From Hyphomicrobiales bacterium (GTDB lineage: Bacteria > Pseudomonadota > Alphaproteobacteria > Rhizobiales > Xanthobacteraceae), in the NCBI GenBank assembly GCA_003169835.1, contig PNAI01000034.1, positions 4,982 to 68,981 on the forward strand: 64,000 nt of DNA, in the 5' to 3' direction. Position numbers and translations under genes: made by a program. Positions within the stretch are counted from its first letter, which is position 1. Each line of letters starts with the position of its first letter. The notes beneath the pieces are model-generated. The model saw only the letters and a list, made by a program, of their open reading frames with translations. It was not told the DNA's origin and made no database searches. This document shows positions 1 to 64,000 of this stretch, one piece after another.

Positions 1-46
1 CGCGCAGGATATCCATCGGTATCGTGATCGTATCTTGTGTCGTCAT
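1..46 (-). CDS. 5' end of an unidentified CDS that runs off the left edge (MTTQDTITIPMDILR...)
   Basis: ATG at 46..44 lies 7 nt downstream of the stop of the 54..1322 gene on the same strand. Only 15 codons are visible, so no function can be assigned. Confidence 0.3.
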   Translation of the reverse strand, partial: MTTQDTITIPMDILR

Positions 47-53
47 GCTGGCC

Positions 54-1322
54 CTAGCTTAATCCCGCAACGCCATGCGCGAGGACACGAACGGCCAGTT
101 CAAAGTCTTCCAGACGCATGGCCTCGTCCGGATTGTGGCTGCCGTTCTGATTACGCACGAAAATCATAGCCGCCGGGACTCCGGCGGAGGCATAAACGGC
201 GGCATCGTGCCCGGCGCCGCTCGCCATTTGTATGTGAGGAATTTTCAGATTTGCCGCTGACGAGGTGAATCGATCGAGCAAATCGCGATCCATCTCCGCA
301 GGTTCGCTGCCCGTGAGTGGGCCGAGTTCGAACTTCGCGCCGTATTTCTTGGCGATCTCTGCCGCAAGAGCATTGACGAGCGTCTTCACTACCGCCAGCG
401 TAGGCTTGGAATGGCTGCGTACGTCGATGCAGATGCTGACTTCGCCGGCGATCTTGCTGAAGGCGTGCTGTGTGGGGTCGGTAAATAACTTGCCGATGGT
501 TACCGTCAGGTCGTGCCCCTCGTGCTCAAGCCTCTCCCATTCGCTATTGAGCCGCGTGACAAAATCCGCAGCCGCGACGACGGCATCGTGACGGTATTCG
601 CGCGGCACCGCGCCGGAATGGCCATATTCGCCGAGTACGCGTGCGTTCCGGTAGCGGAAGCTTCCGCGAATGCCGGTCACCAATGCGAGCGGAATGTCAC
701 GGCCAGTCAGGACTGGCCCTTGTTCGATATGCAGCTCGACATAGCCGCGAAGTTGGTTCGGCCTGAACAACGCTTCGCCTCTCCTAACGGCCGCCGGGTC
801 AAAGCCAAGTTCGGTCATGTGCTGCGCCAGCGTGCGGCCCGTATCGGCACGTGGAATTTCCAGTGCGAATTTCGGCAGAAGACCCAATGCCGCCTTCGAG
901 CCGACATACGAATAGGGAAACCAGGTACTTTCTTCCGCTCGGATTGCCAGAACGGCGACATCGCCGGCCGGCACGAAGCCTGTGCGCTTCCACGCCGTCA
1001 GAATCGCAATGCCGGCAATGACGCCGGCAGCTCCATCGAAATTGCCGCCTTGCGGTACTGAATCAAGATGCGATGCGATCAGGAAAATCCCTTTTTCCTG
1101 GTCGTGCCCCTTCAGAGTGACATAGAGATTGCCTCCGGCGTCGGTGGTGGTCGCAAGTCCAGCCGCGCGTCCGGTCTGCGCGATCAGATCATGGGCGAAT
1201 TGTTCGCCTTCACCGTAGGACGCGCGCGTGATGCCGACAGTGTCGTGCGTTTTTTGCGCGAGCATGTCGAACAGCTGTGCGGCAAGCTTGAAGTCCGGCT
1301 CCGGAAGGGCGGATGCTGCCAT
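54..1322 (-). CDS. Zn-dependent M20-family amidase of the hydantoinase/carbamoylase type (N-carbamoyl-L-amino-acid hydrolase or allantoate amidohydrolase-like)
   Basis: 422-aa ORF. The N-terminal region GITRASYGEGEQFAHDL...ASHLDSVPQGGNFDGAAGV is typical of AmaB/AllC-type amidases. It abuts the next gene (1322/1324). Confidence 0.85.
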   Translation of the reverse strand: MAASALPEPDFKLAAQLFDMLAQKTHDTVGITRASYGEGEQFAHDLIAQTGRAAGLATTTDAGGNLYVTLKGHDQEKGIFLIASHLDSVPQGGNFDGAAGVIAGIAILTAWKRTGFVPAGDVAVLAIRAEESTWFPYSYVGSKAALGLLPKFALEIPRADTGRTLAQHMTELGFDPAAVRRGEALFRPNQLRGYVELHIEQGPVLTGRDIPLALVTGIRGSFRYRNARVLGEYGHSGAVPREYRHDAVVAAADFVTRLNSEWERLEHEGHDLTVTIGKLFTDPTQHAFSKIAGEVSICIDVRSHSKPTLAVVKTLVNALAAEIAKKYGAKFELGPLTGSEPAEMDRDLLDRFTSSAANLKIPHIQMASGAGHDAAVYASAGVPAAMIFVRNQNGSHNPDEAMRLEDFELAVRVLAHGVAGLS

Positions 1323-1323
1323 A

Positions 1324-2532
1324 TCAAACCCGCAACATTTCCCGCTTGAGTTTCCCGAGCGGACGCGCCGCGCCTTCGGTCACCAGCACGGTCTCGCTGA
1401 CCGCAACAGTAAACTTTCCCCATTCGCGTAGTGCCACTGGAACGTGGAACACCATGCCGGGCTGCAGTGGAACGGTAACGTCGTGGTAGAGACTAAGGAT
1501 ATTGCCTTCACCCCAATCCGGCGCAAACGAAATCCCGATGCTGTAGCCGGTTCGTTTGCGATAGCCACCGGTGAAGCCATCGCGATCGATGATTTTCTGA
1601 GCGGCGTTGTGCACGTCCGCGCAGGTCTTGCCTACGCGCAAATTTTCGATCGCCGCCGCTAGTCCCTCGTCGCAGGTCTTGTACATGTCGAGCGCGAGCT
1701 GCGGGACTTTTCCAACGCTCGCCGTGCGGAACATTGCGACGTGATAGCGGTTGTAACAAGCGACCGTCTCCAAGGCGACGAGGTCGCCCGACTCGATCTT
1801 GCGGCGGCGCCAGGTGGTGTGCGGCACGCCCGAGCGCGGACCGGACGTGACGAACGGATCCATGCCGAGATATTCCGAGCCTGCCAATATTGCGGCGTTC
1901 ATGATTGCCGCAGCTACTTCATTTTCGTTTGCTCCTTCGCGCACTTTGTCGAGACCAGCTTGCATGCCGGCATCATTGGCGGCTGCGGATTTTTCCATTT
2001 GTTCGAGTTCAAGGCTCGACTTCACGCTCCGCAGTGGCTCCACTAGACCCGCACCATCGAGTAGCGCGCCGAATTCCGAAGCAAAGCGCTCATAGAGATT
2101 GACCGTCAGGAACCAGGCGCCGCGGTCGATTGCTACGCGCTTGCCCTTCCAACCTCGCCGATGCAGCGCCGCGGCCACCGCCGCACCGGGATGGGCATCA
2201 TCGGCGTAGCCCTCAATGTCGGACATGAAGGTGTTGAGTCGCGCGTTCATTGTCTCGAGTCCGCGCAGAATATGAAATGGTTCGCCGGATTGCGGGACGC
2301 ATAGGCATTGGAATGTGTAGTATCCAGGCGTCTGCTGGCCGGTCAGGAAGAATATGTTCTCTGGACCCGACATGAGAAGAAGGTCGAAGCCCTTTGCCGT
2401 CATCTGAGTACGCAGCATCGTAAGTCTACGGTCGTATTCGGCTTTCGGGAAAACCGTTTCGGCGCCTTGCGGTACCATCTTCAAGGTAGCGCTCAGATCT
2501 AAATTCGACATTTCATCATTCCTTCCAAACAA
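1324..2532 (-). CDS. M24-family metallopeptidase (creatinase, Xaa-Pro peptidase or ectoine-hydrolase-like)
   Basis: 402-aa ORF with a creatinase-N-like N-terminal half (FDLLLMSGPENIFFLTG) and a pita-bread C-terminal half. Tightly packed in an operon. Confidence 0.8.
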   Translation of the reverse strand: MFGRNDEMSNLDLSATLKMVPQGAETVFPKAEYDRRLTMLRTQMTAKGFDLLLMSGPENIFFLTGQQTPGYYTFQCLCVPQSGEPFHILRGLETMNARLNTFMSDIEGYADDAHPGAAVAAALHRRGWKGKRVAIDRGAWFLTVNLYERFASEFGALLDGAGLVEPLRSVKSSLELEQMEKSAAANDAGMQAGLDKVREGANENEVAAAIMNAAILAGSEYLGMDPFVTSGPRSGVPHTTWRRRKIESGDLVALETVACYNRYHVAMFRTASVGKVPQLALDMYKTCDEGLAAAIENLRVGKTCADVHNAAQKIIDRDGFTGGYRKRTGYSIGISFAPDWGEGNILSLYHDVTVPLQPGMVFHVPVALREWGKFTVAVSETVLVTEGAARPLGKLKREMLRV

Positions 2533-2558
2533 AATTGTGCAGGCGACTCGATGCCTTC

Positions 2559-3467
2559 CTAGCCACGCTCCTCGGGGGCAAGAATCAAATCCAAGACCGC
2601 GTCGAGTTTTTCGCGCTGATCCGAAGTAATTGCGAGCAGTGGTGGGCGCACGACCCCGCCTGCCCAGCCGCGATAAGCCATCGCTGCCTTAACGGTTTGT
2701 GGCTGACCAAATCGCCTGGCCAATTCCCGATACTCGAACCAGCTGCTGTGCAGGCGTGTTGCAGTATGCGCATCTCCCGCCATCATTGCCCTGAAACACT
2801 GCAGAATCAATTCGGATAAGGCGCAGCTGTTGGTCGAAGAAAGGCCATCGAATCCCGCGCTGAGTGGACCAAGAAAAGCGAGATCGGATGCACAGAACAG
2901 TTTGATTTTTCCGCCGAGACGGTTGGACAATTCGTCGATAGTTGTCGGATTCAAATCACCCTGCTTGAGGCCGATCACATGACTCATGTCGCTCAACCGC
3001 TCGATCAACCTGGCTGATAACGTGATCCCGATGCCTGGGGCATTGTAAATGACTAGTCCGCTCGAGGAGGCCGGCGCGAGTGCTCTGAAAAATTCCACGA
3101 TATGTTCATCGTCGACTTCGGAAACGAAAGGAGCTGTGATCATCGGGATGCCACCGAGTTCGGCCGCAAGTTGTGTCAGCTCAAATGCAACGCGCGGATC
3201 GGAATGGGCACTGCACAGTAAGACAGGCACGCGATCGCGGACGATCTCGAAGACTCGTCGAAATAATGTCGCACGCTCCTCTACGGACATTGCGGGAAAC
3301 TCGCCGTAGGTTCCTCCGATCAACAACCCATCGAAGCCTAAGCCTAAGAGCCGTTCGATGTTTTCCGCCAAACCGCGAAAATCAATTCCGTCGCCGGGAA
3401 TGAATGGCGTGACCGTAATATTGAAAACGCCCTTGAGCCGAGCCTTGGATTCACTTGCTGTTGTCAT
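2559..3467 (-). CDS. Dihydrodipicolinate synthase / N-acetylneuraminate lyase family (DapA-like) class I aldolase
   Basis: KGVFNITVTPF...GLLIGGTYGEFPAMSVEER is the DHDPS-family N-terminus. The ORF is open to 3554, but I place the start at the ATG at 3467 (MTTASESKARLKG). Confidence 0.8.
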   Translation of the reverse strand: MTTASESKARLKGVFNITVTPFIPGDGIDFRGLAENIERLLGLGFDGLLIGGTYGEFPAMSVEERATLFRRVFEIVRDRVPVLLCSAHSDPRVAFELTQLAAELGGIPMITAPFVSEVDDEHIVEFFRALAPASSSGLVIYNAPGIGITLSARLIERLSDMSHVIGLKQGDLNPTTIDELSNRLGGKIKLFCASDLAFLGPLSAGFDGLSSTNSCALSELILQCFRAMMAGDAHTATRLHSSWFEYRELARRFGQPQTVKAAMAYRGWAGGVVRPPLLAITSDQREKLDAVLDLILAPEERG

Positions 3468-3773
3468 TTTCTGCACTTGCAACCGCGAAGCGCCAGCTTC
3501 ATTGCGGCTCTGCGTTTGAGCATTGCTGTGGCGAATTGCCTCAAGGCTGTGCACCGCTGCGGAGGAGGCAAAAACGGCTTACAAATCTCAGTAAGTACAG
3601 CCATCAGCAGCCTGGAGTGTTAGGATGAGCCTGCAATATCGCTCAGTTTTTTATCTTGTATGCAATGTGTATTTCAATACAATCTTTCGAAAGCCAGCAT
3701 GCATGTGGGTCCATCGACAGAACGGGTGCGCATTTTTGCTGGCGGTATAGCGGCCTGCAGACGGAGAGTGAAA

Positions 3774-4784
3774 ATGAAGGCGCTCCGATTTCTTTCTGTT
3801 TTGTTGGCAGTTTCGTGCTTGGGGAGCGCGGCGTCGGCACAGCAACAGCTGCCGACCATGGTCCATGCGGGCCTGCGCACGCTCTATCTCGCGCCGCTCT
3901 TCATCGGCATTGATCGCGGCATCTTCAAAGCTGACGGTGTTGATGTCACTTATCAGGAGTTGGAAAGCGGTGCGCTTTCGCCCGCTGCGCTCCTATCCGG
4001 TCAAGCGCATGTGACGAGCGACGAGATCCTCGGTATCGCGCCGCTCGCTAAGCAGGGCAAAGAGTTCATGATGATTTACAATCTCATGGATCGGATGACC
4101 ATGAATCTCGTCGTGCGCAGTGACGTGCTGCAGAAGGCGGGCTTTAATCCGAACGCATCGGCGAAAGACAAGGCCAAGGTGCTGAAAGGTTTGACGATCG
4201 GCATCACGCGGCCGGGCGCGCCGACCGACACCTACTCGCGCTATTTCATGATCATGGGAGGCCTCGATCCCAAGCGGGACGCGACGCTAGTGCAGATCGG
4301 CGGCGGCGGTGCTCTGAATGCCGCCTTTCGCGCCGGCCGCATCGACGCGTTCATGCTCTCACCTCCTTTTCCGCAAGTCGCCGAGAAGGATGGCGTCGGC
4401 AAAATCATTTTCAACAACACAGGCGGCGAGGTCCCGGAATTGACCGGCATGAGCTACATCGTTCTATTCACCAGCAAGGAATTCGCCGAGAAGAACAAGC
4501 CGGTGGTAAAAGCCTATGCGCGCGGAATCCAGGATTCGCTGAAATGGATTCGGGAAAATCGCGCCGAAGCACTTAAAATGCTTGGCGAAAAGTGGTTCAA
4601 GGACACCAAACCCGAGACACTTGAATTGTCGCTCGACGCCCTGCTGCCCTCGCTCAGTGCGACTGGCGAGTTCACACCGTCGTCCTTCACGAAGTTCCTT
4701 GACGTCTACAAGACCGTCGGCGAGACCGTCGATATTGATCTGACCGAAGGGAAATTGTGGACGAACGAATTCATCAAGCGATAG
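3774..4784 (+). CDS. ABC transporter substrate-binding protein, NMT1/SsuA/TauA (NitT/TauT) type
   Basis: Signal peptide MKALRFLSVLLAVSCLGSAASAQQ at the internal ATG 3774 (the ORF is open from 3660). NMT1-like body. First gene of the transporter operon. Confidence 0.8.
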   Translation: MKALRFLSVLLAVSCLGSAASAQQQLPTMVHAGLRTLYLAPLFIGIDRGIFKADGVDVTYQELESGALSPAALLSGQAHVTSDEILGIAPLAKQGKEFMMIYNLMDRMTMNLVVRSDVLQKAGFNPNASAKDKAKVLKGLTIGITRPGAPTDTYSRYFMIMGGLDPKRDATLVQIGGGGALNAAFRAGRIDAFMLSPPFPQVAEKDGVGKIIFNNTGGEVPELTGMSYIVLFTSKEFAEKNKPVVKAYARGIQDSLKWIRENRAEALKMLGEKWFKDTKPETLELSLDALLPSLSATGEFTPSSFTKFLDVYKTVGETVDIDLTEGKLWTNEFIKR

Positions 4785-4835
4785 CAGCTCTCACCTGCGC
4801 TGCGGGCGTTAATCAGTGGAATGGGATGAACCGAG

Positions 4836-5741
4836 GTGGGTGAGGGCGAATTGAAAGGCTGGACGGTCGCTGTGCTCGGCGGTGATGTCCGGATGCTCGA
4901 ACATATGCGGCTGGCTCGGCTCGCCGGCGCGAAGGTTCAGCACTACGGCTCGATTTCAGGGGCTGATGAGGCCGCCGGTCAGCCGCAAGCAGCAAATCTT
5001 GCCGCCGCGGTCAAAGGTGCGCGCATCATTTCGTGCCCTATTCCCGGCCTTGGCGCCGACGATGAGCTTTACGCTAAATACACGACCGAGAAGCTGCGCC
5101 TGACCGCTGACGTGCTCAAATGCGCCGCGCCAAACGCCATGCTGCTTACCTGCTATTCAACGCCAAAGCTGGATGAATGGGCGAAAACCGCTTCCGTAAC
5201 GATCATTCCCTACGGCGAGGACGATGCGCTTTCGATTCTGCACGCAGTCCCAACCGCGGAAGGCGCAATCCGGATCGCGATCGAGAATACCGACGACACG
5301 CTGCTGGGGATGGATGTGCTGTGCGTTGGACTCGGCCGCGTTGGCGTCAGCGTTGCGCAGGCGTTCGAAGGGATGAAGTCGCGTGTCTCGCTCGCCGCGC
5401 GCAATCCGGCGCAATTGGCCCGCGCCTGGGCGATGAACACGGTCCCGATTGAATTGCGCGATCTCAAAGCGCATGTCGGCAAATTCGGCCTGATCGTAAG
5501 CTCGACCTCGGGCCGCGTCCTCGACAAGGACCTGCTCGCGTTGACACGGCCGGACGTTGTGATCATTGATTTGTGCTCGCCGCCAGGCAGCATCGACTTC
5601 GAAGCCGCCAAGGCGCTTGGGCGTAAGGTGATCTGGGCCCGAGGTCAGGCCGGACGCGCGCCACGCCGAGCCGGCGCCGATGAATGGCAGGTGCTGATGC
5701 GCATCGTGCGCGAACGTACGCCTGAATTGAAGCGCGCGTGA
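4836..5741 (+). CDS. Dipicolinate synthase subunit A (DpaA/SpoVFA)-like NAD(P)-binding dehydrogenase
   Basis: Aligns from memory along its whole length with Bacillus DpaA: VAVLGGDVRMLEHMRLA, VPTAEGAIRIAIENTD, VGLGRVGVSVAQAF, IIDLCSPPGSIDF. GTG start. The stop overlaps the next gene (5738/5741). Confidence 0.75.
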   Translation: MGEGELKGWTVAVLGGDVRMLEHMRLARLAGAKVQHYGSISGADEAAGQPQAANLAAAVKGARIISCPIPGLGADDELYAKYTTEKLRLTADVLKCAAPNAMLLTCYSTPKLDEWAKTASVTIIPYGEDDALSILHAVPTAEGAIRIAIENTDDTLLGMDVLCVGLGRVGVSVAQAFEGMKSRVSLAARNPAQLARAWAMNTVPIELRDLKAHVGKFGLIVSSTSGRVLDKDLLALTRPDVVIIDLCSPPGSIDFEAAKALGRKVIWARGQAGRAPRRAGADEWQVLMRIVRERTPELKRA

Positions 5742-6592
5742 CTGTCACCGCGACCGTCAAGCCCGAAAGGGAAGTGGAGAGGGAGATGGCGCCCGCCACC
5801 AGTGTGCTCGAAGCCCGCAATGTCTACAAAGTGTTCGTGGCGCGCGGAGGCAAGGCGAGAACGGCGCTGCGAAATGTCGAGCTGACAATCCGGCGCGGCG
5901 AGTTTGTCTGCCTCGTTGGGCCATCGGGCTGCGGCAAATCAACGGTACTCAACATGTTTGCTGGGCTGGTCACGCCGTCCGACGGCACGATCCTACACGA
6001 CGGCCGCACTATCACCGACGTCAACACGCACGTCGGTTATGTGACGCAGGATGATAATCTCCTGCCTTGGCGCACGGCGCTGGGGAATGTCGAACTCGCG
6101 CTCGAATGCAAAAGTGTCGGCCGCGCGGAGCGACGTGAGCGAGCCTTCGACTATCTCGCGCGTGTCGGCTTGAAAGGCAATGAAGAACTCTACCCGCACG
6201 AATTGTCCGGCGGCATGCGCAAGCGCGTGTCGATCGTGCGCACTCTCGTCGACGACAGTGTCGATGTCATTCTTATGGACGAGCCATTCGGCCCGCTCGA
6301 TGCACAGACGCGCCTGATCTTGCAGGACGAATTGCTGCGGCTTTGGCAGGGAACTGGACGCACCATCGTCTTCGTCACCCACGATATCGTGGAAGCCATC
6401 GCCTTGAGCGATCGCATCGCGATCTTCACTAGCGTGCCGGGCTCGATCAAGCAGGTTCGCGATGTTACGCTACCGCGCCCGCGTGATGTTTTTCATATTC
6501 ATGAGACGCCTGGATTCTCGACTATATACGATGCGATCTGGAACGATCTGCGCGAGGAAATCCTGAAAGGGCGAGACGATGCCGGCGCGTGA
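5738..6592 (+). CDS. ABC transporter ATP-binding protein (NitT/TauT family)
   Basis: Walker A GPSGCGKST, signature LSGGMRKR and Walker B ILMDEPFGPLD. Overlaps both neighbours. Confidence 0.9.
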   Translation: MTVTATVKPEREVEREMAPATSVLEARNVYKVFVARGGKARTALRNVELTIRRGEFVCLVGPSGCGKSTVLNMFAGLVTPSDGTILHDGRTITDVNTHVGYVTQDDNLLPWRTALGNVELALECKSVGRAERRERAFDYLARVGLKGNEELYPHELSGGMRKRVSIVRTLVDDSVDVILMDEPFGPLDAQTRLILQDELLRLWQGTGRTIVFVTHDIVEAIALSDRIAIFTSVPGSIKQVRDVTLPRPRDVFHIHETPGFSTIYDAIWNDLREEILKGRDDAGA

Positions 6593-7451
6593 ACAGCCAA
6601 TGCAGGTGAACGCGGGCTGGGCGCATGAGCAATCGCTACTCGTGCGCGAGGAGCGTCACGCCACGGTCACGCGGCGATACGAAACCCTTCGGATCTTTTC
6701 GCTTCGGGCCGTCGTTATGGGCGGAATTCTTGGGCTGTGGTGGACCGCCTCGGGCACGCTAATCGACAGGCTGTTCGTCAGCGACCCCATTTCGGTCGTG
6801 ACGTCCTTCGTCCAGATGTCGCTCGACGGGACGCTGTGGTGGCATCTTGAAAGCACGCTCCTCGAAATGACGCTTGGATACATACTCGGCGTGACGGTCG
6901 GTGTCGCTCTCGCCATTATTGTTACGCTGATCCCGTGGGGCGGTCAGATCGTTCGGCCTCTCATGCTTGGCGTCTTTGCAATCCCAAAAGTAGCGCTTGC
7001 GCCGCTGATTATTGTCTGGTTCGGCATCCATTTGCTGCCGAAGGTCATTCTCGCGGCTTCGCTGGTCCTGTTCATCGTCTATTTCAGTACGCTCGCTGGC
7101 TTTGCTGCCGTCAGTCGAGATCTCATCGCCAGCATCCGGGTGATGGGGGCCTCGCGCTCGGCGCTGTTTATCAAGCTGATCTTGCCGAGCGCCGCGCCTT
7201 ATATTTTCGCCGCCATGCGCATCACGCTGCCCGGCGCGTTGATCGGTGCGATCATCGGAGAATTCGTCAGCAGCAATCGCGGCGTTGGATTTTTGATCGC
7301 ATATGCCAGTTCGCGCTACAACACAGCCCAGGTTTTCGCTGGAATTTTGAGTCTCCTGATCTTTGTTCTGATTCTCAACACGTTGGTCTCTCGTGTGGAG
7401 AAATACATTGCGCGATGGCGGCCTGATCAGGTTCAGCGGAATCGAAACTGA
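6579..7451 (+). CDS. ABC transporter permease (NitT/TauT family)
   Basis: Multi-TM protein with an EAA-like loop (MGASRSALFIKLILPSAAPYIF). Its stop TGA overlaps the next ATG by 1 nt (TGATG at 7449-7453). Confidence 0.85.
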   Translation: MPAREQPMQVNAGWAHEQSLLVREERHATVTRRYETLRIFSLRAVVMGGILGLWWTASGTLIDRLFVSDPISVVTSFVQMSLDGTLWWHLESTLLEMTLGYILGVTVGVALAIIVTLIPWGGQIVRPLMLGVFAIPKVALAPLIIVWFGIHLLPKVILAASLVLFIVYFSTLAGFAAVSRDLIASIRVMGASRSALFIKLILPSAAPYIFAAMRITLPGALIGAIIGEFVSSNRGVGFLIAYASSRYNTAQVFAGILSLLIFVLILNTLVSRVEKYIARWRPDQVQRNRN

Positions 7452-9196
7452 TGGACGCGGTAAACCATCATTTCCGAACGCTCGAAACCGATGTCCTCGT
7501 GATCGGCGGCGGGTTGGCGGCGCTGCGCGCCGCAATTTCCGCCCGCCAGGCCGGTGCGCGGGTGCTGGTTGCGGTCAAGCGGCTTCTCGGACGTAGCGGT
7601 TCATCGGCCCTGACGACTGGCGGCTACGCGGCAGCTTCTCCTGAGTTGAACAAGCAGGACGACGCGCGCCTGCATTACATCGACACCGTTGTCGGCGGCG
7701 GTTATGTCAACGAACGCGCACTGGTAAGCGCTCTGGTCGATGAAGCGCCGGCGCGGCTTGCCGAATTATGGGAATTTGGCGCTCAGTTTCGCAAACGCGA
7801 CGGCCAGTATCACCTCTCGCCCAGCGGAGACCATTCCGAAGCGCGCGTACTTATTCCGGAACACATGCGCGGCAGCGACATGACGCTGCCGATGCGCGTG
7901 GTCGCCTTGGCGCTCGGCATAGATGTGCTAGAAAATTGCGTCATCACGGATTTGCTGCGCGACGACGACCATATCGTCGGCGCGGTCGGTATTGCGCGCA
8001 ACAAGATCGAAGGCTTCGTGATCCAAGCCGGGACGACCGTGTTGGCCGCCGGTGGCGCGGGGCGTATGTTCAAGATCACCAGCAACCCGGCCGATGTCTG
8101 CGGCGGCGGATTCGCACTCGCACTGCGGGCGGGCGCGCGCCTGCGCGACATGGAGTTTATTCAGTTTTATCCCTGGCGCCTCATTCGTCCCTTCAAATCG
8201 ACGCGAGTGCCAATCCAGCCCTCAACGTTCTCGATCGGTGGTCGCCTCTATAACAGCAAGGGCGAGCGTTTCATGGAGACCTTTGATCCGGTGCGCAAGG
8301 AATCGACCACGCGCGATCTGTCCGCGCGCGGCATTTTCGAGCAGATCAGGGCAGGCCATTCCGTCGAGGATGGCGTCATTCTTGATGTGTCGCAGATCCC
8401 GGACGACCAGTTCCGATATGAGAATTCCAAAGTCGTGGAGTTGCTCGATCCCAAGAAAATCGACTATCGCTCGATCGAACTCGTGGTCGCGCCGGAAGCG
8501 CATTTTTTCATGGGAGGCGTTCTGATTGACGAAAACGGCAAATCCGATCTGTCCGGCCTCTATGCGGCCGGGGAAAATGCCGGCGGCATACATGGCGGCA
8601 ACCGGCTCAACAGCAATGCGGTTCCGGATACTCAAGTTTTCGGTCATCGCGCTGGTCTCGCGGCGGCGCGACAAGCGCAACAGACTGTGGGCGCGCGAAA
8701 ACCTAGAGCTGATCCGATCGCCAGGACTGGCTTGCGGCTGCAGGCGGTACAATCAGACTCCGTGACGTCGGCGCCCGAACTCGGCATGTTGCACGACAAA
8801 TTGAAAGCGGCGATGACGCTGGGCATCGGCATCGTGCGCACTTCGGAAGGGCTCGAGCGAGCCATAGCGGATGCCGGCGCAATCAGCGAACAACTTGATA
8901 GGTTACCTGTCCAAACCATGGGCGATCTGACGGTCGCGCTTGAGATTGAGGATTTGTGTGCGATCGGAACGGCCTGTGCGCGAAGCGCTCTGGCGCGCAA
9001 AGAAAGCAGGGCCGCGCATTATCGCGATGATTTTCCGCAGACCGATTCGGCGTCGGTCAAAACCGTTACGTTCGATCAAAACGGAATCGGACAACGCAAC
9101 CTGAAAATCGATCCGGCCGAAGCCGGTTGGATTGCGGCGCGCGAGGCCGCGCGCAAGGCACACGCCAAACCCAGTGAGCGCGAATATGTCGAGTAA
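7451..9196 (+). CDS. FAD-dependent oxidoreductase of the L-aspartate oxidase / succinate dehydrogenase / fumarate reductase flavoprotein family
   Basis: Dinucleotide fold DVLVIGGGLAALRAA and FrdA/NadB-like motifs (GLYAAGENAGGIHGGNRLNSN, ESRAAHYR). It sits between the two permease genes. Confidence 0.85.
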   Translation: MDAVNHHFRTLETDVLVIGGGLAALRAAISARQAGARVLVAVKRLLGRSGSSALTTGGYAAASPELNKQDDARLHYIDTVVGGGYVNERALVSALVDEAPARLAELWEFGAQFRKRDGQYHLSPSGDHSEARVLIPEHMRGSDMTLPMRVVALALGIDVLENCVITDLLRDDDHIVGAVGIARNKIEGFVIQAGTTVLAAGGAGRMFKITSNPADVCGGGFALALRAGARLRDMEFIQFYPWRLIRPFKSTRVPIQPSTFSIGGRLYNSKGERFMETFDPVRKESTTRDLSARGIFEQIRAGHSVEDGVILDVSQIPDDQFRYENSKVVELLDPKKIDYRSIELVVAPEAHFFMGGVLIDENGKSDLSGLYAAGENAGGIHGGNRLNSNAVPDTQVFGHRAGLAAARQAQQTVGARKPRADPIARTGLRLQAVQSDSVTSAPELGMLHDKLKAAMTLGIGIVRTSEGLERAIADAGAISEQLDRLPVQTMGDLTVALEIEDLCAIGTACARSALARKESRAAHYRDDFPQTDSASVKTVTFDQNGIGQRNLKIDPAEAGWIAAREAARKAHAKPSEREYVE

Positions 9197-9217
9197 GGGC
9201 GATGAGGCGGTCAGATC

Positions 9218-10081
9218 ATGAGCCAGTCGGCATCAGCCGAATACGCCAAAGTAGAACGCTTGCTGCACGATCAGGTGTCACGCGAGACACGCCGCCAGGG
9301 TTTGATCGGGAATGCGGCCGTCGCGGTGGGGCGCGCGCTTCTCATCGGGTCAATTCTCGGTGCATGGGCCTATGCCGCTGGCCGCTGGGTCGACACCGAG
9401 ACGGTCAGCGATCCGCTCGCCGTTTTCATCGCACTCATTCGCCTGATCGAGACCGGCCGCCTGTGGCCCGATCTCTGGCAGACCGTCTATGAGGTGCTCG
9501 CCGGGTATGTGCTCGGCGCGCTGGCGGCGGTTCTGCTCGCGTCGTCATTCGCGATCTTTCCGGCGATGGAACTGGCCATGCGTCCGATCCTTATTTCGGT
9601 CTATTCAATTCCGAAGGTCGCACTCGCACCGCTCATTGTCATGTGGTTCGGCCTCGGCGTCGCGCCGAAAATTATCCTTGCCGGTGGCTTTGTCTTTTTC
9701 ATCGTGTTCATGAACGTCGTCGCCGGCATCGAGAGTGTGAACCGCAATCACGTCAACATCGTCCGCGTGATGGGGGCAGGGCGCTTCACGATCCTACGCA
9801 AGATCGTGCTGCCGACCGCGATACCGTTTGTCTTCCTCGGTTTGCGGCTTGCTATCCCCGAAGCCATGATCGGCGCCGTAATCGGCGAATTCATTTCCGC
9901 CAGCCGCGGGCTTGGCTTTCTGGTCTATTCGGCATCGAATGAGCTCAACACGGCCGTATCGATGGCCGCACTGGTTGTGCTTGTCATGGTCGTGGCGATA
10001 AGTGATGTCATTCTCGGTCTGCTGGAGCGTTTCTGGCTGCCACGCCAGTTGCAGCAAGCGGATCCGAGATCGGCACATTGA
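9218..10081 (+). CDS. Second ABC transporter permease (NitT/TauT family)
   Basis: Paralogue of the 6579..7451 gene (YSIPKVALAPLIVMWFG, MGAGRFTILRKIVLPTAIPFVF). Confidence 0.85.
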   Translation: MSQSASAEYAKVERLLHDQVSRETRRQGLIGNAAVAVGRALLIGSILGAWAYAAGRWVDTETVSDPLAVFIALIRLIETGRLWPDLWQTVYEVLAGYVLGALAAVLLASSFAIFPAMELAMRPILISVYSIPKVALAPLIVMWFGLGVAPKIILAGGFVFFIVFMNVVAGIESVNRNHVNIVRVMGAGRFTILRKIVLPTAIPFVFLGLRLAIPEAMIGAVIGEFISASRGLGFLVYSASNELNTAVSMAALVVLVMVVAISDVILGLLERFWLPRQLQQADPRSAH

Positions 10082-10101
10082 AGGCAACGGAAATCTGATC
10101 A

Positions 10102-11271
10102 ATGGAAACGTCTCCGGATCGAGCCAGACTAATCGATACGCTCTCAAAACTCGTCGCGGCCAATACAGAAAATCCGCCCGGTCGTGAAATTGAGGCCGCG
10201 CAATATCTCGCTCATGAGCTCACGAGCCTCGGGCTCGATGTGAATTTTCAGGACATCGCCGAGGGTCGTCCGAACGTCGTCGCGCGGTTCGACAATGGCC
10301 CAGGCCCAATCTTTGCGTTCAATTCGCACATGGACGTGGTGCCGGCAGGCGCCGGCTGGACGTCCGATCCGTTCAAGCTTCGCAGCCAGGGTGGTCGGCT
10401 CTTCGCCCGCGGTGCTTGCGATGCGAAAGGCCCAATCGCGGGCATGGTTGAAGCGATTCGTATGCTGTGCACCGCGCGCGATCGCTGGTCGGGCACTTTA
10501 CTGGCGGTCTTCGTGGTGGATGAAGAGGTTGCAAGTCGAGGTGCGCGCGCCTTTGTCGCCGAGCGGCCGAAGATCGATCTGTGCATCGTCGGCGAACCGA
10601 CCTCGAATACGGTCGTCGTCGCGCACAAGGGCAGCATGCGCCCGCTGGTGCGGGTGAAAGGCATTCCTGCGCATTCTGCTTCACCCGACAATGGCGACAA
10701 CGCCCTCTACAAGGCGGCGCAGCTATTATTGATGATAGAGAAACGCCATCGCGCATTGTCTGCGTCGTCACATCCCTTGCTGGGTTCGCCGACACTGACG
10801 GTCACACGCATCCACGGCGGCCACGCCGATAACGTAGTGCCTGAAGCCTGCGAGATCCTTCTCGACCGGCGCATGATCCCCGGAGAAAGCGAGGATGACG
10901 TGCGCGCGCAATTCGAAAAGCTCCTGTCCGAAGTCAAGGCTTCGCACGGCGTCGAGGCCGAGATAGTTGAATATCGTCCGACAACGGGCGGAGCGACGGA
11001 AACTAAGGCCGACCAGCCCATCGTGTCTTCGGCGGTGCGATCCGCGCAGCGACACGGTGTGCACGATCATGCCTTGCACGGATTGCAGGGCGCATGCGAT
11101 CTCGTCCATTTCCGCTCGATCGGCGTGCAGGGGATCGTGTTGGGTCCTGGGGCGCTCGATGTTGCGCACAAGCCGGACGAGTTTGTACCGGAAAACGAAC
11201 TGATGGCGTCAACCCTTATTTACAGAGACACTGTTTTTGATCTGCTTCAAAGGAGCGGCGCAGTCAGATAA
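10102..11271 (+). CDS. M20-family metallohydrolase (ArgE/DapE/acetylornithine deacetylase-like)
   Basis: NSHMDVVPAG...GACDAKG...VVDEE metal-binding motifs. Last gene of the operon. Confidence 0.85.
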   Translation: METSPDRARLIDTLSKLVAANTENPPGREIEAAQYLAHELTSLGLDVNFQDIAEGRPNVVARFDNGPGPIFAFNSHMDVVPAGAGWTSDPFKLRSQGGRLFARGACDAKGPIAGMVEAIRMLCTARDRWSGTLLAVFVVDEEVASRGARAFVAERPKIDLCIVGEPTSNTVVVAHKGSMRPLVRVKGIPAHSASPDNGDNALYKAAQLLLMIEKRHRALSASSHPLLGSPTLTVTRIHGGHADNVVPEACEILLDRRMIPGESEDDVRAQFEKLLSEVKASHGVEAEIVEYRPTTGGATETKADQPIVSSAVRSAQRHGVHDHALHGLQGACDLVHFRSIGVQGIVLGPGALDVAHKPDEFVPENELMASTLIYRDTVFDLLQRSGAVR

Positions 11272-11285
11272 CTGTTCGTGCTTAT

Positions 11286-11295
11286 GAGTTCGCGG
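11286..11295. repeat. Left copy of the exact 10-nt direct repeat GAGTTCGCGG
   Basis: An identical decamer recurs at 13280..13289. It may be a target-site duplication or att remnant, or it may be chance. Confidence 0.35.
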
Positions 11296-11339
11296 CCGAG
11301 ATTCATAATCAGAGTTGCGGCATAATTTTTTCCAATGAG

Positions 11340-11423
11340 AAATTCCCTGTTTCTTGCCATTCGACGTACAAAAAATCCCTGATATGCGCCTAGAAACTCC
11401 CTGTTCCATTGCTCAGGGAATTT
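11340..11423. repeat. Cluster of AAAWTCCCTG decamers (11340-49, 11372-81 and 11394-403 forward; 11414-23 inverted)
   Basis: Read directly: aaattccctg, aaaatccctg, aaactccctg, and cagggaattt as the reverse complement. The last two form a 10-nt inverted repeat with a 10-nt spacer. Confidence 0.6.
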
Positions 11424-11496
11424 GGCTGCAAACCATTGAATTCACCGGCTGATGAAGCGTCAAAATTGCAGCGGAATGCCAAATTTCGAGAAATTC

Positions 11497-11520
11497 CCGG
11501 TATTATGGCGCAAACGCCAC
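11497..11520. repeat. Left arm of the 24-nt inverted repeat CCGGTATTATGGCGCAAACGCCAC
   Basis: The reverse complement of 13208..13231 is CCGGTCTTATGGCGCAAACGCCAC, a 23/24 match. It contains an internal TGGCG-CAAA-CGCCA hairpin. Confidence 0.8.
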
Positions 11521-11587
11521 AAGCAATTCCAAGTTAGCCATCTTAACTTTCAGACAAACCGGGAATGTGCCGTCACTGGTTTTAACC

Positions 11588-11604
11588 ATGGCGCATAATG
11601 CCGG
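11588..11604. promoter_or_regulatory. Third, inverted partial copy of the repeat (ATGGCGCATAATGCCGG) overlapping a -10-like CATAAT; possible operator/promoter of the cassette operon
   Basis: Its reverse complement CCGGCATTATGCGCCAT matches the start of the left arm apart from 1 gap and 1 mismatch. CATAAT lies at 11594-11599, the RBS AGAGG at 11613-17 and the ATG at 11623. Confidence 0.35.
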
Positions 11605-11622
11605 TTCGTTCTAGAGGTTAAA

Positions 11623-12012
11623 ATGAGCGAACCGCATGTTGTTTCCGCCCTCCGTGCCAAGCGCGCCGAGGTCAGCGGTGATATTCGAGACCTAGAAAAC
11701 AAGATCAAACGCCAGCGGGCGAACCTTGTCCATATTGACGCGACCATCCGCGTGTTCGCACCAGGTCTAAACCCCGACAGCATCGCACCGAAACGCCGCT
11801 ATCAGCGGTCGCGCTATTTCGCCAAGGGCGAGATATCACGAAGCGTACTTGACGCGCTCCGCAAAGCCGCGGGACAACCGATTAAAGTGTCTGCCATTGT
11901 GGCTGACCTTGTCGCTGTAAAGGGCTTTCAATCCGACGATACTGCGCTGATGGAATCTGTCACCGGGAGGGTTCTCACGGTACTCCGGCGGCTCCATGGC
12001 TATAACCTCTGA
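11623..12012 (+). CDS. Hypothetical 129-aa protein, with a coiled-coil-like N-terminus and a winged-helix-like C-terminus
   Basis: Good RBS. ALRAKRAEVSGDIRDLENKIKRQRANLVHIDATIRVF looks heptad-like. The C-terminal ISRSVLDALRKAAGQPIKVSAIVADL looks wHTH-like. I recall similar proteins in alphaproteobacterial islands, but this is unverified. Confidence 0.65.
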   Translation: MSEPHVVSALRAKRAEVSGDIRDLENKIKRQRANLVHIDATIRVFAPGLNPDSIAPKRRYQRSRYFAKGEISRSVLDALRKAAGQPIKVSAIVADLVAVKGFQSDDTALMESVTGRVLTVLRRLHGYNL

Positions 12013-12232
12013 AAAGGAATGGGCGGAACGGGCGTCCGCATTCTTAAAACACAAGCTTAGAGAGTCTGAGGTAACCTATGTCGAGCTGGCGAAGCGCCTC
12101 AAAAAACACTGCCATAAGGAAACGGAGGCATCTATTACAAACAAGCTGGCGCGCGGCACGTTTGCAGCAACGTTCTTCCTCGCCTGCCTTGCGGCGCTGG
12201 AATTGGACGGTGTGGCGCTAGAGGAAATCTAG
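11996..12232 (+). CDS. Small 78-aa HTH-like protein (resembles DUF6471, from memory)
   Basis: Overlaps the upstream gene by 17 nt. YVELAKRLKKHCHKETEASITNKLARGTFAATFFLACLAALE matches my recollection of the DUF6471 pattern (…ISRG.FTA.FFLQCL…). Confidence 0.6.
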   Translation: MAITSEKEWAERASAFLKHKLRESEVTYVELAKRLKKHCHKETEASITNKLARGTFAATFFLACLAALELDGVALEEI

Positions 12233-12379
12233 CTCGACCTAGTTGCAATCGGGTGTGAAGCCGTCACACTGGAAGATATTTTAAAGCCTAATTACGGACC
12301 TAAATCCAACTGCAAAACCGATGAATAAGCCGCTGGCGATCCCCGCCAGAAATCCGCAAAACATTAGCCACGCACTGTC

Positions 12380-13123
12380 ATGCCGAGTCGGAAGATGGAC
12401 CTTTTCAATATTTGGCTCCCCATCATTGGGGGAATCCTTTTGGGAGCAATCGCAGTCGGCGCTTGGTATGCTGGAGACAAATTGATCGCCATATGGTGTG
12501 GATTTTTTGGTGTTGTTTGTTTCCTGCTCCTCGCTGCACTTCAATTCCACGAGAACGTTATCTTGGAGCGGCAAGGGGCCATCAAAATTAGCACTGCTCC
12601 AGAACCCGATAAAGCGCCGGTACAAACAAATTTCGAAGCCGAACGAGCGTTCGTTTTCCTTAACTCTTTTGAGGTGCATCTTCTCGGTAACATCGTGCGC
12701 GTGATGCCAAAATGGGAAAATAGCGGGCCAACTCGCACCAAAGACATGCGCAGCCGGGTTAGCTGGAAATTCTTCCCCGGCGCGCCGCCATCCGATTTCC
12801 CCTATCCTGATCTGGATGGCATGGGGCAACCAGATACATCGCCGGAAGAACGGCCCGCTTTTGTCGGGCCTAAATCTATGACCTTTGCCTTTCCCCTGGA
12901 TATTCCAATCGTGTTGATAGAGCACGTCCGAGATAAACAGGGACAAATTCTTGTTTGGGGATGGACTGAATATAACGACGTTTTTGACGGAACGCTTCGA
13001 CATAGAACCGAATTCTGCAATGAACTTGCTGTGCTCGGCTTCAAAATAGCCAACGCCGATCAGGCAGCTATCAGCGCCGCAATATCCTTTCCCATGTGCG
13101 GGCCGCATAATTCCGCAAATTAA
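12380..13123 (+). CDS. Hypothetical 247-aa membrane protein (2 N-terminal TM helices plus a domain of about 190 aa from an unknown family)
   Basis: TM1 is LFNIWLPIIGGILLGAIAVGAWY and TM2 is LIAIWCGFFGVVCFLLLAALQF. Amino-acid composition is natural (…VWGWTEYNDVFDGTLRHRTEFCNEL…). It is co-directional with the two small genes. An alternative ATG lies at 12395. A fully overlapping antisense ORF exists (see the rejected list). Confidence 0.55.
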   Translation: MPSRKMDLFNIWLPIIGGILLGAIAVGAWYAGDKLIAIWCGFFGVVCFLLLAALQFHENVILERQGAIKISTAPEPDKAPVQTNFEAERAFVFLNSFEVHLLGNIVRVMPKWENSGPTRTKDMRSRVSWKFFPGAPPSDFPYPDLDGMGQPDTSPEERPAFVGPKSMTFAFPLDIPIVLIEHVRDKQGQILVWGWTEYNDVFDGTLRHRTEFCNELAVLGFKIANADQAAISAAISFPMCGPHNSAN

Positions 13124-13198
13124 GATCGCGGATAACAAAAGCCATTCAAACTTTCTCACCGGGCTCCCCTCCCGACCTTATGTCGTTAGCGCCTGAGG

Positions 13199-13241
13199 AA
13201 ATTTCCCGTGGCGTTTGCGCCATAAGACCGGAAATTCCCTG
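13199..13241. repeat. Right-flank repeat block: an AAATTTCCCG variant, the right arm of the inverted repeat, and an AAATTCCCTG decamer (13232-41)
   Basis: Read directly. GAAATTCCCTGT at 13231-42 is identical to 11339-50. Confidence 0.6.
13208..13231. repeat. Right arm of the 24-nt inverted repeat (GTGGCGTTTGCGCCATAAGACCGG)
   Basis: 23/24 reverse-complement match to 11497..11520. Confidence 0.8.
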
Positions 13242-13279
13242 TATTTTTCCCTATTATCAGGAACTTCGATAGCGGAGAC

Positions 13280-13289
13280 GAGTTCGCGG
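13280..13289. repeat. Right copy of the 10-nt direct repeat GAGTTCGCGG
   Basis: Identical to 11286..11295. It is followed by a 9-bp GC hairpin at 13286-13306. Confidence 0.35.
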
Positions 13290-13410
13290 TGGACTGCGTC
13301 CACCGCCACGCACTTGTGAGCGTCGTTTTTTCCGTCTTGGGATGATCGCGCACCTCGTCGCGGAAAACCACGCATTGCCTTGCTGCAGGTTCCGGCGGCT
13401 GACAATATGA

Positions 13411-15189
13411 TTGGCAAAAGCCAGTAGCCTTCTCCGAATCCGCGGGATTGCACCGACAATGCAGGAATCGACAGCTGTGCGGCGTGACCCGATGACGGCG
13501 GCCACCGCGCGTGCGCAATCTCGCGTTGGCCGCTTTGCCGAAGTCGGATTGCCTGCGAGCGGGGTGCTGATCGGCGTGCTTCTGGTGCTCGGCCCGTTCC
13601 TGGCGACCGTCATCCGCAGCCTGCTCTATTGGGACCGCGATCAGGTCTCCCTGTCGCTGCAGAATTTCGTAGGTCTATTCGGCGACCCGCGTTTCTATCA
13701 AGCCGTCGGCAACACCGTCATCTGCGGCGCGGGCGCGACGATTTGCTCATGCTTATTGGGTTTCAGTCTTGCCTGGATTGTCTCGCGCACTGATCTGCCC
13801 GGCCGGCGTTGGTTCGAGATTTTCAATCTCGTACCGTTTTTTCTGTCGCCCTATGTCGGTGCCGTAAGCTGGATCTATCTTGCCGCACCGCACAGCGGCG
13901 TCCTGTCGCGCCTGCTTAATCAATATCTCGGCCTGCCCGACGATTTCATCCGAATCTACAGCCTCGGCGGCGTGATCTGGGTGCTCTCGCTGTTCTACAC
14001 GCCTTATGTGTATCTCTTCGTCATCGCGCCGATGCGGCAGATGGATGCGGCGCTCGAAGATGCTGCGCGCGTGCACGGCGCGTCTTTCTGGTACACGCTC
14101 CGCCGCATTACCATTCCGCTCCTCACGCCGGCCCTGCTGTCGAGCGCGCTGATTGTGTTTGTCACCAGCGCCGGCCTGTTCGACGTGCCGCTCGCGCTCG
14201 CAGCTCCCAAGGGCATCCGCACCATGCCAACCGAAATCTTCCAGCTCGTGCAATACCCGTCCGATCTCGGCCGCGCCGCCTCGTTTGGCGTGGTGGTGAT
14301 GATCGTCACCGTCTTGTTCACCATTCTGCAGCGCCGCTACATCGACCGCCGCCGCTTCGAGACCGTCACCGGCAAGGGCTATCGGCCGCGGCTGGTGCAA
14401 CTGCGCCGGGGCGGGCGCTTCGCCGCATGGATGCTGGAATTCGTCTATCTTGGCAGTGGCGTCGTGCTGCCGCTGATTGCCCTTTTCATGGTGTCGTTCT
14501 CGCGGCTATGGACCGGGCGGCTCGATCCATCTGTGCTGACCACGCACAATTTCGAATACGTTCTGTTCGGCTTTAAGCTCACCCAGACGGCGATCCTCAA
14601 CAGCGTGTATTTAGCTATCGTTGGCGCAACGATCGGCGTCGCGTTGGCGGTGCTGCAGGGCTACTACCTCAATCGCGGTAGCCGCAGACGCCGCGCGCTG
14701 GTCGACTCGCTGCTTTCTCTTCCGCTCGGCATTCCGGGCATCATATTGGGGCTCGGTTTTCTCATCATTGCCATTCGCACGCCGCTCTATTCCACACTGG
14801 CGATTATCCTGATTGCTTACATCGCGCGCTTCTTTCCGTTTGCCACGCGGACTGTGTCCTCGATGCTGCTCGCCATCAATCCCGAGCTTGAACAAAGCGC
14901 GCGCGCGAGCGGCGCAAGCTGGCTGCAGACCATGCGCTACATCCTGCTGCCTTTGCTGATGCCGGCGATCATCGCGGCCTGGCTGCTGTTGTTCGTGATC
15001 TTCATCCGTGAGCTGGGCGCAACAATATTGCTTTACGGTCAAGGCACCGAAACGATCAGTGTCGCGCTTGTCATTCTCTCCGAGCACAGCGCGGCCACCA
15101 TGACGGCGCTCGCCGTCGTCCAACTCATCCTGCTGCTTGGCGCGTTCATGCTGTTCCGGCTCACGCGCGCCTCGTTGTTGCAGGCTTAA
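13411..15189 (+). CDS. Fused two-domain ABC transporter permease (Fe3+/thiamine/polyamine-type, FbpB/ThiP-like)
   Basis: About 12 TM segments and two EAA-like loops (AARVHGASFWYTLRRITIPLL and SARASGASWLQTMRYILLPLL). The start is uncertain: TTG at 13411, or ATG at 13459 or 13492. Confidence 0.85.
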   Translation: MAKASSLLRIRGIAPTMQESTAVRRDPMTAATARAQSRVGRFAEVGLPASGVLIGVLLVLGPFLATVIRSLLYWDRDQVSLSLQNFVGLFGDPRFYQAVGNTVICGAGATICSCLLGFSLAWIVSRTDLPGRRWFEIFNLVPFFLSPYVGAVSWIYLAAPHSGVLSRLLNQYLGLPDDFIRIYSLGGVIWVLSLFYTPYVYLFVIAPMRQMDAALEDAARVHGASFWYTLRRITIPLLTPALLSSALIVFVTSAGLFDVPLALAAPKGIRTMPTEIFQLVQYPSDLGRAASFGVVVMIVTVLFTILQRRYIDRRRFETVTGKGYRPRLVQLRRGGRFAAWMLEFVYLGSGVVLPLIALFMVSFSRLWTGRLDPSVLTTHNFEYVLFGFKLTQTAILNSVYLAIVGATIGVALAVLQGYYLNRGSRRRRALVDSLLSLPLGIPGIILGLGFLIIAIRTPLYSTLAIILIAYIARFFPFATRTVSSMLLAINPELEQSARASGASWLQTMRYILLPLLMPAIIAAWLLLFVIFIRELGATILLYGQGTETISVALVILSEHSAATMTALAVVQLILLLGAFMLFRLTRASLLQA

Positions 15190-15201
15190 GGGGAGGGCGC
15201 G

Positions 15202-16320
<1,119 letters not shown>

Positions 16321-16364
16321 AAATGGGGCGTAAAACGGAAAGTTTCGAGAAAAGGTGAGGTAGG

Positions 16365-17453
16365 GTGATGACCAGAATCTTGACGTTTGTTGCGGCCTGT
16401 GCGCTGGCTATCCTTGCGACGAGTGCGTTCGCGCAAGTGCCGGCTCTGGAAGGTACTTCTCCTGCTGAGAAGGCGCGGATCACCGCCCTCATTGAAGCCG
16501 CCAAGGGCGAAGGCGCCGTCACCTATTGGGATGTTGTCATTCAGCCCGAGACCAACGACGCGCTCACCGCCGCGTTCCGCAAATATTACGGCCTGCCCGA
16601 TAGCTTCAAAGTCAACTATCAGCTCCTGGCGACCGCCGCGCTGCAAACTCGCGTTGAGCAGGAAGTCGGCGCGGACAAGGTGACGGTCGATATTGCCGCC
16701 ATAGGTTCGCCGTCCTGGGTGTTCGAGCGCGCCGCCAAGGGCGACGCGCTGGAATACGATTCGCCGCAGTATCAGCACTACGCCAAGTCGATCGAAAGCG
16801 GTCTCGGCAAGAAAGGCTTTTTCGCCTTCAATGGCGCTTATCTGTTTGTGCCGATGTGGGATAGCACGCGCCTCGATTTCAAGGGCAAGTCCTGGAAAGA
16901 CGTAATTGCGGCGGTGCCGGCGGGACGCATGAGCCTAGGCGATGTGTCGAAGTCGGCCGCATATCTTGCGACCTATGCCGGGCAGCGAAAGGTCTTGGAC
17001 GTCGACTACTTCAAAAAACTCTCGGAGACCAAAGGCTCATTCCTTGTGCGCTCCGAGCAGATCGCCAGTCGTGTCGTCTCGGGCGAGGACTTGATGACGT
17101 TCACCGGCATGCCGACGCGCGCCTACCAGAACAACCAAAAAGGCGCGAAGCTTAAATTCATCTTCCCCGAGGAAGGCGTAGTATTGCTGCCGCAGAACAT
17201 GTTCATCCTCAAGAAAGCGCTACATCCGAACGCCGCCAAACTCTGGATCGATTTCATACTTTCGGAACAAGGGCAGAATTTAATCGTGAAAGGCGAGGCG
17301 CTGATCTCCGGCCGTGCCGGCTTCAAGAGCCCGTTGCCCGAATACGCACCGCCGATCGAGAGCCTCAAAGTCATCCCGATCGATTGGGAAAAAACCTCGA
17401 CCGCCGACTTGCAAAAATTACGGCAGGAATGGGTAGGGATGTTCAATCCCTGA
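16365..17453 (+). CDS. ABC transporter periplasmic substrate-binding protein (family 1, Fe3+/polyamine-like)
   Basis: Signal peptide MTRILTFVAACALAILATSAFAQ (ATG at 16368). Last gene of the permease-ATPase-SBP operon. Confidence 0.8.
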   Translation: MMTRILTFVAACALAILATSAFAQVPALEGTSPAEKARITALIEAAKGEGAVTYWDVVIQPETNDALTAAFRKYYGLPDSFKVNYQLLATAALQTRVEQEVGADKVTVDIAAIGSPSWVFERAAKGDALEYDSPQYQHYAKSIESGLGKKGFFAFNGAYLFVPMWDSTRLDFKGKSWKDVIAAVPAGRMSLGDVSKSAAYLATYAGQRKVLDVDYFKKLSETKGSFLVRSEQIASRVVSGEDLMTFTGMPTRAYQNNQKGAKLKFIFPEEGVVLLPQNMFILKKALHPNAAKLWIDFILSEQGQNLIVKGEALISGRAGFKSPLPEYAPPIESLKVIPIDWEKTSTADLQKLRQEWVGMFNP

Positions 17454-17462
17454 TCCGCGTTC

Positions 17463-18212
17463 TCAATATGCCGTCAGTCCGCCATCAACCATGAGCGTGT
17501 GACCGGTGACCGACGCGGCTGCCGGACTTGCAAGATAGACCACTGCGGCCGCGACTTCCTCCGTCGTCACAAACCGGCCGGTCGGGATGCGCGCCAGCAT
17601 TTCCTTGCGCCGCTCGGGATCGTTCAGCATTTGCGCGCGTGACGGCGTGAGCACGGTTGCCGGCGCCACCGCATTGACGCGGATGTTCTTGTCTGCCCAT
17701 TCGATCGCCAGCATTTTTGTCATTTGGATGAGGCCGGCTTTGGAAATGCCGTACACCGCGCGCTGCGCGATGCCGGTGACACCATGCGTCGACACCATCG
17801 ACACGATTGCGCCCGCACGCCCGCGCTCGATGCAATAGCGGCCGAAGCGCTGCGTCAGGAAAAAGCTGCCCTTAAGATTAGTATCGATGATGTCGTCCCA
17901 CTCAGCCAGCGTGACGTCAATGGTGGGTTTTACCAGCGCGCGGGCGGCGTTGTTGACCAGCAGATCGATTTCGCCCAGGCCGGTCAGCGCGCGATCGAAC
18001 GCCGCGCCGATGCTCTCCTGCGAGCGCAGATCGAGCTGCACAGGAATGACCTTGCGCCCCGCGAACTCAGGACCCCGCAGCAGTTCGGTAAGCGGCGCAA
18101 TATCCAGTTCAGTCAGTGCAAGATCGTAGCCCTCACGCGCGAGCGCAAGCGCGATGGCGCGACCGAGCCCGGTCGATGTGCCGGTTACGAGAGCTCGGCG
18201 AGGTTGGTCCAC
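17463..18212 (-). CDS. SDR-family oxidoreductase
   Basis: TGTSTGLGRAIA, NNAA and YGISKAG motifs. Confidence 0.9.
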   Translation of the reverse strand: MDQPRRALVTGTSTGLGRAIALALAREGYDLALTELDIAPLTELLRGPEFAGRKVIPVQLDLRSQESIGAAFDRALTGLGEIDLLVNNAARALVKPTIDVTLAEWDDIIDTNLKGSFFLTQRFGRYCIERGRAGAIVSMVSTHGVTGIAQRAVYGISKAGLIQMTKMLAIEWADKNIRVNAVAPATVLTPSRAQMLNDPERRKEMLARIPTGRFVTTEEVAAAVVYLASPAAASVTGHTLMVDGGLTAY

Positions 18213-19330
18213 GTTCCCTCTTTGGCGCTACGGTAGACAGCTTCGGCGAATTGCACGTCGCGGATGCCCGCGGCGAAGTCGGCTTTCAGCAGCGCGCCGG
18301 CGGCAATGTGGCGCAAGAAATCTTCCCAGCCGACGCGATAAGGGTTCTTGAAAGGCCCCGCGTCGGCCACTTCGCTCCATTGCGAACGGTAATCGATGCC
18401 GAGATCCTTTGCGATGCTGAAATGCGCGGTCTGCGGCGTCTGCGCGTTGGTCTGCGTCCAGCATCTGTGCAGCCCTGCGAACGCCGATCCCTTGGAGCCA
18501 TCGATTTGAAACGTAAGCAGGTCGTCGCGTCGCAGCCGGGTTGCCCATGAGCTGAAAATGGTTCCGGTCGCGCCATTCTCCAGTTCGACCAAGACGGAAG
18601 CCGTATCCTCGACATCGACCTTGTATTGCACGCCTCGCTCATCAATCCGCTCGGGCGCGGCGGTGGACAATTGCGCTGTCACGCGGCGCATCCGGCCCAA
18701 TATTCCCTCGATCATGTAGCGCCAGTGCGGAAACATATCGAGCACGAGCCCGCCGCCATCCGCCCGCCGGTAGTTCCAGCTCGGCCGTTGCGCGGGCACT
18801 TCGGTGCCATCGAACACCCACCAGCCGAATTCGATGCGAAATCCGGCGATGCGGCCGAAGAAATCGCTCGCCGCAAGCCGCGACAGCTTCACGAGGCCCG
18901 GCAGATAAAGCTTGTCTTCGACCGCGCCAGCCTTAAGCCCGCGTCCCTGAATCGCTTGCAGCAGTTTGTGCCCGTCGGCCGCTGACCTTGCCACCGGCTT
19001 CTCGGAATAGATGTGCTTGCCGGCGGCAATGGCTTTTTCCAGCACGGCTTGGCGCTGATGTGTGGCGGCGGCATCAAAAAAGACGCTGAATTCACGGTCG
19101 GAGAGCGCCGCATCGAGATTGACGGTCCATTCGGCGTCGTAAGTCTTGGCCAGCGCCGCAAGCTTCTCGGCATTACGCCCCGCCAGCATTAGCCGCGGTA
19201 CGATCCGGTCATTGCCGGCCGCAAGCCCGCCTTCCTCCCGGATCGGCACGAGCGCATTCGCGATATGCTGCGTGGAGCAGATGCGCCCAGTGGCGCCATG
19301 CAGAATGATACCGATCGTCGTCACGGCCAT
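18185..19330 (-). CDS. Gfo/Idh/MocA-family oxidoreductase
   Basis: N-terminal Rossmann fold and a YSEKPVA motif. Overlaps the SDR gene by 28 nt. Confidence 0.85.
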   Translation of the reverse strand: MAVTTIGIILHGATGRICSTQHIANALVPIREEGGLAAGNDRIVPRLMLAGRNAEKLAALAKTYDAEWTVNLDAALSDREFSVFFDAAATHQRQAVLEKAIAAGKHIYSEKPVARSAADGHKLLQAIQGRGLKAGAVEDKLYLPGLVKLSRLAASDFFGRIAGFRIEFGWWVFDGTEVPAQRPSWNYRRADGGGLVLDMFPHWRYMIEGILGRMRRVTAQLSTAAPERIDERGVQYKVDVEDTASVLVELENGATGTIFSSWATRLRRDDLLTFQIDGSKGSAFAGLHRCWTQTNAQTPQTAHFSIAKDLGIDYRSQWSEVADAGPFKNPYRVGWEDFLRHIAAGALLKADFAAGIRDVQFAEAVYRSAKEGTWTNLAELS

Positions 19331-19383
19331 GGAAATGGTATACTCGATTTGCCGATATCCATGCCCGCCATATCCAAGTCCTT

Positions 19384-20229
19384 ATGAGAAACCGCGTGCC
19401 GCGCCATTTTGTTTGCCTCACCTTCGACTTCGACACCCAGTCCGGCTTCATCGCGCGCGGCATGACCACGCCGACGCCGCTCTCGCGCGGTGAGTTTGGC
19501 GCGCTCGCATCTCGCCGAATCCTGGACTTTCTCAAGTCGCATGGCATTCGCACGACCTGGTTCATCCCCGGTTTCACGATTGAGAGCTGGCCGAAAGAGT
19601 GTGCGGCGGTGGTCGCGGACGGCCATGAGGTCGCCCATCACTCCTGGGCGCACATACCGCCCGCGACGCAGACGCGCGAGCAGGAGGAGGCCGATCTGGT
19701 CCGCGCCAACGATGCAATCGCGAAGCTCACCGGCCGCAAGGCGCTCGGTTACCGTTCGCCGTCGTGGGACTTGAGCGAGCACACCATCGATCTGCTGGTG
19801 GCGCACGGCTTCATCTACGACTCGAGCCTGATGGGTGCCGATTACATCCCTTATCACGCGCGGCGCGGCGATGTCGCTGAGCTGGGCAAGCCGTACAAAT
19901 TTGGCCAGGAGACCACACTCCTCGAAATGCCGATTTCGTGGTCGCTCGACGACTATCCGCATTTTGAATTCGTGCGCACGCCGCAGACCGTGCTGCCCGG
20001 CCTGCAATCCGCCCGCGCGGTGATGGAAAACTGGCTCGACGAATTTCTCTACATGAAAAAGAGCACCGACTGGGGCGTGCTTACCTACACCATGCATCCC
20101 TATGTCATCGGCCGCGGCTATCGCATGCTGGCGCTGGAGAGTTTCATCGCGCGGCTTGCGAAAGAAGGCGCTGTGTTCCTGCCGATGGAAGCCGCCGCCG
20201 CTGAAGCGAAGGCAAAGGTGTTCAGTTAA
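19384..20229 (+). CDS. Polysaccharide deacetylase (NodB-homology) family protein
   Basis: FVCLTFDFD...TWFIPG...GHEVAHHSWAH are NodB-domain motifs. Confidence 0.8.
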   Translation: MRNRVPRHFVCLTFDFDTQSGFIARGMTTPTPLSRGEFGALASRRILDFLKSHGIRTTWFIPGFTIESWPKECAAVVADGHEVAHHSWAHIPPATQTREQEEADLVRANDAIAKLTGRKALGYRSPSWDLSEHTIDLLVAHGFIYDSSLMGADYIPYHARRGDVAELGKPYKFGQETTLLEMPISWSLDDYPHFEFVRTPQTVLPGLQSARAVMENWLDEFLYMKKSTDWGVLTYTMHPYVIGRGYRMLALESFIARLAKEGAVFLPMEAAAAEAKAKVFS

Positions 20230-20234
20230 TCGCG

Positions 20235-21227
20235 TTACTTCGGCGTGTCGCGATTCAACTGTTCGAGAATCGGGCGCCACGTCTTCTGCTCCGATTGCAC
20301 GAAGGCCGTGACCTCCTCCGGCGACATATGCTTCACAAAAGCGCCGTTCGCCTGGAACTTGCTCCGCACCTCCGGGTCGTCGAGCGCCGCGCGTAGGTCG
20401 GTGTGCACCTTTCGCACGATCGCGTCGGGTGTGCCGTACGGCGCCAGCATCACATTCCACGCACCGACAAAGAAGTTGGGAACAGTCTCGGCGACCGTCG
20501 GCAGGTTTTCGAAACCCGGCAGACGCTCCAGCGAAGTGTCGGCGAGCCCCTTGATCAAGTTGCCCTTGAGCGCGGCTGCGAGCCCGGCATAGGCGTCGAG
20601 GATGAGGTGGACGCGGCCGCTCATGACGTCGTTCATCGCTTGCGCTGGGCCGCCGGCATAAGGCACAAGCTGCAGCTTCACGCCGGTGCGCGCTTGGAAG
20701 AGTTCCATCGTCAGATGCGTGAGCCGTCCGCGCCCGCTTGCGGCATAAGTCAGTTCGCCAGGCTTTTGCTTCGCCAGCTCGATCAGTTGCGCAAGATTGT
20801 TGATGCCGGAGTTGTGCGATGCGCCAATGAACAGCGGCTGCTGTAGCACAAAGCCGATCGACACGAAGTCGCGCGGCAGCTCGATGGGTAAATTCGGCGC
20901 GACGCCCGGCGCACCGGGCAGCGAAAGGAATGGCGAGGTTGCCGGCATGTAGAGCGTGTAGCCGTCGGCTGGCGACTGTGATGCCGCACGCGCCGAAATG
21001 CCGCCGCCTGCGCCCGGCTGGTTCAGCGTAAGGACCTGCTGGCCCCAGATTTTGCTCAACTTGTCGGCAAGGATGCGTGCTGTGGCGTCGTTTGCGCTGC
21101 CTGCCGCTGAATCGACGATAATCTGGACGGTCTTGTTCGGGTAACCGGATTGCGCGCGAACGTCACCTGCGGCGCCGATTGACAGAACGAGCGATGTGAT
21201 CGTGATCCAATGCCAATGCATTTTCAT
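20235..21227 (-). CDS. Bug-family (TctC-like) tripartite tricarboxylate transporter substrate-binding protein
   Basis: Signal peptide, then the YPNKTVQIIV...AGSANDATARILA...NQPGAGG signature. Confidence 0.9.
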   Translation of the reverse strand: MKMHWHWITITSLVLSIGAAGDVRAQSGYPNKTVQIIVDSAAGSANDATARILADKLSKIWGQQVLTLNQPGAGGGISARAASQSPADGYTLYMPATSPFLSLPGAPGVAPNLPIELPRDFVSIGFVLQQPLFIGASHNSGINNLAQLIELAKQKPGELTYAASGRGRLTHLTMELFQARTGVKLQLVPYAGGPAQAMNDVMSGRVHLILDAYAGLAAALKGNLIKGLADTSLERLPGFENLPTVAETVPNFFVGAWNVMLAPYGTPDAIVRKVHTDLRAALDDPEVRSKFQANGAFVKHMSPEEVTAFVQSEQKTWRPILEQLNRDTPK

Positions 21228-21256
21228 GTCGACTCCGTTCGTCTTTGCGATCGATG

Positions 21257-22144
21257 CTACTTCGGCTTCGGCACCTGCTTCACGTACCAGTCGTAGATTT
21301 TCTGGCCGTTCCAGTGCACCACGCCCGGATGCTTGTTGATGTAGGCGTAGATCTGCTCGAAATATTTGATACGGTGCGCGGCGCCGGTGACGTACGGATG
21401 CACACCGATCGCCAGGATGCGGGTGGACTCTTTCGACTCCTGATAGAGCCGGTCGAACGCGTCCTTGGTGCGAGTGAGCAGCACATCGGACTCATGATGA
21501 TGCGACACCATAATTGTAATGTCATTGATCTCCGCACTGTAGGGCACGGAGAGAATTGGTCCGTTCGCGGTTTTGACCCAAAACGGCTGATCGTCGAGCA
21601 CCCAATCGCCGAACCACGTTAGCCCCGCTGCCGTGACATGATCGAGCGTGTCGTACATCTGACCGCGGCCCGGTCCGAGCCAGCCGGTCGGCCGCTTGCC
21701 GGTGAATTTCTCCAGCACCTCGATCGACTTGTTGATGACCTCGCGCTGAGTGTCCGCGATCTGCTGGATTGGCATCTGCACGTAGGAGTGCGCCATGAAT
21801 TCCCAGCCGGCGTCGAGCGCGGCCTTGGTCACTTCGGGATAGGTCTCGCAGACTTTGGCATTGAGCGACATGGTGGGCCGGACGCCGGCTTTCTTGAGCG
21901 CGCGCATCAGCCGCCAGAACCCGACCCGCATGCCGTATTCGTACCAAGTCCAATTCGGCATGTCGGGGATGACGCTCTGGCCCTGCGGCGCGATCGAAAG
22001 CTGGCGCGCCATCGGCCGCGTGATTTCCCATTCCTCGATGTTGACCACCGACCAGACGATCACGCGGCCTTTGCCTGGCAGTTTCAGGCGCGGGCGCGTG
22101 AAGGGCGACGAATAATCGAAACGGTCGCGCGGATAGGTAGGCAT
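21257..22144 (-). CDS. Polysaccharide deacetylase (NodB-homology / PuuE-like) family protein
   Basis: IVWSVVNIEEWE...GWEFMAHSY...ILAIGVHPYVTG pattern of divergent NodB-fold hydrolases. Confidence 0.7.
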   Translation of the reverse strand: MPTYPRDRFDYSSPFTRPRLKLPGKGRVIVWSVVNIEEWEITRPMARQLSIAPQGQSVIPDMPNWTWYEYGMRVGFWRLMRALKKAGVRPTMSLNAKVCETYPEVTKAALDAGWEFMAHSYVQMPIQQIADTQREVINKSIEVLEKFTGKRPTGWLGPGRGQMYDTLDHVTAAGLTWFGDWVLDDQPFWVKTANGPILSVPYSAEINDITIMVSHHHESDVLLTRTKDAFDRLYQESKESTRILAIGVHPYVTGAAHRIKYFEQIYAYINKHPGVVHWNGQKIYDWYVKQVPKPK

Positions 22145-22192
22145 GTCGTTCCTGTGTCGCTGTTGGGAGGCGATTCTTGGAACAGTAAGGCT

Positions 22193-23356
22193 TCAATCGT
22201 CCCGCGCAAGCCGCAAGATCGCCAGCGTAAGCGCCTGTGCGCGCGGCACCAACGTTTCGATCTCCATGTACTCGTCGGGCGAATGGACGCGCCCGCCGAC
22301 CGGACCGACGCCGCAGATGGTCGGTACGCCGGTCGCCGCTGCGAATCCGGAATCGGCGCAGCCGCCGGTGAATTCCGCTGGCACCTCGCGGCCAAGCTCA
22401 CGCGCGCACGCGGCATAGTGTTGATAGAGACCCTTGCCGTCGCCGGTTTCCACCAGCGGCAAGAACTCGCCGGTAATCTCAAGCTTGGTGCGCGTGCCGG
22501 GCACGTAGGAATTCGCCATGATGGCTTCGACTTTCGCCATGGTCGCGGCGCGGTCGGCCGGCGTGATAAAACGCAGATCAACCTCGCCGCGCGCGGAGGG
22601 TGCAACCGTGTTGACGGTCTGACCTCCGGAAACCACGCCGACATTGAGCGTGATTCCCGTCGGCACATCCGTCAGCGCATGCAGCGCGAGCGTCTTGTGC
22701 GCGAGCTCTCCGATGGCGCTGATGCCTTGATCGAAGTTCGCGCCGGAATGCGCCGCCTTGCCGGTGATCTCAAACCGCATGAACACGCCGCCCTTGCGGC
22801 CGGTGACGACCGCGCCGCTCGCGCGGCCGGGCTCGGAGTTGAACACCGTCCGCGCCCCGCGTGAATAGCGCTCGATGACCGCGCGCGAAAATGGCGATCC
22901 GATCTCCTCGTCGCCTGTGAACAAAGCGGTGACAGCCGCAGGCGCTCCGCCGAATTTCTTCATCGCCGCGAGCACAAAGCAATTCATCACCAAGCCGGCC
23001 TTCATGTCGGCAACGCCCGGCCCAAAGGCGCGCGGCCCATCAATGCGGAACGGCCGCCGCGCCGCCTCGCCTTTCGGGAAAACGGTATCGCGGTGACCCA
23101 TCAACAGGATGTTTCGATTCGCGCCATTCCCGACGGTCGCGCCTATGGCATCGCCAAAGCGCGTGTCAGACGTGGCCTCACAGGCGATCCCATGCTGCGA
23201 AAGGAAATCGCGAATGTGCCCGCCGACCGCATCCACGCCTGGCTTGTCGTAACTATTGCTGTCGGTGTTCACCAGAGTTTCCAGCAGCGCCAGCATAGCG
23301 CCATGCTGGCCGGCCAGCCAATCCAGTACCGGGCGTTCCACGGCCGAGGCTGTCAC
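22193..23356 (-). CDS. M20-family metallopeptidase (glutamate carboxypeptidase / CPG2-like)
   Basis: LLMGHRDTVFP...GPGVADMKAG...FTGDEEIGS motifs. Confidence 0.85.
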   Translation of the reverse strand: MTASAVERPVLDWLAGQHGAMLALLETLVNTDSNSYDKPGVDAVGGHIRDFLSQHGIACEATSDTRFGDAIGATVGNGANRNILLMGHRDTVFPKGEAARRPFRIDGPRAFGPGVADMKAGLVMNCFVLAAMKKFGGAPAAVTALFTGDEEIGSPFSRAVIERYSRGARTVFNSEPGRASGAVVTGRKGGVFMRFEITGKAAHSGANFDQGISAIGELAHKTLALHALTDVPTGITLNVGVVSGGQTVNTVAPSARGEVDLRFITPADRAATMAKVEAIMANSYVPGTRTKLEITGEFLPLVETGDGKGLYQHYAACARELGREVPAEFTGGCADSGFAAATGVPTICGVGPVGGRVHSPDEYMEIETLVPRAQALTLAILRLARDD

Positions 23357-23375
23357 GATGTCCTCATACCCGCGT

Positions 23376-24365
23376 TTAGCGCTTTTCCAGCGGCGTATGG
23401 CCGGTCAGCCTGGCGAGTTCCGCCTGCCGGATGAGTTCGCGGCGCATGAATTCGGCAAATTTTTCCGGCGTATTGTCACTCGGGATGGTCATTCCGAGCG
23501 GCTCGATCCGCTTGCGGAACGACGCAGAATTGATGCTGTCGTTGAGATGCTTGTTGAGAAACGCAATGATCGGCGCCGGTGTTTTTGGCGGTGACGCAAG
23601 GCCGACGAATCCGGCGTGCTCGACGCCGGGGAAGCCTTGCTCGGCCATGGTGGGAATCTCAGTCCAGTTGGCGACGCGCTTTGCACTCGCAACCGCGAGC
23701 GCGCGTACCTTTCCGTCCTCGTGCAGCGGTCTGGCGTTGGAATAAAACACGAAGGCTGCCTGCACTTCGCCGGTGACGACTGCGGCTGCCGCGGGAGCAC
23801 TGCCGCGATAGGGCACGTCGACGATCTTCGTACCGGCAAGCGCATTGAGCTGCGTGACCGCGATCGCCGGGGAAGTCGCGGGACCCGAAGTCCCGAAGCT
23901 GATCTTGCTCGGATTCGCCTTGGCATCGGCAATGAGTTCAGCGACCGTCTTATACGGCAGCTTGCCGTTGACGATGAGCACCAGCGGCGGCCCATCGGTG
24001 ACCATGCCGATCAGTGAAAAATCCTTCACCGGATCGTAGGGCACCGGCAGGTAATGCAGGTTCTGCACATCGGCGAGTGCGCTCACGAGCAGCGTGTATC
24101 CGTCCGGTTCTGCCCGCCAGACATAGGTTGCGCCGGTGACGCCCGACGCGCCCGGCTTGTTCTCGACCACAACGGACTGCCCGATCCGCTCTTGCATTTC
24201 GGCCGCGAGAATGCGCCCCGGAACATCGGAAAGTCCGCCCGGCGCGAACGGCACCACGAACGTGACCGCCCGGTTAGGATATTGCTGCGCCTGCGCACCG
24301 ACAGCCGATATCGCGCCGATGAGGAGACCGCAGAAAATGATCCGAGAGAGCGGACGTATCGTCAT
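23376..24365 (-). CDS. Bug-family (TctC-like) substrate-binding protein
   Basis: Signal peptide, then YPNRAVTFVVPFAPGGLSDVPGRILA...ENKPGASG. Confidence 0.9.
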   Translation of the reverse strand: MTIRPLSRIIFCGLLIGAISAVGAQAQQYPNRAVTFVVPFAPGGLSDVPGRILAAEMQERIGQSVVVENKPGASGVTGATYVWRAEPDGYTLLVSALADVQNLHYLPVPYDPVKDFSLIGMVTDGPPLVLIVNGKLPYKTVAELIADAKANPSKISFGTSGPATSPAIAVTQLNALAGTKIVDVPYRGSAPAAAAVVTGEVQAAFVFYSNARPLHEDGKVRALAVASAKRVANWTEIPTMAEQGFPGVEHAGFVGLASPPKTPAPIIAFLNKHLNDSINSASFRKRIEPLGMTIPSDNTPEKFAEFMRRELIRQAELARLTGHTPLEKR

Positions 24366-24448
24366 GTAATGCTCCTAATTTTACGCGGCCGGCGTGCCAA
24401 TGCGAAGTTTAACATCACGCGCGCCGCGTGCCGAAGAACAATCTAGCT

Positions 24449-25717
24449 TCATGGCGCTTTGCGATTGCATAGGTCTAATGCTGCGGCGAGATAGATCTTT
24501 GCGGCGGCGACGCAATCGTCGACCAGCACATGCTCGCCAAATGCGTGCATGGAGGCCCCGCGTGTATCCGGATGCATGCGCCCGCCGGGCCCGAACGCGA
24601 TGCAGGGCACGCCATAGGCGGTCAGATGCACGGCGTCCGCGCCCGGCCGCCGGATGATCGAGGCCGGTCGGTCGCCCGTGATGTGTTTTTGCGCCATGCC
24701 CATCGCCTGAATGACGGGCAACGATTCATCCAGCACGGTCGGCGGATCGCTGACGTAGACATGCATGACGGGCTCCGGTTTGCCGGTGCGCTCGGCAAAG
24801 CTGCGAAGCACGCGGCGCAAGTCGCGCTTGACGGTATCGACGCTTTGACTCGGCACGGTCCGGACATCGAGATAGAGACTGCAATCGTGCGGATTGCGCG
24901 ACAGCCGCCACGGCGCTCCGCCACGGATTGCAGCAATCGTCACATTGGGATGCTCACCCATATGAACATGCGCGGCTTCGTAATCGCGCGCCCACTTCGC
25001 GATGTCGCTTTGCAGCTCGTGCATGACCGCGATGGCGTTGACGACGTTCGGTCTGTTCGCCATGGCCGAATGCGCAACCGTCCCGCCCACCGTGATGCGC
25101 AGCCAGATCACGCCCATGTTCGCGGAGGCGATCCGCATGCCGGTCGGTTCGGCAAGCACCGCAAAGTCTGCGGTGACGCCGTGTGTCACGAGATGGCGAG
25201 TGCCGATGCCGTAGCCGGAATATTCAATGCCCTGGAATTCCTCGATGGCCGTCTTCTCGATCTCGCCCACGACCGCGCCGAATGAGATGTCGCCCTCAAG
25301 CTTGATGCCGGCCTTCACGATAGCCTCGATGGCGATCAGCGCCGAGGCCAATCCGCTTTTCATGTTGTTGGCGCCAAGCCCCCAGATCCAACCGTCGCGG
25401 AATACTGCTTTGGGCTTAAATCCGTCGCCCGAAAGGTGTTCCTCGTCGCCCGAATACGACGTGTCCATATGGCCGGTGAAAAGGAGATTAAGTCCATCTC
25501 CGCGACCGCGCAGATGACCCACCGCATTTGGCCGCCCCGCATCGACCAGCGGCAGGTCGGTCTCCATGCCGGATTTGCGCATGCGCGCGACGAGATACTG
25601 CGCGACGCCGATCTCATTGCCAGTTGCACTGGGGATATTGACGAGGTCCATCAGGACATCGCGCACATTTTCGGCCGTGATGTGGGCGGCAGCCTTGGCG
25701 AAGTCGGGATGCATCAT
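24449..25717 (-). CDS. M20-family metallohydrolase (ArgE/DapE-like)
   Basis: LLFTGHMDT...GLGANNMKSG motifs. Start refined to the ATG at 25717 (MMHPDFAK), preceded by AGGAG. The ORF is open to 25825. Confidence 0.85.
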   Translation of the reverse strand: MMHPDFAKAAAHITAENVRDVLMDLVNIPSATGNEIGVAQYLVARMRKSGMETDLPLVDAGRPNAVGHLRGRGDGLNLLFTGHMDTSYSGDEEHLSGDGFKPKAVFRDGWIWGLGANNMKSGLASALIAIEAIVKAGIKLEGDISFGAVVGEIEKTAIEEFQGIEYSGYGIGTRHLVTHGVTADFAVLAEPTGMRIASANMGVIWLRITVGGTVAHSAMANRPNVVNAIAVMHELQSDIAKWARDYEAAHVHMGEHPNVTIAAIRGGAPWRLSRNPHDCSLYLDVRTVPSQSVDTVKRDLRRVLRSFAERTGKPEPVMHVYVSDPPTVLDESLPVIQAMGMAQKHITGDRPASIIRRPGADAVHLTAYGVPCIAFGPGGRMHPDTRGASMHAFGEHVLVDDCVAAAKIYLAAALDLCNRKAP

Positions 25718-25865
25718 TAAGGGCTCCTGGCGGGCCTTGATCGTAGTCGGCGCGGAATGCAATGCACAAGTGCGATGCGATGGTATGCCGTCGAGCCGCT
25801 TGTTTTGGCCGGCCCGCCATCTCATTCTGAGCCTATGCTAGGATGATCCCGGAACCGGAGTATTC

Positions 25866-26957
25866 ATGCCTTCCAATCGCGTCAAAGTCGGAATCGTAGG
25901 CCTCGGCCGCTGGGCCAAAGTGCTCACCCGCGCGTCCCGCCAATCGGAAGTGCTGGAGATCGTCGCAGGTTTCAGCCGCACCGAGGAAAAGCGGGTCGCA
26001 TTCCAGCGCGAACTCGGCGTTGCGGCCGTATCTGATCTTGCGCATATGCTCGCCGACCCCGAGATCAAAGGCGTCATCCTCACCGTACCGAACGAGCAGC
26101 ATCTGCCGCTTGCGCGCGAAGTCGCCAAGGCGGGCAAGCACGTCTACACCGAAAAACCGATCGCCAGCACGCTCGAGGAAGGGCTCGAAATCGAAGCGCT
26201 TGAAAAAACTTATGGCGTAACCGTCACCGTCGGCCACAGCGCCCGGCTCATGGCGGGCATTCGCAAGATTCGCGAGGCCGCCGACTCGGGCGAACTCGGC
26301 CGCGTCGCATTCATCGAGGCGAATTTCTCCAACGAGCGCGCGCTTGAGCTCACGCCCATGGCCTGGCGCTGGTACAAGGACAAGGCGCCCGGCGGGCCGC
26401 TGTCACAACTCGCCATTCACCAGTTCGACGTGCTGCATTATCTCGGCGGCGAGATCGTCGAGGCAAGCTCGATGGCCTCGAAGTTGTCCCCGGTCGGCGC
26501 CGAGGTCGACGATCAATCGATGACGATGCTCAGGTTCGCCGACGGCAAGATCGGCTATGTCGGCGCCTCATGGACGTCGCCAGGCATATTCGCCGTTCGC
26601 GTGTTCGGCTCGAAAGGGCTCATGCACTACGAAATTGACTTCGGAACCTGGGACACGCCGGAAAAAATACACGAGACCTCGACGCTCTATATCCAGCGCG
26701 GCAAGGACGGTTACGGCAAACGCGAAGAGTTGAAGGTTCCCCAAAGCGATATGTTCCGCGCCGAGCTTGAGATGTTTGCTGAGAGCTGCCGCACCGGCAA
26801 ACCCAATGAGCTGTCGGCGCGCAGCGGCAACGTCGCCATCGCCATCGTCTACGCGGCGCTGCGCTCGATCGAGCAACAGGGCCGCGCGGTGCGCATCGAT
26901 GACGTGATTGCGGAATCCCATCGCAAGCTCGCAGAAAGAAGCCGCCATGTTGCCTAG
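25866..26957 (+). CDS. Gfo/Idh/MocA-family oxidoreductase
   Basis: VKVGIVGLGRWA...YTEKPIA motifs. Confidence 0.85.
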   Translation: MPSNRVKVGIVGLGRWAKVLTRASRQSEVLEIVAGFSRTEEKRVAFQRELGVAAVSDLAHMLADPEIKGVILTVPNEQHLPLAREVAKAGKHVYTEKPIASTLEEGLEIEALEKTYGVTVTVGHSARLMAGIRKIREAADSGELGRVAFIEANFSNERALELTPMAWRWYKDKAPGGPLSQLAIHQFDVLHYLGGEIVEASSMASKLSPVGAEVDDQSMTMLRFADGKIGYVGASWTSPGIFAVRVFGSKGLMHYEIDFGTWDTPEKIHETSTLYIQRGKDGYGKREELKVPQSDMFRAELEMFAESCRTGKPNELSARSGNVAIAIVYAALRSIEQQGRAVRIDDVIAESHRKLAERSRHVA

Positions 26958-27750
26958 CCGCTATTTTGCCGATCTCACGCAGCCGGAAATCGCCGCGCAA
27001 TTCAAAAAAAATCCGCTGGTGATCCTGCCCTGCGGCAGTATCGAGCAGCACGGGCCCCATCTGCCCACCGGCACGGATACCTTCGCCGCCAACGTCATTG
27101 GTCATGCCGTCGCTGTGCGCATGGACGGGCTCGTGCTTCCTGCGACGCCGTTCGGCGTAACGCCGATGCACATGCCGTTCGAAGGCACAATCACGCTGAG
27201 CCCCGACACTTATATGCGGGTGGCGATCGAGACCTGCATGTCGACCGCCAAGCACGGCGCAAAGTATCTGCTGATCCTCAATTGGCACGAGGGCAACATT
27301 CCCTCGCTCGCGATCGCTGCGGAATCGCTGCATCGCGACCACGGCATGACGGTGCTCACCGTGCAGGCCTGCTATGTGGCAGAGGAGTTGTACGGACATT
27401 CCTGCAACGGCCTTACCCATGGCGGCGAGATCGAGGCGCTTGCCGTGCTGGCGTTTCGGCCTGAGCTCGTTCATCTCGATCGCATCGACAATTCGTCCGA
27501 TCACACCCACGGCCACAAGATGGACAAGCTGCGCCGCACCCGCACCTTCCAGCCGGTGCTGACTGATATCCGCTCGATCGCGCCGACCGGCTGGTTCGGC
27601 AGCCCGCAGCACGCGAGCGCAGAAAAAGGCCAGAAAATGCTGGTCGATATTTCCGATGCCATCGCGCGCTACGCACGCGAGATCTTCCGCCAGCTCGACA
27701 CGGTTCAGGGCGGCACGGCGGAGATTAAGCACCTGCGGCAGGTCCGCTGA
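26947..27750 (+). CDS. Creatininase-family amidohydrolase
   Basis: LPCGSIEQHGPHLPTGTD signature. Start refined to the ATG at 26947, overlapping the upstream stop by 11 nt. Confidence 0.85.
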   Translation: MLPSRYFADLTQPEIAAQFKKNPLVILPCGSIEQHGPHLPTGTDTFAANVIGHAVAVRMDGLVLPATPFGVTPMHMPFEGTITLSPDTYMRVAIETCMSTAKHGAKYLLILNWHEGNIPSLAIAAESLHRDHGMTVLTVQACYVAEELYGHSCNGLTHGGEIEALAVLAFRPELVHLDRIDNSSDHTHGHKMDKLRRTRTFQPVLTDIRSIAPTGWFGSPQHASAEKGQKMLVDISDAIARYAREIFRQLDTVQGGTAEIKHLRQVR

Positions 27751-28124
27751 TGGCGCGGCTGCTCAAGCAAGCGCAAGCCAAGCGCCTGGGGCTGCCCGGG
27801 CGCACTTCGCTTGAGCTGGTGTCAGGCGAGATCGGATCGCGCGTGAGTTTTCGCATCGCCGAAATTCAGCCTGCCAAGCCCGGCGACAAGCCGCGCGGGC
27901 CGCATCTGCACGACGGCTTCGAGGAATGCATCTATGTGCTCAAAGGGACAGGAACGACCGTGGCCGAGAGCGGCGAGATCCCGATCCAGTCAGGTGATAT
28001 CGTGCTCATCCCGCCGAACGAAAAGCACATGACGCGCAACACCGGAACTGAGCCGCTCGTTCTGTTGTGCTTTTTCGCCGAACCCAACGTGAGCGCACGC
28101 ACCATAGAATTTTCGAGTTTTTGA
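27750..28124 (+). CDS. Cupin-domain protein
   Basis: 124 aa. The HLHDGFEECIYVLKGTG...GDIVLIPPNEKH two-motif cupin pattern. The start overlaps the upstream stop. Confidence 0.8.
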   Translation: MARLLKQAQAKRLGLPGRTSLELVSGEIGSRVSFRIAEIQPAKPGDKPRGPHLHDGFEECIYVLKGTGTTVAESGEIPIQSGDIVLIPPNEKHMTRNTGTEPLVLLCFFAEPNVSARTIEFSSF

Positions 28125-28136
28125 GTCCATCATCCG

Positions 28137-29117
28137 ATGTCCTTTTCAGTTCTTTGCTTGCGGCCGGAGGCAGACTTTATCCGCGTCGATGCGCTGGCGC
28201 CGCCGAGCCTGCAGGTCGTCTATCGTGTACCCGATGATCCCGCGGTAGCGGATTTGATCAAGTCCGTGGGCGCGCTGGTGATCCCGGCGGTCGGGGCGAA
28301 ACTTCCTCTTGCGCTCTTCGACAACACGTCATTGCGGTTAGTCCAAGTCACCGGCGCGGGCGTCGATCGGCTCGATCGCGCCGCACTGACCAAGTTCGGC
28401 ATTCCCGTGGCCAATGTGGCAGGCGGCAGCAACAGCGCCGTGGCTGAGTATGCGGTCACAACCGCGTCGATGCTCCTGCGGCGATTTGCCTGGGCCGATG
28501 CCGAGATCAAAAGCGGCAACTACGCAAAATTTCGCACGCGGATGGTGTTCGACAATCTTTCCGGCCTCGATGGGCTTCTGATTGGCGTCGTCGGCTTTGG
28601 GACCATTGGCCGCGCGGTCGCGCAGGCCTTTCACCGCATGGGCTGCCGCATCGGCTACTTCGATCCCGCGGTCAGCGATAAGACGGCCGCCGCCGCCATC
28701 GGTGCACGATCGATGCCGCTCGATGAACTGCTGGCGCAGGCCGATGTCGTCACGTTACACGTGCCCCTGTTGCCTGAGACGAAAAACCTGATTGCCGAAC
28801 GCGAGCTTGCCAAGATGAAGCCCACCGCTGTGCTCATCCAGGGCTCGCGCGGCGGAATCGTGGATGAAGCGGCGCTCGCGGTCTGCCTCGCCGCCGGCCG
28901 CATTCAAGGCGCTGCCGTCGATGTCTATTCGGCCGAACCGCCGGCGCCTGACAACCCTCTTCTCGCGCTCACCGGCGAAGCCACACACCGGTTGCTCCTC
29001 ACGCCGCACATCGCGGGCGTCACGCGCCAGGCGTCGGCGCTGCTGTTTCGCTCGGCGTGGGAGAATGTCGAACGTGTGCTGGTGCGTAACGAACCGCCGC
29101 TCAGCCGCGTCTACTGA
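28137..29117 (+). CDS. D-isomer-specific 2-hydroxyacid dehydrogenase family protein
   Basis: GVVGFGTIGRAVA NAD fold, and the catalytic R/E/H context (…LTPHIAGVT…). Confidence 0.85.
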   Translation: MSFSVLCLRPEADFIRVDALAPPSLQVVYRVPDDPAVADLIKSVGALVIPAVGAKLPLALFDNTSLRLVQVTGAGVDRLDRAALTKFGIPVANVAGGSNSAVAEYAVTTASMLLRRFAWADAEIKSGNYAKFRTRMVFDNLSGLDGLLIGVVGFGTIGRAVAQAFHRMGCRIGYFDPAVSDKTAAAAIGARSMPLDELLAQADVVTLHVPLLPETKNLIAERELAKMKPTAVLIQGSRGGIVDEAALAVCLAAGRIQGAAVDVYSAEPPAPDNPLLALTGEATHRLLLTPHIAGVTRQASALLFRSAWENVERVLVRNEPPLSRVY

Positions 29118-29131
29118 CGGAACGCCACAGG

Positions 29132-29925
29132 ATGCTCGCGCTCTATCATTTTGATCGTTCGACCGCGGCACAGAAAGTCCGCCTCGCTCTGGCGGAAAAG
29201 AATTTACCGTGGGAAAGCCGCTGCGTCGATCCGGCATTGGACAAGCACCAGCAGCACGATCCTGAATATCTCAAGCTCAATCCGCGCGGCTTGGTGCCGA
29301 CGCTCGTGCACGAAGGCCGTGTGGTGCGCGAATCGCAAGTTATTCTTGAATATCTCGAAGACGTCTTTCCGCCCCGCCGTTGCGGCCTGCCGATCCGGTT
29401 GAACGCGCGCGCATGCGGCTATGGACCAAGCTGGTCGATGAAGGTCTGCACGTAGATAGCCGCACGATTGGCCAATGCGTCGCCATGCGTTTCGTTATCC
29501 GGGAGGCCGATCCGGCGACCATCAAAAAGCACTACGACGCCATGCCGGACGAAGTGCGGCGCGACAACGACCTCATCAACAACGAAAAGGGTGTGGATTC
29601 GCCGCTGCTTCCGGGAGCTGTGCGGCGTTTCAAGCGCACCTTCTACGACATCGATCGCGCGCTCGCGGATTCGCCGTGGCTCGCGGGCAATACGTTCTCC
29701 CTCGCGGATATTTCACTCGTTGTCTATTCAAGCCGCATGGAATCTTTCCAGCTCGCGGGATTGCTCGACGAATTGCCGCGCTTGTAGGAGTGGCAAGCGC
29801 GCATCAAGGCGCGCCCAAGCTGGGCTGAGGCGGTCGAGAAATGGGGCGACACCAGCAACGCCACTCGAGTCGCGCGCGGCAAGGAAGCCTTCCCCAAGAT
29901 CAAGGCACTGTGGGACGTGGCTTAA
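29132..29925 (+). pseudogene. Glutathione S-transferase gene disrupted by a frameshift (about 29369-29377) and an in-frame TAG (29785-29787)
   Basis: The N-terminal domain reads to …ILEYLEDVFP. The expected continuation (A)PPLRPADPVERARMRLW… is in the -1 frame. After …LLDELPRL comes TAG, then EWQARIKARPSWAEAVEKW… continues in frame to the TAA at 29923-25. Confidence 0.8.
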
Positions 29926-29938
29926 GCCAAGCCGCGGG

Positions 29939-30898
29939 TCAATTCTGCTGCATCTTGGAGCGCTTGACGACGTCGCTCCAGTGCTCAACGTCTTTGACCA
30001 GCTGCGTTCCGAGTTGCTCCGGCGTGCTTGCAATCATGTCGTATCCGAGCGTCTTAATACGCGCCTGCATGTCGGGCGTACCAAGAATGAGCACGATCTC
30101 GTCGTGCAGCTTTTTTACGATTTTCGGGTCCATACCCGACGGACCGAGCAGTCCAGCCCAGTTCGCCACTTCGAATCCGGGCAGGCCGGATTCATCGATG
30201 GTCGGCAGCTCGGGCATCAGCGCCGAGCGCTTCTTTTCCGCCATGGCGAGCGGCCGCACGCGATCCGATTTTTCCGACAGCAATCCCGGTACGCTGGCAA
30301 ACATCACCTGCACTTGTCCGCCCATCAGGTCCAAGAGCGCCGGATTCATTCCCTTGTTGGGTACGTGAATCATGTCGATGCCGGCCATGATCTTGAGCAG
30401 CTCACCGGCGAGATGCGAGGCGCTGCCGACGCCGGCGGAGCTGTAGCTCAGCTTTCCGGGATTGGCCTTTGCGTAGGCAATGAACTCCTTCAGCGAGTTC
30501 GCGGGTACCGACGAATGCACCACCAGCGCATAGGGGCTGATCGCAACGTTAATGACCGGCGTAAAATTCTTTGCGACGTCGTAGGGAGCCGTCTTGTTGA
30601 CCGCGACCGAGAGCGAAAGGCTGCTCGGCGTGTAGAGCAGCGTATAACCGTCCGCCGGAGAAGCGATCACGGCTTTGCTGCCGATGATGCCGGCCGCACC
30701 CGCGCGGTTCTCGACGACAAATTGCTGACCCCAGCGCTCGCTCAGTTTTTGAGAGAGCATCCTGGCCATGACATCGACGCCGCCGCCCGCCGCGACCGGA
30801 ACGATGACGCGAACGGCGCGATCCGGATAATCGGCGCGAACCGGAACAGCGGCGCTGCTTGCCATCAACAGGCCAAGGAAAAAGATAGCTGCACGCAT
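29939..30898 (-). CDS. Bug-family (TctC-like) substrate-binding protein
   Basis: Start refined to the ATG at 30898 (MRAAIFFLGLLMASSAAVPVRADYPDRAVRVIVP…ENRAGAAG). The upstream part of the 454-aa ORF is not protein-like. Confidence 0.9.
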   Translation of the reverse strand: MRAAIFFLGLLMASSAAVPVRADYPDRAVRVIVPVAAGGGVDVMARMLSQKLSERWGQQFVVENRAGAAGIIGSKAVIASPADGYTLLYTPSSLSLSVAVNKTAPYDVAKNFTPVINVAISPYALVVHSSVPANSLKEFIAYAKANPGKLSYSSAGVGSASHLAGELLKIMAGIDMIHVPNKGMNPALLDLMGGQVQVMFASVPGLLSEKSDRVRPLAMAEKKRSALMPELPTIDESGLPGFEVANWAGLLGPSGMDPKIVKKLHDEIVLILGTPDMQARIKTLGYDMIASTPEQLGTQLVKDVEHWSDVVKRSKMQQN

Positions 30899-31066
30899 CG
30901 CGAACAAACCTTCTCGCCATTTTTCGTTTGCGAGTTTGCGGAGTTGCGCAGGCGAGCGCAAGCGATTTTGCGTTTTCGAGGAGCCATGGTGACTATGCAG
31001 AAAGACCGCAGCGACGTGCGATCCTGACATTCCCTGCGACAATTGGACGTGCCAATATGACCTACG

Positions 31067-31966
31067 ATGACGGATCGCCCTGTTGCCATTATCGGACTTG
31101 GATTGATGGGCGAGGTCTATGCACAACGCCTGATTGACGCTCGTATTCCGGTGACCGGCTTCGACATCGACACCGCCCGGCGCGCGCGCTTGGCTGAGAT
31201 CGGTGGCCGTCCGGTCGGTGCGATCAGCGATCTTGGTGGCGCACGCTGCATTCTCGTAGCCGTCTTTAACACCGATCAAGTCGAGGATGTGATCGAGAAC
31301 CATTTGTTGCCCGCGCTGGGTGATCGCTCGAACCAGATTGTGCTGTGCATGAGCACGTGCGATCCCGATCGCGTTTCAGCCCTTGCCGGCCGCGTCACTG
31401 CGCGCGGCATTCGCTTTCTGGACATGCCGGTTTCCGGCACCAGCGATCAGGTGCGGCGCGGAGACGGCGTGGCCCTCATCGGCGGGGATATCGCGGTGGC
31501 GCACGAGTTGAAATCCGTGCTGGACGCGCTTTTTGCGCGCCGTTTCCATGTTGGAAAGATCGGCGACGGCGGTCGCGCCAAGCTGGCGGTCAATTTAATT
31601 CTCGGCCTTAATCGTCTTGCGATGGCTGAGGGCCTTGTCTTCGCGGAGCGTCTGGGGCTCGATCCGGTTGCTTTCCTTGATGTGGCGCGCGGTTCTGCCT
31701 CGTACTCGCAGGTGATGGAGACCAAGGGGCCGAAAATGGTGCGCCGCGATTATTCTCCGGAAGGCCGCGCCCGGCAGACCTTGAAAGATGTCCATCTTAT
31801 GCTCGATCAGGCGGCCACGGTCGGGCAGAAGTTACCAATGCTCGCGTTGCATGCCGGTGTGCTGGAGGCGTGTGTGCGGGCAGGCGAAGGTGATATGGAT
31901 AACAGTGTTATCATAGAAGAAGTTCGCCGCCGCACTACGGTCGCGCGGCGGGGAGGGGCGTCATGA
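31067..31966 (+). CDS. NAD(P)-dependent oxidoreductase, 3-hydroxyisobutyrate / 6-phosphogluconate dehydrogenase-like
   Basis: VAIIGLGLMGEVYAQRL Rossmann fold and a HIBADH-type C-terminal helical domain. Confidence 0.8.
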   Translation: MTDRPVAIIGLGLMGEVYAQRLIDARIPVTGFDIDTARRARLAEIGGRPVGAISDLGGARCILVAVFNTDQVEDVIENHLLPALGDRSNQIVLCMSTCDPDRVSALAGRVTARGIRFLDMPVSGTSDQVRRGDGVALIGGDIAVAHELKSVLDALFARRFHVGKIGDGGRAKLAVNLILGLNRLAMAEGLVFAERLGLDPVAFLDVARGSASYSQVMETKGPKMVRRDYSPEGRARQTLKDVHLMLDQAATVGQKLPMLALHAGVLEACVRAGEGDMDNSVIIEEVRRRTTVARRGGAS

Positions 31967-32937
31967 AGAAATTCTCACGCGTGTTCGCTGCGGCTTTCGT
32001 GCTTGCTGCGGGAGTGGCGACGCCGGCTGCGGCGCAAGATTGGCCGCAGAAGACGATCCGCATCGTCGTTGCGTTTGGCCCGGGCGGCGGTACCGACATC
32101 ATCGGCCGCATTCTCGCGGATTGGATGCAGGAGAAACTCGGCAAACCGGTGGTGATCGAAAACCGGGCCGGCGCAGGCGGTATCTTGGGCAACGAAGTGG
32201 TCGCCAACGCTGAGCCTGACGGCTACACGCTCGGGATCATGACCGCCGGCCAGATCATCGCCGCCGTTACCAAGAAGGACATGCGATACGACACCCTCAC
32301 CGCGTTTGCGCCTGTGACCCAGATCGCAACCGCAAGCTTGCTGATCGTGGCGCGCACGGATTTTCCCGCCAACAACGTGAAGGAATTGGTCGCGGCCGCC
32401 AAAGCCGATCCGGGCAAGATCGTTTTTGCGAGCCCGGGCTTTGCCGCCACCCAGCATTTTGCCGGCGAAATGTTCAAGCAGATTGCAGGCGTGAATTTGC
32501 TCCATGTGCCGTTCCGCACTTCGCCGGAAGCCATCAACGCGATCCTCGGCAAGCACGCGGACGTCTTGTTCGATACGGTGTCGGCATTGCTCGGGCAGGT
32601 GCAGTCCGGCCAGCTCAAAGCGCTCGCCGTCACCGGCAAGGACCGGTTTCCGGCCGTGCCGAACGTGCCGCCCGCCATCGAATCCGGCGTTCTTCCGGGT
32701 TACGACGTGACGACCTGGTACGGCTTTTTTGCGCCGCGCGGTACGCCGGCGGCGGTCATCGCCAAGTTGAACAAGACGCTCAATGACGGCCTTGCCGACG
32801 AGACTGTGCGCAAGCGCCTTGTGGCGGCGGGCGTGATCGTCAAAGGTTCGACGCCGGAAGAGTTTGGAAAATTCATGACCGACGAATACAAGCGGTGGAA
32901 CACCGTCCGCGAATCCGCCGGCATACCTAAGCAGTAA
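31963..32937 (+). CDS. Bug-family (TctC-like) substrate-binding protein
   Basis: ATGA overlap with the upstream gene. Signal peptide, then WPQKTIRIVVAFGPGGGTDIIGRILA…ENRAGAGG. Confidence 0.9.
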   Translation: MKKFSRVFAAAFVLAAGVATPAAAQDWPQKTIRIVVAFGPGGGTDIIGRILADWMQEKLGKPVVIENRAGAGGILGNEVVANAEPDGYTLGIMTAGQIIAAVTKKDMRYDTLTAFAPVTQIATASLLIVARTDFPANNVKELVAAAKADPGKIVFASPGFAATQHFAGEMFKQIAGVNLLHVPFRTSPEAINAILGKHADVLFDTVSALLGQVQSGQLKALAVTGKDRFPAVPNVPPAIESGVLPGYDVTTWYGFFAPRGTPAAVIAKLNKTLNDGLADETVRKRLVAAGVIVKGSTPEEFGKFMTDEYKRWNTVRESAGIPKQ

Positions 32938-33003
32938 CGGCGCGAATCGGGCATCACTGATTACGATTCAATTCCAGGGAAAGGGTCCGAAGGGAGAGTT
33001 AGT

Positions 33004-33921
33004 TTGCAGGTACGCGAGAGGGCGACGGCGCGCACTTCGATTTTTCGGACGATTTCTTGGGTGATTTCCTGGCTGGCATGGCCGGGACTTCTTGCGCTCT
33101 GCCTTTTGATCACCGGATGGGGTTTTGTGCTGGGCATGCCGGCGCTGTTATTCAATCTTGCCTATGCTGTTCTCGCCGTGTGCCTGTTGGCGCTCGAGCG
33201 GACCATGCCGCACGAGCCTTCATGGAATCAGAATGATGGCCAGACATTCGCCAATATCGCCCATACGCTCGTGAGCAAGGGAGCGGTGCAGACGCTCCTG
33301 ATCTTCAGCACGGTGATCGGCCTCTCATCCTTGGTCACGCCGACGGCGGAACCGGGCTACAGCATCTGGCCGCGCACTTGGCCGTTGTGGGTACAGGTGA
33401 TCTTAGGCGTCGTCGTCGCCGAGTTCGGGCTTTATTGGGCGCACCGCATCGCGCACGAATGGAAGCCGCTGTGGCGCTTCCACGCCGTCCATCACAGCGT
33501 CATCCGACTATGGATCGTCAATACCGGACGTTTTCATTTCATCGACAGCCTCAAGAGCATCGCCATCAGCATGGTCATCCTGCTGGCGCTCGGCGCGCCG
33601 ATGGAAGTCCTGATCTGGCTTTCCGCGGTGACGGCCTTTATCGGCATGCTGACTCACTGCAATGTCGACATGCGCTTTGGACCGCTGTCATGGTGGTTCA
33701 ACACGCCGGAGCTTCACCGCTGGCACCACAGCCGAGATTTGCGCGAAGGCAATAAGAATTACAGCGAGAACATCATGTTATGGGATCATGTGTTCGGCAC
33801 ATTCTTCAACACGCGCGACCGCCGCACGCCCGAAGATATCGGCATTGCCGAGCCCATGCCGCCGGGCTTCCTCCAGCAGCTCGCCTGGCCGTTCAAGGCA
33901 AACTGGACAAAAATGGGCTAG
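33004..33921 (+). CDS. Fatty acid hydroxylase / sterol desaturase-family membrane protein
   Basis: Histidine boxes HRIAHE, HAVHHS and HRWHHS, plus several TM segments. TTG start, so the N-terminus is uncertain. Confidence 0.8.
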   Translation: MQVRERATARTSIFRTISWVISWLAWPGLLALCLLITGWGFVLGMPALLFNLAYAVLAVCLLALERTMPHEPSWNQNDGQTFANIAHTLVSKGAVQTLLIFSTVIGLSSLVTPTAEPGYSIWPRTWPLWVQVILGVVVAEFGLYWAHRIAHEWKPLWRFHAVHHSVIRLWIVNTGRFHFIDSLKSIAISMVILLALGAPMEVLIWLSAVTAFIGMLTHCNVDMRFGPLSWWFNTPELHRWHHSRDLREGNKNYSENIMLWDHVFGTFFNTRDRRTPEDIGIAEPMPPGFLQQLAWPFKANWTKMG

Positions 33922-33930
33922 CGGCTGCGC

Positions 33931-34935
33931 TTAAATGCGCCCAACCGCAACCGGCCGGCCTTCCGCAATCGAGCGAATGATCGCCTCGAACGCGCCGACC
34001 ACATCGAGCATGTCTGCTTGCGACACGAGGAATGGCATTCCGGTCTCGATGCTCTCGGCGAACGCTTCAAGCAGCACCGCAAGCGAATCGACTTGCGGAA
34101 ATGTTTTCGTCTCAGCCTTTTCGCCGACCCGCGCAATCGTGAGCGTCGTTTCGTCCCGTGCCTCCGCCCAGCCTTTCGTGCCGAACGCATGGATACGCCA
34201 GTACATCGGCGCGGCCCGCACCGTGGCCAGCAATCCGGTTGCGCCGCTTGCGAATTCCACCAGCACCGCCGCCGCGTCGCGCGGATCAGGGGAGGGCTTG
34301 GGCGCAAAAAGCCGAGCGTCCACCGTTTTGATCGGCCCGGCAAGATTGACGAACGCGTCAATGAGATGAAGCCCTGCGCCCGTCATTCCCCCGCCCGGCG
34401 ACTCGAGCGGGTCATCGCGCCAGCCGCCAGTCACGCGCGTTGAGTGCTCGTTGCAGAAATGACCCTCGATATGGAGAATTTCGCCCAGCTTGCCATCGGA
34501 AACGATGTGCTTGAGCGCGCTCATCGACGAAAAGCAGCGTTTGTTATTCCCTAAGCCAAACACGACGTTTGCCTTGCGGCACGCCGCAATAGCACGCTCG
34601 GCCTCTACGTGCGTGAGCGCCAGCGGCTTCTCGCACCACACCGGCTTACCAGCCTTAGCGACAGCCGCAATCTGCTGCACGTGGAGCGAATGCGGCGTCG
34701 CGAGGAAAACCGCCTGCACGCGCGGGTCGGCGACCGCTGCTTCGAATTCCGTGGTCAACTCGAAGCCGTGCGACCTGGCGAAGTCCCGCACCAGATCGGG
34801 CTCTTTGCTCACTCCGCGGATGAGACGCAGGCGCTTGCTCTTGCCTTGCACCGCTTCGACGATCGACTTGCCCCATCGCCCGAGCCCGATAACGGCGGCA
34901 TTGATCATGGGTGCTGTGTCAGGTTGGCGGGGCAA
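33931..34935 (-). CDS. Gfo/Idh/MocA-family oxidoreductase
   Basis: AAVIGLGRWGK…WCEKPLA motifs. Confidence 0.85.
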   Translation of the reverse strand: MPRQPDTAPMINAAVIGLGRWGKSIVEAVQGKSKRLRLIRGVSKEPDLVRDFARSHGFELTTEFEAAVADPRVQAVFLATPHSLHVQQIAAVAKAGKPVWCEKPLALTHVEAERAIAACRKANVVFGLGNNKRCFSSMSALKHIVSDGKLGEILHIEGHFCNEHSTRVTGGWRDDPLESPGGGMTGAGLHLIDAFVNLAGPIKTVDARLFAPKPSPDPRDAAAVLVEFASGATGLLATVRAAPMYWRIHAFGTKGWAEARDETTLTIARVGEKAETKTFPQVDSLAVLLEAFAESIETGMPFLVSQADMLDVVGAFEAIIRSIAEGRPVAVGRI

Positions 34936-34988
34936 AACATGTCATAGTCCGTATATTCTAGACGGGCGGCCGCGCGATCGGCAATCGG

Positions 34989-35399
34989 GTGATGCTTCAA
35001 GAGAGGAAACGAACCGTGGACGAGAAAGATCTTCATGACCGTGGGCTGAAGCTGCGCACCGAAATGTTCGGGCGCGAAGCGGTGGAAAAGCGCATGAGCG
35101 CATTCGGAGAATTCGGCAAGCCGCTCCAGCATATCATCAACGCCTACGCCTATGGAGATGTCTGGAGCCGTTCGGCCTTGCCACCCGCGACCAAGTCTCT
35201 TGCCATGGTGGCGATGATGGCCGCGTCCGGCCATCCCAACGAGTTGCGCGTCCATCTCAAAGGCGCGTTGAAGAACGGCTGCAGCGCGGAACAAATTCAG
35301 GAAGTTCTCCTGCTCTTGGCCATGTATTGCGGCATACCGTCCGCCAATGAAGCGCATACCATCGCGGCGGAAGTCCTGCGCGAGCACGGCAAGCTCTGA
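34989..35399 (+). CDS. Carboxymuconolactone decarboxylase-family protein
   Basis: 136 aa, with a CMD-domain pattern (…YGDVWSRSALPPATKSLAMVAMMAASG…EVLLLLAMYCGIP). Confidence 0.8.
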   Translation: MMLQERKRTVDEKDLHDRGLKLRTEMFGREAVEKRMSAFGEFGKPLQHIINAYAYGDVWSRSALPPATKSLAMVAMMAASGHPNELRVHLKGALKNGCSAEQIQEVLLLLAMYCGIPSANEAHTIAAEVLREHGKL

Positions 35400-35411
35400 A
35401 GCGATCGCGGC

Positions 35412-36290
35412 TCAACCAAAGCGCGGCTGGAAGCCGTTGGCGGATGTTTCGATTCGCCCGGCGAACGGCGCGCCGACGTGACAGGGCAGCACCAGCGCTC
35501 CGCTCGACGCACTGTGCTCCAAAATCATACGCCGGCTGACGCGCGCCTGATCGACATCCGAATTCTTTGGAAAATTCCAGTGCGGATAGTACACCTGCAA
35601 AAGATGATGAAAAACATCGCCGATGAACAGCGCTTTTTTGCCTCGGCTTTCAAGCTTGAATACGACGTGACCGGGCGAATGGCCGGGCGCCGGGATGATC
35701 TCGATATGATCGTTGAGACGATGCGGACCCGCGACGAGGTCGGCACGGCCGGCTTCCACCACCGGCATCACGCATTCGCGGAACGTGCCGAATTCGGTCG
35801 GCGCCGTCGCCGGATCGACGTTGGCTTTCTGAAAATATTCGAAGTCCGGCTTTGAGAAGACATACCGGGCATTGGGAAAAGTCGGCACCCATTTGCCATC
35901 CTTGAGCTGCGTATTCCAACCGACGTGATCGTGATGCAGGTGCGTGCACATGACCATATCGATTTCATCCGGGCGCGCGCCCGCGGCCGCGAGCCGATCG
36001 AGATAGGGCGTATTGAGCATGTTCCAGAACGGCCGTGCCGGCCGGGATTTTTGATTGCCGCAGCACGCATCGATCAAAATCTTCTGCTTGCCGACCTGCA
36101 GCAGCCAGCTATGCACGCTGAGTTTGACCAAGCCTGAGGCGGGATCGTAGTGGTTCGGCACCAGCCAGCTCTTGTGCTGATTGAAAATTTCTTCCGACCA
36201 TTCCGGGAACAGATCTTTCGGCTTGTAGACAGGCTGATAGGTTTCCTCGATTCGGGCGATAGTCGCCTGACCCACGGCAAAGATTGTCAT
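35412..36290 (-). CDS. MBL-fold metallo-hydrolase
   Basis: HLHHDHVG zinc motif. Start refined to the ATG at 36290 (MTIFAVGQ) with a GGAGAA RBS. The ORF is open to 36437. Confidence 0.85.
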   Translation of the reverse strand: MTIFAVGQATIARIEETYQPVYKPKDLFPEWSEEIFNQHKSWLVPNHYDPASGLVKLSVHSWLLQVGKQKILIDACCGNQKSRPARPFWNMLNTPYLDRLAAAGARPDEIDMVMCTHLHHDHVGWNTQLKDGKWVPTFPNARYVFSKPDFEYFQKANVDPATAPTEFGTFRECVMPVVEAGRADLVAGPHRLNDHIEIIPAPGHSPGHVVFKLESRGKKALFIGDVFHHLLQVYYPHWNFPKNSDVDQARVSRRMILEHSASSGALVLPCHVGAPFAGRIETSANGFQPRFG

Positions 36291-36410
36291 CTGAGTTCTC
36301 CGTGCCTGTTGCGCGGCCTTGCCAAAGACGAGCGCAACCTCGGTAAAATGGTTGGCGTTATCAGCAGCATGTTTTATTGGATTACGCAAATTATTGGATG
36401 ACGCATGTGA

Positions 36411-36437
36411 ATGCCGGCGTGAGTGACACGCCGGCAT
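36411..36437 (-). terminator. 11-bp perfect hairpin (ATGCCGGCGTG-AGTGA-CACGCCGGCAT) downstream of the small secreted-protein gene
   Basis: Read directly. It lies 47 nt past the 36484 stop on the minus strand. The trailing T-tract is weak, so it is not a textbook intrinsic terminator. Confidence 0.45.
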
Positions 36438-36483
36438 GTTATTGAACGATTAGCAGGGAGAGCTTTTGGAGATCCCGTTCAAA

Positions 36484-36774
36484 TTACCGTGGACAGGTTT
36501 CTATCCAGCGGCCCCCACGGCGCCTTTCCCGGAAGCAACCTGGAGTGCGGGGAACGCCCCAATTTCTTGCATAAGGATGGATTTCGCCCGGATACCACGC
36601 ATGCCATTCGCACCGGTAGGCATTGCAGACCCAGCGCGCTTGAATGATCGTGTCATCGACAGCGACCGCGGCCAAACCCTTTGCGGGGCCCGCCACTGAG
36701 GCGTCAGCACGATTCACGGTTGCTGCGCTGACCATGACGGTCGCAAGCAATGAGAGCGCAATATTTCTCATCAT
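36484..36774 (-). CDS. Small secreted Cys/Trp-rich hypothetical protein (96 aa)
   Basis: Strong RBS AAGGAGGA. Signal peptide MMRNIALSLLATVMVSAATVNRADA. Confidence 0.6.
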   Translation of the reverse strand: MMRNIALSLLATVMVSAATVNRADASVAGPAKGLAAVAVDDTIIQARWVCNAYRCEWHAWYPGEIHPYARNWGVPRTPGCFRERRRGGRWIETCPR

Positions 36775-36958
36775 CGATTTCCTCCTTCAGTTTGTGAAAA
36801 TCGGCCTTCACTCCCGTGCGCCTTTCTGGTGCGCGGTATATGAACCCCGATCGCCCGCCAATTTGAGGCGTGCGAATTGTGTCCTCGCGATCCCATGATT
36901 GCAATGGAGAACATGCCCATTGCAATGCAATCCAATGCGACAAAATGCGGAGTGTGGC

Positions 36959-37885
36959 CTAGCGGACACCTGCCAGTTCGAGCGCCTCTTTGCCGTATTG
37001 GGCGCGGGCTTCGCCATAGATTGGTTTGACTGCCGCGACGAATGCTTCGTGTTCGCCGGGGTTTAGCGTGACGATTTCGCAGCCCGCGTCGATGATGGCG
37101 CGTTTGGCCTGTACGTCCTCTTCAATCGCCAGCCCGCGCTGGAACTCAATGGCGTCGGTGGCGGCTTCGCGAAACGCATCCTGCAGCTCATTCGGATAGG
37201 CATCGAACGTCGGCCGGTGCATAAAGATCGGCCGCGAGACGTAGAAGTGATTGCTCACCGTATGGAAGCGATGAAACTTGTGCACGCCGTATGTGACGGT
37301 ATTTGCCAACGGGTTTTCTTGCGCATCGATCTCGCCGGCCTTGATCGCCGCAATCGCCTCGGTGAGATCCCACATCAGCGGCACCGTGCCGAGCAACTCA
37401 AACGTCCGCGCCTGGATCTTGCTCGGCAGCACGCGAATACGCATGCCCGCGAGGTCCGCAGGCGTATGCACGGGCCGCAGCCGGTTCGACATCTGACGAA
37501 AGCCGTTCTCGAAGAAGCCGAGAATGCGGTAATCCACTTGCTCCTCGATCTTGCGAATGAGCAACTCTCCGAAGGCCCCGTCGATCGCCTTGCGCGCCTG
37601 ATCGTTGTTCTCGAACAGGAACGGCAGGTCGGCGATCCCAAGCTCGGCCACGCGATCGGTGAGGTAGCTGCTCGACTGATAGCCGAGCGTGAGCAGCCCG
37701 TGCTCGACCAGCCAGAGGATATCCTCCGCACGATAGCCGAGCTCCATGATGTTCCACACGTACTTGATGTCGACGCGGTCGCCGAATTTCGTCGTGAGCC
37801 GATCGCCGATGAATTTGAGCGAGCGGCTGAAGCCCGTGGTCGCGGGACCATACCCGCCCATGCGAATCTGTATTGCCTTGGCCAT
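36959..37885 (-). CDS. DctP-family (TRAP-type) solute-binding protein homologue without a signal peptide
   Basis: IQIRMGGYGP…LTLGYQSSSYL…ADLPFLF matches the DctP family. Start refined to the ATG at 37885. Only 56 nt separate it from the upstream Bug stop. No DctQ or DctM gene is nearby. Confidence 0.75.
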   Translation of the reverse strand: MAKAIQIRMGGYGPATTGFSRSLKFIGDRLTTKFGDRVDIKYVWNIMELGYRAEDILWLVEHGLLTLGYQSSSYLTDRVAELGIADLPFLFENNDQARKAIDGAFGELLIRKIEEQVDYRILGFFENGFRQMSNRLRPVHTPADLAGMRIRVLPSKIQARTFELLGTVPLMWDLTEAIAAIKAGEIDAQENPLANTVTYGVHKFHRFHTVSNHFYVSRPIFMHRPTFDAYPNELQDAFREAATDAIEFQRGLAIEEDVQAKRAIIDAGCEIVTLNPGEHEAFVAAVKPIYGEARAQYGKEALELAGVR

Positions 37886-37941
37886 GCGAATTTCCGTCGC
37901 CGCGCGTGTTCTACGATGCCTGGGAAGATTGGTGAGGTCTG

Positions 37942-38919
37942 CTATTCCGGCTTGATGTTGGCGTCCTTGGTGATTTTTGTATAGCGCTCCAGCTCGGATT
38001 GCAGGTATTTGCGCCACGCGTCGGGCTGGGTGGCAAGCGGCGACATGCCCTGAGTGTCGAGCATGGAGACGACATCCGACGCGGCGACCGCTTTGGCCAC
38101 CTCATCGCGCAGCCGTTGCGCAATGGCCGGTGGCGTGCCGGCGGGCGCGAGGATGCCGAACCAGCCGGCCATCTCGAAGTCCGGCACGCCCGCCTCGATC
38201 ATAGTCGGCACATTGGGCAGTGTGGCCGAGCGCTTGAGGCCGGTGACCCCGAGCGGCGTAACCTTGCCTTCCTTGGCTTGCACCGCCATCACCGGCATTG
38301 CGTCGAACATTCCGTCGATATGTCCGCCGAGCAGATCGTTCAGCGCCGGGCCAGCGCCCCGATAGTTGACGATATTGAGCTTGATCCCGGTCTTGGACAC
38401 CAGCAGCGCGGTCGCGAAATAAAGCGAGCTTCCCGTTCCACCGCCGGCGCCGAAGCTGAGCTTGCCGGGATCCTTTTTGGCAAGCTCGATAAGCGCGCCC
38501 ACGCTCTTGACCTCCAGATCGTTCTTCACGACCAAAATCAGCGGCCCGGTCGCGACTTCTGTGATCGGCGTGAGTTTGGTCAGATCGAAAGGATAACCGG
38601 GATGCAGCGGCTGCGTGATCAGCGTGCTGGTCGAGATAAAAAATAAGGTCGTCCCGTTGGGCGGCGAGGCCGTAAGATCGCGCAGCGCCGGAATAAAATT
38701 TCCGCCGGCTTTGTTCTCGACGATGACGTTGGCCTTAAGGCTTTCGCTCATCTTCGCCGCGACCAGTCGCGCCATGACGTCGGTCGCGCCGCCGGCCGCA
38801 AGCCCGACGATCATGCGGATCGTCTTGCCGGAGAAATCCTGCGCCGAGGCAGGGTAGGGCGCCACAGCGATTGCGCCCGATGCCAGTAGCCCAAGCAGCC
38901 AGTGTCTGAGCAATCTCAT
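37942..38919 (-). CDS. Bug-family (TctC-like) substrate-binding protein
   Basis: Signal peptide, then FSGKTIRMIVGLAAGGATDVMARLVA…ENKAGGN. Confidence 0.9.
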   Translation of the reverse strand: MRLLRHWLLGLLASGAIAVAPYPASAQDFSGKTIRMIVGLAAGGATDVMARLVAAKMSESLKANVIVENKAGGNFIPALRDLTASPPNGTTLFFISTSTLITQPLHPGYPFDLTKLTPITEVATGPLILVVKNDLEVKSVGALIELAKKDPGKLSFGAGGGTGSSLYFATALLVSKTGIKLNIVNYRGAGPALNDLLGGHIDGMFDAMPVMAVQAKEGKVTPLGVTGLKRSATLPNVPTMIEAGVPDFEMAGWFGILAPAGTPPAIAQRLRDEVAKAVAASDVVSMLDTQGMSPLATQPDAWRKYLQSELERYTKITKDANIKPE

Positions 38920-38944
38920 CGCGTCCTCCCTTTTTGTTTCTTGT

Positions 38945-41065
38945 TCATTCGGCCAGTAGCGTAGTCATGATGCGCTCGCGCGTCAGCGGCATATCACGGA
39001 TGCGTTTCCCCAGGGCACGCGCCACCGCGTTTCCGATCGCGGCGCAGGTCGGACCGACGGAGGTCTCGCCAAGCCCAAGCGCAGCCTCGTTCGGCGCGTC
39101 GATTAGCCGGATATCGATCTCCGGCACCTCGCTGAACCGCAAGATGGGATAGTCGTCCCATCCCGCGGCGGCGATCCGGCCGTCCTTGAAGCGGATTTGT
39201 TCCTTCATCGCGAAGCTCGCACCCATGATGATCCCGCCCTCGATCTGGTTGCGCGCCCCGTCCGGCGTGATCACGAGCCCCGCATCGGCCGCGCACCACA
39301 CGCGTTTGAGGCAAATCTCCTCGTCGACCTCGATCTCAACGACCACGGCGGCGAAGGCGGCAATGTTCTTATAGCGTGCAAAACCAAAGCCGTGCGCCCG
39401 CCCTTCGCCAAGAGTCTTGCTCTCGAACCAGCCGCTCATTTGCGCGACCGTCTCGACCACGCGCCGCGGGCGCGGGTCGGAGAGCAATGACAGGCGATAC
39501 GTCACCGGATCCTCGCCCGCGCGTTCCGCAAGCTCATCCATGAACGACTCGATGGCGAACACATTGGCCCACGCGCCAAGCCCGCGCAGCGAAGACGTAC
39601 GCAGCGGCACCTTCGGCAGCATGTGATGAATGAGCCGATGGCGCGGGAGATCGTAGATCGCGTAGGCGTTGCGCGTGGCCCCGCCGCCGCGCTCATCGGG
39701 CACGTCGCCGACCTCGTTCAAGGGCGGCGCGTTGGGCAGCGCTTCGGCGCCCGCGAAATTAGAATTGCCATTGTAGCCGGGGCGCTGGGCGTGCGGCGGG
39801 CTCCAGATTTCGATCGTCCAGTCGGCGGGCTTATTGTCGTGATCAAGCACGGCGCGCAATTCGATCGCCATGGCGGTGCTCAAGGGAGCCCCGGAAAATT
39901 CGTCCTCGCGTGACCATTGCACCCTAACGGTACGCCCCGGATGGCGCAGCGCAATGAAGGACGCATCGAATGCCGCATCATCGGCGGTGTTGTGCCCGTA
40001 CGCGCCCGCGCCCTGGCGGTGGAACACGCTCACCTGCGAAGCCTTCAGACTCAGCGCGCGCGCGAGCCATTCGCGCACCACGGCTGGCCCTTGCGTGTGC
40101 GACCACACTTTGAGCGCGCCGTCCTGGAATTGCGCCAGCGCGCAGGCCGTCCCGATCGAGCCATAGGTCAGGAACGGCCGCGAATAGCGCGCCGAGAACA
40201 CTTTTCCTTCGGTGCGGCCCTTGAGCCCCGTTTCTACCGTGCGGTCGCGTGCGACTTGCGCCTTGAGCCAGTCTGGCGTGCCCGCATTGTCGGGCAATGG
40301 CTCGCCGCCCTCCCAGCGCGCCACCGACCGGGCGGCCTCCGCAGCTCGCATGACATTGATTTCGGCGTCAGCCATGAACGCGACGAAATTGCCCTCGCGC
40401 AAGATTTCAATCGGCGCCTTCGCGGCTTTGCGCACGGCGCTCTCATCGAGCGCAACGAGCCGTGCGCCGCGCCACGGTTGCCGCAGCACGCGCGCGTGCA
40501 GCACGTTTTCTGCAACAATGTCGTGAATGAACGCAGCGCCGGCAACCTTCGCCGGCAGATCGACCCGCGGAATGTTTTTTCCGACGACGCGATAGCTCGA
40601 TGGCAGCTTGGTCGGTGCGGTGCCGCTCGCACGGCGATCGAGCGCCACATCGCCTGCGATGGCCCAATAGTCCATGCCGGTGTCTTTCCCTGCACGGAAA
40701 AATCTCCCGTCCTCGATCGAAAGCTCATTTGCCTTGCAGCCGAGCTTTTCGGCGGCGCGCTCCAGGAAAAGCGAGCGCACCTCGGCGCAGACCAGGCGAA
40801 TGGACGCGCCACCAATGGCGATCGAATAGCTCCCCGAAGTGAATCCCTCGTTCGGGCTGAAATCCGTCTGCCCGGAAACGAGATTCACCTGCCCGAACGT
40901 CACATCGAGTTCTTCCGCGGCGATCTGCGCCAGTGCCGTAACGATGCCCTGGCCGATTTCCACCCTGCCGCTGCCGACGCGCACGCGCCCCGGCTCGTCG
41001 AATGCGATCCATTGCGAGAGCAGCGGATTGTCGATCAGGCTTTGCGGCAGCGAATTCGAGATCAT
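38945..41065 (-). CDS. Molybdopterin-binding large subunit of a xanthine dehydrogenase / aldehyde oxidase-family hydroxylase (IorB-like)
   Basis: About 706 aa from the ATG at 41065 (MISNSLPQSLIDNPLL…VEIGQGIVTALAQIAAEEL). ATGA overlap with the 2Fe-2S subunit gene. Confidence 0.85.
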   Translation of the reverse strand: MISNSLPQSLIDNPLLSQWIAFDEPGRVRVGSGRVEIGQGIVTALAQIAAEELDVTFGQVNLVSGQTDFSPNEGFTSGSYSIAIGGASIRLVCAEVRSLFLERAAEKLGCKANELSIEDGRFFRAGKDTGMDYWAIAGDVALDRRASGTAPTKLPSSYRVVGKNIPRVDLPAKVAGAAFIHDIVAENVLHARVLRQPWRGARLVALDESAVRKAAKAPIEILREGNFVAFMADAEINVMRAAEAARSVARWEGGEPLPDNAGTPDWLKAQVARDRTVETGLKGRTEGKVFSARYSRPFLTYGSIGTACALAQFQDGALKVWSHTQGPAVVREWLARALSLKASQVSVFHRQGAGAYGHNTADDAAFDASFIALRHPGRTVRVQWSREDEFSGAPLSTAMAIELRAVLDHDNKPADWTIEIWSPPHAQRPGYNGNSNFAGAEALPNAPPLNEVGDVPDERGGGATRNAYAIYDLPRHRLIHHMLPKVPLRTSSLRGLGAWANVFAIESFMDELAERAGEDPVTYRLSLLSDPRPRRVVETVAQMSGWFESKTLGEGRAHGFGFARYKNIAAFAAVVVEIEVDEEICLKRVWCAADAGLVITPDGARNQIEGGIIMGASFAMKEQIRFKDGRIAAAGWDDYPILRFSEVPEIDIRLIDAPNEAALGLGETSVGPTCAAIGNAVARALGKRIRDMPLTRERIMTTLLAE

Positions 41066-41550
41066 GCGGCGGCTCCTGCCATGGCCGCGCTCGCCCGCTG
41101 CACGGCGCGAATGACGCGATTGTGCATGCCGCAACGGCAAAGGTGCTTGTCTAGCGCTTCGACGATCTCCGCACGGCTTGGGCGTTTGTTGCGTTCAAGT
41201 AGCGCCGCAGCCGATATCAAAATCCCCGAAAGACAATAGCCGCATTGGCCGGCTTGCTCGTCCAGAAACGCCTGCTGCAGCGGATGCAGCGCGCCGTTGC
41301 ACGCAAGCCCCTCGATGGTCGTCACGCTTTTCCCAGCCGCGCTTTCGACGGTCCGCGTGCAGGCAAAGTCCGGCACGCCGTCGATCAGCACCATGCACGT
41401 GCCGCATTGCTCCGTGCCGCAGCCAAAGCGCGTCCCGCGCAGGTTCAGTTCATCGCGCAGCACCGCAAGCAGCGGCGTTGCCTCATCGGCATCGACATGA
41501 ACGGACCTGCCGTTGACGACGAGGTCGCAACCTTTGCTCATGCCAGCCAA
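41062..41550 (-). CDS. (2Fe-2S)-binding small subunit of the Mo-hydroxylase (IorA/CoxS-like)
   Basis: Cysteine clusters CGTEQCGTC and CGYC…CRCG. Confidence 0.9.
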   Translation of the reverse strand: MAGMSKGCDLVVNGRSVHVDADEATPLLAVLRDELNLRGTRFGCGTEQCGTCMVLIDGVPDFACTRTVESAAGKSVTTIEGLACNGALHPLQQAFLDEQAGQCGYCLSGILISAAALLERNKRPSRAEIVEALDKHLCRCGMHNRVIRAVQRASAAMAGAAA

Positions 41551-42543
41551 CTATTCCGCTTTGATGTGGTGCGTGTCGATGAACTTGGTCCAGTTCACGA
41601 TCTCGTTCTGCAATTTTGTTTTCAAGGCAGGCGCCGGCAAATATTCGGGTTCGATCGCGAGCTTGGCGAGGCGTTCGCGCACGGCGGGGTTGTTCAGCAC
41701 CGTCTGCACGGCCTTGTCTAGTTTCGCTTTCACCGGCTCAGGGATACCCGCCGGCCCGAAGATGCCGAACCAGAATCCGAGCGCGACGTCGTCAGTCTTC
41801 ACGCCGGCCTCCGGCAAAGTTGGGACGTTCGGCAGAACTGCGGCTCGCTTCTTGCTGGTCACCGCAAGTCCTTTGATTCGGCCACCTTCCACCAGTCCGC
41901 GCGCGACCTGGATCGACGTCATGGCCATCGGCACGTGTCCGGCGATCACGTCGTTGATCGCTTGGCCGCCGCCTTTGTAGGGCACGTGCACGGCATCGAA
42001 GCCGGCGCCAACCCTGAACACTTCAAACGACAAATGCGCGACGCTTCCGATCCCCGCGGATGCAAAATTCATTTTCTGCGGTGTGCTTTTCGCAAGCGCC
42101 ACCAATTCCGCAACGTTATTGACGGGAACATTGTTGCTCACCACCAGAACCGACGGCGAGCTCGCGAGCCCCGCGATCGCATCGTACTGTTTCACCGGAT
42201 CGAACGTGGACTGGGTTTTCTTGTATAGCGCCTGGCTTATGCCAAGCGCATTTTCCGCAAGCAGCAACGTGTAACCGTCCGGGTCCGATGAAGCGACAAA
42301 ATTCCAGGCGATATATCCGTTTGCGCCAGGCTTGTTCTCGATGACGATTGGTTGGCCGAGCGCGTCCCCGAGATCGTTCGAAAGTTGCCGCGCCAGCGTG
42401 TCGGTCGCGCCTCCGGGTACGAACGCAACGATCAGCCGGATTGGCCGGTCCGGATAATTTTGCGCCTGCACGGAAAACGCCGCGCCAAATATCGCACCCA
42501 GCATCGCATACGAGGCGAGGCCCCACCGAACGAGTTGCAGCAT
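41551..42543 (-). CDS. Bug-family (TctC-like) substrate-binding protein
   Basis: Signal peptide, then YPDRPIRLIVAFVPGGATDTLARQL…ENKPGANG. Its stop directly abuts the 2Fe-2S gene start. Confidence 0.9.
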   Translation of the reverse strand: MLQLVRWGLASYAMLGAIFGAAFSVQAQNYPDRPIRLIVAFVPGGATDTLARQLSNDLGDALGQPIVIENKPGANGYIAWNFVASSDPDGYTLLLAENALGISQALYKKTQSTFDPVKQYDAIAGLASSPSVLVVSNNVPVNNVAELVALAKSTPQKMNFASAGIGSVAHLSFEVFRVGAGFDAVHVPYKGGGQAINDVIAGHVPMAMTSIQVARGLVEGGRIKGLAVTSKKRAAVLPNVPTLPEAGVKTDDVALGFWFGIFGPAGIPEPVKAKLDKAVQTVLNNPAVRERLAKLAIEPEYLPAPALKTKLQNEIVNWTKFIDTHHIKAE

Positions 42544-42573
42544 GACATCCTCCCGGTTTTGTTTCCGCCCATA

Positions 42574-43743
42574 CTACATATTCGCGAGCAGCCAGTCGCC
42601 GATGTAATCGATGCCCAATTGCCGATGGTCGACCTGGCAGTGCTCGGCCCCGCCTTCCTCTGCGGTGAAGATCCTGATGTGTTTGCGCTTGGAGCCGACC
42701 TTCTCAAAGAGTTTCTTGGCCTCTGCAAGCGGGACCACCCGGTCATCCTCACCGTGCAACACGAGGAACGGGCATTCGATGCGCTGTGCAATTCCTTCGA
42801 GTGTGAAGCGCTCCGACCATTCCAGTGCTGTGGCGTTGTCCGGCGCGCCAACTACCCAGCGGAACTGAAAGTTTGACGTCGAACTGGTCCGCGCGTCCAC
42901 TGCGAGCTTCGCCTTATTGCCCGCGACCCATTCGTGCATGTCCCAATGCATCGCACCGAACGCTATGCAACCGGCGTAGCGCTTATCGCATCCGGCGATG
43001 CGCGGCGCGTGATAGCCGCCGAAGCTGTAGCCCATCACCGCCACGCGTTTGGGATCGGCTTCCGGCCGCGCGGCAATGAAGTCATAGGCCGCTCGGCCCG
43101 GCACCTCGTAATCGTGCCGGCTCGGAATGTTACGCAGCCGCAATGTCTCCGACTGCCCGGGCCCGTCGATCGCCAGCGTGTTGATGCCGCGTTTGGCGAA
43201 ATCGAGGCCGGCGAAGATCACGCTCATTTCCTTGGCGTTGTCCATGCCGTCGAACAGCACCACCGTCGGCCGCCGTCCGCCGCCGCGGCCTTTGACGAAA
43301 TAGGCCGGAAGACTTTTGCCTTCGTAGGGGACCTCGACCCGCTCGATATCCGGGTGCAGCCGCTCCATCGCTGCCTGCCAGCAGCGTAGCGCTTTGCGAT
43401 ACACCGCCATCTTCTCGTCGCCCGGCGGGATGAAGCGCTCCCCGCTATAGTAGTAATTGCCCGCCCGCATGTAGTGATGCCCGGCGGTGATCTCGCGCCC
43501 TTCCGCTGCGGCCGCATCCGCCACTTTGGCGAGCCGATCCGCCACGGCCGACCATTCCTCCTGCCACGCGCGGTCGAGATCGGCCTCGCCTGCGCGCGCA
43601 TTGAGCCGCTGCCCGATGCGATCGACCTCGGCCATCGCGACCGCGCCATAGGGCGCCATGCCTTTGACGATCTGCATGGCGTTGCTCCAACGCAGATTGC
43701 CCGGAAAATGCACCGCCCAGCTGCTACCTACGTCGCCCGCCAT
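42574..43743 (-). CDS. Alpha/beta-hydrolase (FrsA/DUF1100-like)
   Basis: Nucleophile elbow GYSFGG, and an architecture of an N-terminal helical domain followed by an alpha/beta fold. Confidence 0.7.
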   Translation of the reverse strand: MAGDVGSSWAVHFPGNLRWSNAMQIVKGMAPYGAVAMAEVDRIGQRLNARAGEADLDRAWQEEWSAVADRLAKVADAAAAEGREITAGHHYMRAGNYYYSGERFIPPGDEKMAVYRKALRCWQAAMERLHPDIERVEVPYEGKSLPAYFVKGRGGGRRPTVVLFDGMDNAKEMSVIFAGLDFAKRGINTLAIDGPGQSETLRLRNIPSRHDYEVPGRAAYDFIAARPEADPKRVAVMGYSFGGYHAPRIAGCDKRYAGCIAFGAMHWDMHEWVAGNKAKLAVDARTSSTSNFQFRWVVGAPDNATALEWSERFTLEGIAQRIECPFLVLHGEDDRVVPLAEAKKLFEKVGSKRKHIRIFTAEEGGAEHCQVDHRQLGIDYIGDWLLANM

Positions 43744-43869
43744 AGTCGCGTTTCCTTCCTGGATTTGCCCCGAACGAGGTGGCTACAATGAAAACGTTGC
43801 ACCGCCGACGCGCAAGGGGGCGGAAAAGGGGGCCGGTCGCGAGCGTTATGCGGCCGCGGGATTTGCCGG

Positions 43870-45036
43870 ATGGATTTTTCATTGACCGACGACCAAGAGG
43901 CGATCCGCTTAAACGTCGGAAAAATCTGCGCGCGCTTTGGCGACGACTACTGGCTGCGCAAGGACCGCGAAGGCGGCTTTCCGAGCGATTTTCACCGCGC
44001 CTTCGCCGATGACGGCTGGCTCGGCATCTGCATCCCACAGCAATTCGGCGGCTCAGGGCTGGGGCTGACCGAAGCGGCCATCATGATGCAAGCAATCGCG
44101 GAATCTGGCGCGGGCCTCTCCGGCGCGTCCGCGCTGCACATGAATATTTTCGGGCTCAACCCGGTGATCCACTTCGGCAGCGACGCGCAGAAGGAGCGCA
44201 TGCTGCCGCCGCTCGCCGCCGGTCGCGACCAGGCGTGCTTTGCTGTCACCGAGCCCGACGCCGGTCTCGATACGTTGAAAATCAAGACCAAGGCGGTGCG
44301 CCAGGGAATTCATTATGTGATTTCCGGCCAGAAGATCTGGATCTCGACCGCGCAGGTCGCAAACAAGATGCTGATCCTCGTGCGCACCACCCCGCTCGAA
44401 GACGCCAAGGCGCGTACCGAGGGCTTGAGTCTTTTCTACACCGACTTCGACCGCAGCCACATCGAGGTGCGCGAGATCGAAAAGATGGGCCGGTCGGCGG
44501 TCGATTCAAACCAGGTGTTCTTCGACAATCTGCCGGTACCGATCGCCGATCGCATCGGCGAGGAGGGCAACGGCTTCAAATACATCCTGCACGGCATGAA
44601 TGCCGAGCGCATTTTGATTGCCGCCGAAGCCATCGGCCTCGGCCGCGTAGCGCTCAAGCGCGCCGCCAAGTACGCCAACGAGCGCGTCGTGTTCGATCGC
44701 CCCATCGGTCAGAACCAGTCCATCCAGCATCCGCTCGCGCAAAGCTGGATGGAGCTCGAGGCCGCCAATCTCATGGTGTTCAAGGCGGCCTCGCTCTACG
44801 ACCGCGGCGCGTCCTGCGGGGCCGAAGCCAACGCCGCAAAATATCTCGGTGCGGAAGCGGCCTTCACCGCCTGCGAGCGCGCGGTGATGACCCATGGCGG
44901 CATGGGCTATGCCAAGGAATATCACGTCGAACGCTACCTGCGCGAAGTAATGATCCCGCGGCTTGCACCCGTGAGCCAGCAGATGATCCTCAACTTCATC
45001 GCCGAGAAGGTACTCGGCCTGCCGAAGTCGTATTGA
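43870..45036 (+). CDS. Acyl-CoA dehydrogenase-family protein
   Basis: MDFSLTDDQEAIR… is a typical ACAD N-terminus. Three-domain length of 388 aa. Confidence 0.85.
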   Translation: MDFSLTDDQEAIRLNVGKICARFGDDYWLRKDREGGFPSDFHRAFADDGWLGICIPQQFGGSGLGLTEAAIMMQAIAESGAGLSGASALHMNIFGLNPVIHFGSDAQKERMLPPLAAGRDQACFAVTEPDAGLDTLKIKTKAVRQGIHYVISGQKIWISTAQVANKMLILVRTTPLEDAKARTEGLSLFYTDFDRSHIEVREIEKMGRSAVDSNQVFFDNLPVPIADRIGEEGNGFKYILHGMNAERILIAAEAIGLGRVALKRAAKYANERVVFDRPIGQNQSIQHPLAQSWMELEAANLMVFKAASLYDRGASCGAEANAAKYLGAEAAFTACERAVMTHGGMGYAKEYHVERYLREVMIPRLAPVSQQMILNFIAEKVLGLPKSY

Positions 45037-45060
45037 ACAACCAAACGGAAAAAGCCCCGC

Positions 45061-46068
45061 ATGCGCTACATAGACGCCTTCAATCATTTTTTCCCAAAAC
45101 GCTATTTCGACGCACTGGTTGAATCGCCCGCGGCGCAGAAGGACATCGGCAAGCGCGTGCGCGGCATCCCCGCGCTCTACGATCTCGATCTGCGGCTCAA
45201 AGTGGTCGATCAATTTCCCGATTACACCCAGGTGCTCTCGCTTGGCCTGCCCATGATCGAGCGCTTGTGGGGGCCGGAAAAATCTCCTGAGATGTCGCGC
45301 ATCGCCAACGACGGCCTCGCCGAAGTCGCTTCAAAACATCCGGATCGTTTCGCAGGCTATTCCGCGACGCTGCCCATGAATGCGCCGGAGGCTGCGGCGC
45401 GCGAGGCCGAACGCGCACTGAAAAACGGCGCCAACGCCATCCAGATCGGCACCAACGCCGGTGGCTTAGCCATCGACGACAAGAAATACTGGCCGATCTA
45501 CGAGGTGATCGAAAAGTCCGGCAAGCCGATCCTGCTGCATCCAGCACGCACCCGCGAAATGGCAGATTTCGTCGGCGAGACCAAGTCGAAATACGAAATC
45601 TGCAGCGTACTCGGTTGGCCGTTCGAGACCGGCGTCACGCTCTCGCGCTTCATTTTCTCCGGTATCATGGATGCCTATCCGAAACTCAAAGTCATTGCGC
45701 ACCATCTCGGCGGCGTGATCCCCTATCTCGAAGGCCGCATCGGTCACAGCTTCGACCAGCTCGGCGTGCGCACGTCCGACGAGGACTACGGCGCGTTGCT
45801 CAAGAGCCTCAAAAAACGCCCGTTCGACTATTTCAAGAATTTCTACGGCGACACCGCCATCGAAGGCGTGCGCGCGCCCATGGTCTGCGGCATTGACTTC
45901 TTCGGCGCCGACCACGTGCTTTTTGCGTCCGATTGCCCCTTCGACAAGGAAAAAGGCCCGGGCTACATCCGCTCCACCATCGCCGTGCTCGACGAAATCA
46001 AATTGTCACCCGCCGACAAGGAAAAAATCTGCTTCCGCAACGCGCAGAAGATGTTTGGGGTGGGATAG
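45061..46068 (+). CDS. Amidohydrolase-2 family protein (ACMSD/LigW-like metal-dependent hydrolase or decarboxylase)
   Basis: MRYIDAFNHFFP…ILLHPA…HHLGG…FASDCPF motif series. Confidence 0.8.
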   Translation: MRYIDAFNHFFPKRYFDALVESPAAQKDIGKRVRGIPALYDLDLRLKVVDQFPDYTQVLSLGLPMIERLWGPEKSPEMSRIANDGLAEVASKHPDRFAGYSATLPMNAPEAAAREAERALKNGANAIQIGTNAGGLAIDDKKYWPIYEVIEKSGKPILLHPARTREMADFVGETKSKYEICSVLGWPFETGVTLSRFIFSGIMDAYPKLKVIAHHLGGVIPYLEGRIGHSFDQLGVRTSDEDYGALLKSLKKRPFDYFKNFYGDTAIEGVRAPMVCGIDFFGADHVLFASDCPFDKEKGPGYIRSTIAVLDEIKLSPADKEKICFRNAQKMFGVG

Positions 46069-46202
46069 GGATAAGAGGTCCGGGAGTAGTAGCGCGGTAC
46101 GGCGGCCAATGCCTTCTCGGTTGTGGTTGAATAACGCATGATTTGTGGTGTTTAAAGGAGTACTCCGACAATCGTCGGTTTCTTAGGGAGGAATACGGAC
46201 TC

Positions 46203-46877
46203 ATGAACAAGAAGCTTGGAATGACCCTGCTCGCGGCGCTGGCTGTGACCGGTGTTGGCTTGGTCGCGACGGTCGAGGCCCAGCAAAATCAGTTGGCTAA
46301 TATGACGTTTTTCGTCACCAGCGCAGGCAAGGGCAGCGGTGCCGATCTCGGCGGGCTCGATGGGGCCGATGCCCATTGCACGGCACTGGCCAAGGCGGCC
46401 GGCGCCAAGGCAACGGTGTGGAAGGCCTACTTGAGCACGACGGCGCCAGGCGGCGATGCCGGCGTCAACGCGCGCGATCGCATCGGCAAGGGCCCGTGGA
46501 AGAACGCCAAGGGTATGGTGGTGGCCAAGAATGTGAACGATCTGCATTCGGCCGCCAACAAGCTCAACAAGCAGAACGCGCTGACCGAGAAGGGCGAGAT
46601 CAATCCTGGCGGCGGCGATCCGGTGAACCAGCACGACATTCTCACCGGCTCTGATCCGGAAGGAATGTACTCAACAGCCGGCGGCGACACGACTTGCGGC
46701 AATTGGTCGAAGAGTGGCGAGGGCTCGGCCATCGTCGGGCATCACGACCTGCGAGGTCTGAAACCCACCAGGCACATGATGTCCTGGAATTCATCGCACG
46801 GCTCGCGCGGCTGCAGTCAGGACCAGCTCAAGGCATCCGGCGGCGCCGGATTGTTTTATTGCTTCGCCGCGAACTAG
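46203..46877 (+). CDS. Secreted four-cysteine protein with an endostatin/DUF1554-like (C-type-lectin-fold) pattern
   Basis: RBS GGAGG. Signal peptide MNKKLGMTLLAALAVTGVGLVATVEA. LGGLDGADAHCTALAKAAG…WKAYLST and GSDPEG…CGNW parallel endostatin GIRGADFQCFQQARAVGL…FRAFLSS and GSDPNG…CETW (recalled, unverified). Confidence 0.65.
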   Translation: MNKKLGMTLLAALAVTGVGLVATVEAQQNQLANMTFFVTSAGKGSGADLGGLDGADAHCTALAKAAGAKATVWKAYLSTTAPGGDAGVNARDRIGKGPWKNAKGMVVAKNVNDLHSAANKLNKQNALTEKGEINPGGGDPVNQHDILTGSDPEGMYSTAGGDTTCGNWSKSGEGSAIVGHHDLRGLKPTRHMMSWNSSHGSRGCSQDQLKASGGAGLFYCFAAN

Positions 46878-46905
46878 CTCGCCTCTAATAAGTTCGGATC
46901 GTTAC

Positions 46906-46952
46906 TTCTTGCTGCGCGAATTTCTAAACCAATCTGCGCAGCAAGAATTTTT
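46906..46952 (+). terminator. Rho-independent terminator
   Basis: 12-bp stem TTCTTGCTGCGC / GCGCAGCAAGAA with an 18-nt loop, followed by TTTTT (46948-52), 29 nt after the stop. Confidence 0.7.
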
Positions 46953-47073
46953 ACAGCTGAGATGTCATGCGCGATAACGGTGCTTCGCGCCTTTTGCCCG
47001 GAAAAGATAAAAAATAGTCAAGATCTGTTATCGTAAGAGCCGAATTGCTCAACAATTATCGCAGGAGAGTTAG

Positions 47074-47439
47074 ATGTCGCCGCCAAAAGTATTTTTCTTA
47101 TGCGCTGCATTTGTTTCCGTCGCCACTGCGTGCAATGCGCAATCGATCAGTCCCAAGGACGCGGAAAAAAATGTTGGGAAAACTACGACGGTCTGCGGGC
47201 AAGTCGTCGGAACTAAATATTTGAGCGATCGAGGGCGAAAGCCGACGCTCCTCGATTTTGGCAAGCCATTTCCGGATCAGGAGTTTGTCGCGGTCATTTT
47301 TGGTGATGATCGCGCGAAATTCGGTGAACCTGAAATAACGTGCTTAAAAAAGGACGTTTGCGTGACCGGCGAGGTCACGATATTTCGGAAGATGCCGCAA
47401 TTCATCGTCAAGGAGAAAAATCAGCTGAAAGGCTGCTGA
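47074..47439 (+). CDS. Small secreted hypothetical protein (121 aa)
   Basis: RBS AGGAGA. Signal peptide MSPPKVFFLCAAFVSVATACNA. Lies in an AT-rich stretch (line 47041 is about 40% GC by hand count). Confidence 0.6.
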   Translation: MSPPKVFFLCAAFVSVATACNAQSISPKDAEKNVGKTTTVCGQVVGTKYLSDRGRKPTLLDFGKPFPDQEFVAVIFGDDRAKFGEPEITCLKKDVCVTGEVTIFRKMPQFIVKEKNQLKGC

Positions 47440-47481
47440 CCGCCTTTAAGTTGCCCCGCCGCGTCAATGTGCCAAGAGTTT

Positions 47482-48420
47482 TTAATGCGCGACTAGATTG
47501 CGCAAATCCTTTTGCCGGCCCTCGATATAGGCGCGCAGGTTCGGCACGACGACGGTGAGCATTTGCTCCACGAATTTGTCGCTGTGCCCGCCCACGTTCG
47601 GCGAGATGATCACATTAGGCAGATGCCAGAGCGGACTCAGCGCAGGCAGCGGCTGGGTGGAAAACACATCGAGCGCAGCGCCTGCGATTTTCCCTGCCTT
47701 CATGTGCGCAATGAATGCCGCCTCGTCGAGCACACCGCCGCGCGCGAGATTGATCAAAAACGCGCTCGGCTTCATTGCCGCGAGCACGTCCGCATTGACC
47801 AGATGATGCGTCTCCCTCGAATAGGGCACGAGCAGCATGAGGAAATCCGCACGCTGAGTAACCTGGCGCAACGCCGCGCGTGGAACCACTTCGTCGAAGT
47901 TCGGCGCAAATTTCCGCCCGGAGCTCACACCAATCACCTCCATGCCGAACAGCTTGCAGCGCGCCGCCAGATGCTCCGCCAGAATGCCAAGCCCTACGAT
48001 CACGATGGTTTTGCCTTCCAACAGCGGCTGGGCGTGACGATCCCATAGTCCCTTGGTCTGGCTCTCGTGCATCCGCACGAATTTGCGGTTGAGCACGAGC
48101 ATGTGCAGGAACGCAAGCTCGCTCATCTGAGGTCCGTGCATGCCGCGCGTCGAGGTCAGCAGCACCTGCGGCGGCAGCGCGCCGATCAGCGCATCGGTGC
48201 CGGTGGTGAGCGCTTGCACCCATTTGAGCGACCGCGCGGCCTTTATCAGTTCATGTGGCAGTTTGTGCGCGAGCGCGACGATGACGTCGACCCCGGGGAT
48301 GACGTCCTTTGCTTCGCCGGGCGTAAACGCCTTATGAAAAGCGACTTGAGGAAACTGCCGCGTCAGGGGATCGAAATATTCCCCCGCGTGTTCGTCCAAG
48401 ATGAGAACCTTGAGCGGCAT
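47482..48420 (-). CDS. D-isomer-specific 2-hydroxyacid dehydrogenase family protein
   Basis: IVGLGILAEHLAARC NAD fold, plus …NLARGGVLDE… and …ISPNVGGHS. Confidence 0.85.
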   Translation of the reverse strand: MPLKVLILDEHAGEYFDPLTRQFPQVAFHKAFTPGEAKDVIPGVDVIVALAHKLPHELIKAARSLKWVQALTTGTDALIGALPPQVLLTSTRGMHGPQMSELAFLHMLVLNRKFVRMHESQTKGLWDRHAQPLLEGKTIVIVGLGILAEHLAARCKLFGMEVIGVSSGRKFAPNFDEVVPRAALRQVTQRADFLMLLVPYSRETHHLVNADVLAAMKPSAFLINLARGGVLDEAAFIAHMKAGKIAGAALDVFSTQPLPALSPLWHLPNVIISPNVGGHSDKFVEQMLTVVVPNLRAYIEGRQKDLRNLVAH

Positions 48421-48435
48421 GAGCGCCTCATTTCG

Positions 48436-48978
48436 TTAGCGCGCAGCCCATTGCGCGATCAGCGCGCCATGTTCTGCCAGATAATGCCGAAACCACACGG
48501 CGTAGATTTCGGGCCGGGCGCGTATATCTTTCTCAAGTTCCGAGAGCGCAATCCATTTCCACTCGCTCGCCTCGGCCGCATCGGGCTTTGCAGGCCCGTC
48601 GAACGTTCCGCCGAACACATGCACCACTTCATCTTCAATGAGTCCATCGGACACGACAGCGCGGTATTGCGTGACGAATAGCGGCATAAGCGCGCAATCG
48701 ACGCCCATTTCCTGGCCCAGCCGGCGGCGCGCGGCCACGGCCTCGTTTTCACCCGGCAGCGGATGGGTGCAACAGGCGTTCGCCCAAAGCCCGCCGGAAT
48801 GATATTTGCCCGCGCTGCGCCGCTGCAAAAGCAACTCACCGTCCGCGTTGCGCACCAGCACCGAAATGGCGCGATGCTTGAGCCCGCGCCGGTGCGCGTC
48901 GAGTTTTTCGGCAGTGCCAATCTGCACATCCTTGGCGTCGACCAGGATGACGGGATCGTTGTCGGTCGAGACTGTCAT
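48436..48978 (-). CDS. idi: Isopentenyl-diphosphate delta-isomerase, type 1 (Nudix fold)
   Basis: LKHRAISVLV…QRRSAGKYHSGGLWANACCTHPLPGE…EDEV matches the type-1 IDI catalytic Cys/Glu context. Start refined to the ATG at 48978 (ATGA overlap with the upstream gene). Confidence 0.85.
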   Translation of the reverse strand: MTVSTDNDPVILVDAKDVQIGTAEKLDAHRRGLKHRAISVLVRNADGELLLQRRSAGKYHSGGLWANACCTHPLPGENEAVAARRRLGQEMGVDCALMPLFVTQYRAVVSDGLIEDEVVHVFGGTFDGPAKPDAAEASEWKWIALSELEKDIRARPEIYAVWFRHYLAEHGALIAQWAAR

Positions 48979-49589
48979 CCGCGCACGCCGAACCGCCGCA
49001 ACATCGCGTCCCACAGCACTTTCGCGATCATCGAAAATCCGGAAATCGGCTTTGCCGCAGGCGGCGGCGCGGCCGGGCTTGCGGCAGCTTGCCCGATTGT
49101 TTGTGCCGTCGCGGGCTTGACGCCGCTCTCCGCGCCTCCTTTGGCGATCTCGGCTTTCAGGTTGTTGGCGAATTGTCCGATCAGCGCCGCGGCCGTGGCC
49201 TGGATCATGCCGACGCCGCGGCCGTATTGCGCCACCGCGCCCGAAAGCGACAAATCAGTATGCACCAGCACCTTGCAGCCGCTGGCCGCAGGCTCAAGCC
49301 AAAATAACGCCACCGCCTGCGCAGCTCCGCGGCCCTTGGCGTCGGTGCCCTGCGCGCGCACGCGCGCCTTGTGGTTCTGGTTGTCGATCTCTTCGAATTT
49401 CACGATGCCTGCGAACGTCAGCGCCACTGGCCCGAGCCGCACCGAAATATTGCCCTTGTACGTGGTATCGTCAATCAAGTCGGTCAATTGCGCGCCCGGC
49501 ATGCAGGGCGCGATGCGCTTGATATCCATGAGCACCGGCCAAGCTTGCGCCGGCAGCAGCGGGACTTCGAATGAATTGTCGAACTCCAT
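48975..49589 (-). CDS. SRPBCC-family protein, CoxG-like
   Basis: Start refined to the ATG at 49589 (MEFDNSFEVPLLPAQAWPVLMDIKRIAPCMPGA…). Low-complexity Ala/Pro linker near the C-terminus. The upstream part of the 394-aa ORF is an Arg-rich artefact. Confidence 0.75.
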   Translation of the reverse strand: MEFDNSFEVPLLPAQAWPVLMDIKRIAPCMPGAQLTDLIDDTTYKGNISVRLGPVALTFAGIVKFEEIDNQNHKARVRAQGTDAKGRGAAQAVALFWLEPAASGCKVLVHTDLSLSGAVAQYGRGVGMIQATAAALIGQFANNLKAEIAKGGAESGVKPATAQTIGQAAASPAAPPPAAKPISGFSMIAKVLWDAMLRRFGVRG

Positions 49590-49603
49590 CGCGCGCTTAA
49601 GCC

Positions 49604-50356
49604 TTACTCGGCGGCAGTCGCAACGCCGCCATGCGCCTTCGACCATCCGGCTGGGTCGTTGAGGAATTTTTCGATCTCGTCGAGCTTGATCGGATCGAAT
49701 TGCCCGCAGATCTTGGCGAAGTCGAGCACGTCCCACCAAGTGCACAGATGATGCAACTTGATATTGAGATCGGCGAGGATCTTTTTGCTCTCGGGATAGA
49801 TGCCGTAGAAGAAAATGACAAAGATATGCTCGACGGTTGCGCCTGCCTCGCGCAACGCATTGCAGAAATTGACCTTGCTGCGGCCGTCGGTGGTCAGATC
49901 CTCGACCAGCAGCACGCGCTGTCCGGGCACCAGATGCCCCTCGATCTGCGCGTTGCGCCCAAAACCCTTCGGCTTCTTGCGCACATATTGCATCGGCAGC
50001 ATCAGCCGGTCGGCCATCCATGCGGCGAAGGGAATGCCCGCGGTTTCGCCGCCCACGACCGTGTCGAACTGCTCGAAACCCGCATCGCGGAATATCGTCG
50101 CGACCCCGAAATCGATCAGCGTCTGGCGCACGCGCGGGAACGAGATCAGCCGGCGGCAATCGGTATAGACTGGGCTCGCCCAGCCCGAGGTGAAGACGAA
50201 CGGCTTGTCCTCCATGAAGCGGACAGCCTCCACTTCAAGCAGCATTTTGGCCGTCAGTTCGGCCATCGCCTTCTTGTCGGGAAACCCGAGGCCCGTTGCC
50301 ATGTTCGACCTGCTTAAATACCCCTGCTCGTTAAGCACACTTGAGCGCGCCGTCAA
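49604..50356 (-). CDS. pyrE: Orotate phosphoribosyltransferase (long Rhizobiales-type form)
   Basis: [17 protein letters not shown]…[21 protein letters not shown]…[12 protein letters not shown]…[13 protein letters not shown] matches the Rhizobium/Agrobacterium PyrE that I recall. The start may be the ATG at 50302 ([11 protein letters not shown]). Confidence 0.85.
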
Positions 50357-51342
50357 ATGCGGAATTCTTCGCCGCGCTTGCGGCCCTGGAAGACGCTGGC
50401 GAATAGCTCATCGACCGGCCATTTGCGCTTTGTCAGGCCCTGTTCGTGCGAATAGCCCGCAAGCGTTTCCAGCGTATGACGGTTCTTGTCGGTCAGCCCA
50501 TATTCCCACGGATCGGGCCCCAGGACCTGCTCCTGCTCCTCCCAGGCCTCGCGGTACCAGGCGAGCGGCACGATGCGCGGATTGTTCAGCCTACGCATGG
50601 CGAGTGCCTTTGCCTTGCTGAAGGCATGAAACATGTTGATCGGCACCCAAGGATGGCGCTCGATCACCTCCTGTTTGATGCCAAGCACATGCATGATCGG
50701 AAAAATTCCGGTCTTCTTGTAGTAGGCGATTTCTTCGTTTTTGAAGTCCGGCCACAGCCGCGCCACCCGCGGGTCCTTGGCCATGATCGGCTTGATGATG
50801 CTGGAATGGATCACCGCATCAAGCTCGCCATCCACCAGCATGGTCTCGACCGATTTGTTGTGCGCCAGCCGCGTGAGTTTAAGTTTCGGATGCGGGGTGA
50901 ATTCGATGTCTTCATCGAGCTCGGCGAACCATTCGATCGATTGATGCGGCACGCCATATTCGTGCTCGAGGATGCCGCGCATCCAATGGCCGGCGGAGAC
51001 CAGATAGGATTTGATCCCGATTTTTCGTCCGATCAGATCGCTCGGCTTATTGATCCCCTTTTTTGTGTTTATAAACACAAAACCATGGCGGAAACGCCGG
51101 TGCAGGAAAACCGGCAACGCGGTGAACGCAAAGCCGTGGTCACGCGCGACGATGTAGGAAGAGCCGGAAGTTTCGGCCATGTCGAAATCGCGATTGCGGA
51201 TGAAACGCCAGTGTCGGGTGGTCGAATCCATGTCGGTGAGAATGGTGAGATCTATGCCGTCCGGCTCGACCGCCCCCTCCTTCAGTGCGCGCGTGATTTC
51301 GTAATCGCCGCAGGCGAGCGTCAGCGGAATTTTTTTCGGCAC
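50353..51342 (-). CDS. Cytoplasmic NMT1/SBP-fold protein of the family usually annotated as 4,5-dihydroxyphthalate decarboxylase
   Basis: [26 protein letters not shown]…[12 protein letters not shown]…[17 protein letters not shown]…[14 protein letters not shown] pattern. No signal peptide. Confidence 0.7.
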
Positions 51343-51516
51343 GTGGGCCTCGTGATTGCTGCCAGCGTGGGTGTTACGATGGGGCAGATGCGGGAAACGG
51401 CAGTGAAGCCCGCTTTCGGCGCAAAATCCAGTCCGTTCGCGGCCCTTTCAGCGGGACGGTGCGATCACTGTAATATATTGATTAAACTACAGAATTTATG
51501 CCACGCGGCGGTCGCG

Positions 51517-53487
51517 TTAGACCTCGACTTTGCCCAGGAAGGTTTCCACTTCGGTACGCAGTTTACCCACCGCGGTTTCGACCGACTGCGAGGCGGCGAG
51601 CACGGTCTCGGCAGACGTGCGCGTGGCGGTCGCAGCGCCCGCCACTTCGCCAAGCACCGCGACGACCATGTTCGTTCCGCGCGCGGCGCTTGCCACATTG
51701 TGCGAGATTTCGCCCGTCGCCGCGTTCTGTAGCTTGACCGAAACTGCGACTGCTGAAGCGTAGGTGCTGATCTCGCGCATGCGCTCGGAGATGTTGCGGA
51801 TCGCTTCGACTGCGCTGCCGGTCGACCCCTGCACTGCCAAAATCTGCTTGGCGATGTCCTCAGTCGCTTTTGCCGTTTGCACCGCGAGCGATTTAACCTC
51901 CGAGGCGACCACGGCAAAACCCCGTCCCGCCTCGCCTGCGCGCGCGGCTTCGATGGTGGCATTGAGCGCCAGAAGGTTGGTCTGCCCGGCGATGTTCCGT
52001 ATCAGCTTGACTACATCGCCGATCTTTTGCGCTGCATCCGCCAGGTTCACGATATCGTCGTTGGTCGACTGCGCTTCGTTCACGGCGACGCTCACCACAT
52101 CGGTGGTGCGGCCGATCTGCTGGCTGATTTCGCCGATCGATTCCGACATCTCGTCGGCCGCAGTCGCTGCGGTCCTGACGTTGGCGGAAGCTTCGTTCGA
52201 CGCATGCACCGCACCTTCGGCGCGTTGCGACGCCTGCTCGGAAGATTCGAACAAGGCCGAAGCAGTCGTTTTCATCGTGCCGGCGCTGTCGCTCACGACT
52301 TTCAGCACGTTCTCCACGCGCTCGCGAAATTGCAAAATAGCGCTATCGATTGTTGCCCGGCGGCTTTCCTGCGCCGTAAGGTCTTCGCGCTGTTTCTCGA
52401 GCTCCCACCGCTCGGTGATGTCCTCGTGCGTGCCGACCCAGCCGCCGTCTGGCAGCGGCTTGTTGATGACCCGGATCATTCGCCCGCGACCTGAGTCGAC
52501 CACTCGGTTCATCGTCTCGCCCCGGGCAAACATGTCGAGCAGATTTGTTCGATAATCTTCGGCGTTGCCCGAGAGATTTCCGAGTGCGACACGGTGCTCG
52601 AGAATATCGAGAAATGTGCATCCAGGTTTTACTACATCGGACGAGAGCCCATACATTTCGATGTAGCGTTCATTTGAGATGATGAGTCGCTCCTCGCCGT
52701 CGTACATGCACAGGCCTTGTGACATGTTGTTCAGCGCAACCGCGAGGTGCTGATAGCGGCCGACGAGGTGGCGATCCATGAGCGCCGCAAAGACGGTTAT
52801 GCCCATCACCATCAGCGCGATAACGGCGATCCCCAAGGCGAGCGCAAGTGGGGTGATGGAGAACTGGCTAAAGGTGCGTGATGGATCGGGAACGACTTCA
52901 ACCGCGCCCATGGCCGTGAAATGGTGTGAGGTGATTGCAAGTGTAAGCAGCAACGTGGCGAGGCAGGTGGCGAGTACCGACTTGTAGCGCCTGGCAATCT
53001 CAAAGGCCATTATAGCAAACGCAATGCCCAGTAAGATTGAAAGCACCACGAGATCCCAGGACCAGTTCACATGGCCGGGCATTTCGACGGCAGACATACC
53101 GAGGTAATGCATCGCGGCAACGCCGACACCGACAATTGCACCGCCGGCGGCCGAGCGCCAAAGCATCGGAATATAGACGGCAACGCCGAACCCGGTGCAC
53201 GTGATCGTCATCGCGACCAGAAGCGAAAGCATTGTCAGTCCGGCGTTGAAGGAAATCGCGATGCCAGGCTCGTAGGCCAGCATTGCGATGAAATGCGTCG
53301 CCCAGATTCCAAATCCGGCCGTGCAGCCAGCAATAAAGACCCAGATTGCGCGTACGCGACCCAGCGAACGGCGCGCGCGCCGCAAAAGGCCGATCGCACA
53401 CAGGCTTGCCGTAAAGCATACCAAGCCCGCTATGACAACAAGCCGCCAGTCGTGCTGCGTGGTAAGGCAGGTGAAAACCCGAAACAT
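51517..53487 (-). CDS. Methyl-accepting chemotaxis protein with an N-terminal MHYT membrane domain and a PAS domain
   Basis: Three MHYT-type repeats ([34 protein letters not shown]) in about 7 TM segments. PAS-like segment ([12 protein letters not shown]…). MCP hairpin [32 protein letters not shown]. Confidence 0.9.
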
Positions 53488-53720
53488 GTTATTCCAGGGC
53501 CGTGCGATTCAAGGGCCAACGGTCGGGCCGGAGTGTTCCAGTTGGAGATTTCTTTAGGGTTAACCACCGCTTGCGAACGGTGCGAAAGTCTTAAAAATGT
53601 ACTAACATTGCCTCAGGGCTCTGCGACGTTGCAGAAAATTTCGCCGGCCACGACCGGTTGAGTGCCGCAAGTCGCGAACGGAAAACGGAAAACGGAAAAA
53701 ATATCAGGGAGAAGCCAAAA

Positions 53721-54719
53721 ATGCGCTGCGATATCCGTCAACTGAAACGATTTGGCGCCCTGATCGCATTCGTCGTGATCGCGCTGGGCTTTGCGTCGAT
53801 GGGCTTCGCATCCATGGCGCGGGCGCAGGACTACCCGAACAAACCGGTGCGTCTGGTCGTAGGCTTTATCCCGGGATCTGCGGCCGATATCACGGCGCGC
53901 ATACTCGGCAACCGGATGGGCCAAATCCTCGGCCAGCAATTCGTGGTCGAAACCAAGCCGGGTGCGGGCTCAAGTCTCGCCGCCGATTTTGCCGCCCACG
54001 CGGCTCCTGACGGTTACACGCTGTTCCTCGGCTCATCCGCCAACATCACCAACAGCGCGCTCAATTCCAAACTGACAGACATCAGCAAGGACTTGGCCCC
54101 CATCGCGCTGGCGACCACAGTGCCGGTCATTCTCGTGGTTCATCCCTCAAGTGGGATCAATAGCGTGGCCGAACTTATCGCGGCCGCGAAAGCCAAACCG
54201 GGAGAAGTGCTTTACGCGTCCACCGGCGTAGGCACGGCGCCGCATCTGGCCGCCGAGCTGTTCGCGCAGCGGGCTGGCGTCAAGCTCGTGCACGTGCCCT
54301 ACCAGGGCAGCCCGCAGGCCGTCACCGACTTGCTCGCCGGCCGCACGACCATGATGTTTTCGCCCGCTTCCGCCGTCCTTCCGCAGGTTGAGGCCGGCAA
54401 GCTCAAGGCGCTGGCGTCGGCTGCGAACAAGCGCCCCGCGGTCGCGCCGAATATTCCGACCATGGCGGAAGCCGGCATGCCCGATTTTGACACTTCGATC
54501 TGGTTCGGGCTGATGGCGCCGAACGGCACGCCGCGCGAGGTGATCGACAAGCTCACCCGCACGCTGCGTGAAGCGCAGGCATCGGGCGAGGCGGTGGCGG
54601 CGCTACACACCTCAGGCTTTGAGATGATCACCGGCGGCCCGGACGATTTCACGCGCATGATGCAAAGTGAAAACAAGCGCTGGACGGAAGTGGCCGTCGC
54701 GGCCGGATTGAAAAAATAA
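53721..54719 (+). CDS. Bug-family (TctC-like) substrate-binding protein
   Basis: Start refined to the ATG at 53721. Signal peptide, then YPNKPVRLVVGFIPGSAADITARIL…ETKPGAGS. Confidence 0.9.
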   Translation: MRCDIRQLKRFGALIAFVVIALGFASMGFASMARAQDYPNKPVRLVVGFIPGSAADITARILGNRMGQILGQQFVVETKPGAGSSLAADFAAHAAPDGYTLFLGSSANITNSALNSKLTDISKDLAPIALATTVPVILVVHPSSGINSVAELIAAAKAKPGEVLYASTGVGTAPHLAAELFAQRAGVKLVHVPYQGSPQAVTDLLAGRTTMMFSPASAVLPQVEAGKLKALASAANKRPAVAPNIPTMAEAGMPDFDTSIWFGLMAPNGTPREVIDKLTRTLREAQASGEAVAALHTSGFEMITGGPDDFTRMMQSENKRWTEVAVAAGLKK

Positions 54720-54795
54720 AGCCCGCGAGTTGATCTGTAATCCAGTGGTCTTCAGCAACGAACTTGTTGAGCGACCTGTATCCCAGGCGCCGATC

Positions 54796-55716
54796 CTAAG
54801 CGTATTTGTTGGTCAGTGTGCCGATCCCCTCGATCCACACTTTCGTGGTATCGCCGCGCTTGAGGAACTCCTTGCGCGCGGCGCCGACGCCAGCCGGCGT
54901 TCCCGTCAGGATGATATCGCCGGGGTGCAGTGTAATGCGCGCGGACAGGTGCGAAATCTGCTCCGCTAGGGTAAAGATCATCATGGACGTATTTGAATCC
55001 TGCTTGATCACATCGTTAACCCACAGCTTGATGCCGAGCTTCTGCGGGTCCTTGATATCCTTCGCGGGCACGATCCATGGTCCCAGCGGGCAGGCATCGT
55101 CGAAGCACTTCTGGCCGACCCAGTCCCACTTGAATGGCGAAGAATCCGGAAGCTGGTTGCGCTTGCCGAGATCGCGCGCCGACAATTCGTTCGCGATGGT
55201 GTAACCGGCGACATAGTCGAGCGCCTTATCGAGCGGCACATTTTTCGCGGTACGGCCGATCACCGCGCCAAGCTCGGCTTCCCAGTCGATGGCCTTCGAG
55301 GCCGCTGGCAACTTGATGGTCGCGCCATTCGCGGCCACCGATCGCGATGCCTTGATGAAGTGCCAGGGGTTTAGCCCGACTTCGTGCGGATCGGGCGCGG
55401 GCGGCAGGTTCTGCAGCCGCGCCATCTCCAGCATGTGATCGGTGTAATTGGCGCCCGCGCAGTAAATCGCCGAGGGCCAGAGCACCGGCGAAAGCAGTTT
55501 GGTGCGCGCAAGCGGCCGGCTTTTGAGTTTGTTTTTTCCCGCAGCCGCCTTGCGAATGAGGCTCTGTGCCGTCTTCCAGTCGTTGAGGACGTCAAGCATT
55601 GTCACATACGACGCCTTGCGCGTCAGCACCGCCGCGTCGAACACCTTTTCATCGACCACCACGCCGGCGCGTGGCCCCTTTTCGGATTGGTAGGTAACTA
55701 GGAGATAGCTCGCCAT
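54796..55716 (-). CDS. Fumarylacetoacetate hydrolase-family protein
   Basis: FAH C-terminal domain motifs (…DWEAELGAVIG…GDIILTGTPAGVG). Start refined to the ATG at 55716 (MASYLLVTYQ). Confidence 0.85.
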   Translation of the reverse strand: MASYLLVTYQSEKGPRAGVVVDEKVFDAAVLTRKASYVTMLDVLNDWKTAQSLIRKAAAGKNKLKSRPLARTKLLSPVLWPSAIYCAGANYTDHMLEMARLQNLPPAPDPHEVGLNPWHFIKASRSVAANGATIKLPAASKAIDWEAELGAVIGRTAKNVPLDKALDYVAGYTIANELSARDLGKRNQLPDSSPFKWDWVGQKCFDDACPLGPWIVPAKDIKDPQKLGIKLWVNDVIKQDSNTSMMIFTLAEQISHLSARITLHPGDIILTGTPAGVGAARKEFLKRGDTTKVWIEGIGTLTNKYA

Positions 55717-55771
55717 TTTTGAAACCTGCCTCTGAAATTGCAAATGCTTCGCCGCGCGCTCCGCCCGCGGA

Positions 55772-56737
55772 TTATTTCGCGCTGATAACTCGCACCGGCT
55801 TGCCATCCATCCAGCCCCGGATATTTTCCACGATATCGGGGAAGTAGCCGGCGTAATTTTGTTGGCTGACGTAACCGAGATGGGGGGTCATCACCACGTT
55901 GTCGAGCTTGCGGAAAGGGTGGTCGGTCGGCAGCGGCTCGACGTCGAACACGTCGAGGCCGGCGCCGGCGATCTTCTTGTTGCGCAGCGCGTCGATCAGC
56001 GCCTTCTCGTCGATGATCGGACCGCGTGAAGTATTGACGATGTAGGCGGAAGGCTTCATCAGACCGAGCTCGTTCGCGCTCACAAGGGCACGCGTGCGCT
56101 GGCTAAGCTGAACGTGGATCGTCAAGAAGTCGGAGTTGCGGAACAGGTCCTCCTTCGAGACATATTCGGCACCGACCTCCTTACACCGTTCTGGCGTGAG
56201 ATTTTGGCTCCAGGCGATCACCTTCATGCCGAACGACTTGCCGACGCCGGCAGCGCGCGCGCCGAGCTTGCCGAGGCCGAGGATGCCGAGCGTCTTGCCC
56301 TCAATGTCCATGCCGAGAGTGAGTTGCCATTTCTCGCCGGCTTTCATGCGCGCATTTTCCCAGCCAATCCGGCGCGTCAGCTCGAGCATCAGGCCGAAGG
56401 CGATTCCGGTCGTTGGATTGCCGTAGCTGGTGGTGCCGCAGACGGTGATGCCGCGCTCGGCGCAGGCCGCCATGTCGATCGAGGCGTTGCGCGCGCCGGT
56501 AGTAATGAGCAGTTTGAGGTCGGGCAGCGCCTCGATGACCTGTCGCGGAAACGGCGTGCGCTCGCGCATCATCGAAACGACCTGGAAGCTTTTGCAGTCG
56601 CGGATAGTGTCCTCAGACGTGCGTTGGACAGGATCGTTATAGACCTTGATCTCGGCGTCCTTGCCCAGCTTTGACCAGTCGGCGAGCTTGAGCGCGACAT
56701 TCTGATAGTCATCGAGGATCGCAATACGAACTGCCAT
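55772..56737 (-). CDS. D-isomer-specific 2-hydroxyacid dehydrogenase family protein
   Basis: LGILGLGKLGARAA NAD fold, plus …NTSRGPIIDE… and …MTPHLGYVS. Confidence 0.85.
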   Translation of the reverse strand: MAVRIAILDDYQNVALKLADWSKLGKDAEIKVYNDPVQRTSEDTIRDCKSFQVVSMMRERTPFPRQVIEALPDLKLLITTGARNASIDMAACAERGITVCGTTSYGNPTTGIAFGLMLELTRRIGWENARMKAGEKWQLTLGMDIEGKTLGILGLGKLGARAAGVGKSFGMKVIAWSQNLTPERCKEVGAEYVSKEDLFRNSDFLTIHVQLSQRTRALVSANELGLMKPSAYIVNTSRGPIIDEKALIDALRNKKIAGAGLDVFDVEPLPTDHPFRKLDNVVMTPHLGYVSQQNYAGYFPDIVENIRGWMDGKPVRVISAK

Positions 56738-56761
56738 GGCCTGTCCCGCCCCTTAACGGTC

Positions 56762-56785
56762 CGGCCGGCCCGACGGGGCCGGCCG
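56762..56785. other. 10-bp all-GC hairpin (CGGCCGGCCC-GACG-GGGCCGGCCG) nested in a TTAACGG/CCGTTAA inverted repeat
   Basis: Read directly. It lies 25 nt upstream of the 56737 start codon on the minus strand. There is no adjacent T-tract. Confidence 0.5.
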
Positions 56786-56905
56786 ATCATTCCGTTAACC
56801 GTATCAGCCATGGTGGATGAAACAAGAGAGCACCCGCGCGTGTGCACGGATGGCAGGTCTGCTCTGGAAGCTGGATAACGCGAAGCCGGAAAGCGTGTTG
56901 CCGGC

Positions 56906-57067
56906 TCAAACTTGCGGCAGGTCGCCTTTAGCTCTGCAACGTGGGCCGGGGCCGCGCATATAGTGCTGCTCGGGTCGGTATGCGTCGAACCATCGGGTCG
57001 CCACCGCGCGCCGATACTCCACGAACGCCCACAACAAATTCAAGATCTTGGTCTTTACTCTGACCAT
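56906..57067 (-). CDS. Candidate 53-codon sORF (MVRVKTKILNLLWAFVEYRRAVATRWFDAYRPEQHYMRGPGPRCRAKGDLPQV), below the 60-aa cut-off of the ORF track
   Basis: Hand translation. Protein-like composition. The YRPE.HYMRGPGP motif matches a small conserved alphaproteobacterial protein that I recall (unverified). An alternative GTG start is at 57070. Confidence 0.45.
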   Translation of the reverse strand: MVRVKTKILNLLWAFVEYRRAVATRWFDAYRPEQHYMRGPGPRCRAKGDLPQV

Positions 57068-57293
57068 CACGCTCTCCCGACGGCTCGTTGGCCGTTGAAC
57101 GAGGGCTTGATCCTTGATCGTGTCGAGGAGCGCCAGCGTTCGGGAGAGATGTTTGACCTAAATTCAATAAAATAAGTTTCTTATTTGCAATCCTCAGCAA
57201 TCTTTCCGTTGTCAACCTTATCTAGGCGTTATTGCGTACGAACAAGGGTGGTTAACATCTTGAAATTAACCGGTGGCGCGAGCGAAATCGGCG

Positions 57294-57764
57294 CTATATT
57301 AAGGCGTCGCCGTTTTCCGACATTTTTTTCAGCAGCTCTGAAATCTTTCCAAGCATCTTCGACAACCGGTCCATGGTCATCTGCAACCGCAAAGATTCAA
57401 GATCGCTCAGTGCCACGAGCAGGTTGAGCTGATCGCGTTGCTTCTGCGCATAGTTTTCGTAGACCTCGTAGGAATACATTGCAGCATCAAGCCGCGATCG
57501 CGTGAGTTTTAATTCCGCCGAGTCGGTTGGTTTGACTGATGCAAATTTTCCGGTCGTCGCCTTGAGCGCCGTGTATTGATTTTTGATGTCTTGAAAACGA
57601 GCCGCGAGCACCGACTTGGAAAGTGTTACTCGTGCCGGCTGCGTCACCGGCGGTGCAACGTGCATCCGCGGTATTTCCGCAGTCTGTTGCGCTCGCGCTT
57701 GCGACGAATAGGCCGCGAGGCTGACAAGAATGGCCAGCGCCACAATCAAATTTGTTAACGCCAA
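57294..57764 (-). CDS. Secreted alpha-helical hypothetical protein (156 aa)
   Basis: Hydrophobic N-terminus …LIVALAILVSLAAYSSQARA. Amphipathic helices (…LESLRLQMTMDRLSKMLGKISELLKKMSE…). TTG start, so the N-terminus is uncertain. Confidence 0.5.
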   Translation of the reverse strand: MALTNLIVALAILVSLAAYSSQARAQQTAEIPRMHVAPPVTQPARVTLSKSVLAARFQDIKNQYTALKATTGKFASVKPTDSAELKLTRSRLDAAMYSYEVYENYAQKQRDQLNLLVALSDLESLRLQMTMDRLSKMLGKISELLKKMSENGDALI

Positions 57765-57933
57765 AACACGTTACTCCAAACGCAACGCTGACCACACTAA
57801 TACAGCCAAGCCTGACCGGCAATATCGGCAAGCCGGCCGACCAGCAGACCGAGCTTGCGGCGCCGTCGCCGCAACGCTACATAAGCGCCGACTTTCCCCA
57901 TAAGGCGTGCACGCCCGAAAGGCCTAGGCAGCG

Positions 57934-59586
<1,653 letters not shown>

Positions 59587-59595
59587 AACTTTGCT

Positions 59596-60921
59596 ATGCT
59601 CCGCCAGACCGGAGCGCCTTTGTTTGCCAGATTTGATATGAGAAACGAGCGAGCATCGCATCGTGGTCATTGGCTGCGATCTTGCCTGAATGCGCGGGTC
59701 GCGATGGTTTTGGTCCTGGCGTTGGCGGCACTGATGCTGCCTAGAGCTTCGCTCGCCGCCGACCCGGCGTTTCAAACATTCCTCGAGATACTCTGGCATG
59801 ACGCCCAGGCCAATGGGGTTTCGCGCGCGACATTTGACGAAGCAGTGCGTGGTCTTGAGCCGGATTACTCGCTACCCGATTTGATTATTCCCGGCCAGCC
59901 TGAGAGATCGGAACCGGGCCAGGCGGAATTCGTCCAGACGCCCGCGAATTATCTCAAAGAAACGAGCTTCACGCGCCTTGCCGCACAAGGAAAAAAGCTC
60001 GCCGAACAGCACCGCGCGACACTTACCAAGATCGAGCAGAAATTCGGTGTTCCGGGCAATATCGTGCTGGCGATCTGGGGTCGCGAGACCTCCTACGGCG
60101 GTTATCGTCTGCCCTTGGACGCCATCCGCACGCTCGCAACGCAGACTTATATCGGCCGGCGCAAGGACGTTTTCCGCGTCGAGTTCCTGACCGCGCTCCG
60201 CATGCTGCAGGATGGCGTTCCGCGCGCTCAGATGCGCTCATCCTGGGGTGGCGCGCTTGGGCTGACGCAATTTTTGCCGTCGGAGTTTTACAAATACGCG
60301 ATCGATTTCGACGGCGATGGGAAGATAGACATCTGGACTTCCGTTCCCGATGCGCTTGCCTCCGCTGCCAAGCAACTTGCGGGCAAGGGCTGGCAGCGCG
60401 GCAAGACCTGGGCGGTCGAAGTGCGCGTGCCGGCGAACATCGATTGCACCATCGCCGACCCGGACAATCTGAAGTCGCTCCAGGAATGGCTGCGGGCCGG
60501 ATACATCCCGGCGCATGGCGGCATCATGTCGCCGCAACAGCTTGCGGAGTCCGCCTCGCTGTTGATGCCGGCAGGCACCTACGGATCGGCCTTTCTGGTT
60601 TTCAAAAATTACTACGTCATCAAGGATTACAATTTCTCCGACCTTTACGTGCTGTTTGTCGGCCACCTCGCCGACCGCATCGCGGGCGAGCAGCCATTCA
60701 GAGTGTCATGGCAGCCTGTGGTGCAGCTTCACACCAAGCAGCTCGAGGAAATACAGCGCCGCCTAAGTGCGCTCGGACTTTACAAGGACAAGATCGACGG
60801 CAAGGCCGGCATGCGCACGCGGCTCGCGCTCGGCGCTTACCAGAAGGCCAATGGGCTCAAGCTCGATTGCTGGCCTACAATCGCGGTGCTCTCGCACATG
60901 CAGAGCAAGACCGGAAACTGA
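59596..60921 (+). CDS. Lytic murein transglycosylase (MltB/SLT_2 family) with a C-terminal peptidoglycan-binding domain
   Basis: …LAIWGRETSYGGY…SWGGALGLTQFLPSEF… catalytic region. PG_binding_1-like tail (LSALGLYKDKIDGKAGMRTRLALGAYQ). The real start may be at 59638 or 59704. Confidence 0.85.
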   Translation: MLRQTGAPLFARFDMRNERASHRGHWLRSCLNARVAMVLVLALAALMLPRASLAADPAFQTFLEILWHDAQANGVSRATFDEAVRGLEPDYSLPDLIIPGQPERSEPGQAEFVQTPANYLKETSFTRLAAQGKKLAEQHRATLTKIEQKFGVPGNIVLAIWGRETSYGGYRLPLDAIRTLATQTYIGRRKDVFRVEFLTALRMLQDGVPRAQMRSSWGGALGLTQFLPSEFYKYAIDFDGDGKIDIWTSVPDALASAAKQLAGKGWQRGKTWAVEVRVPANIDCTIADPDNLKSLQEWLRAGYIPAHGGIMSPQQLAESASLLMPAGTYGSAFLVFKNYYVIKDYNFSDLYVLFVGHLADRIAGEQPFRVSWQPVVQLHTKQLEEIQRRLSALGLYKDKIDGKAGMRTRLALGAYQKANGLKLDCWPTIAVLSHMQSKTGN

Positions 60922-60936
60922 ATGAGCGCAACCAAA

Positions 60937-60966
60937 TAAAAACCCGGCAGTGCAAGCACTGCCGGG
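60937..60966 (-). terminator. Rho-independent terminator for the 60995..61318 gene (may also stop the convergent mltB-like gene)
   Basis: 10-bp stem CCCGGCAGTG / CACTGCCGGG with a CAAG loop. On the minus strand it is followed by TTTTTATTT. Confidence 0.75.
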
Positions 60967-60994
60967 TCAAAACAAACTCAGATCAGGCTGTCGC

Positions 60995-61318
60995 TCAGTA
61001 CTGCGGGCAGAAGTACCGCGGGCGGCTGTAGTTGACGACATTGCCGAAGCGATCGATGATCGGCCGACGTGCCCAGTATCCGCCGGGGCAAGCATACGGA
61101 GCCGGGGCGTAATAAGCCGGATACGGGTCATAGCCCGTGACCGGGTAATAGCTGCGCGGATAGGCGTACGCACCGGCGATCGCACTGCCGACAACTACGC
61201 CGCCAAGAATGCCGAGTCCAATGCCGCAACCGCGGCAGCGTGCGTCGGCCGTAGTCGGTGCTAGCGTCGCGGTCGCAAGCACCGCGGTGGTGGCGAGAGC
61301 AAGCAGAGCTTTCTTCAT
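60995..61318 (-). CDS. Small secreted glycine-zipper protein (107 aa)
   Basis: RBS AGGAGA. Signal peptide MKKALLALATTAVLATATLAPTTADA. GIGLGILGGVVVGSAIAG zipper and a Tyr/Pro-rich tail. Confidence 0.7.
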   Translation of the reverse strand: MKKALLALATTAVLATATLAPTTADARCRGCGIGLGILGGVVVGSAIAGAYAYPRSYYPVTGYDPYPAYYAPAPYACPGGYWARRPIIDRFGNVVNYSRPRYFCPQY

Positions 61319-61562
61319 GGGTCGTCTCCTATATTCCGGTCGGCTGAGCGCCGATTACGGGAATCTGTATTTAGCAAACGAAATAATAGTCCTTCTGGTT
61401 CCGCGAGGAAATAGGCCAGAGCATTTTGTCGAAAATTTGATGGCCATTGTCGAGTTTTCTCAGAAAATATGGAGAAATTGTAATCTCGGTGTAAGCAAAA
61501 CCCGGCGCTTTGCAGTCGCCAAACGCCCGGTTTATGAGCCTAAACTGTCAATTTGTTCAGCT

Positions 61563-61853
61563 TCAGCAGATCAGTTGCACACGCGAATGCGCGTCTTGCG
61601 CCAATAGTAGCCATCCCAAACCCGCTGGCGCGCCCAAGCAGCCGGGCGAGCCTGGTCCGTAGTAGGCCGGCGCGGGCTGATTATACGTGCCGTTGTTCGC
61701 CGCAGCCGCAGATCCGATCATCGCGCCGATGGCAAGTCCGCCGATCACACCGGCGGCGACCGCGCTGCTATTTTCCGCCTTCGCGCTCGTCGGCATGACC
61801 AATGCTGCAATGGCGAGACAAGCCGCAGCGCACAAAACAAACGTCCTCTTCAT
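61563..61853 (-). CDS. Small secreted glycine-zipper protein, paralogous to 60995..61318; the C-terminus is probably frameshifted
   Basis: RBS AAGGAGA. Signal peptide MKRTFVLCAAACLAIAALVMPTSAKA. AAGVIGGLAIGAMIGSAAA zipper. A more natural tail is encoded in the +1 frame (see findings). Confidence 0.6.
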   Translation of the reverse strand: MKRTFVLCAAACLAIAALVMPTSAKAENSSAVAAGVIGGLAIGAMIGSAAAANNGTYNQPAPAYYGPGSPGCLGAPAGLGWLLLAQDAHSRVQLIC

Positions 61854-62075
61854 GGCGTCTCCTTGCGTCCATTCGCTGGTGTATGGGCGAGCGTTTATCT
61901 TGCTAAGGAGATTCGCACGTCAGGGCTGAACGACAGCTGAACATTCGGAGATGTACGTACAACGTCGACAAACAGCCGCAATTGTTACCAAAAATAAGTA
62001 GGGCGCATCCGCAAAAATTGACGAGAAATTGAGTCGCATTTTAGTGATATTGGCGGCCCCGACGTGTCCGATGGA

Positions 62076-62672
62076 CTATTTCGTCATCACGAGGCTTCCG
62101 TAAAAATGATATTTGGCCTTCGGGCCCCACATCACCAGCATCCAATGGGTGAAGTCGTTTGCGCTGGTACAGTTATTGCCGCCGCCTTGTAGGATGAGTG
62201 TCAGCGTTTGACCGGCACCCAAGCCCGCCGCAAAGACGCCCGTACCCGCGGCCTTTGAGGTCAGCCGCCATTCCTTGTAGAGACGTGGTGCGCGCGAGCT
62301 GTCCGGCTGATTGCGCGGATCGACGCGAAGGAGCGAGATCGTTTTCGGTTGTGTCAGCGTCAGTGTTCCCGAACGGCTCGCCTCGTCGCGAAACGCAAAT
62401 ACGATCCGGCCATTTTTCCAGGCGGCTTCCAGATCGTATTTTTCCGAGGCTGTCGTGATCCCTTTCACCGTGTCCGGCTCGGCTTCGCCCAAGAACAGCA
62501 CAGCCGTGCGCTCAAAGCGCAATTGCTCGAGTTCTTCGACGTAGCTTTTCTCGAGCTTCATCACGATGTCGGAACGTTCACCAGTGTTGCTGCAGCACGC
62601 GCAGGCAAGCGCGCTCTGCCAAGCCGCCCCCGCGAGCAACGTTGTGCAAGACACTAATACCAGTTGTCGCAT
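62076..62672 (-). CDS. Secreted hypothetical protein (198 aa)
   Basis: Start refined to the ATG at 62672 (MRQLVLVSCTTLLAGAAWQSALA…). The upstream part of the 373-aa ORF overlaps the LLM gene in another frame and is not protein-like. Confidence 0.6.
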   Translation of the reverse strand: MRQLVLVSCTTLLAGAAWQSALACACCSNTGERSDIVMKLEKSYVEELEQLRFERTAVLFLGEAEPDTVKGITTASEKYDLEAAWKNGRIVFAFRDEASRSGTLTLTQPKTISLLRVDPRNQPDSSRAPRLYKEWRLTSKAAGTGVFAAGLGAGQTLTLILQGGGNNCTSANDFTHWMLVMWGPKAKYHFYGSLVMTK

Positions 62673-62703
62673 CGAAATCGTGGCTCGCCTCGATTTTAGT
62701 CGA

Positions 62704-64000
62704 TCAGAAAAAGCGGTTTTCCGGCCGTGGCAGTCCAAGATTTTCTCGTAACGTATTGCCCTCGTACTCGCGCCGAAACCGCCCACGCCGCTGCAACTCG
62801 GGCACGACGCCATTGACGAAGTCGTCGAGACCGCCGGGCAGGTAGGGGAACATGATGGTGAAGCCATCGCTCGCCTCGGTTTCAATCCATTCCTCCATCT
62901 CGTCGGCAATGGTCTTGGGCGTGCCGACCATGGCCAAGCCGGAATATCCGCCGAGCCGTTGCGCGAGCTGACGTACCGTGAGGTTCTCGCGCTTCGCCAA
63001 GGCGATCGCCCGTTCGCGGCCGCTTTTGGAGGCGTTGCTTTCGGGAATCTTCGGCAGCGGTCCGTCGGGATCGAATTTCGACGCGTCATGGCCAATCGCG
63101 ATTGAGAGCGAGGCAATCGAGTTGGCGTAGTTGACCAGACTGTCGAGTTTTGCCCGCTTGGCACGGGCCTCTTCGATCGTTTCGCCCACCACGACAAAAC
63201 AGGCGGGCAAGATTTTCATGTGCGCGCGCTTGCGGCCGAGCTTGTCCATCCGGCCCTTCACGTCGGCATAGAATTGCCGCCCGACCTCGATGCTCGACTG
63301 CGCGGTGAACACCGCTTCTGCAGTCTCCGACGCAAGCCGCCTGCCGGCATCCGACGCGCCAGCCTGCACGATCACCGGCCAGCCCTGGATCGGCCGCGCG
63401 ATATTGAGCGGGCCGCGCACGGAGAGATGCTCGCCCTTGTGATTGAGCACATGCATTTTTGCCGGATCGAAAAAGATGCCGTTTTCGACGTCGCGCACGA
63501 ACGCATCATCCGCCCAGCTGTCCCACAAGCCCGTCACCACATCGTAGAACTCGCGTGCGCGATGGTAGCGCTCGCCGTGCTCCATATGCTCGTCCATTCC
63601 GAAATTCAGCGCCGCGTCGGGGTTCGAGGTGGTCACGATGTTCCAGCCGGCGCGTCCGCCGCTGATGTGATCGAGCGAGGCGAAACGCCGTGCGATGTGA
63701 TAGGGCGCATCGAACGTGGTTGAGCCGGTGGCGACAAGACCGATGTGCGTTGTGGCCTGCGACAATGCCGAGAGCAGTGTGAACGGTTCGAACGAGGTCG
63801 AGGTATGGCTACGTTTGAGCGCATCCATCGGCATATTGAGCACCGCCATATGATCGGCCATGAAGAAGGCGTCGAATTTAGCCGCCTCCAGCGTCTGGAT
63901 GCAGCGCTTGATATGCACGAAATTGAAATTCATGTCCGGCCAGGCGCCAGGATAGCGCCAAGCGCCGGTGTGAATGCTGGCCGGCCGCATGAACGCACCG
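62704..64000 (-). CDS. LLM-class flavin-dependent monooxygenase (NtaA/SnaA/DszA family), N-terminus probably beyond the window
   Basis: …HTGAWRYPGAW…FFMADHMAV…GRAGWNIVTS… family pattern. The frame stays open upstream of the ATG at 63990 to the window edge (…GAF-MRPASIHTGAWR). Confidence 0.85.
   Translation of the reverse strand, partial: GAFMRPASIHTGAWRYPGAWPDMNFNFVHIKRCIQTLEAAKFDAFFMADHMAVLNMPMDALKRSHTSTSFEPFTLLSALSQATTHIGLVATGSTTFDAPYHIARRFASLDHISGGRAGWNIVTTSNPDAALNFGMDEHMEHGERYHRAREFYDVVTGLWDSWADDAFVRDVENGIFFDPAKMHVLNHKGEHLSVRGPLNIARPIQGWPVIVQAGASDAGRRLASETAEAVFTAQSSIEVGRQFYADVKGRMDKLGRKRAHMKILPACFVVVGETIEEARAKRAKLDSLVNYANSIASLSIAIGHDASKFDPDGPLPKIPESNASKSGRERAIALAKRENLTVRQLAQRLGGYSGLAMVGTPKTIADEMEEWIETEASDGFTIMFPYLPGGLDDFVNGVVPELQRRGRFRREYEGNTLRENLGLPRPENRFF

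Follow-up and report, generated by a model that had tools for sequence, protein, structure and literature searches.

Positions 11498-13230 of the DNA analysed here, a stretch of 64,000 nucleotides that we call the window, are very probably a non-autonomous, internally deleted copy of a transporter insertion sequence (IS) of the ISNha5 group of the IS1595 family, as judged by comparing its ends, genes and flanks with those of related elements. The comparisons show a DDE-transposase-type insertion at GAAATTCC, within a conserved CAGGGAA-repeat sequence between two ABC-transporter operons, that duplicated 8 bp. They also show an internal deletion of about 2 kb, which may have happened at this site or before the insertion and which took away the cargo and the transposase, cut the wing off the product of the accessory gene g1 and joined g1 to the start codon of g2. 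The block is thus most likely a common kind of mobile-element relic, left by an IS copy that lost its transposase through this deletion, rather than a new toxin or defence system. The features are given below, with the basis of each call in brackets; loci used in the comparisons carry L numbers.

11333..11497, no strand: left part of a pre-existing intergenic target region with further GAAATTCCCTG motifs (comparison with L195)
11490..11497, no strand: target-site duplication, left copy, GAAATTCC (identical to 13231-13238; single copy at the L174 junction)
11498..11521, plus strand: left terminal inverted repeat (IRL), CGGTATTATGGCGCAAACGCCACA (encloses the L017 element as a 24-nt inverted repeat without mismatch)
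11623..12012, plus strand: g1-delta, truncated accessory gene, 129 aa where homologues have about 148 aa (homologue alignment)
11988..11998, plus strand: joint of the internal deletion, where g1 breaks off at about codon 124 and g2 sequence takes over 2-3 nt before its ATG (comparison of the window with L017)
11996..12232, plus strand: g2, DUF6471 helix-turn-helix protein of 78 aa, normally divergent from the transposase (Pfam PF20075)
12281..13159, minus strand: antisense ORF of 292 aa, a shadow frame (statistics by codon position, scores of protein alignments)
12380..13123, plus strand: g3, 247 aa, two transmembrane (TM) helices followed by a beta-sandwich at the C-terminus, a cargo gene that recurs next to IRR (30 homologues)
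13207..13230, minus strand: right terminal inverted repeat (IRR), CGGTCTTATGGCGCAAACGCCACG on the minus strand (pairs with IRL)
13231..13238, no strand: target-site duplication, right copy, GAAATTCC (matches the left copy; once in the empty site)
13231..13312, no strand: target sequence outside the element, conserved and non-coding, about 85 nt with CAGGGAA repeats (copies at other IS ends)

Ends of the element and the empty site

The unit is 1,733 bp long and is bounded by the repeat CGGTATTATGGCGCAAACGCCAC and by the 8-bp target duplication GAAATTCC; its ends can also be written as CGGTATTATGG. Its GC content is 52.1% against 59.9% for the window. An earlier note on this DNA had described the block as a separate cassette of lower GC content that lies between inverted repeats, and its reading as inserted foreign DNA is supported: all four of its hand counts of GC (0.60, 0.43, 0.50 and 0.68) are exact, and the inverted repeat that it reported does match at 23/24 positions in its own register, while IRL and IRR match at 22/24 in the CGGT...ACA register. 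The edges of the block, however, have to be moved to 11498 and 13230, and the 8-bp duplication had been missed. IRR has a mismatch at position 5 of CGGTA, a sequence that is nearly invariant elsewhere.

The insertion is polymorphic in the population: a metagenome allele with an empty site (L174) is 99% identical to the window minus 11498-13238 and has a single GAAATTCC. The earlier note had suggested looking for such an allele with a single copy of the 10-nt direct repeat GAGTTCGCGG, which it took to bracket the block. This repeat is indeed exact at 11286 and 13280, but since both copies are present in the empty-site allele it is neither a target duplication nor a boundary of the insert; its five occurrences in the window also speak against it as a target duplication. 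As the earlier note had stated, the block has no recombinase of its own, and 11498-13230 and the rest of the 64-kb window contain no transposase, and in particular no ORF with Zn_ribbon_IS1595 and DDE_Tnp_IS1595 domains. Promoter and terminator scans gave nothing that exceeded shuffled expectation, and a search for plasmid relatives of the whole block gave a sole match of 63 nt that looks like chance. A relic of an ISPna2-type end at 13172-13208, suggested by a shared CCTTATGTCG, was considered and dropped because there was one short match only and because the L003 transposase is closest to the ISNwi1 group and not to ISPna2.

Relatives with the same ends and family assignment

The same ends were found in at least 119 genomes, mostly alphaproteobacterial, in which the conserved terminus begins exactly at CGGTA. 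Elements with paired ends number 20, and 15 of these have perfect 8-bp duplications. The 24-nt inverted repeat of the window copy encloses a 4.6-kb transposase-encoding element in L017, which is the closest full-length relative and has no target duplication, and it also lies around elements in L033, L063, L067, L072, L079, L086, L111, L127 and L129. A tblastn search of the end-bearing loci detected the transposase in 50 of them, g2 in 47 and g1 in 31; with iterated HMMs the number for g1 rose to 49, and 29 loci had g3-like ORFs. This survey of gene content confirms that the three genes occur together in other genomes, a point that the earlier note had raised. The layout of the intact elements is IRL, g1 (coiled-coil and winged helix), cargo, IS1595-family transposase, divergent g2, g3-like gene for a TM and beta-sandwich protein, and IRR, and the relatives carry extra genes that include HTH regulators. 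An annotated plasmid of Rhodovastum also has a relative of the transposase, where the names of the neighbouring genes are uninformative.

The transposases of the relatives match PF12762 (E = 8.8e-37) and PF12760. Compared with the reference transposase sequences in PMC8101967 S2 File, that of L017 is closest to ISNov3, ISBos1 and ISNha5, to which it is 45-50% identical, scoring 72-96 bits on some 120 aligned columns of the published fragments, and it reaches at most 42 bits against the representatives of ISNwi1, ISSod11, IS1595, IS1016, ISH4 and ISPna2; this placement in the ISNha5 group is made on the transposase of the relatives, the window copy having none. Features of the IS1595 family are an 8-bp duplication and a transposase with a Zn-ribbon and a DDE domain (PMC8101967). 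Relatives with identical ends share the Zn-ribbon and DDE_Tnp_IS1595 transposase, the 8-bp duplication and the extra genes with the ISNha5 group, whereas the window copy is 1.7 kb long and lacks the transposase. Like the autonomous ISs of the family it has the 8-bp duplication, and its inverted repeats are shared with transposase-encoding copies. Members of the ISNha5 group were reportedly described by Siguier, Gagnevin & Chandler in 2009 as 'transporter IS' with passenger genes. The observed terminus CGGTATT and the sizes of the relatives, 3.5-6.3 kb, are consistent with the ISfinder entry for this group, which we take to give CGGnnTT as the end consensus and 3.4-7.9 kb as the size. For annotators, the end CGGTATTATGGCGCAAACGCCAC together with an 8-bp duplication and the fixed gene layout is diagnostic of a widespread alphaproteobacterial IS group.

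The g1/g2 overlap is a deletion scar

The three co-directional ORFs of the earlier note, and the 17-nt overlap of the first two, were borne out. Its remark that the 78-aa protein resembles DUF6471 was also correct, and g2 matches Pfam DUF6471 (PF20075) end to end with E = 2.9e-20 and 72.4 bits against a gathering cut-off of 26.8. What did not hold is its reading of g1 and g2 as an overlapping regulator pair. In intact relatives a distance of 1.5-3 kb, which includes the transposase, separates the two genes, g2 is divergent from that transposase, and no conserved adjacent or overlapping g1-g2 pair was found across the homologues. In loci that have both g2 and the transposase, g2 lies about 100-130 bp from the transposase start on the opposite strand. 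Similarity between the window and L017 ends at 11954 in g1 and restarts at 11994, which correspond to 597 and 2632 of L017, and a codon-level comparison showed that the native Shine-Dalgarno sequence of g2, GGAGAG, is gone in the window copy. The overlap is a deletion scar because the deletion joined g1 to the start codon of g2. The sequence of the joint is GGCGGCTCCATGGCTATAACC. Among 195 loci the joint is present in eight, all at the same site, so that it marks one locus only, and none was found in viral contigs.

The deletion has also shortened g1. Its 143 homologues are mostly 144-148 aa long, and in the alignment with them the window protein stops after ..VLRRL and the conserved KRGxVxKSGTSRNAxWxL is missing. 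In the AlphaFold model of a full-length homologue (pLDDT 87.8), residues 4-45 form a helix and residues 130-143 a hairpin, and there is a winged helix-turn-helix; g1-delta retains the long N-terminal helix and the winged-helix domain and has lost the wing hairpin. For g1, Foldseek gave generic winged-helix matches only, and sequence searches of solved structures with g1 and g2 gave nothing significant. In intact elements g1 adjoins IRL and reads inward. As regards g2, DUF6471 was not mentioned in the literature searched, nor was a description found there of its constant position facing an IS1595-family transposase. This orphan family now gains a context, in that it always faces such a transposase.

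Target preference and the roles of g1 and g2

The right-hand GAGTTCGCGG falls inside the conserved target sequence of about 85 nt. Copies of this sequence that are 77-84% identical adjoin the IS ends in L017, L096, L032 and L020, a more diverged copy is present in L132, and L034 has one unoccupied copy. On the left, the target region is 86-88% identical to the flank of an element with a full-length g1 in L195, with the same GAAATTCC|CGGTA junction. The GAAATTCCCTG motif is over-represented. That the window copy had inserted into an RNA gene or a tRNA was ruled out, there being no Rfam match in the window or in the uninterrupted alleles L174 and L034, and no tRNA. In many species, members of the family appear to have inserted at the same position of dprA, at the codons around NVGP|R, or at one of a few further sites, and the target appears to go with the clade of g1. 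Literature searches on ISNwi1/ISPna2 and on dprA plus IS1595 found nothing relevant.

The g1 protein would be a dimeric DNA-binding accessory factor and is possibly a target selector, and g2 is probably a repressor of the divergent transposase promoter. It is quite conceivable, if short of probable, that g1 and g2 are mere transcriptional regulators (repressors) of transposition and that the target preference resides in the transposase. The constant divergence of g2 from the transposase across a short shared intergenic region fits this, as does the description of the passenger genes of ISNha5 as transcription regulators (PMC11891212), and insertions at the same site are found in both orientations, unlike those of Tn7. 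However, the similarity of the transposases barely depends on the target (0.78 for same-target pairs vs 0.76 for different-target pairs), whereas that of g1 differs threefold (0.41 vs 0.13), and none of 2000 label permutations reached this difference. We put forward, tentatively and with some doubt, that the elements of the ISNha5 group may be site-specific ISs in which g1 chooses the target. Depending on the clade of g1, the same transposase would be led to a single exact site in dprA, to either of two positions in a GT2 glycosyltransferase gene, to the 3' end of a tRNA or to the CAGGGAA repeat that is occupied in the window. Labour would thus be divided as with TnsD, but in an IS that has one transposase, and g2 and g3 would be further conserved accessory genes. 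If confirmed experimentally, recurrent exact insertion with the g1 clade tracking the target would be of interest to transposon biologists.

The likeness to TnsD/TniQ of Tn7-like elements is one of working only. In both, the gene for an accessory DNA-binding protein lies beside one end, this protein varies together with a conserved target in the chromosome, and insertions in many species hit a conserved gene at an identical nucleotide. However, g1 is related to TnsD/TniQ neither in sequence nor in fold, the only transposase is a DDE enzyme from another family, and the duplication is 8 bp and not 5 bp. Moreover, these elements insert in both orientations and disrupt dprA instead of landing downstream of their target.

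Mobility of the deleted copy and the defence reading

The window copy would be unable to move alone and could move only with a cognate transposase supplied in trans. It resembles mobile insertion cassettes, such as MIC231 of Bacillus cereus, and MITEs, which are defined as non-autonomous derivatives of ISs (PMC3129680), in that IS-type repeats and a duplication surround genes while the transposase is absent. It differs from mobile insertion cassettes in that its joint occurs at one site only, with no copies elsewhere among the 195 loci, which suggests a one-off deletion and not a propagating cassette. It is unlikely that the 1.7-kb form works as a mobile insertion cassette which a transposase acting in trans brought to this site already deleted and which is kept since g3 (with g2) benefits the host. 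Both ends and the 8-bp duplication are intact, eight of the 20 paired-end elements have no transposase, and at least three such short forms (L084, L098 and L119, of which L098 is little more than a g3-like gene) have perfect duplications; the intact g3 ORF, whose homologues are under purifying selection, also agrees with it. Besides the single site of the joint, what counts against it is that the truncated g1 and the lost Shine-Dalgarno sequence of g2 resemble decay and not design, that IRR carries the mismatch in CGGTA, and that a cognate transposase is absent within 64 kb.

The weakest alternative, and a highly improbable one, is that of the earlier note, in which g1 and g2 overlap as a regulator or antitoxin-like pair and control a membrane effector, g3, in an undescribed toxin-antitoxin, abortive-infection or superinfection-exclusion module: two small DNA-binding-type proteins do lie upstream of a 2-TM protein, the three genes do recur together on a mobile element, and the best viral match of the g3 model, in BFVD, is the uncharacterised 'Transmembrane protein' of Rhizobium phage RHEph01 (E = 3.7e-6), but the adjacency and overlap of g1 and g2 are unique to the deleted copy and are the deletion joint, g2 elsewhere facing the transposase that separates them, the g1 of the window has no wing, the three proteins had no match in PADLOC, PHROGs or NCBIfam and in Pfam only that to DUF6471, with no toxin family, and genes of the g3 family also occur with a transposase alone (L002-L006) or without g1 and g2 (L190-L192). 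The most system-like block of the window is most likely a decayed IS, in which a deletion scar gives the look of a designed operon. Small overlapping HTH genes followed by a membrane protein should not be read as a defence module before their relatives have been checked.

The g3 gene and its antisense frame

The two N-terminal hydrophobic helices that the earlier note saw in the 247-aa protein are present. ORFs of the g3 superfamily occupy the same position in 29 loci, and nearer homologues are carried by another IS1595 subgroup. No single intact parent of the window copy could be identified because its g3 is unrelated at the DNA level to the gene that L017 has in that slot. The AlphaFold model of g3 (pLDDT 86) had no match with E < 1e-3 among PDB structures, and a sequence search of solved structures gave designed coiled-coil and helical-repeat chains on the N-terminal helical part (best E = 4.7e-4) and no relative of the beta-sandwich domain. 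The product of g3 would be a membrane-anchored cargo protein.

The codon-position differences of g3 (0.35/0.36/0.64) show that the plus strand is coding. The 292-aa antisense ORF was ruled out as a real gene by these statistics and by alignments of the antisense protein, which score 2-4 times below those of the sense protein. The codons TTA, CTA and TCA are missing from g3, which is why the antisense frame stays open. Several public annotations call this ORF in place of g3, and annotators should watch for this frequent assignment of g3 to the wrong strand.

Genes and limits of the insertion

Comparison with related loci makes it very likely that the 2-kb block is a defective transporter IS of the ISNha5 group, IS1595 family. 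The earlier note had described the block largely correctly except for its boundaries, and its three ORFs, g1, g2, and g3, were borne out by ORF calls:

11623-12012, +, g1, 129 aa
11996-12232, +, g2, 78 aa, DUF6471
12380-13123, +, g3, 247 aa, coding strand from codon-position differences
12281-13159, -, antisense ORF of 292 aa, called in several public annotations of the window locus and spanning all of g3

As had been suggested, g2 is a DUF6471 protein, and it is so over its full length (Pfam, E = 2.9e-20). The GC content is 52% in the block versus 60% in the window, and four earlier hand counts of GC were exact on recount. The inverted repeat is real, its arms being CGGTATTATGGCGCAAACGCCAC, and the block lacks a recombinase as described, transposase homologues being absent from the whole 64-kb window.

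A scan for proteins closely related to the M20 peptidase upstream gave a metagenome contig, L174, whose peptidase is 100% and whose downstream permease is 99% identical to those of the window. Its intergenic region is the window minus 11498-13238, at 99% identity, with one GAAATTCC and both copies of GAGTTCGCGG. In the window GAAATTCC flanks both arms, at 11490-11497 and 13231-13238. Thus, the insert is 11498-13230 (1,733 bp) plus an 8-bp target duplication, and this replaces the earlier limits of 11286-13289. The earlier note had proposed looking for an empty site with the direct repeat in single copy; the site exists, but it is the 8-bp GAAATTCC that is single there and the 10-mer stays double. 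The 10-mer GAGTTCGCGG is an exact repeat but not a bracket of the block, as the window has five copies of it, and it was rejected as the target duplication because both copies are already in the empty-site flank. The occupied form is present in 15 of 15 contigs with an identical g1 protein and L174 is empty, so within the species the site is polymorphic for the insertion. The ORF of the downstream ABC permease, called mechanically, has a TTG start and 592 aa; public calls give 576 aa (window 13411 versus 13459), so that the intergenic gap is somewhat longer than had been taken.

Family and layout of intact relatives

IS1595-family transposases lie directly upstream of g3 homologues. A g1 homologue, 73% identical (loci L014-L017), is inside a 4.6-kb unit. 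Besides this gene, the unit encodes an IS1595-family transposase and a DUF6471 protein, and the 24-nt repeat of the window recurs at its ends in perfect form. In a scan with one genome per species, the 18-mer TTATGGCGCAAACGCCAC was present in at least 119 loci, nearly all from Alphaproteobacteria, where conservation starts exactly at CGGTA and the DNA outside is unrelated. In 20 cases two inverted ends are in one locus; these elements are 0.7 to 6.3 kb in size, 15 have perfect 8-bp duplications, and eight have no transposase. ISNha5-group elements have CGGnnTT ends and are 3.4-7.9 kb long. The transposase of the relatives has the domains PF12762 and PF12760 and is nearest to ISNha5-group references (72-96 bits, where other groups reach 42 bits at most, against published alignment fragments only, from S2 File of PMC8101967). 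An 8-bp duplication and a Zn-finger and DDE transposase are features of the IS1595 family (PMC8101967), and ISNha5 is named, in a passage citing Siguier 2009, as a transporter IS carrying transcription regulators (PMC11891212).

The layout of intact relatives, derived by tblastn and iterated HMMs over the end-bearing loci, is left inverted repeat (IRL), g1, variable cargo, transposase, g2, g3-like gene, and right inverted repeat (IRR). The g1 gene is 50-110 nt inside IRL and reads inward, the transposase is on the opposite strand, and g2 is divergent from the transposase, about 100-130 bp from its start. By tblastn, the transposase was found in 50 loci and g2 in 47; g1 rose from 31 loci to 49 with the iterated HMM and the g3 superfamily from 5 to 29. 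The cargo between g1 and the transposase differs from element to element; in L079, a dprA-inserted element, it is a 281-aa protein (5205-6050, -) with a weak, below-threshold phosphoribosyltransferase match (E = 0.0023). The 18-mer likewise turns up in 22 contigs predicted to be viral or prophage (IMG/VR, L196-L217), three with paired ends. Head-to-head ends exactly 8 bp apart occur in L020 (GGAATTTT, about 3450/3458) and L040 (CGTTTGCG, 3006/3042), as though a second copy had landed in the target that the first had duplicated.

The g1-g2 overlap is a deletion scar

Between the window and L017, one of the 4.6-kb relatives, similarity spans g1 to 11954 and returns at 11994 just before g2, corresponding to 597 and 2632 in L017. 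Window g1 ends after ..VLRRL, and in the g1 alignment the conserved tail KRGxVxKSGTSRNAxWxL is missing. Modelled with AlphaFold (pLDDT 87.8), a full-length homologue has a 42-residue N-terminal helix and then a winged helix-turn-helix whose beta-hairpin wing is this tail; Foldseek gave only generic winged-helix matches for the model. At the joint, ...CGG CGG CT of g1 runs directly into CC ATG GCT of g2, and the native g2 ribosome-binding site, GGAGAG, is lost. Therefore, the overlapping pair arose when roughly 2 kb was deleted and, by comparison with L017, cargo and transposase were lost with it. The 17-nt overlap pointed out earlier is thus real but is not the architecture of a regulator pair. 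Among the compared loci and viral contigs the joint is confined to the window locus. The toxin-antitoxin or defence reading is unsupported because the pair is a scar and g1 and g3 have no match in NCBIfam, PADLOC, and PHROGs, nor in Pfam.

By these comparisons the window element is an insertion of the transposon type, flanked by an 8-bp duplication, and has lost its transposase; its g1 is truncated, and its g2 is without its own translation signals. Such a copy would be inert without a cognate transposase acting in trans. Where the element is intact, g2 is probably a repressor of the divergent transposase promoter, and g1 may be a dimeric DNA-binding accessory factor.

Target sites and g1

Two genes account for about a third of the ends (46 of 144), and the junctions fall at identical positions, to the nucleotide, in different species. 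The two genes are dprA, struck after ..WLRLIRSDNVGP| (23 ends), and a GT2 glycosyltransferase gene, struck after ..NFYNANENW| or ..SLETL|DYP (23 ends). The dprA insertions are at the same codon after ..NVGP, in both orientations and in many species (L019, L021, L022, L048, L050, L051, L057, L063, L068, L076, L079, L093, L101, L127, and others). Since the dprA and GT2 reading frames, once reconstructed, run through the insertion point uninterrupted, these insertions are recent. Unlike Tn7, ISNha5-group insertions take both orientations at one site. A tRNA 3' end is also hit repeatedly, as is the CAGGGAA-repeat sequence (occupied in the window, L017, L096, L132, L032, and L020). Normalised similarity of element pairs with the same versus a different target class was 0.41 versus 0.13 for g1 (reached in 0 of 2000 label permutations), 0.78 versus 0.76 for the transposase (13 of 2000), 0.56 versus 0.51 for g2 (72 of 2000), and 0.063 versus 0.048 for g3 (33 of 2000). 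This fits g1 being a swappable target selector, as a correlation only and with permutations that ignore shared ancestry.

The g3 gene

At codon positions 1, 2, and 3, g3 homologues 38-48% identical show differences of 0.35-0.44, 0.29-0.39, and 0.60-0.65, and antisense protein alignments score 2-4 times below sense. Judged by these values, the coding strand of g3 is +, and the 292-aa antisense ORF was rejected as a gene on both grounds. Its frame is open only because g3 has no TTA, CTA, or TCA codons; stop-free antisense frames are also present in these homologues, where the three codons are absent or rare. The AlphaFold model of g3 (pLDDT 86) has the two TM helices noticed earlier, a linker, and a beta-sandwich. 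Nothing in the PDB matched the model at E < 1e-3, the sequence gave only coiled-coil noise against solved structures, and among viral proteins the best match (E = 3.7e-6) was an uncharacterised one from Rhizobium phage RHEph01, labelled "Transmembrane protein". Nearer homologues are on another IS1595 subgroup, with a transposase nearest to ISNwi1 references, as the sole passenger between inverted repeats of about 25-36 nt (L002-L006). In Roseiarcus (L190-L192) a homologue adjoins a polymorphic IS5-family insertion. We regard g3 as recurrent IS cargo.

Sequences flanking the insertion

A non-coding stretch of about 85 nt that is conserved, with the consensus GGTGGCGGTGGACGCAGTC..GCGAACyCGTCTC..AAATTCCCTGCTAACAGGGAAAAGAACAGGGAATTT, adjoins IS ends in unrelated genomes (window 13231-13312; L017 117-198; L096 3683-3761; L032 2851-2935; L020 162-242), and a copy without an IS is in L034 (479-555). 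It has no Rfam or tRNA match and may be a REP/MITE-like sequence or belong to the end of some other element. On the left, L195, a metagenome contig whose element has g1 at full length (148 aa, 81% identical to window g1), has the same GAAATTCC|CGGTA junction and a flank 86-88% identical to that of the window (249-443 versus 11333-11528). Since the L195 DNA upstream of this shared flank is unrelated to the window, the left flank is itself a dispersed sequence.
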